A DNA stretch of 64,000 bases from an uncultured Nitrososphaeraceae archaeon. Its GTDB lineage: Archaea; Thermoproteota; Nitrososphaeria; Nitrososphaerales; Nitrososphaeraceae. Shown piece by piece: positions 1-64,000 of this stretch. The stretch is taken from assembly GCA_963837175.1 (NCBI GenBank), contig CAWIMJ010000012.1, positions 32,001-96,000 on the forward strand, written 5' to 3'. Made by a program: the position numbers and the translations under genes. Below the pieces are notes generated by a model that had not been told where the DNA came from, did no database searches, and saw only the letters and a list, made by a program, of their open reading frames with translations. Numbering within the stretch: position 1 is the first letter of the stretch; every line of letters starts with the position of its first letter.

Positions 1-439
1 TGGTGTACTTTGAAATCAACAATTTTCTTTGCTTTTCAGTTCTTCTCATTGGTAACGTTTGCGTCCATCGGAGAAGTGTAAAGCTTACTCTATATTAATA
101 ACTTCGCTAAAATAAAGCGCGTGTAAAAATCCGTGTAATAATTTAAAATTCGTGTAAAGCGTTGTATTACTGGGCTACACTAAATAATACTTGAATATAT
201 AGCTTATTGTATCACCGCAGTTTTCTTGTACAAATCTACTAATCTCTGGACTACATATGACATAGAATCTCTATATTTAGCCCATTTCTACTAACTCCCT
301 TGTGTATGCGGATCTATTCTATAAACTTGATGGGCTTATCTGGCATGTAGTACTTTGTAATACACCATAATGCATAGTTTACGTTATAGTATACGGTAAA
401 GTTTATGTCGTTATATATGGTAAACTTTAGATTGTAGAG

Positions 440-765
440 TTATTTAAATTGGCAAAGAAAGAGGGATGGATATGAGCAGGTCGTTAATGCTGTAGATATT
501 GCTGCTAATAAACATCCACATATGGAAGGTCTCTATAGACAAGTCAAAGATGAATAAAATAGTCCTCATCATATAAGACAACATTTGATAAATGATTTGG
601 TAAATGATATAGAAGATTTAAAATATAAAAATATCAGTATTAGATAAAACCGCATTCTCTAGTGAACAAGAGTGTAAGAGAAAAGAACAACAATTGCAAG
701 AACTTACTATTCAAAAGGATAGAATAGAAAAGTAAATTGCGAATATTTTGAATAATGATGATGTT
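440..765 (+). pseudogene. Decayed fragment of a coiled-coil hypothetical protein
   Basis: Manual translation gives LFKLAKKEG / EQVVNAVDIAANKHPHMEGLYRQVKDE* / LDKTAFSSEQECKRKEQQLQELTIQKDRIEK*IANILNNDD, broken by stops and frameshifts. It resembles multicopy Nitrososphaeraceae coiled-coil proteins (from memory). Confidence 0.45.
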
Positions 766-1035
766 TTTTTGTTATACATAAAAGAAGATAATGGGATCTT
801 CTTCAGTCAACACAGTCGACAGACATTCCGATTAGGATATAATTCTTGGCTAGAAAGTCACAAGATTAAATGATTCAGTAGAAATGCGATAAACAGATTT
901 GACTCAAATTTGCAATACATTCGTAAGAGGCTTCATATTTTTCAGTTATGTCGATATTTTAGCCCTTTTATTGAACCAATGGTTAACTATAGACCATAAA
1001 ACTTTTAGAATTAGATTATCCATATAATAATTGTA

Positions 1036-1182
1036 TTGTTTGGCAAGATAAAATGTAAACTATGTAATAATAATGTCAGATTTGCATTAAGACACTTGAA
1101 AGAAAAACATCCAGAAACATTGAAAGACACCGACGTAATAAAATTAAATATGTCAAGGATAATGGAAAAATATTTTGCATGA
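1036..1182 (+). CDS. Small C2H2-type zinc-finger protein (48 aa, not in ORF track)
   Basis: TTG start, MFGKIKCKLCNNNVRFALRHLKEKHPETLKDTDVIKLNMSRIMEKYFA*. CxxC...HxxxxH pattern. Confidence 0.7.
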   Translation: MFGKIKCKLCNNNVRFALRHLKEKHPETLKDTDVIKLNMSRIMEKYFA

Positions 1183-1770
1183 CATTATTATGAATGCAGG
1201 TTTGACAGAATCCGTTATGCTAGCACTTCAAAAATGATTTCGTATACTAATCGAATGTATGCAAATATTAAGTTTCATTACCATCCATTAGTTAAGCCAT
1301 AAAAAATATTAATTTTATAATATTATCACAGTTTGCTGTAGTATTCTTTGCCTTTTATAATATTCAAATAAATAATTCTATATTTAATCCAGAAAAAGGT
1401 ACTACTGATATTTCTGAAAATACAATACTGTAGAATCAGATTACAAATGTTGGTTTAATATATCTCACAGGGGATATAATCAATTTAGTGGAGAAGGATA
1501 TTCAACATCTACATATTCTTATCATAGACCGCAATACCACTCTCATCCAAATGCCGATAATATTGTTAACTTAAATTCCATGAAGGATTATATATTCAAA
1601 TTCAAAGTAATTATCAATCACAAACAAAGGTTTTTCGTTTACCTGGGATAGATAGATAAAAACAAAAAAATTTAAAACATAAGAATTCACATTACGAGTC
1701 AGTCAACAACATATCATAAACTATTGAAATCATATTTTTGTAAAATACATCTATCTTTTGAGATAGTATT

Positions 1771-2280
1771 TCAATAACCTTGTTTTTGTCTGACTATATC
1801 TTCAATCCTACTAATTATATTTGAATGATCAGCTTTGGCTTCTGTTGTTACATAAATGAGGTGGCAATCACTTAATGGCATGGTAATACGTTTAATCTTT
1901 TCATATTCTGCTAACACGTATTTTCCTTTTCCAATCTTTGGTGCAAGTTTGCTGCGTATTTTCCATGCATTTATGGCCAGTTTAAGTGATTCTTTACTTT
2001 CTTCTGGAGTAAGGATATTATCAACACCGTGGCGATGATCAGAGTACATTATTTTGCCGTTAATATCACTTATTGTAACTAAGCGAATGTTTGGGTCGAT
2101 ATTCATAATCTCTTCATAAATGTCCTTATAATCCCCCCATTTATGATGATGAAAAAGTTTTTTTTGATGATCCTGCTCTTTGCAGTTATCAGAACAATAG
2201 TAGTTTCCACAGCAATAACACTCTATAGCGTAATCTTGGGATTTTTTCCCACAGACAGTGCAGGTTGCGCTCATGTCCAT
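1771..2280 (-). CDS. Cys-rich (MYND/HIT-like) zinc finger fused to a roadblock-like DUF6659 domain
   Basis: N-terminal CTVC...CYCC...YCSDNC...H; C-terminal IRLVTISDINGK...IGKGKYVLAEYEKIKRITMPL, typical of thaumarchaeal DUF6659. Confidence 0.7.
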   Translation of the reverse strand: MDMSATCTVCGKKSQDYAIECYCCGNYYCSDNCKEQDHQKKLFHHHKWGDYKDIYEEIMNIDPNIRLVTISDINGKIMYSDHRHGVDNILTPEESKESLKLAINAWKIRSKLAPKIGKGKYVLAEYEKIKRITMPLSDCHLIYVTTEAKADHSNIISRIEDIVRQKQGY

Positions 2281-3053
2281 ATAATATAATATGGAAGAAG
2301 TAAAATAAAAGCTATTTTCTTTTTATATTTTCGCTTTATATCACCAATATTATAAGAAGCTTCTACTAAATGTTATAAAAACGATAGAAAACACGCAAAA
2401 CTATTGAAAATATCTTAATGGAAGTGAATATGAAGGGTATTTTCAATATCAAGTGAAAGATTATCGATCTTAGAATTATGTTTGAAGCAATAGATCGTAA
2501 AGATCTGGAAAATAAACAATGTCAACCTAATAACTGTGCTTATATAATCGTAATATAACCTTCTGAATCTACCTGCAGATATTATTGATCGTATATGATA
2601 TTACATGAAATAATGTCATCTAAAAATCAAGAAGTATTACATATTATTTGTGGGAGCCATTTTGTCGTGAACCTATACCAAATTATGGAAAAAAGATAGA
2701 TTGAACAAAAATAAATGGAAATATTATTTAGTCTGAGATTTATAATTTATAGGAAGGAACTAAAAAGTTGCCTTAATTTGGATTAAATTTTGACAAAGTA
2801 ACGTCCATTGATGAGAGAAGTGTATTAGCCAGATCTATTTAACTAACTATTTAACAAATAATTTTAATTATATATATGCTTGCTATTTTAGATAACTATG
2901 CAAATTAAAGTGCAGATTGTGGATGCTTACCAGAAAAATGTAAGCGAGCAAATGAACAAAAGAATATCCAAATTGCATTACAGATGAATGTTGCTATTTG
3001 AGTATATAGAAGAATAAACAAAATATATCTATTGTATTGTGTAAGTGGTGTAA

Positions 3054-4541
3054 ATGGGATATTTGATATTAGATAGCGACGCTGTTTTTGTTATAAGAAT
3101 AGTACTATTTGCAACTTTAATTCTGACTTTCATATTATCATTTGGATCTTACTATTTACTACAGGAGAATCAAAAAAATGCTAATACTGCATTTGGTATA
3201 ACTGATTATCCTGAGAGTGCACTTCCTTCTTCTAAAGGACCGATTATAAAAGACACTAATTTAAAGGCAGAAATAGTTTTCAAAGGATTAACATACCCTA
3301 CTGGCATGGCATTTTTAGATCAAGATGATATTTTAGTTATAGAAAAAGACACTGGCATTGTAAGAAGAATCGTAAATGGTGTAATGTTACAAGAGCCTTT
3401 GCTTGATGTCAATGTTGCAACTCAAGGACATAGAGGTATGTTAGGTATTGCCGTTAGTAACATATCATCATCATTGGATCATAAAATTAGTAATAGTAGA
3501 ACTCATTTATCTAATACCAATATCACCAAATATGTTTTCTTGTACTATACTGCTGCTTCAACAGCAGATGGCGAAGATATTGCTGAAGGGAAACAACCCC
3601 TAGGCAATGTTGTATACAGATACGAATTTGAAAATAATAAGTTGATAAATCCTAAACTGTTACTAGACCTTCCTGCGATACCGGGAGCTATTGGAAATGG
3701 TGGTAAGATTCGACTCGGCCCACATGATAAGAATTTGTATATTACTATTGGTGGAGTTGGTATTAATGGCCACCAGACTAAAGCCCAAAACATTCAGAAT
3801 GGTAAAGACCCAGATGGAACAAGTGGTATACTCGTTATTACTCAGGATGGAAACCAAGCAATAAAAAATGGCAGTGGTATTCTTGGCAATAAAGATCCTA
3901 TAAACAAATACTATGCATATGGAATGTGGAATAGTTTTGGAATAGATTTTGATCCTATGACAGGAAAGCTATGGGATACAGAAAATGGGGTAGTATTTGG
4001 TGATGAAATCAACCTTGTTGAGCCAGGATTTAACAGTGGATGGAATAAAATTGATGGTATATGGCAAAGAGGATATGCAATAGAAGATACAGAGAACCAT
4101 GCGGTCTCATCACTACAGGAAGCAAATAATTTATTAGTAGACTTTGGTGGAAAAGGAAAATACAGTTCGCCTGAATTTACATGGTTCAATGATGTTGGTC
4201 CTACCGCAATTAAATTCTTCAATTCTGATAAATTAGGTAAAGAATATGAAAGCGATATATTCGTAGGTGATATTATCAATGGGAATATATACCACTTTGA
4301 ACTAGATCAACAAAGAACTGGATTATCACTATCACCTAATGGTACTCTTGTAGATAAAGTTGTAAGCAGTTACGATAAAAATTTTGATGAAATAATATTT
4401 GGCAAAGGATTTGGCGGTATTACTGATATACAGATCGGACCTGATGACGGTTATCTATATATTCTTACATTTGACAAAACACAAGGCACGATATATAGAA
4501 TAGTTCCTACTACAACAATAACTACTGCAGGGACAAACTAA
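3054..4541 (+). CDS. PQQ-dependent glucose/sorbosone dehydrogenase family beta-propeller protein, membrane anchored
   Basis: N-terminal TM helix; motifs RGMLGIA, GGKIRLGP, YAYGMWNSFGIDFDP, WDTENG...DEINLVEPGFNSGW, FGGITDIQIGPDDG. Confidence 0.9.
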   Translation: MGYLILDSDAVFVIRIVLFATLILTFILSFGSYYLLQENQKNANTAFGITDYPESALPSSKGPIIKDTNLKAEIVFKGLTYPTGMAFLDQDDILVIEKDTGIVRRIVNGVMLQEPLLDVNVATQGHRGMLGIAVSNISSSLDHKISNSRTHLSNTNITKYVFLYYTAASTADGEDIAEGKQPLGNVVYRYEFENNKLINPKLLLDLPAIPGAIGNGGKIRLGPHDKNLYITIGGVGINGHQTKAQNIQNGKDPDGTSGILVITQDGNQAIKNGSGILGNKDPINKYYAYGMWNSFGIDFDPMTGKLWDTENGVVFGDEINLVEPGFNSGWNKIDGIWQRGYAIEDTENHAVSSLQEANNLLVDFGGKGKYSSPEFTWFNDVGPTAIKFFNSDKLGKEYESDIFVGDIINGNIYHFELDQQRTGLSLSPNGTLVDKVVSSYDKNFDEIIFGKGFGGITDIQIGPDDGYLYILTFDKTQGTIYRIVPTTTITTAGTN

Positions 4542-4739
4542 CTCGATAAATTACAGGGACGTTTGTATACTTTAACCTCCTTTCTGGAATTTGAACCCGT
4601 TCATAGGTTGCACTCTAGAACTGATATTATTTATAAGCATATATAACTAATATCTTAGGACAAAAAAAGTCCCATATGTTTAGGGTAAAAATTGTTGTTG
4701 AGATTGGCATCTACTAAAACTAAAGATCTAAGTCAAGAT

Positions 4740-4982
4740 CTATTTTTCTGATTTTGGTTTATATCTCCTATTATTACTATCTTTTCTCCGCTCCTTGACA
4801 TTTCGTATATTTTTATCATAAGTATAATATTTATAGCCAAAAAAGGCAGCTAAACTAAAATTTGGTAAAGAGAACAACAAGAAAGCAAACGATGCTAAAA
4901 ACGCTGAAAGAACAATACCAAATCCCCCAACAGTCAGAGCTATTATTAAGATCAATCTAAGGTAGTTTTTTTGAATTGGCAA
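4740..4982 (-). CDS. Small membrane protein
   Basis: Two hydrophobic segments followed by a basic tail; 80 aa. Confidence 0.6.
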   Translation of the reverse strand: MPIQKNYLRLILIIALTVGGFGIVLSAFLASFAFLLFSLPNFSLAAFFGYKYYTYDKNIRNVKERRKDSNNRRYKPKSEK

Positions 4983-5824
4983 TTACTCAGAATAAAGTAA
5001 GAAAGACACACTACTATAAAGATATTTGTACATTTTGCATGTGCAATATTTTTTAGATATAATTTATCACTAGATTTATGTTTCCTTATCTAGAATTAAA
5101 AAACTAAAATTTTATATCAGAAAAGTGGAGAAACGTGTTTTATTTTTTATACACTGTCGCTCTTTTGCTTAGTGTTATCTGTGAGGATAATGATATAATG
5201 TCATCTTAAAAGTAGCTATTATCATATATATTTATGAAACATTTCAAAAGAAAGTTGCATGATACAACCATCAATTTTGTAATAAGAAAGTGACATTAAA
5301 TAATTTCTTTAATTATAGGATCAGCCCAAGATTGATGTTTTCCTAGCTACTATCTCTTTTTTAATTAATTCTCCTATGTCATAGAAGAAATGAGTCATGT
5401 CATAATACTTGAGAAGAATATCTACTGCAATAGTATATTTTAGATATGTCAACCACTGCTACACTGATATTACAATCTTACCATATTGTTGTATACGTAT
5501 TATACCTGCGTAAAAGATCTATATCTTTTCTCTCATAGTTCGGAAAAAAGTTAAATCCATAAGCAATAGTAATACTGTTTCTGTTATATAAAAAGAGATG
5601 ACGCAGCAATAACAGTAGTAGTATGCAACTGGACCATTCATTGAATGATTCTTCAATTAAAAATAATTGTAATCATAGCACCATTCTTAGTAATTATTAA
5701 TTTTTCGATATTGTCATACCAAATATGTTTCTATTAGAGATATTTTCTTTTGATGTTGTTGCTGCTGCTAAATTATTTTGATCGCTAAGCTACATCGCCA
5801 CTACAAAATAATAGAACATACCAA

Positions 5825-6037
5825 ATGATAATATACATTAGCATTACTAGTGACTATAATTATGGATTGATCTATTATCGTGTTGTATGTCCTGCATGTG
5901 AATCAGAATTCGTTAGTTATGAAAAGTATATTGATCATGTTTTCCAAAAACATGACAATCAACCTTCACTTCGAATGAAAGCTAAGATTATAAAAAAAGG
6001 AGACAATAATGATTGTTTGCAAACGGGAGAAACCTAA
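5825..6037 (+). CDS. Small C2H2 zinc-finger protein
   Basis: CPACESEFVSYEKYIDHVFQKH matches CxxC-x12-HxxxxH. The true start may be slightly downstream. Confidence 0.7.
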   Translation: MIIYISITSDYNYGLIYYRVVCPACESEFVSYEKYIDHVFQKHDNQPSLRMKAKIIKKGDNNDCLQTGET

Positions 6038-6196
6038 GGTAGATTTACTCCTTTTACATAGATTCTATTGCCTTTTTAGAAGTAATTTCATTTTGGAAAC
6101 CTTTCAGATAGTGACGAAAATTGTAAAGTGTTGTTTTATTCGTCGGTGTCAAATTTTATTGTCGATAGGCTTTTTTAATTTTAATTTTAATCTGTA

Positions 6197-6601
6197 TCAC
6201 TCTGCTCCAAGTAATCCTAATAGATCAAATTCTTCTGATGGTTTAGACTTTATTTCTGCGATTGAAATCCAATAGCCATCTGGATCCTCAATTATTGCAT
6301 GTTTGCCAAAAGATTCATTCTTTGGTTCCTTGACGAACTTGACTTTCTTTTCTTGTAGTTGCTTAGCAGTGGACTCAAGGTCACTAACCATGAAACCCAC
6401 TAATATTCCCATACCACTTTTCATTTTATCCTTGGCCTTCTTTGCTGGATGCAAAGCTAATGTTGTGTCTCTGTTAAAGAATTCCACCCAATCAGGAGAC
6501 TTTGTTTTGATAGGCAAGCCAAGTATATCTTCATAATATTTTACAGAAGCGTCTAGATCGGATACCAAGAGAATTATTGTACCAACTTTTCTAAACAACA
6601 A
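6197..6601 (-). CDS. VOC family (glyoxalase/bleomycin resistance) protein
   Basis: LLVSDLDASVKYYEDILGL, GFMVSDLE, FGKHAIIEDPDGYWISIAE. Confidence 0.9.
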   Translation of the reverse strand: MLFRKVGTIILLVSDLDASVKYYEDILGLPIKTKSPDWVEFFNRDTTLALHPAKKAKDKMKSGMGILVGFMVSDLESTAKQLQEKKVKFVKEPKNESFGKHAIIEDPDGYWISIAEIKSKPSEEFDLLGLLGAE

Positions 6602-6730
6602 TCTACAATTACACTATGAGAATTCTCTATATATTAAGAATATGATCCCATTAGATTAAAAATACCACATTATAACAAAAAGAAATTTATGATCAATAAA
6701 AAAGTTATACTATTTAATATGTAAATTTAT

Positions 6731-6862
6731 CCCTATAGGTTTAGCGAGATCCACATATCCTTATGCAGAAATATGGTTCCCTCACCTACCCTACAAGGTT
6801 TTCTGTACACTACTAAGATTCTCAGTAAGTCTTACCCTACTTCGTTTCCGTTTCGCGTACAG
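6731..6862 (-). ncRNA. Candidate structured non-coding RNA (two hairpin domains)
   Basis: GC-richer intergenic block. Minus-strand stems CUGUACGC/GUGUACAG, UACUGAG/CUUAGUA, CCUUGUAGG/CCUAUAGGG, GGUGAG/CUCGCU, CCAUAU/AUGUGG contain G-U pairs that form only on the minus strand. TATA-like box lies upstream. Confidence 0.5.
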
Positions 6863-6886
6863 ATAGAATTAATATTCACTTAAGAC

Positions 6887-6894
6887 TATATTAA
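6887..6894 (-). promoter_or_regulatory. Putative archaeal TATA box for the candidate ncRNA
   Basis: TTAATATA on the minus strand, 24 nt before the first paired base at 6862, which fits archaeal promoter spacing. Confidence 0.4.
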
Positions 6895-7631
6895 CATTGT
6901 AGATAATATTTCTATAACAATCGGTTCTGACAAAATTAATAAGATGATTAGTCATCATTCATTCAAATATATCGTTATTTATCACTAAGAACGCAATATC
7001 GAACGCAAACTGGAATTAAAGCTCAATAACTACCTAATAATTTGAGATAATGATCAATATTAATATACAGATGTATTCAAACAATAATCATAACTATAAT
7101 ATTATTCAAATCGTCATGAACAAGGCTACTAAACAAGTTGATTGGCGAGATTAAATTATATGAACTATTGGTTATGGTATTTATAATCACTATTACATTG
7201 ATGACACTTTCAAATTAAGCCAACCACCCAATACAATTAAGAGATATTCAATATTTAAAGAAATTATCGAGGGCTATCGTTAAGGGATAAATATACAGAC
7301 ATCCCTACTCTATGAATACAAAAATGTTGTATCTTTTATTTCTCCTCCTCAAAAAGAAAGCATAAAGATATCTGAAAAATCAGGCTCTGATGAAAATACT
7401 AAGGTTCAAGAATTATAGTGGACCAAAGATTCTGTAATAAGTTAGATTTACATCTTAATACAAATGTCACATAATGACTCAAGTTTGTAGAATAGTCCAG
7501 TTGTTGCATACAGTACTAATAATATCTAGATAAAATAATGATAGATTTACATTACACAATAAGAAAAGGTATAAAGAAGTAAAAAATACGAGGTATAGTA
7601 ATACATATGCATAGGAGGAAGAATTGTTCTG

Positions 7632-9137
7632 ATGGATAAGGTATTATCATCCAGCGATAATAATAAGTGCGCATTATGTGGCAAAATATTACCATTAACT
7701 AATCAGGACAAATTCGACACAAGTAAAGAAGAATTAATTATTGATGGAATTCTTTATCGTTTTGACGCAAAAGATTGCGCTAACATGTTTAAACGTTTTA
7801 GGAGTGTATATGGTAATAAATTTAGCGAACTTCTAGGTCTAGAACAGTATATTTCTGATCCTTTTTGGAATAAAGTAATTCCTAGTGAACAAGAGATTAG
7901 TGAAATTGAAAAAGAAGCAACTGCAAAATCAGAAGATACTATACTACAGATTATCCGAGATCCTATTGAAGTACAGAAACTTGGCTTTGAACTTATTAGA
8001 TCTGCCAATGAGGAAGTATTGATAATATTTTCAACTGCTAATGCATTCCACAGACAAGAACGTATTGGAGGGATTCAATTGTTAAGGGAGGTAATCCCAA
8101 CAAAAAGAGAACTGAATATTAGAATCCTGACTCCATCAGATGAGAGAATAAAAGAAACCTCTTCAGAATTACAACATCAACTAAAAAAAGTTGAAGTTAG
8201 ACATGTAGAAGAATCGCTACAAACAAAGGTCACAGTTTTAGTTGTGGATAGAAAATACTCATTGGCTTTAGAACTCAAAGATGATACGAAGGATTCTGTA
8301 CATGAGGCGATAGGACTTGCTACTTATTCTAATAGTAAATCAACTGTAATATCTTATGTATCAATATTTGAAAGTCTTTGGAAACAAGTAGAGCTAATTG
8401 AACAGGTAACTAAGCTTATTGAAAAATCAAAAGATGAAGAAAAGATGCATAAAGAATTTATCAATATAGCTGCTCACGAATTAAGATCTCCTATTCAACC
8501 TATAGTTGGATTAGCTGAAATCCTTAGATCTAGAAAAGAAATAGAAGTTGTAAAGCAGGAGGAATTACTATCAATTATTATCAGAAATGCAAAAAGGCTG
8601 AAGGAACTTACAGAGAATATTTTAGATGTTACGAGAATTGAAAATCAGTCGCTAAAGCTACATAAGGAGTTAGTCGATATAGATGATTTGGTGGCTAATG
8701 CATTAGAAGACATTAAAACTCAAACAGATTATAAACAGAATATAAAATTAATATATAATGATTCTAAAAAAGAATCTCCTCTATTTGTAGAAGCAGACAG
8801 AGGAAGATTAACTCAAGTTATTTCCAATTTACTTAGTAATGCAATTAAATTTACCAAAGAAGGTACGATAACAGTAATTACAGAAGAAAAAAGAAGCAAT
8901 AATATCGATTTATTAATAATTAGAGTTAAGGATAATGGCACTGGTATTAATGAAGATATTATGCCTATATTATTCGAAAAATTCGCAACAAGATCAGAAA
9001 AAGGTATGGGATTAGGTCTTTTTGTATCCAAAAACATAATTGAAGCCCATGGTGGCAGAATATGGGCTGAAAATAATGCTGATGGAGAAAAAGGAGCTAC
9101 ATTTACATTTAGTCTACCCTTATTATCAACCAAATAA
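7632..9137 (+). CDS. Soluble sensor histidine kinase with N-terminal TRASH/YHS-like metal-binding motif
   Basis: H-box FINIAAHELRSP, N-box NLLSNAIKFT, G1 DNGTGI, G2 GMGLGL. N-terminal CALC...IDGILYRFDAKDCANMF. Central TrmB/PLD-like region. Confidence 0.92.
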   Translation: MDKVLSSSDNNKCALCGKILPLTNQDKFDTSKEELIIDGILYRFDAKDCANMFKRFRSVYGNKFSELLGLEQYISDPFWNKVIPSEQEISEIEKEATAKSEDTILQIIRDPIEVQKLGFELIRSANEEVLIIFSTANAFHRQERIGGIQLLREVIPTKRELNIRILTPSDERIKETSSELQHQLKKVEVRHVEESLQTKVTVLVVDRKYSLALELKDDTKDSVHEAIGLATYSNSKSTVISYVSIFESLWKQVELIEQVTKLIEKSKDEEKMHKEFINIAAHELRSPIQPIVGLAEILRSRKEIEVVKQEELLSIIIRNAKRLKELTENILDVTRIENQSLKLHKELVDIDDLVANALEDIKTQTDYKQNIKLIYNDSKKESPLFVEADRGRLTQVISNLLSNAIKFTKEGTITVITEEKRSNNIDLLIIRVKDNGTGINEDIMPILFEKFATRSEKGMGLGLFVSKNIIEAHGGRIWAENNADGEKGATFTFSLPLLSTK

Positions 9138-9540
9138 AGATAGTACCATTATTCCGGTAACTTGAAATTTTATCTTTGGATCTTACTAATAGATATGCAA
9201 TGCAGGATCAACAACATATATCTCTCGATGTTCATGCGCTGCAGAAACAACTCTCGTAGTTGGGTGTGTATACCAAAGTATATCCTAGGACAGTCGTATA
9301 CTACAAAGGATTCGAGCTGGTATACTAGTTCTTCTATAATATTCATTGCTGCTGCAGCTTATCGGTAGTATCATCAGGCAGCAAAACGAGTTTGTTGCTT
9401 ATGATCGCTGCAACTATAGTGCTAGATATTATGTTTTACAAGATCCCCAAAACTAACTGACAAATACATTACAGCTTGGAACAATTTTGGAATTGATGTT
9501 AGCAAGAGTAGTCTGAAAGTCGGTATTAAGAAAAAAGGAA

Positions 9541-9645
9541 TCTCTTCAAGATGCTGGTATTCAGTATCTTATAGTGGACTTGGCTCCGTCGAGAGAACTT
9601 GAAGCATTAGACATCTTTGCAAACGAGATCATAAGAAAATCTTGA
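9541..9645 (+). pseudogene. C-terminal remnant of an LLM-class (luciferase-like/F420) oxidoreductase
   Basis: Manual translation SLQDAGIQYLIVDLAPSRELEALDIFANEIIRKS* resembles LLM C-termini; the upstream sequence is degraded. Confidence 0.4.
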
Positions 9646-9710
9646 TTTCATAAATTGGTATGCTTTACGCCTTTTGAAACTTTAAATTTCATTCCTTATA
9701 CGATCCAGAT

Positions 9711-9899
9711 ATGCATCTAATTCAAATCTCAACTTACCCCGGAATGACAAGAGAACAAAAAGATGCCTTTGCTAAGGCAATAACAAATGCAGCCATAGAG
9801 ATTTTGAAAGCTAAACGACAGCATGTGATTATAACATATGATAAAAGACCGAGTGAAAATTGGTATATTTCAGGAGAACAGTCGTGTGAGGAGATTTGA
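9711..9899 (+). CDS. 4-oxalocrotonate tautomerase family protein (catalytic Pro1 replaced by His)
   Basis: 62 aa; IQISTYPGMTREQKDAFAKAITNA...HVIITYD...NWYISGE. Confidence 0.85.
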   Translation: MHLIQISTYPGMTREQKDAFAKAITNAAIEILKAKRQHVIITYDKRPSENWYISGEQSCEEI

Positions 9900-9902
9900 A
9901 AA

Positions 9903-11342
9903 ATGACAACTGACACGAAACGATCGACAGAGATACAACGACTCTCCGCAGGAGACCTTAAACCACTTGCCTCTCTCATCGATTATCTCGACCTTGCGCA
10001 ACATTTCCCCGGTGACGCTGTGCTGAATGGCGCTGACCCAGTGATCCGTTCGCCGCACCACCTCAGCGAGGCTTCGGCGATGGCTCAGTTACTAATCGGC
10101 ATAGCTGGCGCAGCCATCTGGTATGCGCGAACAGATCAGCAGACTAACATCACAATTGACATAATTGATGCACTTCACTATATGCACCCTACTCATTTCA
10201 TTCAGCAGCAGGGTCGCCCCATGAATGTCGGGGCTGAATTTGTCGACGTGAACGACTTGTTTCTTTGTCGTGATAATCGTTATATCATGATTGAGGGGGG
10301 ACCACCATATGCGAAATTGCTGAAGGGATATTTGAATTTCTTTGATTGTGGTTACAACAAGAAATCCATTGCTCGCGAAGTCGCAAAGTGGGATTCAACT
10401 GATCTAGAAGCGGCTTTGGCAAAGGCGGGTCTTCCCGTATCCCCTACCTTAACCCGCGAGGAGTGGCTTGTACATCCGCAAGGCAATGCCCTAAGCGAGA
10501 CACCGGTTATTGAGATCGACAAGATAGCCAACGGCCCGCCCGTGCAATTCGACGATGGCGGAACCTCCCCGTTACAAGGCATTCGCGTTCTAGACTTCAC
10601 TCACGTTCTTGCTGGTCCTCGTAGTGCCCGTACGCTCGCAGAATATGGCGCGGATGTACTACATATCAGTTCGCCGGCCTATCCCGACACATTAGCACAG
10701 CATCTAGGCGTAGATGAGGGTAAAAGATGTGCTTATCTCGATCTGCGTGAAGTCACCGATCGGAAGACGATGCAGCGGCTCGTCACTCAGGCTGACGTCT
10801 TCACTAACAGTTATCGACCTGGGGTGAATACCCGCTTCGGGCTGATACCGGCTGAACTTGCTGCATCTAGCGAGCGAGGTATAATTTGTATGGATATCAA
10901 TGCATTTGGTCATTCTGGCCCCTGGGCTAAACGTCCTGGCTTTGACCAGGTTGCTCAAGCCGCTACTGGTTTTGCTACGAAGGAGGGAGAGCCCGATAAA
11001 CCCAGATTCTCGCCTGTTTTCTATGTGGGCGATCTCATGGCCGGCTATTTCGCGGCTGCTGGTATGATGGCAGCGTTGCTACGTCGATCGATTGAAGGTG
11101 GATCATACCACGTAAAGATCTCACTAGCGCGCAGCGAGATGTGGGTACAGGAGCTGGGCTTTCTTGACACTGCCGTACAGACATCTATACCGGCGAATGA
11201 TACCTATCCGGTTAAAATGACATCAATTGATTCGGTTTACGGGAAATTATCTTTTCCTGCCCCACCTCTTGTTTTCAGCAATCTGGTTCTACCAAATGAT
11301 GTGAGTCTTACGCCTTATGGGGCTGACGCGCCGGAATGGTAG
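9903..11342 (+). CDS. Family III CoA-transferase (CaiB/BaiF)
   Basis: PLQGIRVLDFTHVLAGP, LAEYGADVL, GKR...LDL, ADVFTNSYRPG, RPGFDQVAQAATG (catalytic Asp). Visibly GC-richer than its flanks. Confidence 0.92.
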   Translation: MTTDTKRSTEIQRLSAGDLKPLASLIDYLDLAQHFPGDAVLNGADPVIRSPHHLSEASAMAQLLIGIAGAAIWYARTDQQTNITIDIIDALHYMHPTHFIQQQGRPMNVGAEFVDVNDLFLCRDNRYIMIEGGPPYAKLLKGYLNFFDCGYNKKSIAREVAKWDSTDLEAALAKAGLPVSPTLTREEWLVHPQGNALSETPVIEIDKIANGPPVQFDDGGTSPLQGIRVLDFTHVLAGPRSARTLAEYGADVLHISSPAYPDTLAQHLGVDEGKRCAYLDLREVTDRKTMQRLVTQADVFTNSYRPGVNTRFGLIPAELAASSERGIICMDINAFGHSGPWAKRPGFDQVAQAATGFATKEGEPDKPRFSPVFYVGDLMAGYFAAAGMMAALLRRSIEGGSYHVKISLARSEMWVQELGFLDTAVQTSIPANDTYPVKMTSIDSVYGKLSFPAPPLVFSNLVLPNDVSLTPYGADAPEW

Positions 11343-11344
11343 GA

Positions 11345-11468
11345 TTCGACGAAGAAGGCTTTGGCCCAATTGCAGTGATCACGACGTTGCAGGGACGACC
11401 ATGAGGCGATCGCGCAGGCAAACACAACGCAGTATGGAATCATAGCGACCGGCGTCTGGTCCGATATA
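11345..11468 (+). pseudogene. Aldehyde dehydrogenase C-terminal remnant
   Basis: Manual translation FDEEGFGPIAVITT / DDHEAIAQANTTQYGIIATGVWSD (one frameshift) matches the ALDH EEIFGPV...A..AN.T.YGL...VWS signature. Confidence 0.7.
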
Positions 11469-11501
11469 ATCCTGATCGGCATCTTCATTTTTGCATTCAC
11501 T

Positions 11502-11813
11502 ATGCCAATAATCTTCCAAAAAACTTGGGCTCAGAATAATAGTACAATTGGTAATAACAATTTCGATGTGTATACGAATGCATCTAAACCATATGGTCTG
11601 ATCTACGGTGAATGGACTGCTAAATGGTGGCAATGGGTCTACTCGGTACCGAGAAGTGTTAATCCTTCTTATGATGATTCTGGGAGGTATTGTTCTGAAG
11701 GTCAAAATAGGCCTGTTTATTTTCTAACAAGTAGTTATAAGCATTCGGTAGATCGCAATCCTTTTTTGAGACATTGGGTCTTAATGATATCTTTCCAAGG
11801 TCACTCAATATAA
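11502..11813 (+). pseudogene. Truncated secreted protein of a Nitrososphaera-type family
   Basis: KPYGLIYGEWTAKWWQW...NPSYDDSGRYC...PVYFL is the N-terminal block of a longer family; similarity is lost after about residue 80. Confidence 0.55.
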
Positions 11814-12345
11814 CTACAATCGATCAAACGTGTGCGTACCTAGAATCAATATCTGGTAACGAGAGACATTTGGAGCCGACGATAAATGTCATTAGTGACG
11901 CATTTGGACTAGCCTCTTTAAATTCGCTCTGACAGATGATATTCATGATCCGATAAAATAATAATAGCTGCAATAAACCTAGCAATAGCTTTTTGTCCGA
12001 TGACAGTTAACACTTTTACAACTATGTCCTTCGCGTTTTATAATGGCTAAACTCTAGCCTATAGCTTGATTTTCTTTCTTTGTATAAGCTCAACTATACT
12101 AACTAACAAAAGTTCTTTTACAGATTTTTCTTAATATGTAAGGTTTACTATGCTTAAAAAATCCTTTTACTTGATTTTAAAAGATATACGAAATTATGTT
12201 AGGCAGTATAGTCTACTATAGTGCCTCTTACTATAAGATGGATATTTTTAAACTTACCTATCGGTTCTTATATCTACTAGCTGACTGACTGGCTGACTAA
12301 CCTAAAAGGTCTTGTTAGTTGTGTTCACTATCGTAGTTGTTACTA

Positions 12346-12636
12346 CTATATCAGACTCTCCGCTGCTATAATCTTCCCGACGGTAGTAGCGGTATCATCA
12401 TTGTCTGAATCAATAGAAGAGTTGGAATCAGATGTTGTGGCATCATAATCATTTGGTGGTGAAACCTGATTTTCTTTGGCATCTGTATTAGAATCAATTG
12501 TTATCGTAGTGCCACAATTTTTAACCTTGTCATCATCTCTCATCATCAGCTTCTTACCATCAGCATCAGCAGCATCACTTGATTCACTTCCTGAATCTTT
12601 TTCTGATCCAAAAGTGTTGGACTCCCTAGATCTCAA
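12346..12636 (-). CDS. Low-complexity Asp/Ser-rich hypothetical protein
   Basis: 96-aa ORF with biased composition and no recognisable domain. Confidence 0.35.
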   Translation of the reverse strand: MRSRESNTFGSEKDSGSESSDAADADGKKLMMRDDDKVKNCGTTITIDSNTDAKENQVSPPNDYDATTSDSNSSIDSDNDDTATTVGKIIAAESLI

Positions 12637-12976
12637 TATATATTAGATTAGCGATCTGATATGTAGTCAACCCTTTTGAAAGCATTGAGTTTATGAGATT
12701 TCACCGATGCTCTATCATCCTTGATGTCTGGGCACGGGTCGCAGTAAGATACTTCTTTGGAATTGAATTCTTAATATTTTCAATATCACTTTCAGTTATA
12801 TGATTAGGTGCATGAATTACCATGTTTTAAGACTCCCTGCCTCTCCCCTCTTTCTATTTCTCTATAAAGTACATTGTAAGAAACTAGCGTATATCTCTTT
12901 AATTTCTTCAAGAAAGAAGACTAGCCATAGATATACAGGATTAAACAAAATAGTAGTGGTAGTGTGGTAGTAGTAT

Positions 12977-13438
12977 TCATGTTTGCACGTATTTGGTCTT
13001 GATTTTCTCACGCTTTACAATTGCTACGAAAAATAGACCAAGGGCTGCGAAACTCATAACTGCTAAAAGTAACTCCAAAATAGTAGATTCAATTTCAGGC
13101 ATGAAAATATCAAGTCTTGATACTATTGTACGGATAGCAAATAATCCAAATGCACCTGCAACAAAGAGCAGCTTCTTAGACCTAAGATTCCTATAAGCTA
13201 TTAATGATAAAGCAAAGAGAATTGCTGCGAATATTCCGGTTCCAAAATCAAATATATCAGCTACATCTCCCCTATCCAATAAATCATTCCCATCTTCATC
13301 ACCATTCTGCTCAGCAATAACTAATGGATTAGAAGAAAGGAGAAAGAAAGCGATTGAAAGAAGCAGGATTATTGTTGTTATAACTGATAACATAGAAGAA
13401 GAAGTAGAGATATAGTTACGATGATGACGAAATTTCAT
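12977..13438 (-). CDS. Membrane protein, 4 hydrophobic segments
   Basis: Signal/TM helix, acidic loop, three TM helices; starts 5 nt after the wHTH regulator's stop codon, probably an operon. Confidence 0.75.
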   Translation of the reverse strand: MKFRHHRNYISTSSSMLSVITTIILLLSIAFFLLSSNPLVIAEQNGDEDGNDLLDRGDVADIFDFGTGIFAAILFALSLIAYRNLRSKKLLFVAGAFGLFAIRTIVSRLDIFMPEIESTILELLLAVMSFAALGLFFVAIVKREKIKTKYVQT

Positions 13439-13443
13439 ATTGG

Positions 13444-14145
13444 CTACTGTTCTCCTATTTTTTTATGTTTGTCTTCATCGTTATCTTGATCTTCATATTC
13501 TTCTTTTTCAATTACTTGTTGTTTTTTTCTATTGATGGTTATATCCTCATTTGCAACACCTACACTGTAGGATCGCGATGCTGTTGATAGATCCAAGAAA
13601 AGGTCAGCTAACCTGGATGATAATTTGCTCCAGATTGTCGGGTAGTATAACTTTAGAAGACTAGTTATGTCTTTGATGTCTCCTTTTATGTAGTATTTTA
13701 CAAAATGTCTGTCCTTCTGGGCTCTAACCAAGCCAATTTCTATTAAATTCGACATGTGCCAATTGATCGTTGGTGAAGAGAAACCCATATGATCGGCTAT
13801 TTCACTTTGTGTGGCTCCAGGATGTTCTAATATATGTATCACTATTTCTCTTGGTGTCTCTTGTTGAAGTGTAGCTAGTATAGATTCTTCTCGTCCTTCC
13901 AAAATAGAAACTGTGTAGTAAACTTTGTAGATACCTATGCGTTTTGACTTTACTACCCCAGATTTTTCAAGATTTCTCAAATGATATTGAGTATCTCCCA
14001 TAGCTAAGGTAAGCTCCTTGTTGATCTTCCTAAGATGGGATCCAGGTTTATTCTTAATGTAATCATAGATGCGGCTCCTATTGTCTGGAATGTTAAGATG
14101 ATGATGATTATGTTTTTCATTATCGTTATCACTATCATTGTGCAA
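13444..14145 (-). CDS. Tandem winged-HTH (ArsR-like) transcriptional regulator
   Basis: RIYDYIKNKPGSHLRKI...TQYHLRNLEKSG and ILEHPGATQSEIA...TINWHMSNL. Confidence 0.88.
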   Translation of the reverse strand: MHNDSDNDNEKHNHHHLNIPDNRSRIYDYIKNKPGSHLRKINKELTLAMGDTQYHLRNLEKSGVVKSKRIGIYKVYYTVSILEGREESILATLQQETPREIVIHILEHPGATQSEIADHMGFSSPTINWHMSNLIEIGLVRAQKDRHFVKYYIKGDIKDITSLLKLYYPTIWSKLSSRLADLFLDLSTASRSYSVGVANEDITINRKKQQVIEKEEYEDQDNDEDKHKKIGEQ

Positions 14146-14360
14146 GCGAATCTCTCCATTATTCTCCTGCTATCTTTTTCCATTATTCTTCAATTGAGTA
14201 TAATGAGGAAAAACACACTTGTATAATATACATCTTCTTTTTCTTACTTGCGGTACGGTTCTCTAAATCCAAGCTATAAAGCATGCTGAGAAACTAAAGA
14301 AATACATACATTGTTTAGGCATATGTTCCTCAATTATTATATACAAAAAATCAGTCTTTA

Positions 14361-14702
14361 ATGCAAGAAGGAAATAAAATGAATCTAATATATGCGCTAA
14401 TAATGATCGGGACAGCGTCCTTTATGTTTAGTGGTGTGACTTTATTTTCTAATCTCTTTGCTGCGTCTTCAAATGCTTCAATAATATCTAAAATAAAAGC
14501 AATATCTCAAGAGGAAAACAATGATCTGAATCTTTTTGACCTGACAAGAAAACATACTCGCATACTTCCTCATCAGACCGTTGATGTAGCAATAATGAAC
14601 ATTTCGGCTCAACCTTTTGATGGTAAATCTTTAGGACTTGAAAATGAAAATGGCCACAATAGTGTATTCTATATACCAACAAAGCCAATAGTAACAGCCT
14701 GA
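14361..14702 (+). CDS. Hypothetical secreted or membrane-anchored protein
   Basis: N-terminal hydrophobic helix; 113 aa. Confidence 0.5.
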   Translation: MQEGNKMNLIYALIMIGTASFMFSGVTLFSNLFAASSNASIISKIKAISQEENNDLNLFDLTRKHTRILPHQTVDVAIMNISAQPFDGKSLGLENENGHNSVFYIPTKPIVTA

Positions 14703-15283
14703 TAAAGAATATGAGTAGGTCGGCAAATCCTTAATGGTGTGGAGATTATCTATTTTTCACCACATCATAGTTTCTTTATAACGAAGAATAAATCTATCCA
14801 ATACGAGAGATCAGAAATTTATCATTGTATTAAATGTAATAATTATCAGTAATCTTATAAATTACGTTTCTAATAAAAGAAGATGTAGAGGCATAATAAG
14901 TAACATCCTCAAATAAACAATATTACATCAAAATTAGCAGTTATCGTATTATCTGTTGGATTAATTACCGGAATATCTCTTGTTCCTGCAATTCAACCTG
15001 GCGCATACGGGCAACTAGTGCAAATAGGATATCTGTAGAAATATACTTCCATTTCAAAGGTTTGTTGGATAGTGTTTGTCATCCTAGAATATCCTATTTT
15101 CTTGCAGTGATCTGGCACATGCAATCTCTAGACAAATTGCAACAGCCATCATTTAACCAAATCAAATATAGGCAGCATAATCTTATAATATCTTCTCTTT
15201 TACTTTTTCACTTCTCTTGCTCCCTTGTTGGTGCTTCAATTCGTATCTTACACATGAACTACAGAACTTTATCTGTAAATAAA

Positions 15284-15532
15284 ATGAATGATAATAATGA
15301 ATCAACAAAAGAAGCAGTACCCACACCAACACCATTATTAAAAATAATTGAAGACATGCTGCATGACAGAATCGCCAAGAAGAAAGTAGAGACCCGCAAG
15401 CGCCATGAAATAGCAGAGACAGAAAAGATATGGACTGAGATTGAAACATTGCAATGGGTGCTATCAGAGAGTCTTAGTATCAGAAGAAGAAGACGATTAG
15501 AGGGTCTGGAAGAGCAGCACCGATACTACTAG
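15284..15532 (+). CDS. Small helical hypothetical protein
   Basis: Likely start MNDNNEST at 15284 inside the longer ORF; contains IWTEIETLQWVL. Confidence 0.55.
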   Translation: MNDNNESTKEAVPTPTPLLKIIEDMLHDRIAKKKVETRKRHEIAETEKIWTEIETLQWVLSESLSIRRRRRLEGLEEQHRYY

Positions 15533-15681
15533 GAGGATGTGGGAAAAAGCGAAAGATGGAAAAGAGAATATAATAGATAGACAGTCAGATTCAGGAGTCT
15601 ATTACATTATCATATATACTCAATACCCTGTTTACCCTGTTTAATACTCAATTTTATTTAACAAATGGCTGTTTATCGGTC

Positions 15682-16065
15682 TTAAGCTGTAATGTTGTCG
15701 CCGATAATCTTTTTTATATTTTCAATTAATTCGTTATGATGGGATTCTTCTTTCTCAATAGAAACTCGTAATATATGGTGGTTATCTAATGGAAATGAAG
15801 CAAGTTTTATCTTCTCTCTTTCTGAAAAACTATAAACTGTTTTACCAAACTCTTTATCAAATTCTTCACGCATTACACTTCTAAGAGCAAATTCTACATA
15901 TAGTTTTTGAGAATCATCTTTGTCTTCCATTGATTTTATACCTTGTCTCATTCCTCCTGCTACAAATTTTCCAATTTTGTCAATAACTACAGCAGAACGT
16001 ATAGTTGAACTGAGTGCAAATATGTCATTACATAGTTTTTCAAAGTTATGATAGCTGTCAGACAT
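15682..16065 (-). CDS. DUF6659 roadblock/LC7-like protein
   Basis: IRSAVVIDKIGKFVAGGMRQG...REEFDKEFGKTVYSFSEREKIKLASFPL. Confidence 0.8.
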   Translation of the reverse strand: MSDSYHNFEKLCNDIFALSSTIRSAVVIDKIGKFVAGGMRQGIKSMEDKDDSQKLYVEFALRSVMREEFDKEFGKTVYSFSEREKIKLASFPLDNHHILRVSIEKEESHHNELIENIKKIIGDNITA

Positions 16066-16702
16066 ATGTGTAATCTCTTTTTCTCTCTATCCAACCCTAT
16101 AGATATAAAGATGCTTATTTTTCTTATATTACAGCATTAGTGTATTTAAAATTACATTACAAGAGAATATATGCATTAGATTAATTATAAAAATAATATA
16201 TTTGTACGTGTAAATATTTATCCATTTTACAATTGCCAAAAGCATCATATGCAACGAACGCTGTTGTGATCATAAAAAATATTATGATGGCTAAATATGG
16301 ATCAGCAATAGTGTTGAAAAGCTTACAAATATCTAAAAGCCAGTAAAATTGATAGGCCTTTTGCTATTCATAATATATATTATTTTACCATGTTATCTAG
16401 TTAATTATTAAGTTTTAATAGAGATGGATAGAAATAACAAGTTTTCCGAAATTTAGTGATGTATTATGCTCTTACTTCTTTGTATATACAATCTTATCCT
16501 TCTAGTGATGCTTTCTTTTTTTACAACCTCAATAATAATGGTGAGATTAGTCTTGGTTAGTGCTACTGATGATGATAGCGGCCATTCTTCTAGGTACATA
16601 TCTGTATAGATGTGAGTCATCATCGTCGTCATGTTATTCTGGTGAGCGATTACGTGACGCTGCTATTGTTTCATGATCACAGTGTACTTCTTTTCTTTCT
16701 TT

Positions 16703-17134
16703 CTATCGTTGCCGAGCAAAATACTCGCGATTCTCAATCATCTGTCTAACTAGATGCCGATGGCAGAATTGACCTTCTTTTTCAATACATAACAAAGTGA
16801 TTGTTTTATTTTCTTTATTATTATTATCAATCGCTTTATTGCGTAACATTACAAGCAGTCTCAGAGCATTTTGATTCTTCATTATTTCATTGTTAAATCG
16901 TGTTATATATTCTCCTTTGGATATTCTCTTCTTATTCTTGTCTTTAGGATACCAGTCTCTGTGAAGTTCCTTGCTTGGCGCCAAGTCTCTAAGCCAATCA
17001 ACAATACGCAATTGATTCTTTGACTTTGGTCTAGCCCAATATCGCATTATTAGATATCTTTCCCCATCTTCTTTATCGTCAATCGGATCATTATACGACT
17101 TTGTTTTAACTGGCATTTCTTCTCTGCATTCCAT
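16703..17134 (-). CDS. DUF488 family protein
   Basis: DGERYLIMRYWAR, LAPSKEL, ITLLCIEKEGQFCHRHLV. Probable start at MPVKTK. Confidence 0.8.
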   Translation of the reverse strand: MECREEMPVKTKSYNDPIDDKEDGERYLIMRYWARPKSKNQLRIVDWLRDLAPSKELHRDWYPKDKNKKRISKGEYITRFNNEIMKNQNALRLLVMLRNKAIDNNNKENKTITLLCIEKEGQFCHRHLVRQMIENREYFARQR

Positions 17135-17671
17135 GATGATTTTTATCTCATCCTACTTCTTTTTCTTTCCTGCTTCTATTGCTATTTGTCGTCGCCGTTG
17201 CTATGACTACTGTTTTTGTTGTTGTCGTTCATGCTGATACCCTATTATCACTCCTCTAATTGTGGGGCTGTCGCAACATTAGATTATTTTGCTGCTGCAT
17301 CTCCTGCACTGCTACTATCGCCGCTGGTATTACTATCTCCACCACCGCCGCCACTCTCCATATATAGCATTAAAATTGTAAAAATCAGATATAAAAGTTG
17401 ATTTCTATAGGTCACATTGTCATCTAAAGCGTTAGGTAATACCTTATAAAATCTGAAAAATATGAAAATAAATGTATGTAAGTAGAGAGAGGATGAATTC
17501 GAACGGCACTAGTAAGTTTTAATTCAAATAGAATGGAGATTTACATATCAATCTCTTCAATAAAAGAAGATAAAGCAGTTCAAACTAAAGCAGAAAAAAA
17601 GTATTAACTTAGGCAAGGCACAAATATTTATGGACATCTCGATACAAAAAAACTCGCTAATTGAATAGTCA

Positions 17672-19137
17672 CTAAATCTCAATTGCCATATGCGCTACTC
17701 GTCTTCTTAGCATCAATGCAAACCCAAGCGAGACTGTTGACAGTAATGCTGACGTGATATAGACTAGATTATATGAGTTCAGAGAAGGATACGACCCTTG
17801 ATCTCCTTTGATCGTCTCGTGATTCTCCATATACACGCCTGCCAGTGCCGGACCTATTGCCATTCCTATAAACAACAAGAGAGCGCCCACTCCTACTGAT
17901 ATGCCGATGAATGATTTGGGCGATGATGACACGACGATGTTCCACGTTGCAGTAATTGTCATCGAGAGGCCGGATGCAATAATGGCTAGATTAGTAGATA
18001 CTGCGAATTCTGTAGAGTGAAACATTACCAGTCCGAGTGACCCAATCAGGCTGATTATGGTACCGATTGTGATAGGCATTAGCTTTCCTATTCGATTTAT
18101 GATAAGTGGAGTTATGCTTGCAAAGACTAGGAACATGATCATAAAAGGAAGCTGGACATTTGCGGCGTCTACTGCATCACCTCCGAATCCCAGCGGCACA
18201 GGGCTTCTTACCAGTTGCACTATAGCTGGGTATGCCATGAACATTGTAATTCCGGTGGCCATCAATATGATGTACGAAGGCAGGAGAGTCTTGTCTTTTA
18301 GCAATCTTAGGTCAACCAATGGCAATGTGATTCTTCTCTCTATGATGACAAAGACAGTCAATGAAATTACTGAAACTACAAATGCAACTCCAATCTGTGG
18401 CAGAGTCTCAGAGTTTATTCCTGTCTCTACGAGTGTCAGTGCCATAAGAAACGCAATTATTGTTGCAGAAAGCGCCAACGCTCCCTTCATATCTATGGAA
18501 GGCGCTGCCCGCTTTTTACCCATGTTTTCTTGAGTATTGACAGGAGCCATTAATTGCCCTTTGTTTTCTTTTACGAATTTGGCAATCATAAATGTCACTG
18601 CGCCGCAAATGGAACTATGGAGAAGAAAGTAGAATGCCATCCAAAGCTCTGAATGATGGTGGCTCCTGCCAAGAGGCCGACAACCGAACCTGCAGAGTAC
18701 ATAGATCCAAACACTCCTACGGCGATCGCAAGCTTGGCTGGTGGAAATGTGTCCCTTAGGAGGCTGAAGGCTGCCGGGACTGCGGCCAAGCCCACACCCT
18801 GGATTATCCTGCTTGCTAATAGGAATAATATGTTGTCTGCAAAACCTCCGGCGGCTATTCCAGCTGCATACATCGTCAGTAGCACCAGCAATACCTTCTT
18901 TTTACCGTAGAGGTCAGACATTTTGCCAGCGATAGGAGTCATCACGGCTGCAACAATCAGGTACGAACTGAATATCCACGCTGCCGTCCCATAAGATATA
19001 CTAAAGTCTTGCATGATCTCTGGGATGGCCGGAAGGAGCATGGTTTCTGAGAAAAAGACTACCAAGAGTGTGCTGCTAAGTATCCCAAGAGTAACCCACG
19101 CATCACGATTGACAGTAACGGAATCTAACGACGTCAT
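17672..19137 (-). pseudogene. MFS drug-resistance (DHA2-like) transporter split by one frameshift near 18600
   Basis: ORFs 18595-19137 (motif A GKMSDLYGKK, ASRIIQGVG) and 17672-18640 (PLVDLRLL) overlap and join into one MFS. Could be a real mutation or a sequencing indel. Confidence 0.85.
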
Positions 19138-19150
19138 ATAGCGACAATAG

Positions 19151-19253
19151 GTGTATATGCACTCTTATAAGTGTATCTACACGTATTTGTACCTAAGTTT
19201 CACTCATATTGATATCGAAGTAAACCTTTTATTAGTAATATGTGTATATCAAC
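19151..19253. promoter_or_regulatory. Three imperfect 12-bp palindromes, putative MarR operators
   Basis: GTGTATATGCAC (19151-19162), GTGTATCTACAC (19171-19182) and GTGTATATCAAC (19242-19253) lie between the divergent MFS and MarR genes; inferred perfect palindrome GTGTATATACAC. Confidence 0.7.
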
Positions 19254-19263
19254 CTAGTTAGGA

Positions 19264-19737
19264 TTGAAGGAACGAACTATTAATACAATACTGGAACAAG
19301 GAATGTCAGCAGATTCGTGTACATGCGGTGAATTACGGAAGGCAGCTAGAGCAATAACACTACTTTATGACAACGCATTCAAGTCAAGTGGCTTGCTGTC
19401 TACACAGCTTGGTGTACTAGATGTAATCTGCAACTCTAACTCAATAAGAATTTCAGATCTTGCTGCGAAGCAAGGAATGGATAGAACGACTCTTACAAGA
19501 AATCTATCTGTTTTAGAGAGACAGGGGTTTATCAAGATCTCATCGGGAAAAGACCATCGAACGAGAATTGTGACAGCTACTCAAAAAGGACGTAGCGCCG
19601 TAGCCAAAGCTATTCCTCTCTGGATTGAAGTTCAACGCAAGGTAAAACAACAAATGGGCGAGGACGTATGGCATAATCTAATACAAAATTTGTCTCAATT
19701 TGTAAAGGTAGCCGACCAATTAAACGAATCAATATGA
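19264..19737 (+). CDS. MarR family transcriptional regulator
   Basis: CTCGELRKAARAITLLYD, MDRTTLTRNL, DHRTRIV, TQKGR; divergent from the MFS gene. Confidence 0.92.
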   Translation: MKERTINTILEQGMSADSCTCGELRKAARAITLLYDNAFKSSGLLSTQLGVLDVICNSNSIRISDLAAKQGMDRTTLTRNLSVLERQGFIKISSGKDHRTRIVTATQKGRSAVAKAIPLWIEVQRKVKQQMGEDVWHNLIQNLSQFVKVADQLNESI

Positions 19738-19886
19738 CAAGGACGCAATGAGACTTCAAATCCCACTGGTATCATAACATGTGTTACTAGGTATTGGTAT
19801 CAAAATACATTATTTCTACAAATGACATTTGGTATTGAGTAATTTATTGAAAAGCTATCTGAACCCATTCAACTATAGGGTTCAAG

Positions 19887-20018
19887 CAGATAAAGTACCT
19901 AGGTACACTTGAGAATCCTGTTGCGAAGATGATAATAGAAAATGCTAAAAATGGGGTTGAGGTTATGATTGAAATTACACCAAAATTCTTAGCATGGGAT
20001 TTTGGCAAGGCTATGTAG
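19887..20018 (+). pseudogene. C-terminal remnant, possibly of a pyridoxamine 5'-phosphate oxidase-like protein
   Basis: Manual translation QIKYLGTLENPVAKMIIENAKNGVEVMIEITPKFLAWDFGKAM*; no start codon or N-terminal half. Confidence 0.35.
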
Positions 20019-20379
20019 TTTAAGATTGATTAATTAAATTGATCGAGTATTATTGCTTCCGCGACCACAAGCAACAGAAAATTCAACACCCAAAAAATTA
20101 GCATCAATAGTAATTGAATCTCTCACGTTCTTTTGTTTCTGTTTCATAGGTTACTGATAATTTGTATTTTAAATATATCCCTTATACTAAAGATAAATCT
20201 TCTCCTCCTAGGTCATTTTCTATGGTGTTAATAGTTCAGCACCATCAGCAATCAGCAATAAAATATGAATATCACGTGATCCACTTTGAATCACATATGT
20301 CTACAATCAATGGTCTTGTCATTTAGACATTGCTAATGTTCTTAAAAATGGCTAACTTTTATAAGTTCGACTAACTTCA

Positions 20380-21653
20380 ATGGATGCGTCAGTATTGGGT
20401 CCCTCGTATCTATTGGGCAAGAAGGATTCTTTGCTCAAGCTTATTCTGTATACTGGACCTGCCCTTATTGTAAGTATGGCCTATATGGATCCTGGAAATT
20501 ATGGTACGGATATTCAGGCAGGGGCTTCTCTTAACTATAGCCTTCTTTGGGTTGTTTGGCTCTCAAGTGGTATGGCAATGCTACTTCAATATTTATCTGG
20601 AAAGATTGGAATTGCAACAGGATTATCATTACCAGAAATAATCAGAGAAAAACTCAAAACGAAGAGGAAAGCCTATGTGATATCTTACTGGTTGGCTGCT
20701 GAGGCGGCAGTAGCTGCCACAGACTTGGCTGAATATCTAGGTACTGTCATTGCTCTTAATTTGCTGTTTGGAATACCTATGATCTACGCTGGCAATATTT
20801 GGAGCTCTGGATGTAATTTTGATTTTGCTATTAGCTACACAACAGAGATTTCATATTATTGAAAGGCTATTTGCACTCTTTGTATCAATAATAGGGTTTG
20901 GCTATCTATATGAAATAGTCATTATAAACCCAGATCCATCAGCTATTTTATACCATTCATTTGTCCCCTCGCTTGCCAGCACTAATGCGATTCTTCTTGC
21001 TGTAGGAGTTATCGGAGCTACTGTGATGCCTCATGCTCTTTTTGTTCATTCTTGGCTTACAAAAAACAAGGCTCAAAACAAATCTCTGGAAGAAAGAAAG
21101 AAAATGCGAAAATTTCATCTTATAGAAAATGTTGTTTTGCTAACAATTGCAGGTGTGATTAATGCAGCTATAATGATTATGGCTGCTGCTGCCCTTTCAT
21201 TCACATAGTCCTGGTGTTGCTTCGATATCAGAAGCTTATAAAACTCTTGTACCATTATTTGGTGCAACAGCTGGAATAGTCTTTTTAATTACACTTCTTT
21301 CATCAGGCATTGCATCATCGGTTACAGGAACACTTGCTGGTCAGGCAATAATGGAAGGTCTGTTAGGAAAGAAAGTAAATGTTTGGTTGAGGCGATTTGT
21401 AACTCGATTTATCAATGTTATTCCGACTACAATTGCGATACTTTTAGGTCTTGATCCACTTAATATATTGGTATACAGCCAAGTCATTTTAAGCTTAATG
21501 ATCCCTTTGCCTATGATTCCACTAGTAATACTCTCGACAGACAAAACATTAATGAGCGAATTTGTAAATAGAAAGATAACTACAACTGTTGCAATCGTAT
21601 TCGCTGGAATCATACTTGTATTCAATTCTTATTTGTTAGTGAATATAAAGTAG
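20380..21653 (+). pseudogene. mntH: Nramp/MntH divalent metal transporter with two frameshifts
   Basis: AYMDPGNY, GATVMPHALF, TLAGQAIMEG and SQVILS are spread over three frames, with breaks near 20795 and 21195. Confidence 0.9.
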
Positions 21654-21831
21654 AATGTTGTTATCGACACAATCTCTAGCAAGGAGAGGTGAATCAAATT
21701 TAGCACGAGTAAGGATCTCAGTTTCTAGTTCTTGATGAATGTAGTATTAGATAATCATTATCTCGTACATACAGGTTCTGTAGATTTTAAGACAAATTTG
21801 ACTCATACTTACATTTACATCAAGCTCTGAA

Positions 21832-22017
21832 TTACTTGTAACGACAGTCTTCCTTTATATGATATCTCAATGATGTAGCTGCAAGACTTTTCGCTATTAC
21901 GCATGATTGCATAAGTATGAATCTATTTCTTGCCAACAATAATGATGTAGAATGGCATATTTTACTTGAACTTCCAGTAACAATGGCAATATTCTGTTGG
22001 TGGTCTTCCTGTTTCAA
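21832..22017 (-). pseudogene. SDR oxidoreductase N-terminal remnant
   Basis: IAIVTGSSSKICHSTSLLLARNRF is a degraded TGxxxGIG Rossmann motif; the ORF is truncated. Confidence 0.6.
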
Positions 22018-22544
22018 CCATTCCAGTCTTTCTATTTCCTAGCATAATAGATTTTATTAAAGATAATATTGTAGGAAGGAGATAGAATATGACTAAGGAA
22101 AAATTAAATCGATTTTAGAGGAAACGCGTTCATGCAAAACATTTTAATATAAATTAAAGAATTAAGTGAGAGCATTTCTTTGCGTGTATAAAGGTTCTGT
22201 TGTTGTTTGTTGTTATTTTTTAGATTTCTAAGAAAGATTTCTGAGCGTTTGATTGAATATGTTGCTGACCAAGTTATCAATTTGTCTATCCTCTGCTATA
22301 ATGTAGAAATTTTCTGGAAATAAAATCATAGACTAATACATCGATATTACTGAATCCAAACAGTTTGAGTAGTTGGTTAAAGATACACATGCCATTAGGT
22401 CTTACTATGGGCAATCAAGCACTTATCTTTTTTTCTCTTCAGGTTAAAAGGTCAATTACTCCTATCCTATTAATTGCATTAACCATCACCTTCTTTTAAT
22501 TATAATGTTCACTGATAATCTAGATGTGCGAATATTCAATGCCT

Positions 22545-24209
22545 TTATTGTGGTCTTAGATCCAAATGCGAACCAGGACGCAAAAGACCATCTTGGTCCC
22601 GTATCTCTGAGATAAGGTGTACTTTGCCATCGTCAGTTTCATCTTTTTGAACTTTAAGATAGCCAAAATTGAAGATCTTGTTCTCATGGTAAATATATGT
22701 TGCATTGATTGTTGGATCGATAGGAATCGTAGTAGGATAAGTAATCGCTGCAAAAGGCCCGCACACAATTTCATATAAAATTATCCTATCTCCATCATTG
22801 TTTGGATCTTGGTTGACTATTACGTTAGCCGGAAAATGCACATCTGTCGTAATAAAGACTACATTTTTGATATTGTTGTCATCAAGATATTTTAACAAAT
22901 CATTTCTTTCCCTCACAAAAGTCTTTTTAAATGCACTGCTGTTAGTCGCCCAACTATCGCACCCCAATTGATTAGTAAAGCAACTTGGAACAGTAAATGG
23001 TACGTCGGTAGAAATAACCTTCCACGTAGCTGTAGAGTTAAGCAGACTTTGTTCTAACCACTGAAACTGTGCTTTACCTAGCAATGTTTTATTGTTCTCA
23101 GGAGTATCATCTAATTCACTACGGCTGCGGTAAGAATGTGCATCTAGTAAAAACAAGTCGAGGTCCTTGCCCCAACTAAACGATCTATAAATACGGTTTA
23201 CTTCTTCGGTATTACTACTATTATTTCCATCTAATGGGGAGAAATTGAAGAACGCCTTTAGGCCAGCCTTAACTAAATTAGAAAACCCTGTTCTGTCCTT
23301 TGTTGCATTGCTCAAATATGACCAATTGCCACCATAATCATTAACAACTTCGTGATCATCAGCTTGAGAATAGATTGATGTATTCTGCAAAAGACTCTGT
23401 ATGTGCGGATCTGCTCTATTGTATTCCCAGTGTTTGTTGTAAATATCTTGCAATTGAGATAGATTGGCCCAATTCACCTTTTCATCAGTAACACTAGGAA
23501 AATTTCCTTGTATGTTATACCATCCTACTACGTCCTCTGGACCTTGATGAGCAGGACAGACATCATCGGCGTAAATCTGATCTCCATTGAATATAAAGAA
23601 ATCAGGCGAAAGCGCCTTTATTATCGAGAATATTGGATAACCTAAATCAACACGTCTGCAATATCTGTGACCACCTAGGTCTCCACCAATTACAAAGCGG
23701 ACTGTCTTGCTGGTTGAATTATCTGGAGATGTTCTAAAGGTTCCTGTAATGGAAGAAGAAGAATCTAAAACTATAGATCCTTTGCTGCTGTCATTGTTTT
23801 TGATGTCTTGGCCTTGTTTAGTAGTAAACCATACACGATAATAATACAGAGTATCAGGCATAAGTCCATCGATCTTTGCATGTCCAGTAAAATCTGTTGT
23901 TTCATTTACATTTGTTGTTGTTATTGTAAGTGATTTTGAAGATGATGAGAAATTAGAATTAGTATCGTATTCTACATGCATCTGAGCTTGTTTATTGGCA
24001 CGTGACCATATTACAGCGCTATGGTCTGTCACATCGCCACTAGCAACACCATGTGTGATGAACAAATTAGTATTCTGCTGCGCATAAATAAATAAAGGAT
24101 AAAAGAATATGATATCACTTAAGACCAAAAATGCCAATGTAACAACTGTTGCTAGTAATATTATTGCAATTTTTGATTTTTTAAATAAAAATACATAATC
24201 CTCTAACAC
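22545..24209 (-). CDS. phoD: Alkaline phosphatase D (PhoD) family protein
   Basis: HGVASGD, FNGDQIYAD, DDHEV, LDAHSYRS, LLGKAQFQWL, TTDVH; N-terminal TM/signal segment. Confidence 0.92.
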   Translation of the reverse strand: MLEDYVFLFKKSKIAIILLATVVTLAFLVLSDIIFFYPLFIYAQQNTNLFITHGVASGDVTDHSAVIWSRANKQAQMHVEYDTNSNFSSSSKSLTITTTNVNETTDFTGHAKIDGLMPDTLYYYRVWFTTKQGQDIKNNDSSKGSIVLDSSSSITGTFRTSPDNSTSKTVRFVIGGDLGGHRYCRRVDLGYPIFSIIKALSPDFFIFNGDQIYADDVCPAHQGPEDVVGWYNIQGNFPSVTDEKVNWANLSQLQDIYNKHWEYNRADPHIQSLLQNTSIYSQADDHEVVNDYGGNWSYLSNATKDRTGFSNLVKAGLKAFFNFSPLDGNNSSNTEEVNRIYRSFSWGKDLDLFLLDAHSYRSRSELDDTPENNKTLLGKAQFQWLEQSLLNSTATWKVISTDVPFTVPSCFTNQLGCDSWATNSSAFKKTFVRERNDLLKYLDDNNIKNVVFITTDVHFPANVIVNQDPNNDGDRIILYEIVCGPFAAITYPTTIPIDPTINATYIYHENKIFNFGYLKVQKDETDDGKVHLISEIRDQDGLLRPGSHLDLRPQ

Positions 24210-24903
24210 GGCAACTACAACTTAATCTAAATATTTAAGGATTCATTTGAAAAAGCAAAGCTAAAGTTATATCAATGTTTTGCATAGATCTAAAAACATA
24301 AATGGATCATATATTATGCATCGTCAAAACTATGATCATAGGTAGAATAAGTACTTTTTGTGCCTGCTGGCAGTATTGACGGAATTGATATAAATATCAG
24401 AATTAAAGCAGTTGAAAAACCTGCAGAAAATATATACTTTAAGTCAACGCACATTATGTACGAGATTCAATAGCTGATCCATAAAGATATTGTATATATA
24501 AAAGATTATTCCAGTATACAATTCATCCTCGTGTCATGTAGTAATAATGATTCAGTCAGAATATAAAATGCAAATTAATTATGCAATTAATTGAAGGATA
24601 TATCAGCAGTTTCGAACAAAATCAAAGTAGATGATAGATATATTTATCTATCTCTCTGTAAATGATTGACAAAATTGCTTCTTATCACAAGATCCATATT
24701 TGCGGAACAAGATTTCATATATACATTTGTTGTTTGAATAGAAGGTTCGAAGCTTTTATGCTATTAATATAACATGTTGATTGATAGTTTAGTTCAAGTA
24801 ATTTTTTCCTCCATTGATCTAAATGCACCTTTAATTGACGAAAGAAGCTAAAATTAATAGTTTCCTTGAACTTTTAAATAATATTGTATGTAGTATTCCT
24901 ATA

Positions 24904-25152
24904 ATGGAAAAAATGCTAATAATTGCGACTACCTTATCACTGTCAGTAGTAATCTCAGCAAGCTTTGTAAGTTCATTGTTTGCACAACAAAACCAGACTG
25001 ATATGATGACAGCCACTAACCAAACGGGTTCAATGATGAATAATCAAACAAATCAGACAGGAGGAGGAGGGAATCAAACACAAAAAGGTCCCTTGGAACA
25101 ACTAGGTGAAGCGCTAGGCGGAGTCTTTGGAGGAGGAAATCAATCTAAATAA
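24904..25152 (+). CDS. Small secreted Asn/Gln/Gly-rich protein
   Basis: Signal peptide ending FAQ, NQT repeats, GPLEQLGEALGG tail. Start set at MEKML. Confidence 0.6.
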   Translation: MEKMLIIATTLSLSVVISASFVSSLFAQQNQTDMMTATNQTGSMMNNQTNQTGGGGNQTQKGPLEQLGEALGGVFGGGNQSK

Positions 25153-25516
25153 AACTACTTCTTTTTTCTGGGATTGATAAGTTTGTAATTTTGCTAGATT
25201 TTTTCTCTGCAAATCACCACTTCATCTTATAGGTGTCAATAAAAAGGATCTGGTGTTTAAAATTATGATATAAAATGGAGAGGCAACAGACTTAAGTCAT
25301 TTTCTCGTCATGTACGTTTATAATTGTAGTTTAGCCTGACTAGTGTATCAATTAGATAACATATTAGCAGTCTGAGTCTAGGAATTGCTCCAAAAACAAA
25401 TACTAGTTGAACACAATCAGGGGAGCGATATATTATTCAACCAACGAAAATAAGATATCCGAAATTTGGCTTATGTATTTAATCGAGAAGAATACAAATT
25501 AACACACTTCACTTAG

Positions 25517-25648
25517 CTTTACTATCTTTACTATCTTTGCTGCTTTTACTATCTTTACTATCTTTGCTGCTTTTACTATCTTTACTATCTTTGCCTTTTA
25601 CTATCTTTACTATCTTTACTATCTTTACTATCTTTGCAATCTTTGCTG
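25517..25648 (-). repeat. 9-bp tandem repeat (AAAGATAGT = KDS) with a 27-bp higher-order unit
   Basis: Repeated ctttactat / ctttgctgc units on the plus strand. Confidence 0.9.
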
Positions 25649-26262
25649 TCACTAAAAGTTGGTAACACATTCTTAATACCTTCATTTTCTCCTCCTCCTG
25701 CTATCACTGCTGTTGTTGTACTATTACCTAAAGTTATGCTATTGTCTGTTATTGATAAGGGATGCTGTTGATTTTGATCAGATGATATTCCTATGATATC
25801 TACACTATACCATTTTGTTAAATTAGCATTATTATTATTATGATCAATACACGATAATTTGGAAGTTAGGTTGTTTGTTCCGTTTGTAATGAGATGATAT
25901 TTGTCAGTATACGTAAAAGTCCAGTTAGAATAATCGTTTGCTCCACCAGGTCCCGTTGCAACAGCTTTTTGAAACGGCTTTTGGTCATTCCAATCAGCAT
26001 AAACTGTACAATCAGTAGTAGTTTTATCTGTTGATGTTCCAGTGATTTTAAGTTCACCCGCTGAAACTTCTCTTCCTGTCATAGGAGATGTAATCTTTAC
26101 ACCTATCATAGTAGGTGATTGTGGTTGCTCCTGTACCTGTTGTGCCTGTACTTGTAAAGTACTATAATAAACTGGAAAAGCATAACAGATAAAGAATACC
26201 CCAACAATAACTAATAATAATAGTACCAGTTTTTCGAGCTTAAATTTACTAAATTTTTTCAA
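25585..26262 (-). CDS. Secreted or membrane-anchored protein with Ig-like domain and KDS-repeat tail
   Basis: TM helix, VKITSP...ITGTSTD...CTVYADWND...NWTFTY...TSKLSC, then a DSK repeat. Confidence 0.75.
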   Translation of the reverse strand: MKKFSKFKLEKLVLLLLVIVGVFFICYAFPVYYSTLQVQAQQVQEQPQSPTMIGVKITSPMTGREVSAGELKITGTSTDKTTTDCTVYADWNDQKPFQKAVATGPGGANDYSNWTFTYTDKYHLITNGTNNLTSKLSCIDHNNNNANLTKWYSVDIIGISSDQNQQHPLSITDNSITLGNSTTTAVIAGGGENEGIKNVLPTFSDSKDCKDSKDSKDSKDSKRQR

Positions 26263-26712
26263 ATCGATCCTATATATGACATCTTACTTATATATTGAGA
26301 TCAATATAGGCTTATTCCTTTCTCAGAATCTTGCCGACCCCAGAATGCAATTCCTAACATTAAACCACTGAGGTTTACTCTAGATAATATTGGCGTGATT
26401 AATGTGGCAAAAATTAAGGATTTAGATTAATCCGTAGAGAGAACACTTACTATCTAAAGTGTTGAATGTTCCCTTGCTCACATCAAGACTTTCGCTTAGA
26501 ATGAGTTTCATCTCAGATGGTCTGTAACTTAATCTAAGCGATGTGTCAATCATTGATATTGCCTAACACTATTGCCCTTTTTACTAGGTGCAAATTCGAT
26601 GGAATGTTGCAACCTATCAGTTCATTCCTGAATGTAAATATCTAAGTTTTTATAATTTATGAATAGAGTGCATCATAATACAATATATTTATATCATTTC
26701 TAATTATTCTCT

Positions 26713-27528
26713 ATGTCTACTCCAAAATTTGGTTTACTAACAAATCCTTCAATTGATATTGTAAAGGAGATAAGAGATATCTATGATTTAGGTTTTGATT
26801 ACGCAGAAATAGGAATAGAAGTTCCACAAGGAAATCGACAGATTCTCTTAAGTAATAAATCACTAATACTTGATTTACTTAAAAGATTTAAATTTCCATC
26901 AACAATTGGTCATACTGCACATTGGATAGACCTTTCTAGTGAATATCATTCAGTTCGTCAAGCTTGGATTTTAGAAGCAATAGAGGATGTAAAGGTTGCA
27001 AAGGAGCTTGGATTGACTTTTGTCAACTTTCACAGCAATATTAAGGGATTGTATATTGGCAAAATGCGAAAAATAGTTTTAGATAATTGGATTTGTAGCT
27101 TGCAAGAGATAATTGCTTATGCAAGAAAATTAAACATGGAGGTAATGTTAGAAAATGTTCCTTCTTCTAATGGAATTCATAAAGTTGATGAATTCAGATA
27201 TATTATTGATAACGTTCCGGGTTTAAAAGTCCATCTAGATATCCCACATGCATTTACATCAGGTGGAATGCAAGAAATTCTTCAATACATTAGAACATTC
27301 CAAGATAAAATCGTACATATTCATTGGCATGATAACCATGGAAAATTTGATGAACATCTGCCCATCGGAGATGGTTTGATAAATCATAGAAGTGTTGTCG
27401 AAGAGCTCAAAGGCATTAATTATAATAAGACTGTTACTTTGGAAGTCTTTACAAACAAACGAGATGCTAAATATTCAGCAGAAAAATTGAACAAATTATG
27501 GACAGAGGTTAACAAACAAAGTCAGTAG
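26713..27528 (+). CDS. Sugar phosphate isomerase/epimerase (AP endonuclease 2 TIM barrel) family
   Basis: MLENVP, HLDIPHA, HIHWHDNHGKFDEHLPIGDG, TLEVF. Confidence 0.9.
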   Translation: MSTPKFGLLTNPSIDIVKEIRDIYDLGFDYAEIGIEVPQGNRQILLSNKSLILDLLKRFKFPSTIGHTAHWIDLSSEYHSVRQAWILEAIEDVKVAKELGLTFVNFHSNIKGLYIGKMRKIVLDNWICSLQEIIAYARKLNMEVMLENVPSSNGIHKVDEFRYIIDNVPGLKVHLDIPHAFTSGGMQEILQYIRTFQDKIVHIHWHDNHGKFDEHLPIGDGLINHRSVVEELKGINYNKTVTLEVFTNKRDAKYSAEKLNKLWTEVNKQSQ

Positions 27529-27826
27529 ATACTATAAAAAGATAAAATGGATTTTCTTTATACCGAGACTCTTTCTGATTCCTAAATCTAGAAATTATAT
27601 GTTATTATTTTATTATTTTTATTTTATATTGTTTGATTAGTATATCATTGTAACATTCAAAATTCAATACTACAAGTTAATCATAGTCTTTATCTTTATA
27701 GAAAATAAGATAATCTCTTAGCATCGCATATTTCTATATGATAAACAAAGTGTTTATCTAATTTATTTTTATACAAGTAAAACATCATTCTTGATAATCT
27801 TAGGAGTGGCTAATTTTTTTACAATC

Positions 27827-28267
27827 TCATTGCAAATATTTATTCATCCTTCGCATAAAAGATTCTTGGTAATCTTCATAGACATTCTCTCTCTTAAGAC
27901 ATAACTGACAAATGTAGGCATGATGAGATTTAGTTTTATAGTCATGGTATTCGACAGAATCATACTCATTTCTGGAGATCGTCTTATTTCCGCAAATAAA
28001 ACATTTTAATTCTATGGTCTGCTGCAGAGATTTTCTATGTTGAGCACTAGTGAATTCTTTTTCTTCTGATCCCTGACTTACAAATTCTTCTACGTTTGTA
28101 CTAGCGATTGCCTGATTGTTGACATTTCTAGTAGGGCAATCTATGTGTTTAACAGCTTTTGTAGATTTAGACCAAAATGCTTGTCCTGATGTTATCTCTT
28201 TACCACATTCGCAGCATTTCCCTCTGAACTTTATAGTGATTTCAAGCCAATCTATAGGATTAGTCAT
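27827..28267 (-). CDS. Hypothetical protein with two Cys/His zinc-binding modules
   Basis: CCECG...HIDC and CFICG...CQLC. Confidence 0.7.
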   Translation of the reverse strand: MTNPIDWLEITIKFRGKCCECGKEITSGQAFWSKSTKAVKHIDCPTRNVNNQAIASTNVEEFVSQGSEEKEFTSAQHRKSLQQTIELKCFICGNKTISRNEYDSVEYHDYKTKSHHAYICQLCLKRENVYEDYQESFMRRMNKYLQ

Positions 28268-28688
28268 ATCTTTTACTCAACTCGATTCTTTTAAGAGATA
28301 TACAATGCAGATCAGATCAATATAACTTAATTGCCACTGTAATTCTGATACTGACTCTGATTTTGTTGTTGACGACGATGACGATGAATATATATTTTCT
28401 CTTTTGTTCTAATGTTCTCTCCTTTTTAATACATCATTTCAAATAATTCAGCTTTTGGATAAAAGATTGTTCGTAATTATCAAAAGAGCCGTCAACATGG
28501 ATAAAAGTCTTAACGTGTCATTTTCGAACACGAAAAGGGCTTTAGTATAGACAATAGAGGATAATGGAGGTATTTTCCTATTATCATTATCTACTGGAGT
28601 TATAACTGGCTGTTCTGAGGTTCATGACGTCATTTCCCTTTTGTAATGGATATAATTAATCAAAAAATACCATCTTTTATCTACAAGA

Positions 28689-29200
28689 TCAATTAGATTG
28701 AAATATTTCATTCAAGTTAGTTTGTGATCCTCCAGGATCTAGTCCTCCAACAATCACATATACTTTATCATCAACAGATACAGCTGCTAAACCATGTCTA
28801 GCTGTTGGCATTGGCTTGGAAGATGTCCACGTATTTATCTTAAAATCATATTTTTCGTTATTGTGAAATGTACCACCTGGTCCTTCGCCACCAAATAGGT
28901 GGATAGTTTCATTGAGTACTGCACTAGCCAATCTCCTCTTTTAGAAGGCATCGGTTCTAGGATACTCAACTTATCTGTGATAGGATCGTAGACCTCATTA
29001 GCCTCAACATTAGCTGCGATACCTGCAGTTCTTCCTCCAATGACATACAATTTTCCGTCGAGTAATGCAGATGCAAGATGTTCTCTAGCTGTTAGCATTG
29101 ATGCCTTTTCTATCATGCATTAGTCCTTGGGTCATATGCCAAGTTAGAGTTGGATGTTCCTAAAACATCAACACCTCCAACTGCATATAAGCTTCCTTTT
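28689..29200 (-). pseudogene. Kelch-repeat protein, 5'-truncated and frameshifted
   Basis: LYAVGG...YDPRTN, LYVIGG...YDPITD, IHLFGG, MPTARHGL and VYVIVG across three frames. Confidence 0.85.
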
Positions 29201-30787
29201 TTAGTCAATATTTGGAGCCGAATTTTCATCAATGTACATAGTTCCTATATCAGGACGCGTCATTTCTGCTGGTGATACGGCAGATGTTAAGTATAAAATA
29301 TTATTTATATCCACTCTATAATAATCAAGTCTATCTGGATCATATTTTTGCACGATTTGTATGCTTTCACCTTTATCTATTCTGCGCATTACCACATTAC
29401 GGTGAACATAACTTGTTGCATAGGAATATCCACGTTGTTTTGCCTCTTTGAGAAACTCTAATCTAAGGAGATGACCGCCTGTTTCTCCCCAAAAACCCGG
29501 CTTGATACTGATCCATTCCATATATGCAGTGTTCTTTTTTCCCCAATTTTCATCACGTGTGCCACGACGCAGATGGTAGTTTTCTAGCGGCCCACCTTTT
29601 ACATAACCAACAACTTCACCATGTTGATCATTGATCCGTAAGGTGATCAATATTGTATCACTATCATACAATGACTTTGTAAAGTTATCTTCGTTGATAC
29701 GTAATGGGAAAGGCAGTTGTCTATATATATTCAAAACAGATGCTTTCACATTCAAATCAAGATTGTTTTCAATTTTTTCGACGAGTGTTACTAAACTTAG
29801 TTCCTTTCTTCTAAGTGAATTTCTTATATCGATCTCCTTTCTCCATGTTTCTCTGAAAGCCGCTACATTGTCAAAAAAATTCTTCCTGTATTCATCAGAT
29901 ATTGCATTTAACACACGCTCAAACATTTCCTTTTCCTCCTTTAATAAACTAAAGAACTTGACAGATTCTTCATTTATAAGTGATGGATGCCATCCAAGAG
30001 CATGAGCATTGCGTCGTGCAAGTTCTATAGAATGCTCAAAGTCACCTAGAACATAACCTGCAATACGTTCTGAAACAGACAAGAACCATCCTAGATCTTT
30101 ATAATGTTCTCTTATGTTGGTATCGTTCTCAGAGATTCCTGCATAAGTAAATAATTCTTCCATTCTCTTTTCTGCATGTTCTGCTATCTTACCTCTAAAG
30201 GGATATGCAGTGCGATGTATTATTGCAATTACAATATCAATGCTTATTCCAACATCGTCAATGAAGCCTTTTATCTTATCGTCATTTCTCAAGAACCATT
30301 CAACAGAATCCTCATTGGGTTTATCAAACTGTTTTAGAGGATCATAATCGTGAAAAAGAGCAGATACAAACAGGTATATAATGTCATCTTGACTAAATTT
30401 GTTCTCTTCATAATATCCATTGGCTGCAATTAAAGCGAAGTATGCAGCTTCTAGTTCATGATCTATATTATGATAGCCATAATAATCTGATCCTAACCCT
30501 TTCTTTGAGAATTCAGATACGGTATGTCTTATTATCCTATTTAGCCATTTATCTTGTAATCCCATCTTTGTACCCACTTGAATTATTTTATTTTTTAAAA
30601 CAGCCTCTTGACCTAGGCCAAGATTATACTTCAGCCACCAAGGAAATAACTTGACTCGTTTGTAAAACTCGTACCAAACTGGTGGAGGTTCGGCTAGAGG
30701 ATTTATTGCTGTATGCAAATCCATTTTGCTAGCGGTATCGCCAGCAGAATCATTATCTTTTTTTTCTTTGAATAAGAAATTAATCAA
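29201..30787 (-). CDS. HD-domain protein with C-terminal GNAT-like domain
   Basis: YHNIDHELE and ALFHDYD (HD motif); C-terminal VVGYVKGGP...YMEWISIKPGFWG...LKEAKQRGY. Confidence 0.8.
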   Translation of the reverse strand: MINFLFKEKKDNDSAGDTASKMDLHTAINPLAEPPPVWYEFYKRVKLFPWWLKYNLGLGQEAVLKNKIIQVGTKMGLQDKWLNRIIRHTVSEFSKKGLGSDYYGYHNIDHELEAAYFALIAANGYYEENKFSQDDIIYLFVSALFHDYDPLKQFDKPNEDSVEWFLRNDDKIKGFIDDVGISIDIVIAIIHRTAYPFRGKIAEHAEKRMEELFTYAGISENDTNIREHYKDLGWFLSVSERIAGYVLGDFEHSIELARRNAHALGWHPSLINEESVKFFSLLKEEKEMFERVLNAISDEYRKNFFDNVAAFRETWRKEIDIRNSLRRKELSLVTLVEKIENNLDLNVKASVLNIYRQLPFPLRINEDNFTKSLYDSDTILITLRINDQHGEVVGYVKGGPLENYHLRRGTRDENWGKKNTAYMEWISIKPGFWGETGGHLLRLEFLKEAKQRGYSYATSYVHRNVVMRRIDKGESIQIVQKYDPDRLDYYRVDINNILYLTSAVSPAEMTRPDIGTMYIDENSAPNID

Positions 30788-31379
30788 AAATCAAGCATCA
30801 CCGCTCATAAATTAGTTAAAGAGAAGTATATTATAAAAGAATTATGATGCTATCTATTTATAAAGTAAATAATCCTTGATAATAATAATTAGATTATAAT
30901 ATTATTTCAGTTTATGGTTTATATATATATAAAAATTGGATGTCCGTAAAATACCAGATTAGGTTCACACTTTTCCTAAAATTCGCTGAAATTACAATTA
31001 AATAAATAGGTTAAGTTAAGATTAACTAGCACCTGTTGAATAGATAGACATCGCAGAAGAAAAAAAAGTTATAGTATTAGATTTGTATACCTGCTAGATT
31101 ACCAGCAGTTATAATCTCATTGCCCATTGCAGTTACATATCAGCCAAGAAGAAGTGGAAAAGATTATTTGGAGTAAAAGAAAAGAGCAGGGGATAAAAAA
31201 GATATGTAGCAACAGGTATCATATACTCATTCTCTAGGTTGGGTTTATCTTGATGTACAATAGTTGATATAGATTCTGCATTTAAAATGGGCTTAGACTG
31301 GAGTCTAGAAGGCATTAAAAGTAGAATCTAATTTTTTATAATTGATAACGTATTCGTTTTATATTCATCACCTAAATGT

Positions 31380-31526
31380 TTACGCTAGCACTTTTACTAA
31401 CACACGCCTGCCAATCCAATCGCGTGGAAGGATTATATGTCCACCGCTTCCAAATTTCTTCACTTCTAAATCTTTCAATGTTTGTTCTTCTCTTTGTTTA
31501 GGTTTATTTAAGTGGTTTGTTGTCAT
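31380..31526 (-). CDS. DUF2080-like small protein (48 aa, not in ORF track)
   Basis: MTTNHLNKPKQREEQTLKDLEVKKFGSGGHIILPRDWIGRRVLVKVLA*; the VKKFG..GH..LP..WIG..V pattern matches DUF2080 (AbrB-like). Confidence 0.7.
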   Translation of the reverse strand: MTTNHLNKPKQREEQTLKDLEVKKFGSGGHIILPRDWIGRRVLVKVLA

Positions 31527-31831
31527 TTTCTATTCAAACATGATATAACAGAAATGATAATTAAATGATAGTCTATTTTTATCCCAAGTAATACATTTAC
31601 TATGTGTTTTGGGTTTACCACTTTATGAATATTAACCATTATATTGATTAATTGATTAATGAAACTTTATGTAACTTTAGATATATGTGAGTAATATTAT
31701 ATCCCATAGTTCTATACGTTTTGTCCCTATTAACAGTTGATCGTAACATAGAATTGGAAAATAAAAATTATCAGGAATACGACTCAAATCGCTAGTGATA
31801 TTTATATATTATATAATAAATAATATATTAT

Positions 31832-32281
31832 ATGAATATAGTAAGAGAAGACGCATCATTTAAAAGTAAAGCTCTTGCTGCGCTTGGAATAGCTGTTACA
31901 GCTGACGCTTTAGATTATTTTGCAGCGCCAATTTTTAGTACGCCGATAATTGGTGACATATTTGATTCATTTATAACTAGTTTGCTATATTCTATAACAA
32001 AAAGCAAACTATCAACCGCTGTAAACATGGCCGAGTTCATACCATTTATTGGAGACTTCCTTCCTGTATATACATTATCTACACTCATGTGGATTTCTAA
32101 AGAATCTAAAAGGCGCAACAAGGAACGTGTTAGAAAATACGAACAAGAATATCACAATAAGACAAAAACACCCGTATTGAGGGCGAAATTATTATCATCA
32201 TCACCGCCATCTTTGTACACTCCTCTTTGGAAAAACATCAAACTGTTCCAGTTTCTTCTCCGAGATGTCGTAGGCCGCTAA
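31832..32281 (+). CDS. Hypothetical membrane-associated protein
   Basis: PIIGDIFD...AEFIPFIGDFLPVYT hydrophobic core; AT-rich promoter-like sequence upstream. Confidence 0.65.
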   Translation: MNIVREDASFKSKALAALGIAVTADALDYFAAPIFSTPIIGDIFDSFITSLLYSITKSKLSTAVNMAEFIPFIGDFLPVYTLSTLMWISKESKRRNKERVRKYEQEYHNKTKTPVLRAKLLSSSPPSLYTPLWKNIKLFQFLLRDVVGR

Positions 32282-32786
32282 CTAAACAAGTTATCTTTCT
32301 CTAGTCATTTTTTAATTGATGCTGCTACTCCCTAAGCTAATAAATTAAGAAGAGTTAGAAACATCGAGTATACTTTTCGGCGGTCACAGCACTTAATCGT
32401 AGTTACTATGTATTGGTAACTTCATATTCGTGTTGATGTTACTCTAATGCCGAAAATGTTTTTGTGACTGGATAATAATACAGCATCTCATTTGCCATTA
32501 TATTCTTTGCTTACTTATGATATAATGAAATCAAACGCCAGATTAGCCAATAAAGTCATATGGGATTTCTAAAGAATCTAAAGGCTAAAACACAATTAGC
32601 TACGAAAATTCGAAATAATTCTAACAAGAATAATATTATTCCAATGATTATTCTCTAGTATTGTTACTTCTGCCTATAATCGAGTCTATCTTCATCTAAT
32701 ATCTGATTCTAAGGATATGGTTTCTCTATATTACACCTAGTGTTGATAGCTATTTTCTAATACAATAAAAGCCAAGTGTAGTTACT

Positions 32787-33248
32787 ATGCCAACAACAAT
32801 AGGTGAAATTATGACTCAAAAATTAGAGACCATAGATGCTTCTAAGACGGCACAAGAAGCAGCAAAGAAAATGTCCGATAAGAATGTGAGCTCATTAGTA
32901 GTTATGGATAGAGCAGATAAGCCTATAGGAATAGTAACAGAGCGCGATTTGGTTAGACAAGTATGTGTTAATGATGCAAGCAGCAGTAATGTTATAATTC
33001 ATCATATAATGTCTTCTCCTCTTGTAACTATTGATGCTAATTCATCAGTTGAAACAGCTGCTGATATAATGATTCAAAACAAAGTGCGGCATTTGCTAGT
33101 TGTAATGGAAGATGGAAATAGAGCTATAGGAATTATTACTTCTACTAATTTTACAACCTATCTAAAGGAAAAATTGAATATGGATGATGTCAATGCAAGA
33201 ATATTGCAGTCTCTAGCAGAAGAAGGAACAGAAGGCTTTAGACACTAA
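32787..33248 (+). CDS. CBS-domain pair protein
   Basis: IMTQ...VSSLVV...IGIVTERDL; IMSSPLVTI...VRHLLV...GIIT. Confidence 0.92.
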   Translation: MPTTIGEIMTQKLETIDASKTAQEAAKKMSDKNVSSLVVMDRADKPIGIVTERDLVRQVCVNDASSSNVIIHHIMSSPLVTIDANSSVETAADIMIQNKVRHLLVVMEDGNRAIGIITSTNFTTYLKEKLNMDDVNARILQSLAEEGTEGFRH

Positions 33249-33374
33249 AAAAGTTACACTGCGAATGCCTAGTAAATCCTTTAATTTGGAATAGTATTTG
33301 ATATAATAAGGTATAGAAAATAGCATAGGAGTCAGCTGCAATTGTTATAAAGTCAATCTTAACTAAATCCTATG

Positions 33375-34397
33375 CTAACTGATGTTTAACATAATCCTGC
33401 CTTCTCTCTCTTTTTTGAATAATGCTTGTAAAGCTTCTTTAGATTCTTCAAGCTTGAATTTTTTCCATACTTTAATTTTCAGTTCTTTGGAATTATCGAT
33501 AATTTCTTTGAATTCCTTTCTACTGCCTCCAGTGGTACCTATTAACTTTATTTGCTTGGTATACAATGATTGAAGATTCAATTTAACATCGGCACCGGTT
33601 AGCACTCCAAATGTAACCCACCTTCCATTATTACCTACAGCATCCAAGCTCTTAACCCATGTATCAGCACCTAATGTGTTTAAAACAACAGATGCCATGT
33701 TACCTTGAGTAAACTCCTTTACTTCTTCTATCACTGTGTCATAAGTGGCAATATGATCCGCTCCAAATTCTTTTATCCAATTCTTACTAGTAACTGCAAT
33801 AATCTTTGCTCCCATTTTCTTACCAAATTGAATTGCTAGCATACCCGTATTTCCGGATGCACCAAATACTAGCAAAGATTCATTTATTTTTAGAGAAGAT
33901 TCCTTTAATGCATGAAAGGGAGTTAATGCAGTTACCGATAAACTTGCAGCTATATCCCAATCCATATCGTTTGGTATTTTAAACACATTCTTTTCTGGAA
34001 CTGCAATATATTCTGCAAAGCCACCATTACTGACAACGCCAATTAATCCTCCATTTTTGCAAAGCATTTCAGAACTATTTAGACAGAACTCACAGGTGCC
34101 ATCAAATAGTCTGCTATATACGACCACTCTATCACCTTCATTTAGTCGCTTTACGTGATTTCCTACTCTCTCGACTATACCGCTTATTTCTGCTCCTGGT
34201 ATATGCGGAAGTGGTTTTGCTTCAAGGGGTGACCCAGACTTTATTCCATGTTTTCCAGAAACTACAAAATAATCTATTGGATTTATACCAGCCACTTTAA
34301 CTCTTATTAATACTTCATGATCTGTTAATTGTGGGTCTGCATACTCTCTAATCTCTAAGTTTTCTAAACCTGGTTTTTTAAAAAAAGCAGCTTTCAT
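33375..34397 (-). CDS. Zinc-binding alcohol dehydrogenase / quinone oxidoreductase (MDR family)
   Basis: GINPIDY, HIPGAEISGIV, CEFC...C, GGFAEY, VFGASGNTG. Confidence 0.9.
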   Translation of the reverse strand: MKAAFFKKPGLENLEIREYADPQLTDHEVLIRVKVAGINPIDYFVVSGKHGIKSGSPLEAKPLPHIPGAEISGIVERVGNHVKRLNEGDRVVVYSRLFDGTCEFCLNSSEMLCKNGGLIGVVSNGGFAEYIAVPEKNVFKIPNDMDWDIAASLSVTALTPFHALKESSLKINESLLVFGASGNTGMLAIQFGKKMGAKIIAVTSKNWIKEFGADHIATYDTVIEEVKEFTQGNMASVVLNTLGADTWVKSLDAVGNNGRWVTFGVLTGADVKLNLQSLYTKQIKLIGTTGGSRKEFKEIIDNSKELKIKVWKKFKLEESKEALQALFKKEREGRIMLNIS

Positions 34398-35080
34398 TTT
34401 TAGAAAATAATTTTAATGCTATTTAATATTATCGTGGTCTTAAACTATTTTTCTTCGTTGTTATATACACACAAAAATTATTACAATTAAATATCTTTTG
34501 CACATATTTGATGTAATATTAGAATTTAAAATATGCCAAGAAGATATACAGAAGTCAAGTAGTCAATATATATACAATAGATGAAAAATAACACATCGTC
34601 TAAATTAGATAGATATAGAACCGTTCTTTTAATACTAAAGTATACTTTGAATATGTAAGAGAGTGCAACTAATTAAGTATCTAGTCACTTAAAAGTCAAT
34701 GAAGGAAGCAATAATAACATATGATATAATAATTATTTCTATTTGGAATGTTTATTTATATTAATACCAACCCATGTAATGACAATGACAAGGAAGGGCA
34801 GCAGCAATAATAATATTCAAGTTTTAAAACTTAGTTTAACCTGGCAGAACAGAAGAGAGAAGAAGAAGATAATGCACAGGTTCCTCCTTCCCTCCTATTA
34901 TAGAAGAAGAGACATTTGTATTAGCGGATGGAAAGAATAGTATACTTGCAAAAGATTTGTCCTCTGAAGAGATAGGGCTTTTCGATTGATTCTTTGTTTT
35001 ATAATGTAAGTAAGTGAGTTGGTGGTAGATAGTAGTGCAATATGTTTCATTCTAATCTTCCAGAATCATATAAAATGCTG

Positions 35081-36835
35081 CTATTTATGCCTAGAGATAT
35101 GGAAACCATCAGGAAAAAAGCTTCCAAATTTATGTTCTGCCTTTGATATTGCAGAAGCTGTAACTGTGCCATCTTTACTTTGATTAACCGATTCTTTTAT
35201 AATGAGTTTGTAGGCTTCTGCGCCTTTGGTAATTTTTCTTCTAAGGTTTAAGTAATCATCATCATTGTCGTCGTCATCCTCAGGATCAACATAAAATAAT
35301 CCAAATTTTGCTTCAGGTTTATAGTTATCAAGCCATTCATAATTATCCATTAAAGACCAATGCAAGTATCCAATCACGTTCCCACCACTTTCTATAGCTT
35401 GTCTGATTTGGTCAAGGTGAGATACAATGAATGGCGCACGATACTTGTCAGACTTGTCAGCAACACCATTTTCAGTAATGAAAACAGGTATATCTTTCCC
35501 CCATTGATTTGTGATATACATAATCAAATTGTATAATCCTTGAGGATAGATCTCCCAACCCAAATCGTTGAGAATGCCATGGGATTGATGATGATGACGA
35601 TTATGATTATGACTACTATTATTATCTTTGATGCGAAGATCATTGACAAAGGCTCCTCCTATAAATCGGGCAGAAGATAGCGCAACTATATTACTATAGT
35701 ATACATAGACACGACGATAGTAATTAATACCTATAAAGTCTGTTTTATTTTTCCAATTTTCATGTATTAGAAAATTACTGCTTTTTGTGTTATGTCTTTG
35801 AAGAGTTTTTAGGTAGTTTAGATCTTCCTCACCATGTACTACAGCATTAATAAAATAATCATTAACGAAATAAGCAAAGTTTTTAGCTGCTTGGGTATTA
35901 TCAGCAGTTATAGTTGCTTTTAATAATCTTCTTATTGTTGCTTTAGCAGCTGCTGGAGTAACTTCCATCATTGCATGAGAAAAACCTGTAAGATTAGTAA
36001 TGCCATCATTATCAGCATCAACATCATCTATTTCTTTGATTTTATCATATGCTTGCACATGAGCTTCAATAAGGTTATGTAGTGCTTTTTTTGCCCTATT
36101 TCCATCAAGTAGAAAGCCAGGTGGATATAATCCAGCAATATATCCTAATCCTATAGTTGACGCTACAGGCTCTCCGATAGTTACCCAAAAATCAACTTGG
36201 TTTTTTAGTTCTGAAACTATATTACCTACAAAGCGAATAAATTCTCTAACTGTCTCATAATTTTCCCATCCTCTAAGTGATTTCCAGTATGGATCTGACG
36301 GTATAGGATCTGCAAGTGGGATATCTCTTAATGGTGATGGAAGTAAACTTTGTCCTATCTTTTTTGCAAATCTGCTAGGAGGAGTTAAGACCCATAAAGG
36401 TAATGTTAAATGGTTTAGTGTAATGATAGGTTTAAGTCCTTGTTTTTTATGTTCTTCTTGCATATGCTTTATCATTACTTTATAATGGTCAACAGCTTCC
36501 TGATTCCATTGACCTCTTTCTGGTTCAATACGCGACCATTCCAGACTTATTCTAAAACAATTCATTCCAATTTGTTTTGCAAGATCAAAATCTTTTGAGT
36601 AGTATTCAGGATGCCATGTTTTAAGAGCATCACCGGCTGGTTTTAACATAACCTGCGAAGTGCCCTTGTAAAATATATTAGGTTTTGTCAGAGCATACAC
36701 TCTCTTTTTAATATCTTCAGATGTAGTAAAGTAATTCCAGTCATTATTGGTAATTCCACCTTCTACTTGATAGGACGATGTAGAAACACCCCATAGAAAT
36801 TGTTGTAGTTGTTCATGAATATGACTGTTAACCAT
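35081..36835 (-). CDS. Glycoside hydrolase family 1 (beta-glycosidase)
   Basis: FLWGVSTSSYQVEG, RISLEWSRI, TLNHLTLP, TIGEP (acid/base), GINYY, ITENG (nucleophile), WSLMDNYEW. Confidence 0.93.
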   Translation of the reverse strand: MVNSHIHEQLQQFLWGVSTSSYQVEGGITNNDWNYFTTSEDIKKRVYALTKPNIFYKGTSQVMLKPAGDALKTWHPEYYSKDFDLAKQIGMNCFRISLEWSRIEPERGQWNQEAVDHYKVMIKHMQEEHKKQGLKPIITLNHLTLPLWVLTPPSRFAKKIGQSLLPSPLRDIPLADPIPSDPYWKSLRGWENYETVREFIRFVGNIVSELKNQVDFWVTIGEPVASTIGLGYIAGLYPPGFLLDGNRAKKALHNLIEAHVQAYDKIKEIDDVDADNDGITNLTGFSHAMMEVTPAAAKATIRRLLKATITADNTQAAKNFAYFVNDYFINAVVHGEEDLNYLKTLQRHNTKSSNFLIHENWKNKTDFIGINYYRRVYVYYSNIVALSSARFIGGAFVNDLRIKDNNSSHNHNRHHHQSHGILNDLGWEIYPQGLYNLIMYITNQWGKDIPVFITENGVADKSDKYRAPFIVSHLDQIRQAIESGGNVIGYLHWSLMDNYEWLDNYKPEAKFGLFYVDPEDDDDNDDDYLNLRRKITKGAEAYKLIIKESVNQSKDGTVTASAISKAEHKFGSFFPDGFHISRHK

Positions 36836-36881
36836 AATTTACCTTCTCCTCCATCCTGTGAATTTTCTTTCGAAGTTGATA

Positions 36882-37400
36882 TCAAAGAATTATAATAACT
36901 AACCATAGTGAGAAAGCAATACCTAAATACAAAATCAAGACCTTGTACATCCCTTTATATCTATCTTTCCTTTCATGATTACTTGCCCATATGACCTTGA
37001 ACATCCAATTAGCAAGTTTATTCTCCTTAGCAATCTCTTTAATGTCATTGTAATATCCCTCCTCATTCATCTTTTTTAGATAATCTCCCATTACGCCCTC
37101 AAACAAACGACGGGTAACATAACTTTGAATCCAAAAGAGAACTAAAGCCCAGTAAGCAATTGATAATACTATGCCGACGATCCGGATCCATATTGATTTT
37201 GTCCACAAAGCATTTTTTAAAAACGGATCCTGTGATATCTCATCATCACGATTATTTATGGTAGCAAAGATTGCAAGAATTCCAAAAATCCCTACTGCTA
37301 TTGCGATAGAAAATTGAGCATTTTCACCCATTCCTTGTATTGCAAAATTTATTAATTCATGATATGCCTTCTTACGTTCCCCATCATTATTATTATCCAT
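36882..37400 (-). CDS. Hypothetical 3-TM membrane protein
   Basis: Three hydrophobic segments; same strand, just upstream of the GH1 gene. Confidence 0.65.
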   Translation of the reverse strand: MDNNNDGERKKAYHELINFAIQGMGENAQFSIAIAVGIFGILAIFATINNRDDEISQDPFLKNALWTKSIWIRIVGIVLSIAYWALVLFWIQSYVTRRLFEGVMGDYLKKMNEEGYYNDIKEIAKENKLANWMFKVIWASNHERKDRYKGMYKVLILYLGIAFSLWLVIIIL

Positions 37401-38069
37401 AAATCAGTAGAGAATAAGAACAATACTTAAAGTAATTTAGGGGTTGATTTTATTTGTCTAAGAGATCTTAACTAAATATTGTTATCAATTTTGATGTTGA
37501 TGACCTCCTGTATTTACTGTAGCAGATTTGTTGCGGCATCTATGATTGATGCCAATACAATTCTGCGAATTGGCTTCCACATCATTAAAATAAATCGTCT
37601 ACTCTATTTGACAGTACTTGCATAGTTTCCACAATCCAGCCGCCATTATTAGTAAGATAGAACTTTGCTGTTTATTCAGCATCCTCCTGAGTATAAATCT
37701 AAAGTTGGTTATCTACTTCAGTAAAACCCAGTTTGATATGTTGACATAATTTCTGTTCTATTTTTCTTTACTTCTGACTTCTTTTGCTACTTTCTCTTTT
37801 AATACTTTCATGTAAGTACTGTTTCATGTCATTTCTCGGTAAGTGATGCCTGAACTCCAGTCTGCCCCTCCCTACTATCTGAAGTATCCTTTGTTATTTT
37901 CATTACTCGCCTTTCTAAACTCCTGCTCCATATTGGATGACCTAATGCTATCAAGTAATTTTGATTCCTTCTCGGCGAATTTTCGAGAAAAAGAAAAGCT
38001 TATACCCTGGTTTATAAATATTAGGAAACGATTATAACACATATCGGATAATGATCTAATAACACAAGG

Positions 38070-38489
38070 TTGATTAGCCAACATTATAGCGAAACGACAG
38101 ATGGAAGTACGACAAGCTTGAGTAAATTGGAAATGAGCATATTAGAATGCATAAAGAAAGAACCAAAACTAGAAAAGAAAATATCTAAGCAGGTTGGTAT
38201 TGATAATTTAATAATATCCCCAATAATTACTGACCTAATGTTTAAAAGTTATATCGAAAGGATACACAGAAAAAGAATGTTATTCTCCTCAAAAGAATAC
38301 TTCTATATAACCATAGAAGGGCTAACGGCATTAGAAGAAGCTAAAAGTAATGACGGACCGTGGAATCAACTAATTTCTATCATAAAAGAGACAATAGAAC
38401 GAAAACTATTTGAACTTTCTAGCGATCTACCCTTGACAGCTACTGCTATAAAGGCAATATACAGAGTATTAAAATATCTTTTTAGGTAG
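38070..38489 (+). CDS. Winged-helix domain hypothetical protein
   Basis: LSKLEMSILECI...ISPIITDLMFKSYIER...YFYITIEG resembles a wHTH. Confidence 0.6.
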   Translation: MISQHYSETTDGSTTSLSKLEMSILECIKKEPKLEKKISKQVGIDNLIISPIITDLMFKSYIERIHRKRMLFSSKEYFYITIEGLTALEEAKSNDGPWNQLISIIKETIERKLFELSSDLPLTATAIKAIYRVLKYLFR

Positions 38490-39102
38490 CACAAGAATTT
38501 TTTTGACAAGCCGTCTAAACTTAAATACTAAATAAAATGATGATATTCATATGAATTTTCATTAATCTATAGACTCTATTTATATCAACTTTGATTGCGG
38601 TCAGATGAAATATGCTTAAGAATTGCTTACTGACCATAAATATTACTATTAGCAACAAATTTTTTATTGAAATCAAAATAATACTACTATATAAAAAATT
38701 GTTACTTTTATAAATTTCATTATTTAATATATTGTTTAAAGTTGCATTAAATGCAGAGATGGAAAATGAAATGTGAAATATATCAGATTTTAGAATAATT
38801 AGAGGCTATAACATCATAATATTAATTGTATATTATAAAATTTAAAAACAGTTAGAAATATAGCGATAAACTAATGGAGAGTAGATTTCAAATGAATATG
38901 AAAAAGGGCAATAATATGGATTGCAGACTAAATGTCAAATAATTTGATAAACACGTGTCCATTATTTCAAATTAATGCTATTAGCATTCCTGTGTTCTGT
39001 CACGAGAATACGTGGATTTCTACATGCATTACAGATGTAGTCCTTAGTTGTTCAAAAATATTTTTGCCAATACCAAAAGATGGAAATAGTATAATCTCGA
39101 GC

Positions 39103-39780
39103 TCAGGCCTCGTTGCAAACTTTACATCTGATCCTTGACCATCCTCTTGGTAAATATGCATTTTCATCTAAAACCCACATGTCTATTTGTTTTTCATAAT
39201 CCTCTTTCAATTTCAATGAATACAATTCAGATAACTCATTGGCTGTCAAAAAACCTCTTGTTTTATATTTATCAAATAAAGGTCTAGTGTTTTTAGATGG
39301 CCCTTTTATGATATCCGAAATTAGCTTGTTTTGAAATACATCAATGTCGCGCTCATTCATTTTCAAAAACCTTTGATATTCTTTTTCTACTACTTCAGGA
39401 TGAAATCCATTGTTAGCGATAATTTCAGCTGGCTTTTTACCAGCGTTAAACTCACTATATAATTTCTTTACACCGTCTGCATCAAGATCTGGGACGTTAA
39501 GATAGGGATAATGATTATTATTATTACTTACTGGCTTCAAGCGCTGCGAAGGCAGAGCTGCAAAAGAGTCGGATTCTCCTGCAACCATTACCATTTCATC
39601 ACTTCTTGTCTTTCTCCTTATAAAAAGGCCTCTCGCTTTGCTTTTTTCCTTATACACATTTGCTTCTGTCGTATGCACAATTCTGGCAATATCTTTTACT
39701 GAAAATTTTCCTTCTGAAAGAAGTGCGATTATTCGTTCTTTCTTATTATTTGGCTTTTCTCCTACATAAATGGGTTCCAA
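39103..39780 (-). CDS. HTH-containing hypothetical protein, possibly frameshifted at the 3' end
   Basis: IIALLSEGKFSVKDIARIVHTTEANVYKEK (HTH) and a second HTH-like KKPAEII...HPEVVEKEY. It ends right after CKVC while another frame stays open. Confidence 0.65.
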   Translation of the reverse strand: MEPIYVGEKPNNKKERIIALLSEGKFSVKDIARIVHTTEANVYKEKSKARGLFIRRKTRSDEMVMVAGESDSFAALPSQRLKPVSNNNNHYPYLNVPDLDADGVKKLYSEFNAGKKPAEIIANNGFHPEVVEKEYQRFLKMNERDIDVFQNKLISDIIKGPSKNTRPLFDKYKTRGFLTANELSELYSLKLKEDYEKQIDMWVLDENAYLPRGWSRIRCKVCNEA

Positions 39781-39875
39781 TGAAGTTGGGTATAGTAAGT
39801 ATAGTAAGTAAATAAGCTTATCTATACCATTTATTTTGTAGCCATTATTGAACAGACTAAGGACTATATAATGAC

Positions 39876-39931
39876 AAACTTAACATTACCTCACTAACCT
39901 TAACCTTACCTTACTAACCTTAACCTTACCT
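39876..39931. repeat. 20-bp tandem direct repeat (about 2.8 copies) upstream of the HTH gene
   Basis: aaacttaacattacctcact / aaccttaaccttaccttact / aaccttaaccttacct. Confidence 0.85.
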
Positions 39932-40544
39932 CTATTATTGAAAAAGATTCTTACTCCCTAATCATTTATTTGATTATAAATAAATTGCAAGAATGACGCT
40001 AAAAGAAGACTATATGCAAATGTCCTTGCAACTCTTGCAGTCAAGAATCATGAGTTCTCCTGGAAGGGAGGCAGATAATAAATTCATGCCTGTCATATTT
40101 TATATATATGATAAATACAGACTCCTTAATTTTTTTTCTGAGGTCAAGTATTATCTGATATATGAAGAATACTGAAGCCTAAGAGGCTCTTAAAGCATGT
40201 AGATAATTTTATAGAGATATATTTAGAAGATATACTTCAATGTTTAATGATTCGTGACATAGTATAAAATAATATATTCTATATGACGTACTGTGTTACT
40301 TACTATATCTTTCAAAAAGAGTTTTGCTTTAATGGCTAAAAAAGCCGATTCCTTGAAGACAACTATTTCGTAAACTTGGTAAAACAAAAGGATGGAAAAT
40401 GAGAATATAAAAGAATCGATTGTTCATAAATTATTAGCGTTAATGGAATGAAGAGTTGATTAGTAAGTATGAACAAAAATTCTTGTAGCAATTAATATGC
40501 ATGCGAAGAAATATAAGTTCATTATAGCCAGAATGTTGTAGTAA

Positions 40545-40940
40545 TTGAAGAAAGAATTTGTTATTTCAAAGATTGAAGCTTCTCAAGATGGGAGTCCTTA
40601 CATATACATAACATTTACTGATCCTAATGATTACAAGTCAGGAGAAAGAAAGCAGCAAAATCCATTTGGTTCTAATGTTATGGCTTTTACTTCTCCAGAA
40701 GAGTTGATGAAAAATTTACCTAAAGCAATGGGAGATATCTCAAAGATGATAACTGGAGGCGGTGGCGGTCTCACTGATTCACCAACTTTTAAAATGAGTA
40801 TGAAAGAATATGAAGAACTGGGTATAAAAGTAGGTGACAAAGTTTCGATAGAAATAAAAAAATCAGATGTACGGAATTTATACCTAATTGTGTGTAATAT
40901 TATATACTATCAATTCCATTATAAGATACAGATTTTGTAA
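40545..40940 (+). CDS. Conserved hypothetical protein, arcadin-1-like
   Basis: FVISKIEASQDGSPYIYITF...SPTFKMSMKEYEELGIKVGDKVSIEI has the same architecture as crenarchaeal arcadin-1 as I recall it. Confidence 0.55.
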   Translation: MKKEFVISKIEASQDGSPYIYITFTDPNDYKSGERKQQNPFGSNVMAFTSPEELMKNLPKAMGDISKMITGGGGGLTDSPTFKMSMKEYEELGIKVGDKVSIEIKKSDVRNLYLIVCNIIYYQFHYKIQIL

Positions 40941-41161
40941 TTCTGTAGATCTTGCTATGATTTAGGTATATCCATATGGTATGCTGCACTACTCTGATGC
41001 CGCTATTTAGCTCAATTGTACAGTCTTTATCATAGAGTTTGATCTACAAAAAGAGGCAGCACATGTTATTTTTGAGTATATAAAATATTATATTTAGAAA
41101 CAAATTCCAGCATCTCTTTTTTTAGATTCAAAATCTTAGAATATAGATCATGGTCTATTAA

Positions 41162-41191
41162 TCATTCAAGGTCATTCAAGGTCATTCAAGG
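41162..41191. repeat. 10-bp tandem repeat x3 (TCATTCAAGG)
   Basis: Seen directly, about 110 nt upstream of the M3 peptidase. Confidence 0.85.
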
Positions 41192-41303
41192 CTAATTATT
41201 CCTTATACAACATGAGGACATTGTTTGTGATTGTGCATAACGTTATAAGAAGTGGAACAAACATAAAGATCTGATTGATTATAGGATGTAGTAAAATTCC
41301 CAT

Positions 41304-43109
41304 ATGACTCTTTTTACAAAACCGAAGCTTGGATCGTGGAAATTGACAGATCTTATAGAAGATCCAAAGAAAACCCAATTTCAAGAATTTCTACAATATA
41401 TAGAAGCAATAGTAAAACAGCTTGAACTGAAACGCAAAGATCTTAATCCAAAGATTTCAGCAACAGATTTTGAAAATTTACTTCATTTGATTGAAGATAT
41501 ATCAGAAAAAGTCAATGTAGCTAGCGGTTATGCTTCTTTGAGATATGCTGCTGATACCTCTTCAAATGAGGCCGCTTCTCTTGTAACAAAAATGGAAATC
41601 ATGAGATCAAACATTACAAATAGGTTGTTATTCTTTGATTTATGGTTCAAAAAAGACATCGATGAGGAAAATGCCCGGCGTTTGATAAACTCAATACCTG
41701 CAGTTTATCAAGAATACCTTAAGCATAAACGATTACTTGCAAAGTACACCTTGACTGAATCCGAAGAGAAGATCATTAGTACATTGGAAGTCACAGGAGC
41801 AAATGCCCTTGTCAAGATCTATGATAGAATGACAAGTGGTTTTGAATTTGTTATGGCTGTTAAAAAAGGTAAGAAGGTTGTTAAAAAAATGTTTCCCAAT
41901 AAAGAAAAAATGCTTTCTCTTATCCGAAGTCCAAAACCGGAGGAAAGAGAAGCTGCATATAAATCACTATTGCATGTATATAAAAAAAATAGCGGGGTAT
42001 TAGGTGAAATATACCAAAATCTTGTAATTCAATGGTATGAAGAACACATATCCATGCGGGGCTTCCAATCCCCGATTTCAGCTCGAAATATTTCCAATAA
42101 CTTGGATGATACCACTGTAGAGACTCTTCTTTCAGTATGTAGAAGAAACTCTGTAGTTTTTCAAGACTATTTTAAAGAAAAAGCAAAGATGCTCGGTATT
42201 AAAAAACTTCAAAGATATCATCTATATGCGCCGCTGTCATTAAAAAACTCTGATCAAAAAAAATTTAACTATGAAAATGCCGTTGACATAGTACTTAAAA
42301 CATTCGAAGATTTTGACCCCCACTTTAGAAAATATGCTGAACGAGTTTTTCTAGAACAACATGTAGATTCTGAAATTAGAAGGAGTAAACTCGGAGGGGC
42401 TTTCTGCTATACTGTATCTCCTAAAAGAACTCCGTATGTACTGCTAAATTACAATGGGAAATCTAGAGATGTCTCTACAATGGCGCATGAATTTGGTCAT
42501 GCAATACATAGTATTGCAGCTTCTGATAAACCAATAATGGTATCTCACGCACCACTTCCATTGGCAGAGACAGCATCAGTATTTGCAGAAATGCTGCTAA
42601 ATGACAACTTGACTAAAAAAGTGACAAATAAAGAGAAGAAGATATTGATTGCCGAACAAATTGACGATATGTACGCTACAATAATGCGTCAAGCTTACTT
42701 TACTATATTTGAAATAGATGTGCATCGTGCTATTGTAGAAGAAAATGCTACGATAGACAAAGTATCAGAATTGTATTTAAGTAATTTGAATGAACAGTTT
42801 GGCAGTTCAGTAATTGTATCTCCAGATTTCCAATGGGAATGGGTGTATATTCCTCATATTTATCATACACCATTTTATTGTTATGCATATTCATTTGGAA
42901 ATCTATTAGTATTGTCTTTGTATCAACAGTTCAAAACAGAAGGAGAATCATTCATACCCAAATATTTTAAAATACTCTCGGCTGGAGGATTGAGGAAAAC
43001 TGAAGAATTACTTAAAGAATCTAGTATTGATATCTCAAAAGCTGAATTCTGGCAACAGGGCTTTGATTTAGTTACCAAAAAAATACAAGAGTTAAAGGAT
43101 ATGAATTGA
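41304..43109 (+). CDS. pepF: M3 family oligoendopeptidase F
   Basis: GGAFC, TMAHEFGHAIH (HExxH), AETASVFAE, PHIYHTPFYCYAYSFG. Confidence 0.93.
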   Translation: MTLFTKPKLGSWKLTDLIEDPKKTQFQEFLQYIEAIVKQLELKRKDLNPKISATDFENLLHLIEDISEKVNVASGYASLRYAADTSSNEAASLVTKMEIMRSNITNRLLFFDLWFKKDIDEENARRLINSIPAVYQEYLKHKRLLAKYTLTESEEKIISTLEVTGANALVKIYDRMTSGFEFVMAVKKGKKVVKKMFPNKEKMLSLIRSPKPEEREAAYKSLLHVYKKNSGVLGEIYQNLVIQWYEEHISMRGFQSPISARNISNNLDDTTVETLLSVCRRNSVVFQDYFKEKAKMLGIKKLQRYHLYAPLSLKNSDQKKFNYENAVDIVLKTFEDFDPHFRKYAERVFLEQHVDSEIRRSKLGGAFCYTVSPKRTPYVLLNYNGKSRDVSTMAHEFGHAIHSIAASDKPIMVSHAPLPLAETASVFAEMLLNDNLTKKVTNKEKKILIAEQIDDMYATIMRQAYFTIFEIDVHRAIVEENATIDKVSELYLSNLNEQFGSSVIVSPDFQWEWVYIPHIYHTPFYCYAYSFGNLLVLSLYQQFKTEGESFIPKYFKILSAGGLRKTEELLKESSIDISKAEFWQQGFDLVTKKIQELKDMN

Positions 43110-43665
43110 TGGATAATTATTCTGTTTGATTCTCCAACAGGCGAAGAGAGAGAAAGTTAGTGGAATTTAAGAACAAATGAAAGAAAAGCTTCGATATAGT
43201 GCAGATAGTTAGATGTCAAGATAGTTCAGAGCGTGTTAGTTAGTAAGGAGATTGTCAAAATATCAAGTATATTTATAATTCTATTTTGAGAGGTTATAGA
43301 TAACGGAATTGACCCAAAAGATATACTTTAAGAGATCGAGCAGGAATAAGATGGTATTGAAGTTATTCAAAATCCATTAGAGCAAAACTATTCTTGAACA
43401 TTATTAAAGCCAATTTCATAGGACATAATCTTGAGATTCTGATACTTTACCGAGGACATTTTTCCCAGTTTGCTAGAAGATCAGAAAAAGGAATTGGATT
43501 ATTACCTCCAAAAGCAGCATTATTTCATAGTCATAAAATATGAGCAGAAACATTCTCTAGAATGGAAAAAAGGAAACTTTCTTTAAATGTACTCTGACTA
43601 TATTAATACAACATAATAGCGCAATTGAGAAGAGTGATAATAAACAATGTAAGAAACTACTTTAT

Positions 43666-43947
43666 TCAGCGCGGCCTGCAGAACCATAATTGTGTATAGC
43701 AATTATGGGAACTTAACTGAACTAGTTCCATTCCTGTTATTCTCTTAATTTTCTCTAATGATTTGGTATTTACAAAGAAATCATTTGTATTAAATATCAG
43801 AATTTCTTTATCATCATCAGGCAAATATTCAAAACCACAGTCTTTGGTACAGTCCAAAATATCCCATATCCATTCTTCGCATTCATCTATCGGCAGTAAT
43901 GAAGACGATGACTGTCTAGTTCTGTCCAAGTCGTTTTTATTATTCAA
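43666..43947 (-). CDS. Hypothetical protein
   Basis: 93-aa ORF with a TATA-like sequence upstream; no domain recognised. Confidence 0.45.
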   Translation of the reverse strand: MNNKNDLDRTRQSSSSLLPIDECEEWIWDILDCTKDCGFEYLPDDDKEILIFNTNDFFVNTKSLEKIKRITGMELVQLSSHNCYTQLWFCRPR

Positions 43948-44248
43948 TAAACATTTAAATACATATACATAAGACAGTAGTTTTTTTATTTTGTATTCTG
44001 ATTGCGTGACAGTCTTTTTTAATATTTATATTTATATATTATATAGCGGTATAGTCCATTCATATTTGCAACAATTGCTTTTATTTGAAATACTAGATTG
44101 CTTAAATTATTGCTAAGCATATATATCTTGATCATATCTGAGACATTGTCTGTTTGTATCATCGCATCGGAAATTCCTTTCTAGATGTAGTAACATATCA
44201 ATCGAATGACAATTTATTTAAGCAATAAAAGCTACTTGTATAGATATC

Positions 44249-44371
44249 ATGTGCTTCGATTACGAAATCCCAGAAAAGCAGAAAATAAAGAACAGAAAGT
44301 TAGAGGAAGAAAGTATTGAAGTCGAACCAGAACTTGAAAAAGAAGAACGACCATTAATGGCTTCTGCTTAA
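44249..44371 (+). CDS. Small acidic protein (40 aa, not in ORF track)
   Basis: MCFDYEIPEKQKIKNRKLEEESIEVEPELEKEERPLMASA*; TTTATTAA about 30 nt upstream and a T-rich tract downstream. Confidence 0.6.
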   Translation: MCFDYEIPEKQKIKNRKLEEESIEVEPELEKEERPLMASA

Positions 44372-45207
44372 AATAAGATTACTTTTTCTAATAGTTGTAC
44401 ACAAAAAAGCAAACAAACCCTCTTTTTGTTTTTTTACACATCAGTCAAAGATCAACATTAAGAATACAAATTAGCCATCTTAGACATTAAAAATACCATT
44501 TTTAAGTAATCTTTAGTACGATACTAACTACTGATGCCTATATAGATTTAATTATGACAAATTCTAGTTATTTGGTATTAATTTTCATTCCAAATTATAA
44601 ATGTCTTCTATTAACTGGAGAAAGCAAAATCATTTTCTCAACAATCTGAGAATATTTTATCAAAATTTTCTATGTATGGATTGTACAAAATATATAAAAC
44701 AAAGAATCCATTCTTAGATGAGTTCAGATCTCTACTTTAGTATTTCACTATAACCAAGTGCCTCATCAATTTTAGTTAAGAGATGAAAGATTTGATGTTC
44801 TCATGTCAAGTAATTCAGTAAGTTTTATGGTACTTACTGATTCCATACTATTCTTGCTGCTTTTCAAATCATGATGCTTTTGTAGCCTACATCAATTTTG
44901 AAAAAAGCCATAAAATATGCTTGAGACTATTTATGCTATTTATGCACTTTAAGACAGATAGAAAAAAAGAGAGCAAAGGGATTATGCAGTGGGTATACTA
45001 CCTATCATCTTCTTCTACTGCTACAGATCGTATTAGTGTTTATCATACTCATTATTATTCTACTTTATTATTATTATTATTATTATTGCATTGTCTTGTG
45101 AACTTGACGTTATATCCTTCTATATTTAGACATTCTATGACAACCGTCCCAATAGATAGCGAAAAGTTATAATCAATAAAAGATACATAGAATACTATAG
45201 AAATACA

Positions 45208-45645
45208 ATGACTTATCAAACTTTAACAAGCTTCGGTCCTCTTCCGATCAGAATACTAGCAGGGATTTCCTTTATAGCACATGGTTTACCTAAATTTTCA
45301 GACATAGCAGGTACTGGAGGATTTTTTGCTAGTGTAGGACTTCCAGCTGAACTTGCTCTTCCAATAGGACTTCTAGAAGTAATTGGTGGTATTGCTCTCC
45401 TTGTAGGAGTATTAACAAGAATAACAGCAGGTCTATTTATAATAGAAATGATTGGCGCAATACTTAATGTCAAATTGTCAAAGGGTTATGTAGGAGGATA
45501 CGAGCTAGATCTACTGTTAATTGCAATATCAATCAGTCTCCTATTGACTGGCCCAGGAAGAGTATCTATAGAACGAGACTTGTTAAAGCGAGAATTAATT
45601 CCAAAAGGAAAGGACCTAGTGCTCCAGCAACAACAACAACAGTAG
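45208..45645 (+). CDS. DoxX family membrane protein
   Basis: RILAGISFIAHGLPKF, EVIGG...GVLTR, GGYELDL, GPGRVSIE. Confidence 0.92.
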   Translation: MTYQTLTSFGPLPIRILAGISFIAHGLPKFSDIAGTGGFFASVGLPAELALPIGLLEVIGGIALLVGVLTRITAGLFIIEMIGAILNVKLSKGYVGGYELDLLLIAISISLLLTGPGRVSIERDLLKRELIPKGKDLVLQQQQQQ

Positions 45646-46220
45646 AAGCAATAATACCAGCGAACTATGCATCGATTACTAATTATTTTTATTTTTAATT
45701 TTTATCCCGATGACTATTATTCTCTACCTAACTCCGAGAAAACAAAACTCTCATTTGACTTGTTTTACTACTATATTAATCAGGGCAGGCATAGTCGTCT
45801 CATAACGTAATCGGTAAAATAGTTTAACATCTGTTAGACATCATTACACATGATGATAGGTGACATTAAAATCTTCTACGCAGTAGATGGAGATAATTTT
45901 CACCTTGCGACCTAATAATATTAGTAAAATGTATGCGTTATTTGTTAATTACCTAATCTGGATCATATCACACGTGACTAATATGAGCAATCATTATTGA
46001 CCATTTTAGATACTGCACATATTTCACTTATCATTCACAAGATGATTTAATTAAGCGTAGATTAGCAGATAAAGGCTTTCCCACATTAATCGTCTCAGGG
46101 TATCCATTTCAAACTATCAGAACAATCAATCGAAGGCATGTAAAGAAATGGACTGACATTATAAAAATACGCTTAAAAAAACAAGTGATAATCTATGAAC
46201 TTGATTGATATGTCAATTCT

Positions 46221-47354
46221 TCAAAAGATAATCCTAAATTCTAACGGTATATCCTTTATTATTCCACAATGACTGAGATAAATTTTGTTAAAGTATTTAA
46301 TTCCTGTCTGGATAGATATTTTGTAGAGAGATGCATGTTTTATAATGCCAAATCCTACAATATCATTTCTAAGTCCTAATCCTATAAACATGCCGTGAAG
46401 TCTGTATGGTGTTATTTGAGTCCATTTACCTAATTGTACAAAACCATGTATGTCTTTCAGTATTTTGGAATATGTTATTCCTTTGTATACAATTTTAATG
46501 CGCGTTATTCCTACAGTAACAATACGATGATTGTTATTATCTTTGCCATTAATATAACGAAGAAATTGATTTAACCTTCGCTGATTTCGTTCAATTCTGT
46601 TTTTTAGGGTTTTAGTGGGACCTTTATTATGTATAACGGGAGAAGAATATTTTGATCTGAAATTCTCGAATATAGCTTTCTCACCTAGACATATAACCAA
46701 ATCTGATCGCAACTTTTTTGCCATCTTTACTTTATAATTGATACCGTTATTCTGTATATAGCCATCAGTATTAATTATACATATATCACAATTAATTGTA
46801 ATTTTTTTAACAATTCGTTTGATGGCATTAATTGTGACATTTTCAAATCCTACTGGGCTAGTATTTCCAATAAATTCGAAGAATTGTGCCTCTATATTTC
46901 TGAGGTCCGTTATCGGCTTTTCAATTATTGTCCCTCCTATTGCAGCAGGTGGAGCCAGATCTCCTTGTCCCATGTCTGCATCAATAACTGCTGGTTTATG
47001 GCCTTTTTTAAGTGCCGAATTTACAATAAAAGTTGCAAGTGAGGACTTTCCTGTATCGATATCACCTAGCAATAATATTGTTCTAAATTTTTCAGTTAAA
47101 ATTTTGTTAACAATCTCCTTCCACATTGTTGTGCCAGCACTATATTGGTCCGCTATCCAACTTTCTCCACCTTGGTCTAAGGTTATGTTAATTTGGCAAT
47201 GTGAAGCAATCTCAAATGGCAAAATCTTACCATATCCCACTAATACATTGCTATCAGAGACATCTTTTCCTAAAACATAAGCAGTACCTACCAAAGTTAC
47301 TGAAGCAGGTCCTTTTACCATATAAATCCAAGGAGATATGCTATAGGCAAGCAA
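46221..47354 (-). CDS. Clp1/Grc3-family polynucleotide 5'-kinase
   Basis: Walker A GDIDTGKSS, IDADMGQGDLAPP, FIGNTSP, IINTDG, R...R lid motif. Confidence 0.9.
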   Translation of the reverse strand: MLAYSISPWIYMVKGPASVTLVGTAYVLGKDVSDSNVLVGYGKILPFEIASHCQINITLDQGGESWIADQYSAGTTMWKEIVNKILTEKFRTILLLGDIDTGKSSLATFIVNSALKKGHKPAVIDADMGQGDLAPPAAIGGTIIEKPITDLRNIEAQFFEFIGNTSPVGFENVTINAIKRIVKKITINCDICIINTDGYIQNNGINYKVKMAKKLRSDLVICLGEKAIFENFRSKYSSPVIHNKGPTKTLKNRIERNQRRLNQFLRYINGKDNNNHRIVTVGITRIKIVYKGITYSKILKDIHGFVQLGKWTQITPYRLHGMFIGLGLRNDIVGFGIIKHASLYKISIQTGIKYFNKIYLSHCGIIKDIPLEFRIIF

Positions 47355-47863
47355 GTTTTGTATGTATATATTTTGTGAAATAATTTAGAAAGATATCAGA
47401 TTAAAGTCAAAATTCCTTTGTTTCTTCTAAGAATCATAGGTAGATAGAGAGGATATATATACATACGATATTGATGACCAGACCTTGTAGAGTATTTAAC
47501 ATGCGCAGCAAAAAGATGAAAATTTAATAATATAGGGAAAATACGGAAATATTGCCTATCAACTAAAGCCATGATCTGTCTTTCTATCCTTTGAATTTGT
47601 GACCAGGTTCATATCTCTATTTATTGTCCATATTAGTCTTTTGGAACTCTCCAATTGTAAAACGACGTATTTTATATTTCTAATGGTTTATACATATATA
47701 CATTTACATTCAGAATTAAAGTGGCAGTATGAATTTAATCAATCGATGAAACTGGCAAAACTTGTCAGCTGTATTGGACATACCGTCTATGTACTAATAA
47801 TAAACGATTCATGTCGTCATTCACGATAAAATTGATTATAAAGAGAAACCTACAGATACTATA

Positions 47864-48667
47864 TTAGATCCTAAAAAGATTCTTTGCATTCCTAAACATT
47901 ACCAGCTCTCTTAGTTTGGAACTGAGCTCAAGGTTTTGAACAAAATTAAGATAAGAACTCATATTAGAAATAGGCCAATCTGTTCCATATAAAAGATAAT
48001 GGGGTTCACCAGCATAATTCAATAGTTCTATCACTTTGCTAACAATGTATTTTTTAGAATATGAAGTAAAACTGCCGAAAACTAATCCTGAAATATCGGC
48101 ATAGACATTCTTGTTCTTATACAGGATTTCCTGACAATCAAGTATATACGGATTTCCCAAATGACACATTACTATCTTTAAATCAGGATTATCAACAGCA
48201 ACATCATCTATATTCAACGGATGCGAAAATCTAATCTTACCTTTACTTGAAAACGTATCTCCAGTATGAATCATGACTGGAACTCCAAATTCTACACACA
48301 TATCATACACCCTTTGATATCTTTTATCAAATGGATAGTGATGTTCGTATCCACAATAAAGCTTGAAACCTTTAATGAAACCCTCTTTTAACCATTCTCT
48401 ACACTTTCGATAATCTTCATCAGTATGATTATCAATTGAAAATCCAGCAACAACTCCAAGATTATCATGTTTTTTTATAACATCAAGTATTTGAGCTGTC
48501 GAAGGTCTATCCTCATTAACTTCATAAGATGATAGAATAATAGAATAATCAATATTGTTAGTAATCATGACATCTAGCAATGCCGTTAATCTTTTCTCTA
48601 GTGAAAGTTTATTTGTATACTCGTAATGGTTAAGATGTACATGACAATCTATAATGATAGATATCAC
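47864..48667 (-). CDS. Amidohydrolase_2 family metallohydrolase
   Basis: IDCHVH, GFKLY, VMIHTG, MCHLGNP, YADISG, LYGTDWP. Confidence 0.92.
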   Translation of the reverse strand: MISIIIDCHVHLNHYEYTNKLSLEKRLTALLDVMITNNIDYSIILSSYEVNEDRPSTAQILDVIKKHDNLGVVAGFSIDNHTDEDYRKCREWLKEGFIKGFKLYCGYEHHYPFDKRYQRVYDMCVEFGVPVMIHTGDTFSSKGKIRFSHPLNIDDVAVDNPDLKIVMCHLGNPYILDCQEILYKNKNVYADISGLVFGSFTSYSKKYIVSKVIELLNYAGEPHYLLYGTDWPISNMSSYLNFVQNLELSSKLRELVMFRNAKNLFRI

Positions 48668-49320
48668 TACCGATATTTAGGATTTAACCATTCGATGAAA
48701 CTAGCGTAATTCAGTGAGGGGCTGTCATAGATATAATTAGGGAGTATTTTAATAAATCTAAAGCCATTCTTTAACTGAAATGAAAGAACAGGGTCTTTTA
48801 GTTTGCCATTTATTATCTTTTGCGCGTATTCCATAGCTGACATTTTATCTGCGTATTCACAATAGTGGACCAGTCTACCTCCACCTATTATTCTCCTTAA
48901 ATTTAATTTTATTGCCAAGTCCTTTCTTATATTATAAAGCATTGTTGCTATCCCACGACATCGAAAATTAGGGTGAGTTGAGATATCATCTGCATAAAGA
49001 CTATCACCTTTAGGATTATGGCTGGTGATCTTTGGATCTCCAGCAATGTCATACCATGTATGCTCAGCGTATTCAGGTTGTAATGATATTATTAAACTAC
49101 ATGCGGATGCAACTATTCTTTCATTTAATTCTGCACAAAACTGACCTTCAGGAAATATGCGTATATGATTTTCAAGAAAGGAGGGAGCCGATATCATCCC
49201 GGCAGCCACATCAGGAAACGATTCCTTTTGTAAAGCGACTATTTGAGAAATGTCTTTTTGCTGAGTATTTCTAATAATAATTGCTGGCTGCATATTATCC
49301 AAAGTTCTGACACTATCCAT
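48667..49320 (-). CDS. GNAT family N-acetyltransferase (YkwB-like)
   Basis: FPEGQFCAE, ISTHPNFRCRGIA, GGGRL, DPVLSFQLKNGF; overlaps the amidohydrolase start by 1 nt. Confidence 0.9.
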   Translation of the reverse strand: MDSVRTLDNMQPAIIIRNTQQKDISQIVALQKESFPDVAAGMISAPSFLENHIRIFPEGQFCAELNERIVASACSLIISLQPEYAEHTWYDIAGDPKITSHNPKGDSLYADDISTHPNFRCRGIATMLYNIRKDLAIKLNLRRIIGGGRLVHYCEYADKMSAMEYAQKIINGKLKDPVLSFQLKNGFRFIKILPNYIYDSPSLNYASFIEWLNPKYR

Positions 49321-49537
49321 AAATTCTCTGATATAAAAGGTATATCCAAAGGTCCCATAAATGAATCTTCAATTAAATATTGAAGACACATATCAAGTAG
49401 TGTTCTAACCTCTTTTTATCCTTCATTTTTCGAAGTCATTGGTCACTAATCTTCTCAATAACTTCTCTACTTATTCTAGAATCTTTTTGTTTATAGGATT
49501 AGATTTCCCTGAGTAGCAGAGGTATGTGTTTTTACCA

Positions 49538-50188
49538 TTAGGCAAACCATTTTAACCAAAACAAATCATTATCAGGAGCAGAATCGACAAGATAATCAGG
49601 CGGTTTATTTAAAAAAGTATTGTTAACTCTGATCATTGTGCAAACCATGTAATTAAATGATGATGGGTTGCCTATGAAATATGGATCAATAAATACTTCA
49701 ACTTTGTTCTTTGGCATATCGGAGATTTTTGATAAAGGGAGAGTATATGAATTTCCAGTGTTATTAAAAATAGCCAAGTTCCAACCTACTACTTCAAACT
49801 TAGAATGTATTGCAAAATTTGGAATTAGCACTGAATAATACTGATCTTTTCCTGAGATGGAATTTGTATAATATATTACCCAAATATATACAGTCTCGTA
49901 CTTTTCATTTCTATTAGCATCACCTGCAAGTTCTATAGATAAGAGCAATTTATTGTCACTAACCTTCTTTACATTAGCAGTAAGAATATCATGATAGCCC
50001 TTAATCTCAGGAATTACATTTGTTCTGTAAAGCCTAACAAGCGAAGGGTCATCTCTAGCATCTTTAATAATTTTGTTAGTCAGTAATGATGGGATTACAG
50101 TAATTGACGATAAAGTCGATACTATTAATGAAATTAATACTGCTGAGATAAATGCAATTACCATAATGACAATAATGACAGATTGCAT
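49538..50188 (-). CDS. Membrane-anchored hypothetical protein
   Basis: N-terminal TM helix, beta-rich domain ending PDYLVDSAPD. Confidence 0.65.
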   Translation of the reverse strand: MQSVIIVIMVIAFISAVLISLIVSTLSSITVIPSLLTNKIIKDARDDPSLVRLYRTNVIPEIKGYHDILTANVKKVSDNKLLLSIELAGDANRNEKYETVYIWVIYYTNSISGKDQYYSVLIPNFAIHSKFEVVGWNLAIFNNTGNSYTLPLSKISDMPKNKVEVFIDPYFIGNPSSFNYMVCTMIRVNNTFLNKPPDYLVDSAPDNDLFWLKWFA

Positions 50189-50316
50189 GTAAATGAGAAA
50201 AATAACTATTGTATAGATAAACTCTATTATAATTAGGTCCTGTCTATATGTTCAACTATTTATATGACATCTGAGAAATTACCTGAAGATACATTAGCAA
50301 AGTAGTGTCAAGGCGA

Positions 50317-50610
50317 TTAAACAGGGTATGCAAGTAATCCTTTTGTATGCGGTGAGTTTTCTGTTCTATTATTACTCTGCGAAAATAATTGGTCGCTATT
50401 TATAGTATTATTATCGATTAATCCTTCTGATAAATTTTTGGACCCACCTATAATATATTGTTTAGCCTTCTCGGCTATATTTTTTATTTCGGGAGAACTA
50501 TTAATTATTTTCTCTCCACCTTTGAAAACTCCTAAAACGAATGTTTGCCATCCTAAGCCTATAACGGATAAAATTAATACAGCTATTATTATCCATGTCA
50601 GTATCCCCAT
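50317..50610 (-). CDS. Small membrane-anchored protein
   Basis: MGILTWIIIAVLILSVIGLGWQTF..GVFKG. Confidence 0.7.
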   Translation of the reverse strand: MGILTWIIIAVLILSVIGLGWQTFVLGVFKGGEKIINSSPEIKNIAEKAKQYIIGGSKNLSEGLIDNNTINSDQLFSQSNNRTENSPHTKGLLAYPV

Positions 50611-51062
50611 AACTAAATAATATTGATTTTCCTTATTCTTTAAGATTATTAAGTATCATTATGAAATATCATTATAGTAGTTCCACTAGAACAAATTGCA
50701 ATCCATAGACAGGGTCAAATGCTAACACACTTATTCCTATGCCTAGTGAGTGAGTGATTGATCTGACAGGCCATACAAAGTTACTCTATGGTTAAAGCAG
50801 CAATCTCCTTTAGTTTTGTTATCGATCTGTGAGTGCTTGGTCTTTCTTTCCCATATCCACAATGATTTGTCTCTTAGTCATTCAATCAGTTGATACTGTT
50901 GTGGACCGTTTACTACTTGTTTCTGGCGTTAAGAATAACTATACACTATATATATTATAATTCTTCTTGAGATAATGTATTTTACTATAAACTCTTATTT
51001 TATAATTTACTTATAATATTATTGATCAAACTATTTGGTCATAGTAACAAATTGGCAGTCAT

Positions 51063-51551
51063 ATGAGTACAGCTGCACAGAAAATTGTCAATTTTTGGTA
51101 TAGGTATGAAAATCTAAATCTGAAGATAACTTTTATCTTGATCTCTTTACAATTACTTCATTTATACTGGCTTACTACCGACGTAGTTCTTCAGCGAATA
51201 TACGGAGAAAGCTTCCTTATATTTCCCAAGGCTTTTTTACCTGTCTTTGTAGTCATAGACTATATTGAAATTCCTGCATTGATCTCAGGAATAACCTTTT
51301 ATTCTCTAAGCATTTACAAACACCAAAAGGATTCATGGAAGAATTCTTTATTTCTTGCAATGCTCGCAGTACAAGTGGTTCATATATTCTGGATAACTGA
51401 TGAAATAGTATATGATACATTGTTTAAAACTCGCTTGGTGGAATTTCCTTTATATATTGCATGGATCGCGATACTTATTGATTATCTGGAGTTACCAGTT
51501 ATGGCTGACTTATTTTACAAAATCATCAAAGGTGAAAAAAAGTGGCGCTAG
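51063..51551 (+). CDS. 4-TM membrane protein
   Basis: Internal duplication (QLLHLYWLT...IDYIEIP / QVVHIFWIT...IDYLELP) with intramembrane His, Asp and Glu. Confidence 0.75.
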   Translation: MSTAAQKIVNFWYRYENLNLKITFILISLQLLHLYWLTTDVVLQRIYGESFLIFPKAFLPVFVVIDYIEIPALISGITFYSLSIYKHQKDSWKNSLFLAMLAVQVVHIFWITDEIVYDTLFKTRLVEFPLYIAWIAILIDYLELPVMADLFYKIIKGEKKWR

Positions 51552-52008
51552 GAATCTTGAGTGTATGTTTGCAGCAGGCGATTACAATTCCATTGGACTT
51601 GAACTAATGCTGGACCTTCAGTACCACTTGCAGTTAAGAAAATGTTTCTATATATTTATTTACCTGCTTACGTTGATATGCATGCTGCGACCACCATTGA
51701 GATCATAAATCCAAATGGTTGAAATCATAATACCCTTTATTATAGTTAATTTATTATGAACTCAGATTGATAATGGTTTTGACCGTACCAAATACACCAT
51801 TTAAAGGCTTTGTAAGCTTAGTAACTACGAGTCCACTTGAAAGAGATAATGGATGCACAAGAATTTTACAGGTAGCTTTGAAGCTGAAGATGAGAAATCC
51901 ACATCTGAAATGAAAAAAATTCTACAAGATAGCAATCAATTGAACTGTAAGAAAAGTATCTACATATACATTTTATGCAGATGATCTATAGATAACAATT
52001 GAATTACT

Positions 52009-52368
52009 ATGAGTGATGAAGAACTTCCACCTCCTTGGATAAGAGAGCAAGTATCGCGCTTACAACAAATTCAGCAGAATCTACAAGCAATTATGATGAA
52101 AAAACATCAAATTGAACAAGAGACTTCCGAGATAGAAAGAGTGATAGAAGAGATAAAAAAAATGGATGAAGATAATAAAGTATACAAAAATTACAATACT
52201 TTATGGATAAAGTCGAATAGAGAGAATATTTTAAGGGAACTTAAAGAAAAAAGAGATACATTAAATATAAGAATGGAGGTTGTTGAAAAACAAGAGAAAC
52301 GAGTCAGTGATAACTTAAAAGAAGTAGAGAATAAAATTATCAAAATGAGGACTTTAGATAATGACTAG
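52009..52368 (+). CDS. pfdB: Prefoldin beta subunit (divergent)
   Basis: PPWIREQVSRLQQIQQNLQAIMM...VYK...coiled coil; 119 aa. Confidence 0.8.
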   Translation: MSDEELPPPWIREQVSRLQQIQQNLQAIMMKKHQIEQETSEIERVIEEIKKMDEDNKVYKNYNTLWIKSNRENILRELKEKRDTLNIRMEVVEKQEKRVSDNLKEVENKIIKMRTLDND

Positions 52369-53171
52369 CTCAGTGATATGTTCAGATATCATTGCCTTTA
52401 TCGACAAATAGTCGAGAAGATTAAAAAGATGAATAAAATATACATATGGTTAATCTTCATGGTATAGTTTCATTGTATTCTCTTTATCCTCTCTGTATGA
52501 ATTTATAAAAATAATAAGAATATAAAATAATTCATTCACTTGTATCAACTACATTTCAAAAAGACGAAAGCATCCATATACAGAGAGAGAGCATACAACT
52601 TACTTTAAAAGACTAGTAAAGAACTGATAGTTCGTTATCAATTAAAATTATCTTTTCTAAAACATGTACATTTTATAGATCTGGAAAATTTTAATGTCAA
52701 AATAGAACTGTATGCATAGAATTACTGGAAAATTTGCTTATAGACGCACATGGTCGATAATACACAAAATATACTAATAGAACATTTCAATCAATTCATA
52801 ACACACTTCATTATCAGTATAGAATCTGTTCATTCAAAACGAGATGAAATTAAATGGAATAATAATATAAGTATCAGAGTAACAAAAAAAAGCAATGACT
52901 CTCTTAAATATAGTTGCAAGAGAAGATGATGATGATTATACTGATTATGATTTAGTTATTTTGTGTCTCTAGTCTGCGAAAAGGGTTAACAGAGTGATTA
53001 ATTCGGTTCAAACCATATTGAATTATTTATAAGCTTGTCTACTCATAGAAATCAGCCAGAGGTGGCATAATAATTAGGGAGTCATCATCTACTATTCTTT
53101 GCTTAGCTCTAAATTGCTATCGAAACCCAGGGCTAAATCACAAGTGAACTGATATGATGTATTAGTTCTAC

Positions 53172-53651
53172 TTAAGAATCAAAATCTTTAACTTCTAGAG
53201 TAATAAAGTCCGTCCAAACATTAATTCCAGTAAATATAAAAACCTGAAAGTGAAGATGAGGTAGATATGTATAACCAGTCATTCCAACCTTGGCTATCTC
53301 TTGGCCTTCACTAACATGTTGACCTACTTTTACCTTTGAACTACGATAGGCTAAGTGATTGTATCTTGAATACTCTCCATTAGAATGTCTAATTACAATA
53401 AAATTAGTATAATTCCAATAGGTTGGTTCAGGACCTCCAATATCAGAGTCATCTCTAATAAAGTCCACTATTCCATTGGCTGCAGCAATCACTGGTGTGT
53501 TTACAGGAACTATTAAATCAATTGCATTTCTGAGATTCCCTACGTGTGCTGGAGACGAAGTTCTATCGATACGTTCTAGAAAATCTTTTGGTACAGGGAG
53601 AATATATCTATTGATAGCTTTTCTCTCCAATTCTTCATCAAGAGTTCTCAA
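53172..53651 (-). CDS. M23 family metallopeptidase, catalytic domain only
   Basis: H...AID, TPVIAAANG, YNHL, VKVGQHV..GQEIAKVGMTG, PHLHFQV. Confidence 0.9.
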   Translation of the reverse strand: MRTLDEELERKAINRYILPVPKDFLERIDRTSSPAHVGNLRNAIDLIVPVNTPVIAAANGIVDFIRDDSDIGGPEPTYWNYTNFIVIRHSNGEYSRYNHLAYRSSKVKVGQHVSEGQEIAKVGMTGYTYLPHLHFQVFIFTGINVWTDFITLEVKDFDS

Positions 53652-54168
53652 ACTTTAATAGCCTTATATAAAGTTGAGGTAAAAAATGCATTCTTGAGTG
53701 CTACAACAAATTCGTGGTCCCCATGTACTCATAAGTCATAGCATATAGCATTAAAGCACTAGGAAAGTCAATCCACATCTATCCCCCAGTAGCTTCCTCT
53801 TGTATACAATATCCAAGATACAACTGCCATTGACAACTGTCGTCATAAATCAGATCATCAGCCAAAAATCTGGCTATAAGAATATAATTTTATAAAGAAA
53901 CCTACTGCCATTCTCACTATAGCAAACTGCCTACTATCTATTCAACTATCTGCTGCTAGCGATTAGCCATAAATTGTTCTAACTATCCATAAAATTTGTA
54001 GATATTGCATACAATTAAAACTTCCATCAATAACAGATTTATTTAAAAGACGATAATTCTTTGAAATATGTCTTGTCGAATTCCACTGCATCATAATTGA
54101 TGTTTTTGTTTATATATATTGCCGCATTGCTAGTTTAACAAGAGTACCAACACCGGGACGTGTGAAGC

Positions 54169-55440
54169 TTGCGAATTTACACAAAGAAAATCTTAAGAAT
54201 AATTAAAGATAGAAGAAAAGTGATGAGTATAAGTTTAGACGATAATCATGGCCCTAAATATAAGGAACCAGAGACTAGTTCATCAATTAATAATTCATCC
54301 CATGATAATGCTTTCTCGTCTTTTCCGGCTGCATCTCAAAATATATCAGACAAAGAAGAGATATCATTCTCTGGAAAATCCGAAAACTATTGTGTATCGT
54401 TTATTGATATGGTAAATTCTACAAATATTACAGCACAAATTTCTCACGCAGAAAAAATTAGAAGGTATTATTCGATATTTATTAATACAATGGCAACTTT
54501 AGCTACAAACTACGGTGCAAAGATAATCAGAAATGCCGGCGATAGTCTAACATACTATTTTCCAAAAACAGCAGATTCAACCAACAAGGATGCTTTCAAA
54601 AATGTTATAGAATGTGGTCTTACAATGATATCAGCAGGAACCGTTCTCAACACGAGGATGTATGAAGAAGGATTGCCACCTATTAATTATAGAATTAGCG
54701 CTGACTATGGCAGAGTGGAGGTTGTCAGATCAGCCATTTCACAAAATGATGATTTATTTGGTCCTACTATGAACATATGTGCCACAATAAACTCTAAAGC
54801 ATTGCCAAACCAGATGGTCATTGGCGGCGATCTATATCAAATTATAAAGTCTTTTTCTCATTTTCATCATGATTATCAATTCAAGTCAGCAGGTGAATAC
54901 CATGTTGGCTTCAAACAAATGTATCCAATATATTCTGTATTAACTAAACATAGAACCCACACCCTATCCTCACATGAACAAATGAATAGATTAAAACCTG
55001 TCCAAATACATTCTTCTGCTACATCAGAATCCGATTATAGGGATCAGAAAGAACATACTCCTAATATTATGCTCGTAGATGATGACCCAGATATTCTTTT
55101 AACATACAAATCTATATTGGTTGATGAGAACTGCAATATCGAAACATTTACAGATGCCCAGGAGGCATTAAAACATTTTTCACAAGCGAACCATTCTAAC
55201 TATGATTTAGTATTATTAGATATTAGAATGCCTGGTCTTAATGGTCTTCAATTATATTACAAACTAAAAGCAATCAACATGGCGATAAAGATATTATTTG
55301 TCTCTGCGCTTGACGCAGCAGATGAATTGTTAAGCATATTACCTGATGTAAATGTGGACTATGATGTTATCAGAAAACCAGTCAATCGAGAAGATTTTGT
55401 TAACAAAATAAGGGCAGTCCTCTCAAGTTCTTTAAATTAG
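54169..55440 (+). CDS. Class III nucleotide cyclase domain fused to a C-terminal response-regulator receiver
   Basis: FIDMVNST, RNAGDSL, YRISADYG, DLFGPTMN; REC motifs IMLVDDD, LLDIRMPGLNG, SA, KP. Probable start MSISLDD near 54223. Confidence 0.88.
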   Translation: MRIYTKKILRIIKDRRKVMSISLDDNHGPKYKEPETSSSINNSSHDNAFSSFPAASQNISDKEEISFSGKSENYCVSFIDMVNSTNITAQISHAEKIRRYYSIFINTMATLATNYGAKIIRNAGDSLTYYFPKTADSTNKDAFKNVIECGLTMISAGTVLNTRMYEEGLPPINYRISADYGRVEVVRSAISQNDDLFGPTMNICATINSKALPNQMVIGGDLYQIIKSFSHFHHDYQFKSAGEYHVGFKQMYPIYSVLTKHRTHTLSSHEQMNRLKPVQIHSSATSESDYRDQKEHTPNIMLVDDDPDILLTYKSILVDENCNIETFTDAQEALKHFSQANHSNYDLVLLDIRMPGLNGLQLYYKLKAINMAIKILFVSALDAADELLSILPDVNVDYDVIRKPVNREDFVNKIRAVLSSSLN

Positions 55441-56377
55441 ATAGTTGATTCAAAATTACATGGCATTAATATTTTCTAGAGTTAATTATTATTATTATTA
55501 TTATTACTATTAACAATAATATTATTATTAACTTTATACAGAATGATTAATTTTTGTTTTAATATTTTATTAGTTCTCTATTTTTATAGGCGTACACTTT
55601 TTAATCTGATGTATTGCATCGTCTGCTATTGTTATATTGTTAACATCTAACGAACAGATTCTATGTATACTAGTACATAATTATTATGATAGCATTATCT
55701 TGAATTATATTTTATGTCTTCCAGTGAGATGACCAAAACATAATGCAAGTTTACCAACTCATAAGAAGTTTCTCAGAAATGTCTGGAAACAATTGCTTTT
55801 ATGAGAATTAAAATTATGTTCTTCAATAAATAAGTAATGGAGTAAATTACTTGATCCACTACTAATAATTAGGAAAAGCAAAATTTCAATTGGTTGATAT
55901 TCTAGGCAAATCTACTTCAATAGAATTTGGCATGAGTTAAATAACATAGATGTTAACGAAATGCCTTTTAATACTCGTAGTCGTTACACCTCAAAGTAGA
56001 TTAGGTGGTCACTATAATAGATAACTTTAGGTATTGACAGATTCATAAAAATAATTTGGCCTTTTGATCAACTGTGATAGTACCAGATAATAATATTATT
56101 CTGCCGAGCATAGTCAATATTTCCATAAGTATGAATTTACTACGTCAAAGCCATTCTTAGCATCTTTATTTCTAAAAGAAATAATCTCTGTAACACCAGA
56201 AGCCTTTAATAAAAAAATCCAATATTTCTAATTGAAATGTGCCAAATAGATGCGTTCTATAGATACAAGTATTTCCAAGTATTTCCATGCATGTATGAAT
56301 GCATCAGAATAAATAAATGGAGAAATTTCAAAACAGATATAATATTACGCATGCTTTAGTTTCTTTTAGTATTCGCA

Positions 56378-57553
56378 TTGCTAATATCCCATATAGCTGA
56401 TATTCATCTAGGATATTCACAATTCAATTTGCAGGAAAGAGAGGAAGACATCTATGAAGTGTTTGAAGAAGCAATTGACAAATCTATATCAGAGCATGCA
56501 GATATCGTCATATTAGCAGGTGATATTTTTCATACACCACGACCAAGTGGTTCTTCAATAATAAAGCTGGCAAATGAGCTCAAGAAACTAAAGGAAAAGT
56601 CTATTCCTGTCTTTTTTGTCCTAGGAGAGCATGATATTAATAGAATGCAAGATGTTCCTGTACCCTACGTTTTTCATAATCTCCGATTGGCAACTAGATT
56701 GAAGGAGAATCAACCATTACGGCATAGAAACATAACTATCTTTGGTTTTGATAAGGAAAGAAAGAGTAATATGCAGAATCTGTTAGAACGATTCCAATTC
56801 ACACAGGAGCTAGCACAGCAACAAAAAAAAGATGTAGGAGGATCAAATAATAAAAATATTCTTGTCCTTCATCAGGGCCTTACAGATTTTAACAAATTTG
56901 CTGGCGAACTCAACTCTACTGACCTTCCAAAGGCGTTCGACTATTATGCAATGGGTCATTACCACGATCATATCGAAAAGAAATTCGATTATCTTGATGG
57001 CTTAATATCATATCCAGGCTCGCTGGATTTAACTCCTAGTGAAGGAATTAAAGAAGTTGACAAGGGATTTTGTCTTGTAGATACTTCTGGACAAGAAGTA
57101 AGAACCAATTGGATAAGGTTGGAGAAAAGGAGGCCACAATTTTCAGTAAAGGTAGATTATGAATTGCTAGAACAGGATTTGGCCGATCTTGTAAAGAAAA
57201 CAAGAAATTACGAAAAGAAACCTATAGTATTATTAAAAATAATAGGAAAAGAAATTGATTCAAAAACCATAGCATCAAAGTTAGTAAAATTAAATTCTTT
57301 CTGCTTGCATTATGTATGGCAACCATTAGAAGACTACATAACCTCACCTCTATCTTATGACGAGAAACCATTTGATATGGACAATGAATTACACAAACTA
57401 GCAAAAGAGGCATTAAAGTCAGAATATCTAGCTTCACTTGCTATAAAGGAGATATTGCCTTTGGCAGGCCGAGGAGATTCGAAAGTGACATTAGATCTGC
57501 TTTGGAAAATCTACAATGACATAAAAGCATATGGAGGAGAATTAAAATTTTAA
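56378..57553 (+). CDS. mre11: DNA double-strand break repair nuclease Mre11
   Basis: ADIHLG, AGDIFH, GEHD, VLHQG, MGHYH, YPGS. Confidence 0.92.
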   Translation: MLISHIADIHLGYSQFNLQEREEDIYEVFEEAIDKSISEHADIVILAGDIFHTPRPSGSSIIKLANELKKLKEKSIPVFFVLGEHDINRMQDVPVPYVFHNLRLATRLKENQPLRHRNITIFGFDKERKSNMQNLLERFQFTQELAQQQKKDVGGSNNKNILVLHQGLTDFNKFAGELNSTDLPKAFDYYAMGHYHDHIEKKFDYLDGLISYPGSLDLTPSEGIKEVDKGFCLVDTSGQEVRTNWIRLEKRRPQFSVKVDYELLEQDLADLVKKTRNYEKKPIVLLKIIGKEIDSKTIASKLVKLNSFCLHYVWQPLEDYITSPLSYDEKPFDMDNELHKLAKEALKSEYLASLAIKEILPLAGRGDSKVTLDLLWKIYNDIKAYGGELKF

Positions 57554-57554
57554 C

Positions 57555-59651
57555 ATGATAAAGGACATCAACCTACATAATTTCATATCGCATAGAGATA
57601 CTTCACTATCTTTAGACAAGGGAATCACGATTTTTGTAGGACATAATGGATCAGGTAAATCGAGTATAATAGATGCAATAACTTTCGCTTTGTTCGGAGA
57701 GCATACAAGGAAATCCAATAAGAACCTTATACTTAGAGGGGCTTCCTCATCTTTCACTCGCCTAAACTTTTTTGTTAATTCAAAAGAATATAGTGCTTAC
57801 AGACAGATAGGATCTCTAGGACAATCAATATCGGCAAAATTAGATCTTGTATCAGACTCAAACAATATTATAAATAAACCCATCGTAGCAGGCGAAAGAA
57901 AACAATTTGGAGAGTCTATGAGTGCAGAAGTTGCAAAGACTCTTGGGGTAGACTATAAGAAATTGAAAGTAGCGACTATTATACAGCAAGGAGAACTTAA
58001 CAGAATAATAGAGTTCCACCCTAAAGACTTCAAAGAACTTCTCAATGGAATGATAGGTATGGATAGATTGGATCTGGCTTATCAAACAATGCATGAAATA
58101 ATTGATGGCTTCAGGGAAAGACTACGTGAGCATAATAATGGATTTGATGATAAACAAATTGAATCAATACGCAATAGCATACAACACAATATTTCTGAAC
58201 TCTTTGATTCTGAAAGCATTCTAAAGCAATTAGAAAATGAAAGAAATAGAGCAAATACAAAGTTGCGTTCAATTGAAAAAGAAATAGAACGTATTGAACC
58301 ATTGATACTAAAGGCAAGAGAACTTCAAACAATGGAAAACGCTCTTATGAAATATCTCACTGAAAAAAAGGATTGCATTTTAGACGACATTGTAAAACTT
58401 GATCGCATAATAAAAGAGGCACATACCTCGATACAAATAGTTTCAGGAAAGGAAGAAATCAGAATTAACCTTCAAATGGTAAGATCTGAAGTTGAAGACG
58501 CAGAGCTCAGAATCATAAACAATGAAGGAGAATCTGGAAGACTAAAAGGATTATTAGAATTTGCCAAAAAACTAGAAATTAAGGATGGAAAATGTCCTGT
58601 CTGCAATTCAAAGGTTCAAACGATTAACAAGATGTTAGATACGGATCATATCAAAAATGAAATAAAACAGAAGAATGATGAACGATCAAAACTATTAACA
58701 GAGAGAAGTAATGCAAAGAAAGAAGAATCTTTTCTAGAGGAAAAAGAAAAGCCAATTGCAGCATCTGAAAAGTTTCTTGCTTCAAATAATATCTCCAACC
58801 TTCAAGATATAACAAAATTAGAAAATGACCTTTTTCATAAAAGGAATGATTTGTCAAAACTTCCCAAGAATATTGTAGGAATAGGTGAAGATCCTACGGT
58901 ATTCATGATTGACGACTTTTCAAAATCCTTAGTCGAGAATATTATAAAGCTTAGATTTGAAGTAAAGAACTTGCGAATACAAGATTATATAGATGCAAAG
59001 CTCAATCATACCCATCTTTCTGATGCTTTGCTTGAAATTAATATAAAAATAGGCTCATCTCAAAAATCTATTCAGCAAGCTACAAAATTTATTGATGACT
59101 TTAATAGAATCCTTACAGAACTCGAAAATGCTCCTAAATACATTGACATATTGGAAAAAATTCGATCAACTGTGTTTAATCGTGATGGGTTGGTAGGATT
59201 AAGTCTTCGTTCATGGGCATTAAAAACGATCTCTTATAAGGCTTCAGAATATGCAACCATGTTTAATATAGGAATTTCAAGAATAGATTTGACAGAGAAA
59301 GTCAAAGATGTAGATATCATCTGTTATGGAAGACATGGAGAAATTGACATGAATTGTCTAAGCGGGGGCGAAAAAGTTGCAGTAGCACTTGCACTCAGAC
59401 TTGCAATTGCATATATGATGGGTTCAAGTAAACTCGATTTCATAATTTTAGACGAACCAACAGCTCATTTAGATGCAGAAAGACGAAAATCCATGGTAAA
59501 AATTATTTCGGAAGCATTCAAAGATGGAAATGGACCTCTTTCTCAAATTATTATAATCACTCATGATGCAGAAATCTTTGAGGATTCGGAGGTTGATAGA
59601 ATTTATCGTTTCACAATGAGTATTGATGGTTCGAATGTATCGACAGAATAG
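57555..59651 (+). CDS. rad50: DNA double-strand break repair ATPase Rad50
   Basis: Walker A GHNGSGKS, Q-loop IQQGE, zinc hook CPVC, signature LSGGE, Walker B ILDEPT, ITHD. Confidence 0.95.
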   Translation: MIKDINLHNFISHRDTSLSLDKGITIFVGHNGSGKSSIIDAITFALFGEHTRKSNKNLILRGASSSFTRLNFFVNSKEYSAYRQIGSLGQSISAKLDLVSDSNNIINKPIVAGERKQFGESMSAEVAKTLGVDYKKLKVATIIQQGELNRIIEFHPKDFKELLNGMIGMDRLDLAYQTMHEIIDGFRERLREHNNGFDDKQIESIRNSIQHNISELFDSESILKQLENERNRANTKLRSIEKEIERIEPLILKARELQTMENALMKYLTEKKDCILDDIVKLDRIIKEAHTSIQIVSGKEEIRINLQMVRSEVEDAELRIINNEGESGRLKGLLEFAKKLEIKDGKCPVCNSKVQTINKMLDTDHIKNEIKQKNDERSKLLTERSNAKKEESFLEEKEKPIAASEKFLASNNISNLQDITKLENDLFHKRNDLSKLPKNIVGIGEDPTVFMIDDFSKSLVENIIKLRFEVKNLRIQDYIDAKLNHTHLSDALLEINIKIGSSQKSIQQATKFIDDFNRILTELENAPKYIDILEKIRSTVFNRDGLVGLSLRSWALKTISYKASEYATMFNIGISRIDLTEKVKDVDIICYGRHGEIDMNCLSGGEKVAVALALRLAIAYMMGSSKLDFIILDEPTAHLDAERRKSMVKIISEAFKDGNGPLSQIIIITHDAEIFEDSEVDRIYRFTMSIDGSNVSTE

Positions 59652-59772
59652 ATATTTTAATTAAATAAAGAGCAGTCATCGATCTGCTAATAAATCTCGG
59701 TACATTCCATTAAATGTCCGAAATGACTAGATTAGTAATTAAATTTTTTTATTCATTATCTATTATTATTCA

Positions 59773-60246
59773 TTATCCTCCTGTCATTCTGGTGAATTTA
59801 TTGTTTCTTTTCATGGTGGAAACATAGTCGATATTTGCAAGAGCAATAATCGCTGATTCTCTTACTTCTTCACTTTCATCTTTCAATGCTTCATTGAGTA
59901 TTTCTCTTCCTTCTTCAGATCCAATCACACCTAATGCAACTGCTGCTTCATGTCTAACAAAATAACTTGGATCTGATTTAACAGCATTGAAAAGAGCGGG
60001 CATAGCAGTCTGGTAGCCAATCTGACCCAAAGAAAAAGCTGCCTCATGTCTTACCAATGCGTTCTTGTCATCCTCGAGGACTCTACTAATAGGTTCTACA
60101 GCATCTATACCGGACATATCTGCTAATATGCATATAACACGAGTTCTAATAACACTATCTTCATGACTCAACAAATCCTTGAAATATTGTTTGTTTTGAT
60201 TATCGTATTGTAGTTTCCATTTCTTCGAATAATCTGATCCTGACAT
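59773..60246 (-). CDS. HEAT/PBS-lyase repeat protein with two His-Glu motifs (deoxyhypusine hydroxylase-like half protein)
   Basis: LVRHEAAFSLGQIG, FVRHEAAVALGVIG, EVRESAIIALA. Confidence 0.85.
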   Translation of the reverse strand: MSGSDYSKKWKLQYDNQNKQYFKDLLSHEDSVIRTRVICILADMSGIDAVEPISRVLEDDKNALVRHEAAFSLGQIGYQTAMPALFNAVKSDPSYFVRHEAAVALGVIGSEEGREILNEALKDESEEVRESAIIALANIDYVSTMKRNNKFTRMTGG

Positions 60247-60649
60247 CAGACTTTACACATCTTTCATCAATCATATTGATAACTGATTGGAAATCTCATA
60301 TCATAAATATTTGCTTATTGCGCTGACAGTATACCTGTTAAATAGTGTATATATTGTATAGATTATATAGTTTAGAATAATATGTCATATTATAGTTCTT
60401 CACAGTTTATTGACTCCACACAAACAACATAGAAGAAGAAAAAATTAGAGATGATAAAAATAAGAAAAGTCAGTATTAAATAGGTAGACAGATGAAAGTA
60501 GCTGAACCCATTATTTTCATGCATGTATATCTATTCTTATGGAATTCTTTAGAACGTAGCACAGATTTTATATTTTACGAATGTGTTATGAAATTCTCTT
60601 TTAACTTACCCACCACATTATTATAAAGCTGACAAATTATATTGATAGC

Positions 60650-61111
60650 ATGCGTTTAAGATACTGGCGATTAGGCATTACCGATGTTTTAGAGGCAAAG
60701 TACCCTATTGAAAAGGCTAATCACTGGGAAATTAAATGTATGCAAGGAGAATATCAACACTTTGGCGTTTTCTGGTATAAATTCGGTACACCTTATGATA
60801 AGGAACCTGTTCATGGCATTTGCTTCTATTATAACGAGATCCCACAAAAAACTGTAGAGGAGATCATAGAATTACTGCATACTAAATTCGGCGGAAAGAT
60901 TCTGTATAAACAAACAAGAGTTTTCTTACAAGGCTCAAAGGAGTTTGCTGATCCAAAATCTGTAGGAACACTCGCAAATGAGTTAAGTTTAAAATTCAAA
61001 TCACCAGTTGAACTCACTATCGAGTTTGAAAAAGTAACAAAAGAAGAACAAGAAAAAAATAGCTATAATTTGCCTTCAGGTAAGATGCTACCTATAGTAG
61101 GGCAGGACTAG
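60650..61111 (+). CDS. Conserved hypothetical protein
   Basis: 153 aa, globular composition, TATA-like TTATAAA upstream; no function recognised. Confidence 0.75.
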   Translation: MRLRYWRLGITDVLEAKYPIEKANHWEIKCMQGEYQHFGVFWYKFGTPYDKEPVHGICFYYNEIPQKTVEEIIELLHTKFGGKILYKQTRVFLQGSKEFADPKSVGTLANELSLKFKSPVELTIEFEKVTKEEQEKNSYNLPSGKMLPIVGQD

Positions 61112-61221
61112 GTTAATAAACTGATACAAAACGTTCATCTAACTTTATTGGCGTTCAAATAGGTCTTCAAAGTTGACTGATGCACCATCATTGTCATTCT
61201 TTTGAAGAATTTATCGTTTGG

Positions 61222-61668
61222 CTATAAAGTAGCAGTGCTTTCTGGATAAGTATCTAGCATTGACTTTAACTTTGTTATCAAATTTGAAATGCTAACAGGT
61301 TTGCTGATAAAATCAATTACGTGAACAGATGGTATTACCTTTTTGAATTCATCCTTATTTATTTCGAAGGCTGTTATGAATGCAATTTTTGGAGACGATC
61401 TCCTCTCTTTTATTCTACGATATAATTCAAATCCGCTCATTTTAGGCATTCTAATATCAGTGAGAATAATATCGTAGTAATATTCAGAATGACTTTCAAA
61501 AGCCTGTAAAGCTGATTCACCATTAGAGAAAGTATCTACCTTGAAAACATTATCTGATTCCAAACCTCGTTTTATGATAGATAATATGTCCTTCTCATCA
61601 TCGACAACCATAATTCTGGGAATCAAATTTCCCCGTCGATTTTTACTCATAAAAATATTGTAGATCAT
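61222..61668 (-). CDS. Stand-alone response regulator receiver protein
   Basis: IMVVDDEKD, LTDIRMPKMSGFEL, FITAF, ISKP. Confidence 0.92.
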   Translation of the reverse strand: MIYNIFMSKNRRGNLIPRIMVVDDEKDILSIIKRGLESDNVFKVDTFSNGESALQAFESHSEYYYDIILTDIRMPKMSGFELYRRIKERRSSPKIAFITAFEINKDEFKKVIPSVHVIDFISKPVSISNLITKLKSMLDTYPESTATL

Positions 61669-61979
61669 ACCTTACGTAAAAATGTTATCTATATCTATAT
61701 AGAAAATTAATCCTTTTAATCTTATATAATATTTATTGTAATATTTATATTTATTATAAATTCGTGATAACAAAATCCTTTACTTTTATCGAAGAATTAT
61801 TATCCATACTGAATTAGATTCAATTTATCTAAAATTTATAACGACAAATAAATTCAATAACGCGATACGATAGATATAATTGCTCTTGTTAGTTCTGTCT
61901 TAATAGCTAATTTCACCTTGGAACGTATTATTGAACACAACTATTCCAATTTTATACATACATATATAATAATGCAAAA

Positions 61980-62498
61980 TTGATATACCTGAGGCAAAGT
62001 GAAAATACCGTGTCTGCTACAAGTCAGGAAAACTGGATAAATCTCCTTCTTGAAGAAAAAATATATGATTTTAATAAATGGAGGATGAAAAATCTCATTA
62101 TTAGACCGGATATAAGCGGCAAGAATTTGTCTAACAAAGATCTTTCCGGAGCTTATTTTAATGGCGTTTCTTGTGTAGAAACAAATTTCTCTCACTGCAA
62201 TTTATCCAAGGTCAATTTTGTCCAAGCAGATCTCACAGCAGCTAATCTTGAGGAAACGAACCTTACTGATGCATTGTTAATGTATGCAGAAATGAAAAAT
62301 TGTAATCTTAGAAAGGCCACCTTGATTCGAACAAATCTCATGTGGACCAATTTGCAAAACTCTGATCTATCGGGGTGCAAAATGTCAAAGACAGTGTTAG
62401 TGGAGGCAGATATGAAGAATGCAAAAATTATTGATGTTGACAGAACTGGGGCTTATTTAAAATATGCTAAACTTGAAAAAACTGCTTGGCAAAATTAA
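61980..62498 (+). CDS. Pentapeptide repeat protein
   Basis: FNKWR followed by ADLTA/ANLEE/TNLTD-type repeats. Confidence 0.92.
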   Translation: MIYLRQSENTVSATSQENWINLLLEEKIYDFNKWRMKNLIIRPDISGKNLSNKDLSGAYFNGVSCVETNFSHCNLSKVNFVQADLTAANLEETNLTDALLMYAEMKNCNLRKATLIRTNLMWTNLQNSDLSGCKMSKTVLVEADMKNAKIIDVDRTGAYLKYAKLEKTAWQN

Positions 62499-63214
62499 GC
62501 AGTAATAAAGATTCTCTAATTATAAGCATTATTCTCTGGTGGCAATATCCTAGACATACATTACTTTTTAAGCTTTAATATTTTGGCAGACAATATACTA
62601 GAATACTTATAAGAAGAATTCATATCAGAAATTTGAGTTGAGTTCAGTAAACTGATTTATGAAGTATATATTAGAGTACTGTAAAAGATCCAAAATATAC
62701 AATAGGCATATAAAAATGCATAAAAATGCAATTATTATTAATCTTCATTTAGTATTCTTTTTTTTCGTCTAACAAAAGATGATATTGATGTTACCGAGTT
62801 TTATTTCATTTATTCCAAAAGTTTAAGCTCACATATAAAACTGATTTTCTTTCCATCACATTCATGTATAACGTCTATTATTTCATTGTCATTTTCTTTA
62901 ACACCGTAATCATCTAAAGCTTTTTTTCTTTAGGCTAACTAGTCAGGTACCTTAATAAAACTATCACAAGGATTAATGCCGCCTGTGCATGAATGATACC
63001 ATTAAACTAAATTAATCAAAGTCTGTAAGACTTGTAGTAATAAGGTAACAAAATTATTGGAACACAAAATTACTTACAAGTAAAAATATTAGCATCATCT
63101 TTTCTAAGTTATTAGAATATTAATTCTTAATCACAAGACAAGATAAGCATATTTCTATTTGTACATAATGTATTTGTAGGGATTGATAACTGTTAATAGA
63201 GATACGGGAGAAAA

Positions 63215-64000
63215 TTGTCATCTCAACAAATAAGTAAACTCAAATTAGTCCTTTTACTTATCTCATCATATATTGTTGTTGAATTCATTAGTGGTTTATT
63301 AACTGGCAGTTTGGCTTTGATTGCTGACGCTGGGCATATGCTTGCTGATGCAGGAGGTCTTACTTTGGCTCTTTTTGCCATAAATTTTTCTACCAAGCCC
63401 GCAACTCCACAACGAACTTATGGCTTTTATAGAATAGAAATACTTGCAGCATTGGCAAATAGTGCTGTATTGATCTTGGTCTCTGTATATATTATATATG
63501 ATGCATACGAACGTATTATTGAGCCTCCTCAGATAAAAGGAACTGCACTAATAATAGTAGGTACCATTGGCTTAGTAGTGAATTTGGTTGGAATGTATAT
63601 TCTCAAAGGTCATGCTAGTGGGAATCTGAATATAGAAGGTGCATATTTGGAAGTTCTTAAAGATACTCTAGGTTCTGTTGGCGTTGTTGTCGTTGGTGTG
63701 ATAACATCTATTAGTGAATTTTATCTGATAGACCCAATTATCAGTGTTGGCTTGGCATTTTACATACTTCCTAGGACATGGTCATTGATGAAAAAGTCGA
63801 TCAACATATTAATGGAGGGAGTTCCTATAAATATATCTTATGAGGAAGTAAAGAAAGCCATACTGCAGATAAAAGGCGTAACAGGCATATTTGAAATGCA
63901 TATATGGACTATAACATCCGGGATGGATGCAATCACAGCACATGTAGTAGTAAGCGATCCTAGTAAATCACAAACAATTCTAAAGGCAATATCTTCTATG
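63215..64000 (+). CDS. Cation diffusion facilitator (CzcD-like), runs off the window end
   Basis: Manual translation from TTG: MSSQQISKLKLVLLL...GSLALIADAGHMLAD...RTYGFYRIEILAALAN...NLNIEGAYLEVLKDTLGS...ILMEGVP...MHIWTI. Confidence 0.92.
   Translation, partial: MSSQQISKLKLVLLLISSYIVVEFISGLLTGSLALIADAGHMLADAGGLTLALFAINFSTKPATPQRTYGFYRIEILAALANSAVLILVSVYIIYDAYERIIEPPQIKGTALIIVGTIGLVVNLVGMYILKGHASGNLNIEGAYLEVLKDTLGSVGVVVVGVITSISEFYLIDPIISVGLAFYILPRTWSLMKKSINILMEGVPINISYEEVKKAILQIKGVTGIFEMHIWTITSGMDAITAHVVVSDPSKSQTILKAISSM

Follow-up and report, generated by a model that had tools for sequence, protein, structure and literature searches.

The minus-strand stretch from 6864 to about 6724 of the window, which is the whole 64,000-nucleotide stretch of Nitrososphaeraceae DNA analysed here, is very probably (about 0.9) a free-standing gene of an uncatalogued Nitrososphaeraceae RNA family, with a structured product of about 140 nt. 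A new archaeal sRNA had been predicted at this place, and that reading is strengthened by a conserved promoter, strong covariation, the lack of a matching Rfam family, and contigs from RNA libraries that fall on this stretch alone. Judged by sequence comparison, the RNA family itself is new, and the claim of novelty covers the family and not its mechanism.

The locus

The original prediction started from a GC-richer block without an open reading frame in an AT-rich spacer, and the composition of the locus agrees with it. The GC content is 0.41 at 6750–6849 versus 0.20–0.25 on either side, and neither strand has an ORF of at least 40 aa within the approximately 1 kb between 6602 and 7546. A VOC/glyoxalase gene on the minus strand (6601–6197) lies on one side of the RNA gene, and a divergent histidine kinase gene on the plus strand (7632–9137) on the other. 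Read on the minus strand, 6865..6724 is UAUCUGUACGC...CCUAUAGGGAUAAAU. In a BLAST-type DNA search, homology to other genera begins exactly at 6865 and stops near 6729. The 5′ end of the RNA is predicted near 6864, and the 3′ end is possibly at about 6724, or further on at a T run. The features of the locus are:

6724–6864, minus strand: small RNA of about 141 nt; covariance models match 6725–6865 with 131.9 bits, E 1.7e-26
6887–6894, minus strand: TATA-like box TTAATATA, read from the sequence
6901–6913, minus strand: upstream element AGAAATATTATCT, a near-palindrome (11/13 positions) just upstream of the BRE/TATA region
6802–6863, minus strand: Domain 1 (D1), an extended hairpin closed by UCUGUACGC/GUGUACAGA
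6850–6854, minus strand: D1 lower internal loop, 5′ strand, GAAAC (consensus GAAAA), with two invariant adenines
6811–6816, minus strand: D1 lower internal loop, 3′ strand, UUAGUA (consensus UUAGUA)
6825–6840, minus strand: D1 P3 hairpin, composed of GUAGG, loop GUAAGA, and CUUAC
6799–6801, minus strand: linker AAA, read from the sequence and the fold
6731–6798, minus strand: Domain 2 (D2), a long interrupted hairpin
6698–6703, minus strand: run of six T, the first T run of at least four past D2, and a possible oligo-T terminator

Fold of the RNA

Compared with shuffled sequence, as had been proposed, the minus strand folds with −53.0 kcal/mol and z = −6.13, and none of 200 shuffles folds equally well, as against −22.8 kcal/mol and z = −0.58 for the plus strand, where 52 of the 200 shuffles fold equally well. 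The minus strand had also been preferred on account of G-U pairs in the stems, many of which would indeed become A-C on the opposite strand.

Two domains joined by a short A linker had been anticipated, and both are present: D1 at 6863–6802, closed by the predicted helix, and D2 at 6798–6731. At the base of D1, P1 pairs 6863–6855 with 6810–6802 (9 bp), and the order conserved above it begins with an internal loop that leads to P2 (GGAUA/UAUCC, about 5 bp); a GAA/GAA-type loop separates P2 from P3 (GUAGG/CUUAC, 5 bp), which ends in a 6-nt loop. P2 is weak in the window's own copy. The inner fold first drawn for D1, with a CG-GAAA-CG hairpin and a UACUGAG/CUUAGUA hairpin, has to be given up, as relatives keep a single extended hairpin instead. 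In D2, 6798–6790 pair with 6739–6731 to form the lower stem, and a GUA/AAA loop separates this stem from the middle helix GGUGAG/CUCGCU, which leads through a GGAA/GGA-type loop to an apical stem-loop. All three helices originally named for D2 occur in the minimum-free-energy fold, and are kept by covariation in relatives. The interdomain linker is mostly A-rich and 3–5 nt long; one relative (L037) has an expansion of about 20 nt composed of UAC repeats. The letters past D1 read AAAC, GAAC, GAAA, and the like, and those past D2 GAUU, AUAAA, GGAU, and so on, with a looser ANA (AAA or AUA) after the stems in some rows. ACA triplets are visible inside stems, where they are paired and are lost through covariation.

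It had further been noted that GUAGGGUA occurs twice, which would allow alternative pairing. The repeat is real (6840–6833 and 6794–6787), but the alternative pairing finds no support because the second GUAGGGUA is not conserved; in D1, many relatives have GUAGGUUUAGG in place of GUAGGGUA. A pseudoknot of the D1 apical loop with the linker was rejected, as its register shifts, about half of the sequences misfit, and it competes with P3 and the first D2 pairs. Such a pseudoknot fits well in L008 (GGGUA/UACCC), in L038 (GGAUU/AAUCC), and in the types that combine a UUU loop with AAA.

Covariation and invariant loop letters

The original prediction would have fallen with neither conservation in relatives nor a transcript, and conservation of the structure is seen in two sequence sets, A4 (33 sequences) and A6 (61 rows, 51 of them distinct, mostly from metagenomes and other MAGs, and with a few loci shared with A4). 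In A4, 95.1% of 1343 cells are in standard pairs, and double changes occur at 30 of the 42 pairs; the corresponding values for A6 are 95.9% and 24 of 42. In A4, all 500 column shuffles fall short on each of five measures, and none of 500 is as high in A6, but both sets are model-fitted and their sequences are related, such that the shuffle figures are inflated and not to be read as probabilities. When the partner columns in A4 are moved by 1–3 positions, pairing falls to 30–55%. The compensatory changes taken together with these slid controls provide, at the level of aligned sequences, clear evidence for a selected structure. In D1, helices 1–3 are 98%, 87%, and 99% paired in A4, with double changes at 13 of 18 pairs; the P3 helix (99.4% paired) shows, for instance, a change from GUAGG/CUUAC to GCAAG/CUUGC. 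In D2, helices 4–7 are 93–96% paired in A4, where every one of the 10 apical-helix pairs is doubly changed, and A6 agrees with this.

The invariant unpaired letters are adenines of the internal loops, found at A4 columns 13, 14, 45, 58, and 105, each in 33/33 sequences. Columns 13 and 14 belong to the 5′ strand of the D1 lower loop; on its 3′ strand, the final A is likewise kept in 33/33 and the preceding U in 31/33. The consensus of this loop is GAA(AA) opposite (UU)AGUA, followed by two possible A-U pairs. The loop-E/sarcin-ricin module has the form AGUA/GAA, and by comparison with this consensus, the D1 lower loop can tentatively be described as a loop-E-like module, in which about one row in three departs from the consensus at the would-be bulged G (GCUA, GCCA, ACUA, AAUA). 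The other internal loops are CGAA/GAAA, GUA/GAG or GUA/AAA, and GGAA/GGA. The apical loop of D1 occurs in at least five forms (GUAAGA, UUUAGG, AUAAGA, and others), and that of D2, CUGAAUAAG, is well kept within AT-rich genera and differs in the GC-rich genus.

Promoter and upstream element

Archaeal promoters have a TATA box around −26. The TATA-like box of the original prediction, TTAATATA, is present at 6894–6887, 22 nt ahead of the first conserved letter (6864) and centred approximately 26 nt upstream of A6864, and a box of the type TAATAAG, TTAATA(A/T)AG, or TAATATAT recurs at constant distance in almost all of the 66 distinct upstream sequences, which argues that the RNA has a promoter of its own. 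Further upstream, AGAAATATTATCT is possibly a transcription-factor site. An element of the form AGAA...T(T/A)TC occurs at about −55 to −38 in most clades, and its conservation suggests that the RNA family may be under transcription-factor control. The pattern GAA-N4-9-T[TC]C is found in 22 of 61 distinct upstream sequences, compared with a mean of 3.0 and a maximum of 7 after shuffling; because the upstream sequences are kin, this excess is a measure of conservation and not of independent recurrence. A palindromic operator was considered and dropped, as perfect 5+5 palindromes at −62..−35 are not enriched (6 versus 5.9 in shuffles). At the other end of the gene, relatives have T runs of 4–5 within about 10–30 nt past D2; oligo-T is a termination signal for archaeal RNA polymerase.

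Distribution and copy number

A DNA search of 41 related genomes located the RNA stretch in 10, the present genome included. Covariance model R1, built from 10 sequences, matches 24 of 151 Nitrososphaeraceae genomes, spread over 9 of 18 genera, with 1–7 copies per genome: one in this genome, seven in G021, five in G048, and four each in G058 and G078. Two of the carriers, G020 and G122, are complete genomes. Model R2, built from 33 sequences, was run on 151 genomes from across the order and matches 5, each of them from Nitrososphaeraceae, and gives no match in 127 genomes from 19 other families of the order. A 20-letter pattern from D2 was used to scan genome and metagenome contigs. In the genome collection it occurs at 14 places, 13 of which are confirmed by the model, with titles naming Nitrososphaeraceae or Thermoproteota MAGs; the fourteenth (L059, in a Porphyromonas MAG) is not confirmed by the model and is taken as a chance match. 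All 41 places in metagenome contigs are model-confirmed full-length members, and two pattern scans of viral contigs gave no match. The family comprises 73 distinct sequences in total, and on these searches it is restricted to Nitrososphaeraceae, the soil ammonia-oxidising archaea. The genomes of two members, L027 (G093; in A4 and A5) and L064 (G298; in A6), are marked unpublished; G093 and G298 add one genome each to the 24/151 count above and the 8/39 count below, and the conclusions are independent of them.

Within the GC-rich genus g15, searched with laxer filters, the RNA is found in 8 of 39 genomes and is missing from several that are 96–99% complete; the RNA is therefore an accessory and not a housekeeping gene. 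The patchy multi-copy distribution and the conserved upstream element together suggest a regulated accessory function. Eight of 49 matches lie within 600 nt of a contig start, which might have indicated a repeat, but is about what chance gives for fragmented MAGs.

Shortened relatives also occur. G020 has D1-only relatives, two hairpins of about 75 nt that each have a TATA-like box and keep the GAAA/AGUAG loop although all three helices have changed, and two G021 copies have a shortened D2. Because D1-only (G020) and shortened-D2 (G021) copies exist, D1 looks like the functional core. A D1-only model, R3, finds only known copies in G000, G020, G122, and G021; the one match that it adds (G007, 28 bits) is weak and has no GAA/AGUAG loop, and the idea of a wider superfamily of D1-like RNAs was dropped. 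The G021 copies have approximately 140 nt of upstream sequence in common.

Occurrence in RNA libraries

Six RNA runs from four studies contain a small share of a 601-nt query, and four of these were placed on the window. Contigs of the soil run X15 (6744–6837, 6809–6850, and shorter pieces) together span 6744–6850; its records 2, 3, and 5 have no differing letters and word depths of 281–650. The rhizosphere run X17 has a single contig at 6786–6864, with a depth of 366 and no differing letters. Adapter-like letters, which we take to be Illumina adapters, directly adjoin the fragment ends of all four exact contigs, one of them at 6864. The last genomic letters here, AGAT on the plus strand, coincide with the start of the adapter, which places the true fragment end at 6860–6864, in good agreement with the transcript start expected near 6862–6865. 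The remaining two runs, X16 and X20, have low-depth contigs in the VOC region only (6500–6646 and 6500–6586). No contig of the four runs lies on 6647–6743 or 6865–7100, a gap that is not usable as a transcript boundary. The family sequence thus appears in RNA libraries as a discrete piece, in Logan contigs that carry no strand, level, or 3′-end information, and with DNA carry-over possible in such libraries.

Searches for known RNA families

The stretch had been described as lacking tRNA, 5S, SRP, and RNase P signatures, and the Rfam search named in the original prediction bears this out: the 4227 models of Rfam 15 give no match at gathering thresholds in the whole window. At E ≤ 10, the only match within 6600–7050 is CRISPR-DR43 with 17.2 bits (threshold 35), which lies outside the RNA at 6908–6936 and is a chance match. 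At E ≤ 1, six homologous loci have no Rfam match, and ARAGORN finds neither tRNA nor tmRNA in 5000–9000. Two classes of guide RNA were considered and rejected. A box C/D sRNA is contradicted by the C box (RUGAUGA, UGAUGA), which is found in none of the 73 distinct family sequences; the D-box sequence CUGA is present in 41 of the 73, but within the D2 apical stem-loop. A guide of the TnpB omega/reRNA type is contradicted by the distribution of the TnpB zinc-ribbon family PF07282, which is found in 40 of 151 Nitrososphaeraceae genomes, but has no member in this genome or in genera g14 (0/5) and g10 (0/2), all of them RNA carriers; the flanks of 33 loci have no TnpB-type ORF.

Proposed action and alternative explanations

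We propose that the RNA would be transcribed from its own TATA/BRE promoter, possibly controlled through the element just upstream, and would act in trans as a stable folded particle. The recognised part would be the conserved purine-rich internal loops (GAA versus AGUA, GAA versus GAA, GUA versus GAG/AAA, and GGAA versus GGA), most likely bound by a protein, and not a long single-stranded seed; D1 would serve as the core and D2 as an add-on, and the protein-binding role might be that of a scaffold, a decoy, or a small ribonucleoprotein. We favour a protein-binding particle because the invariant letters are in internal loops, the apical loops are variable, and the linker is only 3–5 nt long; we infer that this pattern of conservation is as expected for protein recognition or tertiary contacts, and not for a single-stranded seed. 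Varied neighbours, and a largest downstream ORF family of 4 members in 94 loci, fit action in trans. What weighs against a protein-binding RNA is that no neighbour gene recurs, and that no partner protein was found among the c2 and TnpB candidates. Members of protein family c2 (of unknown function, often in tandem pairs) adjoin the RNA in G020 and G149, which belong to two genera, but c2 occurs in 15 of 151 genomes, of which 9 are RNA carriers, and is located elsewhere in G122; as an obligatory partner it was rejected, since it is absent from this genome and 15 of 24 RNA-carrying genomes. Histidine kinases are neighbours at 4 of 33 loci, and this gene type is common in these genomes and not meaningful here. 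On balance, a trans-acting, protein-binding folded RNA is our leading but tentative candidate, at somewhat less than an even chance; a base-pairing sRNA ranks next, and the remaining alternatives are all lower.

In the base-pairing alternative, sibling copies under one regulator would target mRNAs with their apical loops or linker, in the manner of bacterial sibling sRNAs and of Methanosarcina sRNA154. A set of sibling copies with one upstream element in common is a hallmark of such sRNAs, and the 3–7 copies in some genomes, the conserved element upstream of the TATA box, the variable gene context, which fits trans action, and the retention of the D2 loop CUGAAUAAG in AT-rich genera all suit this model. 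It nonetheless appears unlikely, since no long conserved single-stranded stretch is present in addition to the short linker, the D1 apical loop has at least five forms, the D2 loop is different in the GC-rich genus, and the invariant letters are placed in internal loops. An RNA of a mobile element, be it a guide or scaffold of a transposon nuclease, a small non-autonomous element, or an integration target, would explain the patchy occurrence within one genus (8/39), the several copies in some genomes, the upstream sequence of approximately 140 nt common to the G021 copies, and the split family-B DNA polymerase genes that adjoin two of these. We consider it improbable in view of the two viral-contig scans without a match, the lack of PF07282 in this genome and in the RNA-carrying genera g14 and g10, and flanks in which, where inspected, no transposase or integrase was seen and most neighbours are ordinary chromosomal genes. 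More doubtful still is a catalytic or ligand-binding RNA, i.e., a self-cleaving ribozyme or a trans-acting aptamer. RNAs with two domains that dock through internal loops are known, e.g., the hairpin ribozyme, and the present RNA has two helical domains, both with purine-rich internal loops that are highly conserved, and invariant adenines that would suit tertiary contacts, but no ribozyme or riboswitch model matches at E ≤ 10 here or at E ≤ 1 in the six homologous loci, D1-only and D2-shortened copies occur, and a conserved cleavage-site signature was not identified.

Two further readings had been put forward in the original prediction. As a cis-acting 5′ leader, riboswitch-like or an attenuator, the RNA would here control the VOC/glyoxalase gene (6601–6197), and it is true that at about 14 of 33 loci, a same-strand ORF begins no more than about 200 nt past the RNA, and that some copies have short T runs past D2. 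However, only this genome and its closest relative, G003, have the VOC gene behind the RNA, and elsewhere the downstream gene is unrelated (AbrB+PIN, arginine decarboxylase-like, a zinc-ribbon protein), is on the opposite strand (at least 8 loci), or is lacking. A same-strand ATG-ORF of at least 35 aa starts within 230 nt at 40 of 94 loci, and the largest homologous group among these has only 4 members; a conserved neighbouring gene was not found across the loci, where neighbours differ from one to the next. In addition, the VOC-mRNA contigs of X16 and X20 extend only to 6646. The leader model is thereby largely refuted, and we regard it as very improbable. An atypical two-hairpin H/ACA-like pseudouridylation guide is the least probable of all the alternatives. 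Size and promoter would fit, and so would the hairpin build of both domains, in which an internal loop separates a lower stem of about 9 bp from an upper stem, but no ACA box is found directly 3′ of either hairpin in the 33 rows of A4 and the 51 distinct rows of A6. In H/ACA sRNAs, the upper stem has a K-turn, in which a 3-nt bulge is followed by tandem G-A pairs, and which binds L7Ae; by inspection of consensus and structure, no register in the upper stems fits a K-turn or K-loop, as the loops there are either CGAA/GAAA, which is symmetric, or GGAA/GGA, with a bulge of at most 1 nt. Moreover, the loop strands, which should be variable in a guide, show the strongest conservation of all unpaired letters, in orthologues as in paralogues, and complete genomes of the same genus lack this accessory gene. 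With no ACA, no C box, no conserved neighbour, and no TnpB link, the H/ACA and VOC-leader readings therefore fail.

Beyond the favoured protein-binding role, we give roughly even odds to the broader possibility that the RNA is the founding member of a new archaeal class of RNA particle, abundant, accessory, and multi-copy, with loop-E-like loops that would recruit a protein or dock together. If so, Nitrososphaeraceae would gain with it their first defined lineage-specific structured non-coding RNA, and the class would do something that no catalogued RNA does, such as sequestering a regulator, a stress-linked role, or catalysis.

Comparison with known systems

We know of no orphan structured RNA motif described for Nitrososphaeraceae, and literature searches found no description of this RNA. 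In one article on N. viennensis, the main-text passages on non-coding RNA deal only with those of SRP and RNase P (PMC13475601). Soil Nitrososphaeraceae are major nitrifiers, and almost no literature was found on their non-coding RNAs beyond the universal ones; a family of 73 distinct sequences with high-depth contigs in two soil and rhizosphere RNA libraries provides a handle on RNA-based regulation, and could be used as an annotatable marker in genomes and metatranscriptomes. In being defined by covariation and restricted to one lineage, the family resembles the Weinberg-type orphan RNA motifs held in Rfam, but unlike these it is matched by none of the 4227 models of Rfam 15.

As for archaeal box H/ACA sRNAs (e.g., of the Pyrococcus Pf9 type), the RNA is encoded by a stand-alone small gene with its own promoter, and its domains recall their one to three hairpins of about 65–70 nt, in which a large internal loop lies between a lower and an upper stem. 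The differences, as noted above, are the missing ACA and readable K-turn, the conserved loops, the patchy accessory distribution, and the absence of an Rfam match. A more local similarity is noted to the loop E/sarcin-ricin (bulged-G) modules of 5S and 23S rRNA, since D1 has GAA opposite AGUA in a helix-flanked loop with invariant adenines. This likeness concerns a local motif only and is judged against a consensus with a bulged G that varies here, and the RNA has neither the three-way junction of 5S rRNA nor the sarcin-ricin hairpin. In D2, GUA is found opposite GAG or AAA. The D2 string GAGAGGAAC recalls the sarcin-ricin loop, but mimicry of that loop was rejected, as the letters sit in a covarying helix.

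Similarities to sibling trans-acting sRNAs (Qrr, csRNA, and LhrC of bacteria, and sRNA154 of Methanosarcina) are related to gene organisation: these also form multigene families with their own promoters in varying contexts, and with an upstream element that is common to the copies. The sibling sRNAs have conserved single-stranded seeds, whereas the conservation in the Nitrososphaeraceae RNA is found in its internal loops and helices.

Gene neighbourhood of the RNA

The protein family c2 adjoins the RNA in two genera, and the following features illustrate its position together with one locus where the RNA is embedded in a longer gene run.

L034:1700–2350, minus strand: c2 family ORF adjoining the RNA
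L034:2301–2771, minus strand: c2 family ORF adjoining the RNA
L036:272–769, minus strand: c2 family ORF adjoining the RNA
G020:C1:934000–953900: locus L071, with the RNA in a series of small stress-type genes that share one orientation

Proteins of the c2 family have no Pfam match; they share a conserved GAGPIDV(V/L)W motif, and their genes frequently occur as tandem pairs. The family is found in 15 of the 151 Nitrososphaeraceae genomes, nine of which also carry the RNA, and is absent from the genome to which the window belongs.

At L071, in genome G020, the gene order is universal stress protein, two c2 paralogues, the RNA, a C2H2 and DUF2795 protein, and another DUF2795 protein. A peroxiredoxin-like or glyoxalase-type (VOC) gene lies near the RNA at other loci, and the occurrence of stress-type genes around it is suggestive at most. 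In the window, the 1.6 kb from 4541 to 6197 holds only small ORFs of 43–88 residues, one of which (5825–6037, 70 residues) gives a weak C2H2 zinc-finger-like match. Small zinc-finger or zinc-ribbon ORFs are also present near the RNA at several other loci.

Structural variants

Variation among relatives affects domain 2 and the interdomain linker, and hairpins related to domain 1 also occur singly.

L014:1469–1584, minus strand, genome G021: RNA copy with shortened domain 2
L015:1501–1617, plus strand, genome G021: RNA copy with shortened domain 2
L037:1501–1666, minus strand, genome G116: RNA copy with expanded linker
L071:4440–4512, plus strand, genome G020: domain 1-like single hairpin
L070:1554–1628, minus strand, genome G020: domain 1-like single hairpin

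In both of these G021 copies, 116–117 nt in total, domain 2 keeps only its lower third, the remainder being replaced by a short hairpin; the two have about 50 nt of downstream sequence in common. Two RNA copies in G021 lie convergent to family-B DNA polymerase genes, each of which is split into two ORFs:

L144:6940–9384, plus strand, genome G021: split family-B DNA polymerase gene
L145:9992–12012, plus strand, genome G021: split family-B DNA polymerase gene

Three RadA/Rad51 fragments are also present at L144, and a PriX-like gene at L145; the arrangement may have arisen by segmental duplication or be what remains of an element.

In the G116 copy, UAC-type repeats (CUACUACUACUAUACUACU) lengthen the linker by about 20 nt, which shows that the spacing between the domains is not critical.

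The single hairpins of G020 are about 75 nt long, each with a TATA-like box upstream. They retain the GAAA/AGUAG internal loop of domain 1 and have the apical loop UUUCGG in common, while helices P1, P2 and P3 are all different. One of them is encoded on the other strand from the two-domain copy, at a distance of 10.8 kb.

Flanks of the RNA gene in the window

An AT-rich stretch of about 600 nt that contains no ORFs (6921–7525) lies upstream of the RNA promoter. The closest relative, G003, lacks it and instead has about 420 nt of unrelated sequence at this position. A weak CRISPR-DR43 match at 6908–6936 is attributed to chance. On the downstream side, a contig from the RNA library X16 (6500–6646) spans the start of the VOC gene and the 45 nt that precede its start codon at 6601, consistent with the VOC gene having a short 5′ leader of its own.

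Follow-up and report, generated by a model that had tools for sequence, protein, structure and literature searches.

Hypusine on IF5A is among the most specific protein modifications. Does the locus described here encode the archaeal enzyme for its final, hydroxylating step? According to reviews and primary papers from 2012-2021, each available to us in part, archaea have deoxyhypusine synthase (DHS) and some contain hypusine, including Sulfolobus acidocaldarius and other Crenarchaea (PMC5178350). As far as the accessible text of four of these papers goes, no orthologue of deoxyhypusine hydroxylase (DOHH) is known in archaea (PMC5178350, 2016; PMC6105217, 2018; PMC8153317, 2021; PMC3306375, 2012), in agreement with an earlier note made from this DNA alone, and the accessible part of a 2026 review does not mention DOHH (PMC13602936). 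Our literature search, in which few subscription journals were covered, returned nothing on hypusine vs. deoxyhypusine in the aIF5A of ammonia-oxidising archaea and no title since 2019 reporting an archaeal aIF5A hydroxylase.

In the available sections of two structural accounts, a single DOHH chain is described as carrying eight HEAT repeats, which form two lobes of four in a symmetrical dyad (PMC3306375, PMC8153317), and the two-iron ligands of the human enzyme are given as His56, His89, Glu90, His207, His240, and Glu241 (PMC3306375). The stretch of DNA that we analysed, hereafter the window, comprises 64,000 nucleotides from an uncultured Nitrososphaeraceae archaeon (GCA_963837175.1, CAWIMJ010000012.1:32001-96000), whose genome assembly spans 3.81 Mb in 58 contigs with 34% G+C and is 91% complete. 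It contains a small gene that the earlier note had proposed to encode one half of a DOHH, able to pair with itself. Its orthologues are here named family A. The features of the gene are as follows.

59773..60246, minus strand: 157-aa ORF, the 3' portion of the half-size, DOHH-like family-A gene, from translation, Pfam, and orthologues.
60200..60274, minus strand: displaced 5' part of the same DOHH-like gene in another frame, MIDERCVKSDVRIRLFEEMET and then a stop, from the orthologue N-terminus.
60211..60212, no strand: extra base breaking the frame of the DOHH-like gene, missing from contigs of two soil DNA runs, each of a different study.
60022..60054, minus strand: repeat 2 motif VRHEAAFSLGQ, with His67-Glu68 equal to H76-E77 in 166-aa numbering, from the family-A alignment.
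59929..59958, minus strand: repeat 3 motif VRHEAAVALG, with His99-Glu100 equal to H108-E109 in 166-aa numbering, from the family-A alignment.
59839..59865, minus strand: repeat 4 VRESAIIAL, its Ser and Ala invariant and its Glu variable, placed in the predicted dimer interface, from the alignment and dimer prediction.
59776..59799, minus strand: C-terminal tail KFTRMTGG, order-wide F-[TA]-[RK]-[ML]-T-G-G, the last residues touching the partner chain in the predicted dimer, from the alignment and dimer prediction.

The ORF opens with an ATG, runs for 157 aa to a stop codon, and holds four HEAT_PBS-type repeats. The earlier note had described this protein with its RHEAAFSLGQ, RHEAAVALG, and VRESAIIAL motifs, and these are present as written (VRHEAAFSLGQ at residues 65-75, VRHEAAVALG at 97-106, and VRESAIIAL at 128-136). 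The ORF is thus real, but it is not the whole gene, as the intact protein has 166 aa and the frame is broken at 60211/60212. The nearest relatives are 94-97% identical, have 166 aa, and start MIDERCVESDVRIRLFEEMETQYDNQ; the frame at 60200-60274 encodes the N-terminal helix known from these orthologues. A contig from one soil run (X1) matched at 99% or better over all 701 bases compared and had one base fewer at 60211, and a contig from a run of a different study (X4) had one base fewer at 60212. With the extra base removed, the gene yields 166 aa, of which 165 are identical to the orthologue P0005. The aIF5A gene of the same assembly is likewise split by a one-base shift, and the assembly therefore looks indel-prone. 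Because two independent soil metagenomes are without the extra base and aIF5A is frameshifted as well, we read the break as probably an assembly error.

This question matters because residues 9-24 of the intact protein, within the N-terminal helix, fall in the predicted dimer interface. If the frameshift were real, the window copy alone would be a decaying or N-terminally altered gene unable to pair, with 13 different N-terminal residues replacing the interface helix. The extra base is, after all, present in the assembly as given. Yet the remainder of the ORF is unbroken and shares 97% identity with orthologues, and the same one-base defect in aIF5A strikes an essential gene; together with the two soil contigs, this makes a true lesion very improbable.

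No other two-HE protein (one carrying His-Glu pairs on two repeats) was found in the source genome. A second small HEAT ORF, on contig C34, was considered as a partner half and rejected, since it is the HE-less tail of a fragmented longer gene. An aminopeptidase-like gene on that contig also appears fragmented. Contigs from the RNA libraries of two studies span the gene body, and as contig depth says nothing about expression level, they give a weak hint that the gene is transcribed.

Most PBS-lyase-type HEAT proteins are taken to be non-catalytic adaptors or scaffolds, and the window's protein might be another, using its His-Glu residues for folding, partner binding, or a structural metal. Its database matches agree with such a role. 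Against Pfam, the 157-aa ORF matched HEAT_2 (PF13646; E 4.5e-23, 81.8 bits, above the cut-off of 27.7), HEAT_PBS (PF03130; E 3.6e-15, 55.2 bits, above the cut-off of 20.9), and HEAT (E 4.1e-14). All Pfam and NCBIfam matches were to generic repeat families, and the NCBIfam equivalog scores were far from reached, whether for NblB (44.8 bits vs. 300, the best), PRK09687 (34 vs. 275), CpcE (25 vs. 330), or CpcF (21.2 vs. 220). NCBI names the orthologues “HEAT repeat domain-containing protein,” and the ESM Atlas returned only clusters with repeat names. The link to DOHH has not gone wholly unnoticed, however, because the automatic annotation at JGI assigns “deoxyhypusine monooxygenase” to at least 15 of the 120 orthologue clusters listed.

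Against a scaffold stand the His-Glu pairs themselves. As a chance control, we took 166 generic HEAT proteins, which were high-scoring but unrelated matches of the homologue searches, and counted the two residues following V-R in their VRxxAAxALG-type repeats. HE occupied these positions in 8 of 1307 repeats, 5 of them in one protein, and this was the only protein with consecutive HE repeats. Two neighbouring HE repeats are therefore not background. In family A, both pairs are invariant over deep divergence: H76-E77 and H108-E109 were kept in 28/28 members aligned from seven families of the class (f1-f5, f7, and f9), and both motifs were present in every family-A ORF recovered. The invariant columns of this alignment were V74, R75, H76, E77, A78, A79, S81, G83, Q84, and G86 in repeat 2 and V106, R107, H108, E109, A111, G115, and G118 in repeat 3; the Glu of repeat 4 (VRESA) was not kept, varying among E, D, K, and N. 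Outside the class, all seven members retrieved, from 11 strong matches, carried both HE motifs and a tail ending in (K/R)(T/P)GG, while three generic HEAT proteins retrieved for comparison had no HE.

Searches of solved structures likewise set DOHH apart from other HEAT proteins. With the single sequence, human DOHH (4d4z) was the best natural enzyme match in the PDB (81 bits, E 7e-22), below designed alphaRep proteins, and with the family profile it was the best natural chain (124.3 bits, E 3.1e-35), followed at a distance by RPN2 (44 bits), YibA (42), and CpcE (30). All PDB chains scoring above DOHH were designed alphaRep or consensus proteins; 6veh, too, is a computational design. Still, the comparison of DOHH with generic HEAT proteins carries a caveat that speaks for a scaffold: with the family-A HMM, DOHH halves scored 60-78 bits (median 69), and the best generic HEAT windows reached 86 bits (median 52). 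Because the DOHH halves do not outscore the best generic windows, the overall similarity is dominated by the shared repeat, and the whole-domain HMM score was rejected as a discriminator, as it does not separate DOHH from generic HEAT proteins. Given the rarity and invariance of the HE pairs and the gap of 124 vs. at most 44 bits among natural solved proteins, we consider a purely structural role quite unlikely.

The view that the protein equals one half of DOHH, a four-repeat lobe with HE in repeats 2 and 3, gained from a natural fusion in which the shared columns can be read directly. This protein, P0121, has 363 aa, is known from one assembled contig, and consists of two family-A units in tandem, with four HE motifs in all. 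Aligned with 14 DOHHs of plants and algae, it is collinear with them and 27-30% identical, and its four HE motifs, with the flanking HEAAF.LGQ and VRHEAA.ALG, stand in the same columns as the DOHH motifs. A search for longer homologues had returned 21 proteins, of which just two were of use, the fusion P0121 and the algal DOHH P0124; in an exhaustive search of representatives, the 150 matches listed were all long multi-repeat HEAT proteins except P0121, P0179, and P0180.

An AlphaFold model of P0121 built with 14 DOHH rows superposed on 4d4z with a TM-score of 0.84 (normalised to DOHH; rmsd 4.5 Å over 297 columns) vs. at most 0.53 for all other HEAT structures. When P0121 was refolded with archaeal rows only, all of them aligned to the C-half, the lobes were confident and their arrangement was uncertain (pTM 0.54), and the TM-score to 4d4z was 0.41. 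Consequently, the value of 0.84 is not independent support.

We also placed 68 four-repeat units, aligned to the family HMM, in a tree, with DOHHs sampled from the green lineage and nine generic units as outgroups. In a quick tree that kept the HE columns, all HE-bearing units fell on one side of a branch (SH-aLRT 97), and the P0121 halves lay within family A beside an f2 member. In a careful search without the four HE columns (111 columns), the split between HE-bearing and the nine generic units still received 89/96, the DOHH N- and C-halves formed a clade apart from the archaeal units (100/99), and the P0121 halves grouped together (98/77). The monophyly of family A was not rejected (p-AU 0.39), and the branching does not single out one archaeal family as the closest to DOHH. 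The sister position of the two DOHH halves and the tandem fusion in P0121 fit a one-lobe ancestor with two separate duplications, one on the line to eukaryotes and a recent one in an archaeon. The suggestion in the earlier note that the protein represents the pre-duplication form of DOHH is consistent with this pattern.

A one-lobe protein would have to act in pairs, as the earlier note had supposed, and structure prediction pointed the same way. Two copies of the intact orthologue P0005, with the 28-row alignment and two Fe included (small molecules are unscored), gave a predicted homodimer score of 0.90 (0.89, 0.90, and 0.90 in separate runs), whereas none of the three controls exceeded 0.13. 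Agreement of contacts was at least 94%, and the partner pLDDT was 92. Calibration had shown 20 of 30 solved pairs and 1 of 23 single chains to reach the pass mark, counts that are only roughly valid here because we used our own alignment and included Fe. The predicted interface is symmetric and takes in the N-terminal helix (9-24), repeat 1 (40-52), residues 71-73, H76, E77, F80, residue 105, H108, repeat 4 (135-154), and the tail (160-166), and thus residues of both HE motifs. The model supports self-binding without showing it, and the lobe-lobe packing of DOHH itself may have been remembered in the prediction.

Taking homology, motifs, and model together, we consider it very probable that the protein is homologous to a single DOHH lobe and functions as a homodimer, and it is likely a DOHH-like di-iron enzyme. 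In the mechanism that we propose, two copies would pair head to tail, the N-terminal helix and C-terminal TGG tail of each clasping its partner. This arrangement would bring the four HE motifs opposite each other, where they would bind two iron ions, much as the two lobes do within one eukaryotic DOHH chain. Such a di-iron centre would activate O2 and, most likely, hydroxylate the deoxyhypusine side chain that deoxyhypusine synthase has placed on aIF5A, yielding hypusine.

DOHH chemistry requires O2, and the distribution of family A can be set against that of oxygen use. We surveyed 301 genomes of the window's class by single-protein search (E <= 1e-10), with three genomes flagged as unpublished included in the tallies (G132, G231, and G283) and no claim made on those alone. 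Family A matched in 228 of the 301, as a single copy in most: f1 33/39, f2 175/180, f3 8/9, f4 3/3, f5 3/4, f7 4/9, and f9 1/1. It was not found in f6 (1 genome), f8 (14), f10 (10), f11 (8), f12 (17), or f13-f15 (5) in this survey. Two of the f1 matches, G196 and G230 of genus g7, were cross-matches to a paralogue, family B (described below), so that g7, in the window's own family, had a true family A in none of the 7 genomes searched. Family A is near-universal in ammonia-oxidising Nitrososphaerales and single-copy there. In a genome scan that confirmed 567 of 599 pattern matches, the best 80 loci belonged to Nitrososphaera, Nitrosocosmicus, Nitrosopolaris, Nitrososphaeraceae, Nitrososphaerales, Nitrosopumilales, or unplaced Thermoproteota MAGs.

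Haem-copper oxidase subunit I (PF00115) was present in f1 32/39, f2 172/180, f3 9/9, f4 3/3, f5 4/4, f7 9/9, f8 11/14, and f9 1/1; f10 (1/10) and f12 (2/17) gave three further matches with marginal E-values, and f6, f11, and f13-f15 gave none. Every family of the class with family A thus also has the oxidase, and the seven families with no or only marginal subunit I (f6 and f10-f15) had family A in 0 of 41 genomes. The exception is f8, with subunit I in 11 of 14 genomes and family A in 0 of 14. Because relatives are not independent, we treat this co-occurrence as consistency with O2 chemistry rather than a test of it. Still, the confinement of family A to lineages with an oxygen reductase is a further point against a mere scaffold.

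The earlier note had also called the protein a candidate for “the” missing archaeal enzyme, and this part did not hold up. Outside the class, a profile search covering 401 genomes of the phylum gave strong full-length matches (E <= 1e-58) in 11 genomes, of families f24 and f43; the remaining matches were mostly weak and to ORFs of roughly 830 aa, and three such long ORFs (779-805 aa) contained an HExxH zinc motif. Family A was not found in most families of this sample. Moreover, S. acidocaldarius, a control genome in searches with HEAT_2 and HEAT_PBS, matched neither model, so family A cannot explain the hypusine of that species. As a hypusine-containing Sulfolobus is without family A, the archaeal hypusine question has more than one answer, and the protein is better described as a candidate DOHH of ammonia oxidisers and related lineages than of archaea in general.

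The protein could also be a homodimeric di-iron (or other metal) oxygenase with the DOHH fold that acts on a different substrate, such as another modified lysine in a protein, a polyamine, or an intermediate of a quinone pathway. That hypusine-making Sulfolobus manages without family A is in keeping with this, as is family B, a paralogous family of small HEAT proteins (~165 aa) in Nitrososphaerales whose four repeats likewise carry HE on repeats 2 and 3. Its motifs are VVKHEACFQIAAR and LVKHEAIESLGLM; it differs from family A in lacking LGQ after the first HE, in a tail ending in PSQIL, in sequence (about 30-33% identity), and in its patchy distribution, with matches in 58 of the 301 genomes, in f1 (6/39) and f2 (52/180) only. 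We found no published name for it. It was not found in the window's genome and was for that reason rejected as a hetero-partner. The tree grouped family B weakly with DOHH (68/88, with a long-branch warning). The existence of this patchy paralogue indicates that the DOHH-like scaffold has diversified, and with its weak grouping beside the DOHH halves, the DOHH fold may serve other substrates.

Gene neighbourhoods bear on both substrate readings. In the window, the DOHH-like gene is monocistronic, convergent with an Mre11-like/Rad50-like pair (56378-59651) and divergent from a 153-aa ORF (60650-61111) that has no Pfam match and stands beside family A in 67 of 80 Nitrososphaeraceae loci. An MqnA/D-like ORF was found in none of 126 family-A loci, and the MqnA/D-family gene of the window's genome lies on another contig; a linkage of family A to mqn was therefore rejected, which counts against a quinone-pathway substrate. 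DHS-family genes, by contrast, adjoin family A in 3 of 154 loci (L154, L170, and L086) and are the only pathway genes seen beside it. In L154, 56 nt separate family A from the class-wide DHS that follows it on the same strand, and gene order in L170 is alike. This DHS is class-wide in that it was matched in 290 of 301 genomes at E <= 1e-50, with 58-73% identity among the matches listed. In L086, from a genome outside the class (G475), DHS, a second DS-family gene (a paralogue), and family A fall within about 2.5 kb, the second DS gene being divergent from family A across 75 nt.

Elsewhere, DHS and family A are far apart, and the lack of DHS in 151 of the 154 loci, with no DHS or aIF5A linkage in most genomes, speaks for an oxygenase with another substrate. 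Still, the adjacency, though rare, is telling, as it joins family A in two distant lineages to the one enzyme that makes the substrate of DOHH, and HEAAF.LGQ and VRHEAA.ALG closely match the DOHH lobes. We thus consider a different substrate possible but rather unlikely. In the window's own genome, the only PF01916 gene (on contig C50) is a paralogue 24% identical to the class-wide DHS, of which no copy was found in this assembly (91% complete). Its aIF5A has the loop SKPGKHGSAKA, in which the Lys before His is presumably the modified residue.

Deoxyhypusine on aIF5A is accordingly a plausible substrate, backed by the DHS adjacency and by an aerobic, core-gene distribution and weakened by family B and the lineages without family A. 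For the full mechanism, a half-size, homodimeric, di-iron DOHH homologue hydroxylating deoxyhypusine on aIF5A, we estimate a probability of about 0.5. A broader proposal can be made more tentatively, at somewhat short of even odds: that aerobic members of the Nitrososphaerales, and thermophilic relatives of theirs, produce true hypusine through an O2-dependent, 166-residue, homodimeric di-iron HEAT enzyme, that this enzyme is the pre-duplication form that gave rise to eight-repeat eukaryotic DOHH by tandem duplication and fusion, and that an archaeal lineage went through the same event independently (P0121). A half-size homologue conserved in ammonia oxidisers would provide an archaeal hydroxylase candidate that can be tested in cultivable organisms and, for mechanistic studies, a minimal and symmetric form of an unusual HEAT-repeat di-iron enzyme. 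It would also bear on the origin of the eukaryotic enzyme, by duplication of a one-lobe ancestor.

Among known systems, eukaryotic DOHH (EC 1.14.99.29), represented by the human enzyme (PDB 4D4Z/4D50) and yeast Lia1, shares the most with family A: a four-repeat unit of HEAT_PBS-type repeats, His-Glu on repeats 2 and 3 in the same columns, and the extended motifs around them. The two differ in that family A has four repeats in one lobe and 166 aa (157 as in the window) and would have to act as a homodimer, whereas DOHH has eight repeats in two lobes and ~300 aa, an eight-repeat form seen among archaeal units only in the single fusion P0121. DOHH is also without the N-terminal helix (..LFxEMExxF/Y..) and the C-terminal ..F-x-[RK]-x-TGG tail of family A. 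EpmC/YfcM is described, in the accessible text, as the hydroxylase of a modified lysine of bacterial EF-P (PMC6105217), and its likeness to family A is a functional analogy only, in that both would carry out the last hydroxylating step on a modified lysine of an IF5A/EF-P factor. According to the accessible text on YibA, that protein lacks the active-site residues (PMC3306375). Generic PBS-lyase HEAT proteins (YibA 1OYZ, CpcE/CpcF, and NblB) and the alphaRep designs, which had the highest raw scores, have the repeat family and its helix-turn-helix repeat in common with family A. Unlike family A, the generic proteins are without HE pairs, apart from the 8 repeats counted above, and are usually longer or variable in repeat number, and we know of no di-metal site in any of them. 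EpmC/YfcM, for its part, we take to be a protein unrelated to the DOHH-like family.

The HEAT gene, which encodes the half-size, DOHH-like family-A protein, has the following neighbours in the window, including a small open reading frame (ORF) on the opposite strand:

56378-59651, plus strand: Mre11-like phosphoesterase and Rad50/SMC-like ATPase gene pair, convergent with the HEAT gene
60650-61111, plus strand: 153-aa ORF, divergent from the HEAT gene
61222-61668, minus strand: stand-alone response-regulator receiver protein, upstream of the HEAT gene
61980-62498, plus strand: pentapeptide-repeat protein, upstream of the HEAT gene

No Pfam model matched the 153-aa ORF. Of 80 Nitrososphaeraceae loci, 67 place it beside family A, but it did not turn up in family-A loci more distant than these. 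The window copy and the two relatives compared all end in ..LPIVG(Q/P)D. A Rad50-like gene neighboured family A in 11 of the 80 Nitrososphaeraceae loci and lay near it again in 13 of 27 loci from the phylum sample, nearly all of them in family f2. We saw no link between the HEAT gene and either the response-regulator or the pentapeptide-repeat gene.

Within the window's own genome, a one-base frameshift in the aIF5A gene separates the N-terminal domain, carrying the SKPGKHGSAKA loop, from the C-terminal domain. Because this gene is essential yet frameshifted, we suggest that the assembly is indel-prone. The loci concerned, and that of the deoxyhypusine synthase (DHS) family, are:

L007 (G000:C47:75981-79163): split aIF5A gene, minus-strand ORFs 1739-1888 and 1495-1662
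L003 (G000:C34:72984-76196): HEAT_2-matching 129-aa ORF and adjoining 145-aa ORF
L001 (G000:C50:27217-28116): sole PF01916 (DHS family) gene of the genome

The two ORFs of L003 look like fragments of a single longer gene, a putative aminopeptidase judging by its likeness to ~830-aa ORFs elsewhere, and the break may be a further frameshift of this assembly. The PF01916 gene is a paralogue with 24% identity to the class-wide DHS; a search for the latter in the assembly, which is 91% complete, gave no match. Of the other genomes, at least G475, G642, and G643 have the two types together.

A second small HEAT family with two HE motifs, family B (~165 aa; loci L053, L054, L055, L042, L051, and L176-L181), ends in a PSQIL-type tail and was present in 58 of the 301 genomes sampled from the class, some with two copies. 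True family A was found in none of the seven genomes of genus g7, family f1 (G196, G218, G230, G249, G272, G275, and G290; completeness 93-98%), family B in three, and the haem-copper oxidase subunit COX1 in only three. The assemblies may thus have more gaps than those completeness values indicate.

P0121, the 363-aa tandem fusion of the family-A unit, is known from one assembled 18-kb contig. It begins with 23 hydrophobic, signal-peptide-like residues plus a low-confidence linker, which may reflect a wrongly called start, or else a protein that is secreted or anchored in the membrane.

At its C-terminus, family A carries a conserved tail (alignment A1):

59776-59799, minus strand: C-terminal F-x-[RK]-x-T-G-G

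The same alignment reads ..APRP in families f4 and f7. The di-glycine C-terminus is reminiscent of ubiquitin-like modifiers, but in the predicted dimer the tail simply packs against the partner chain.
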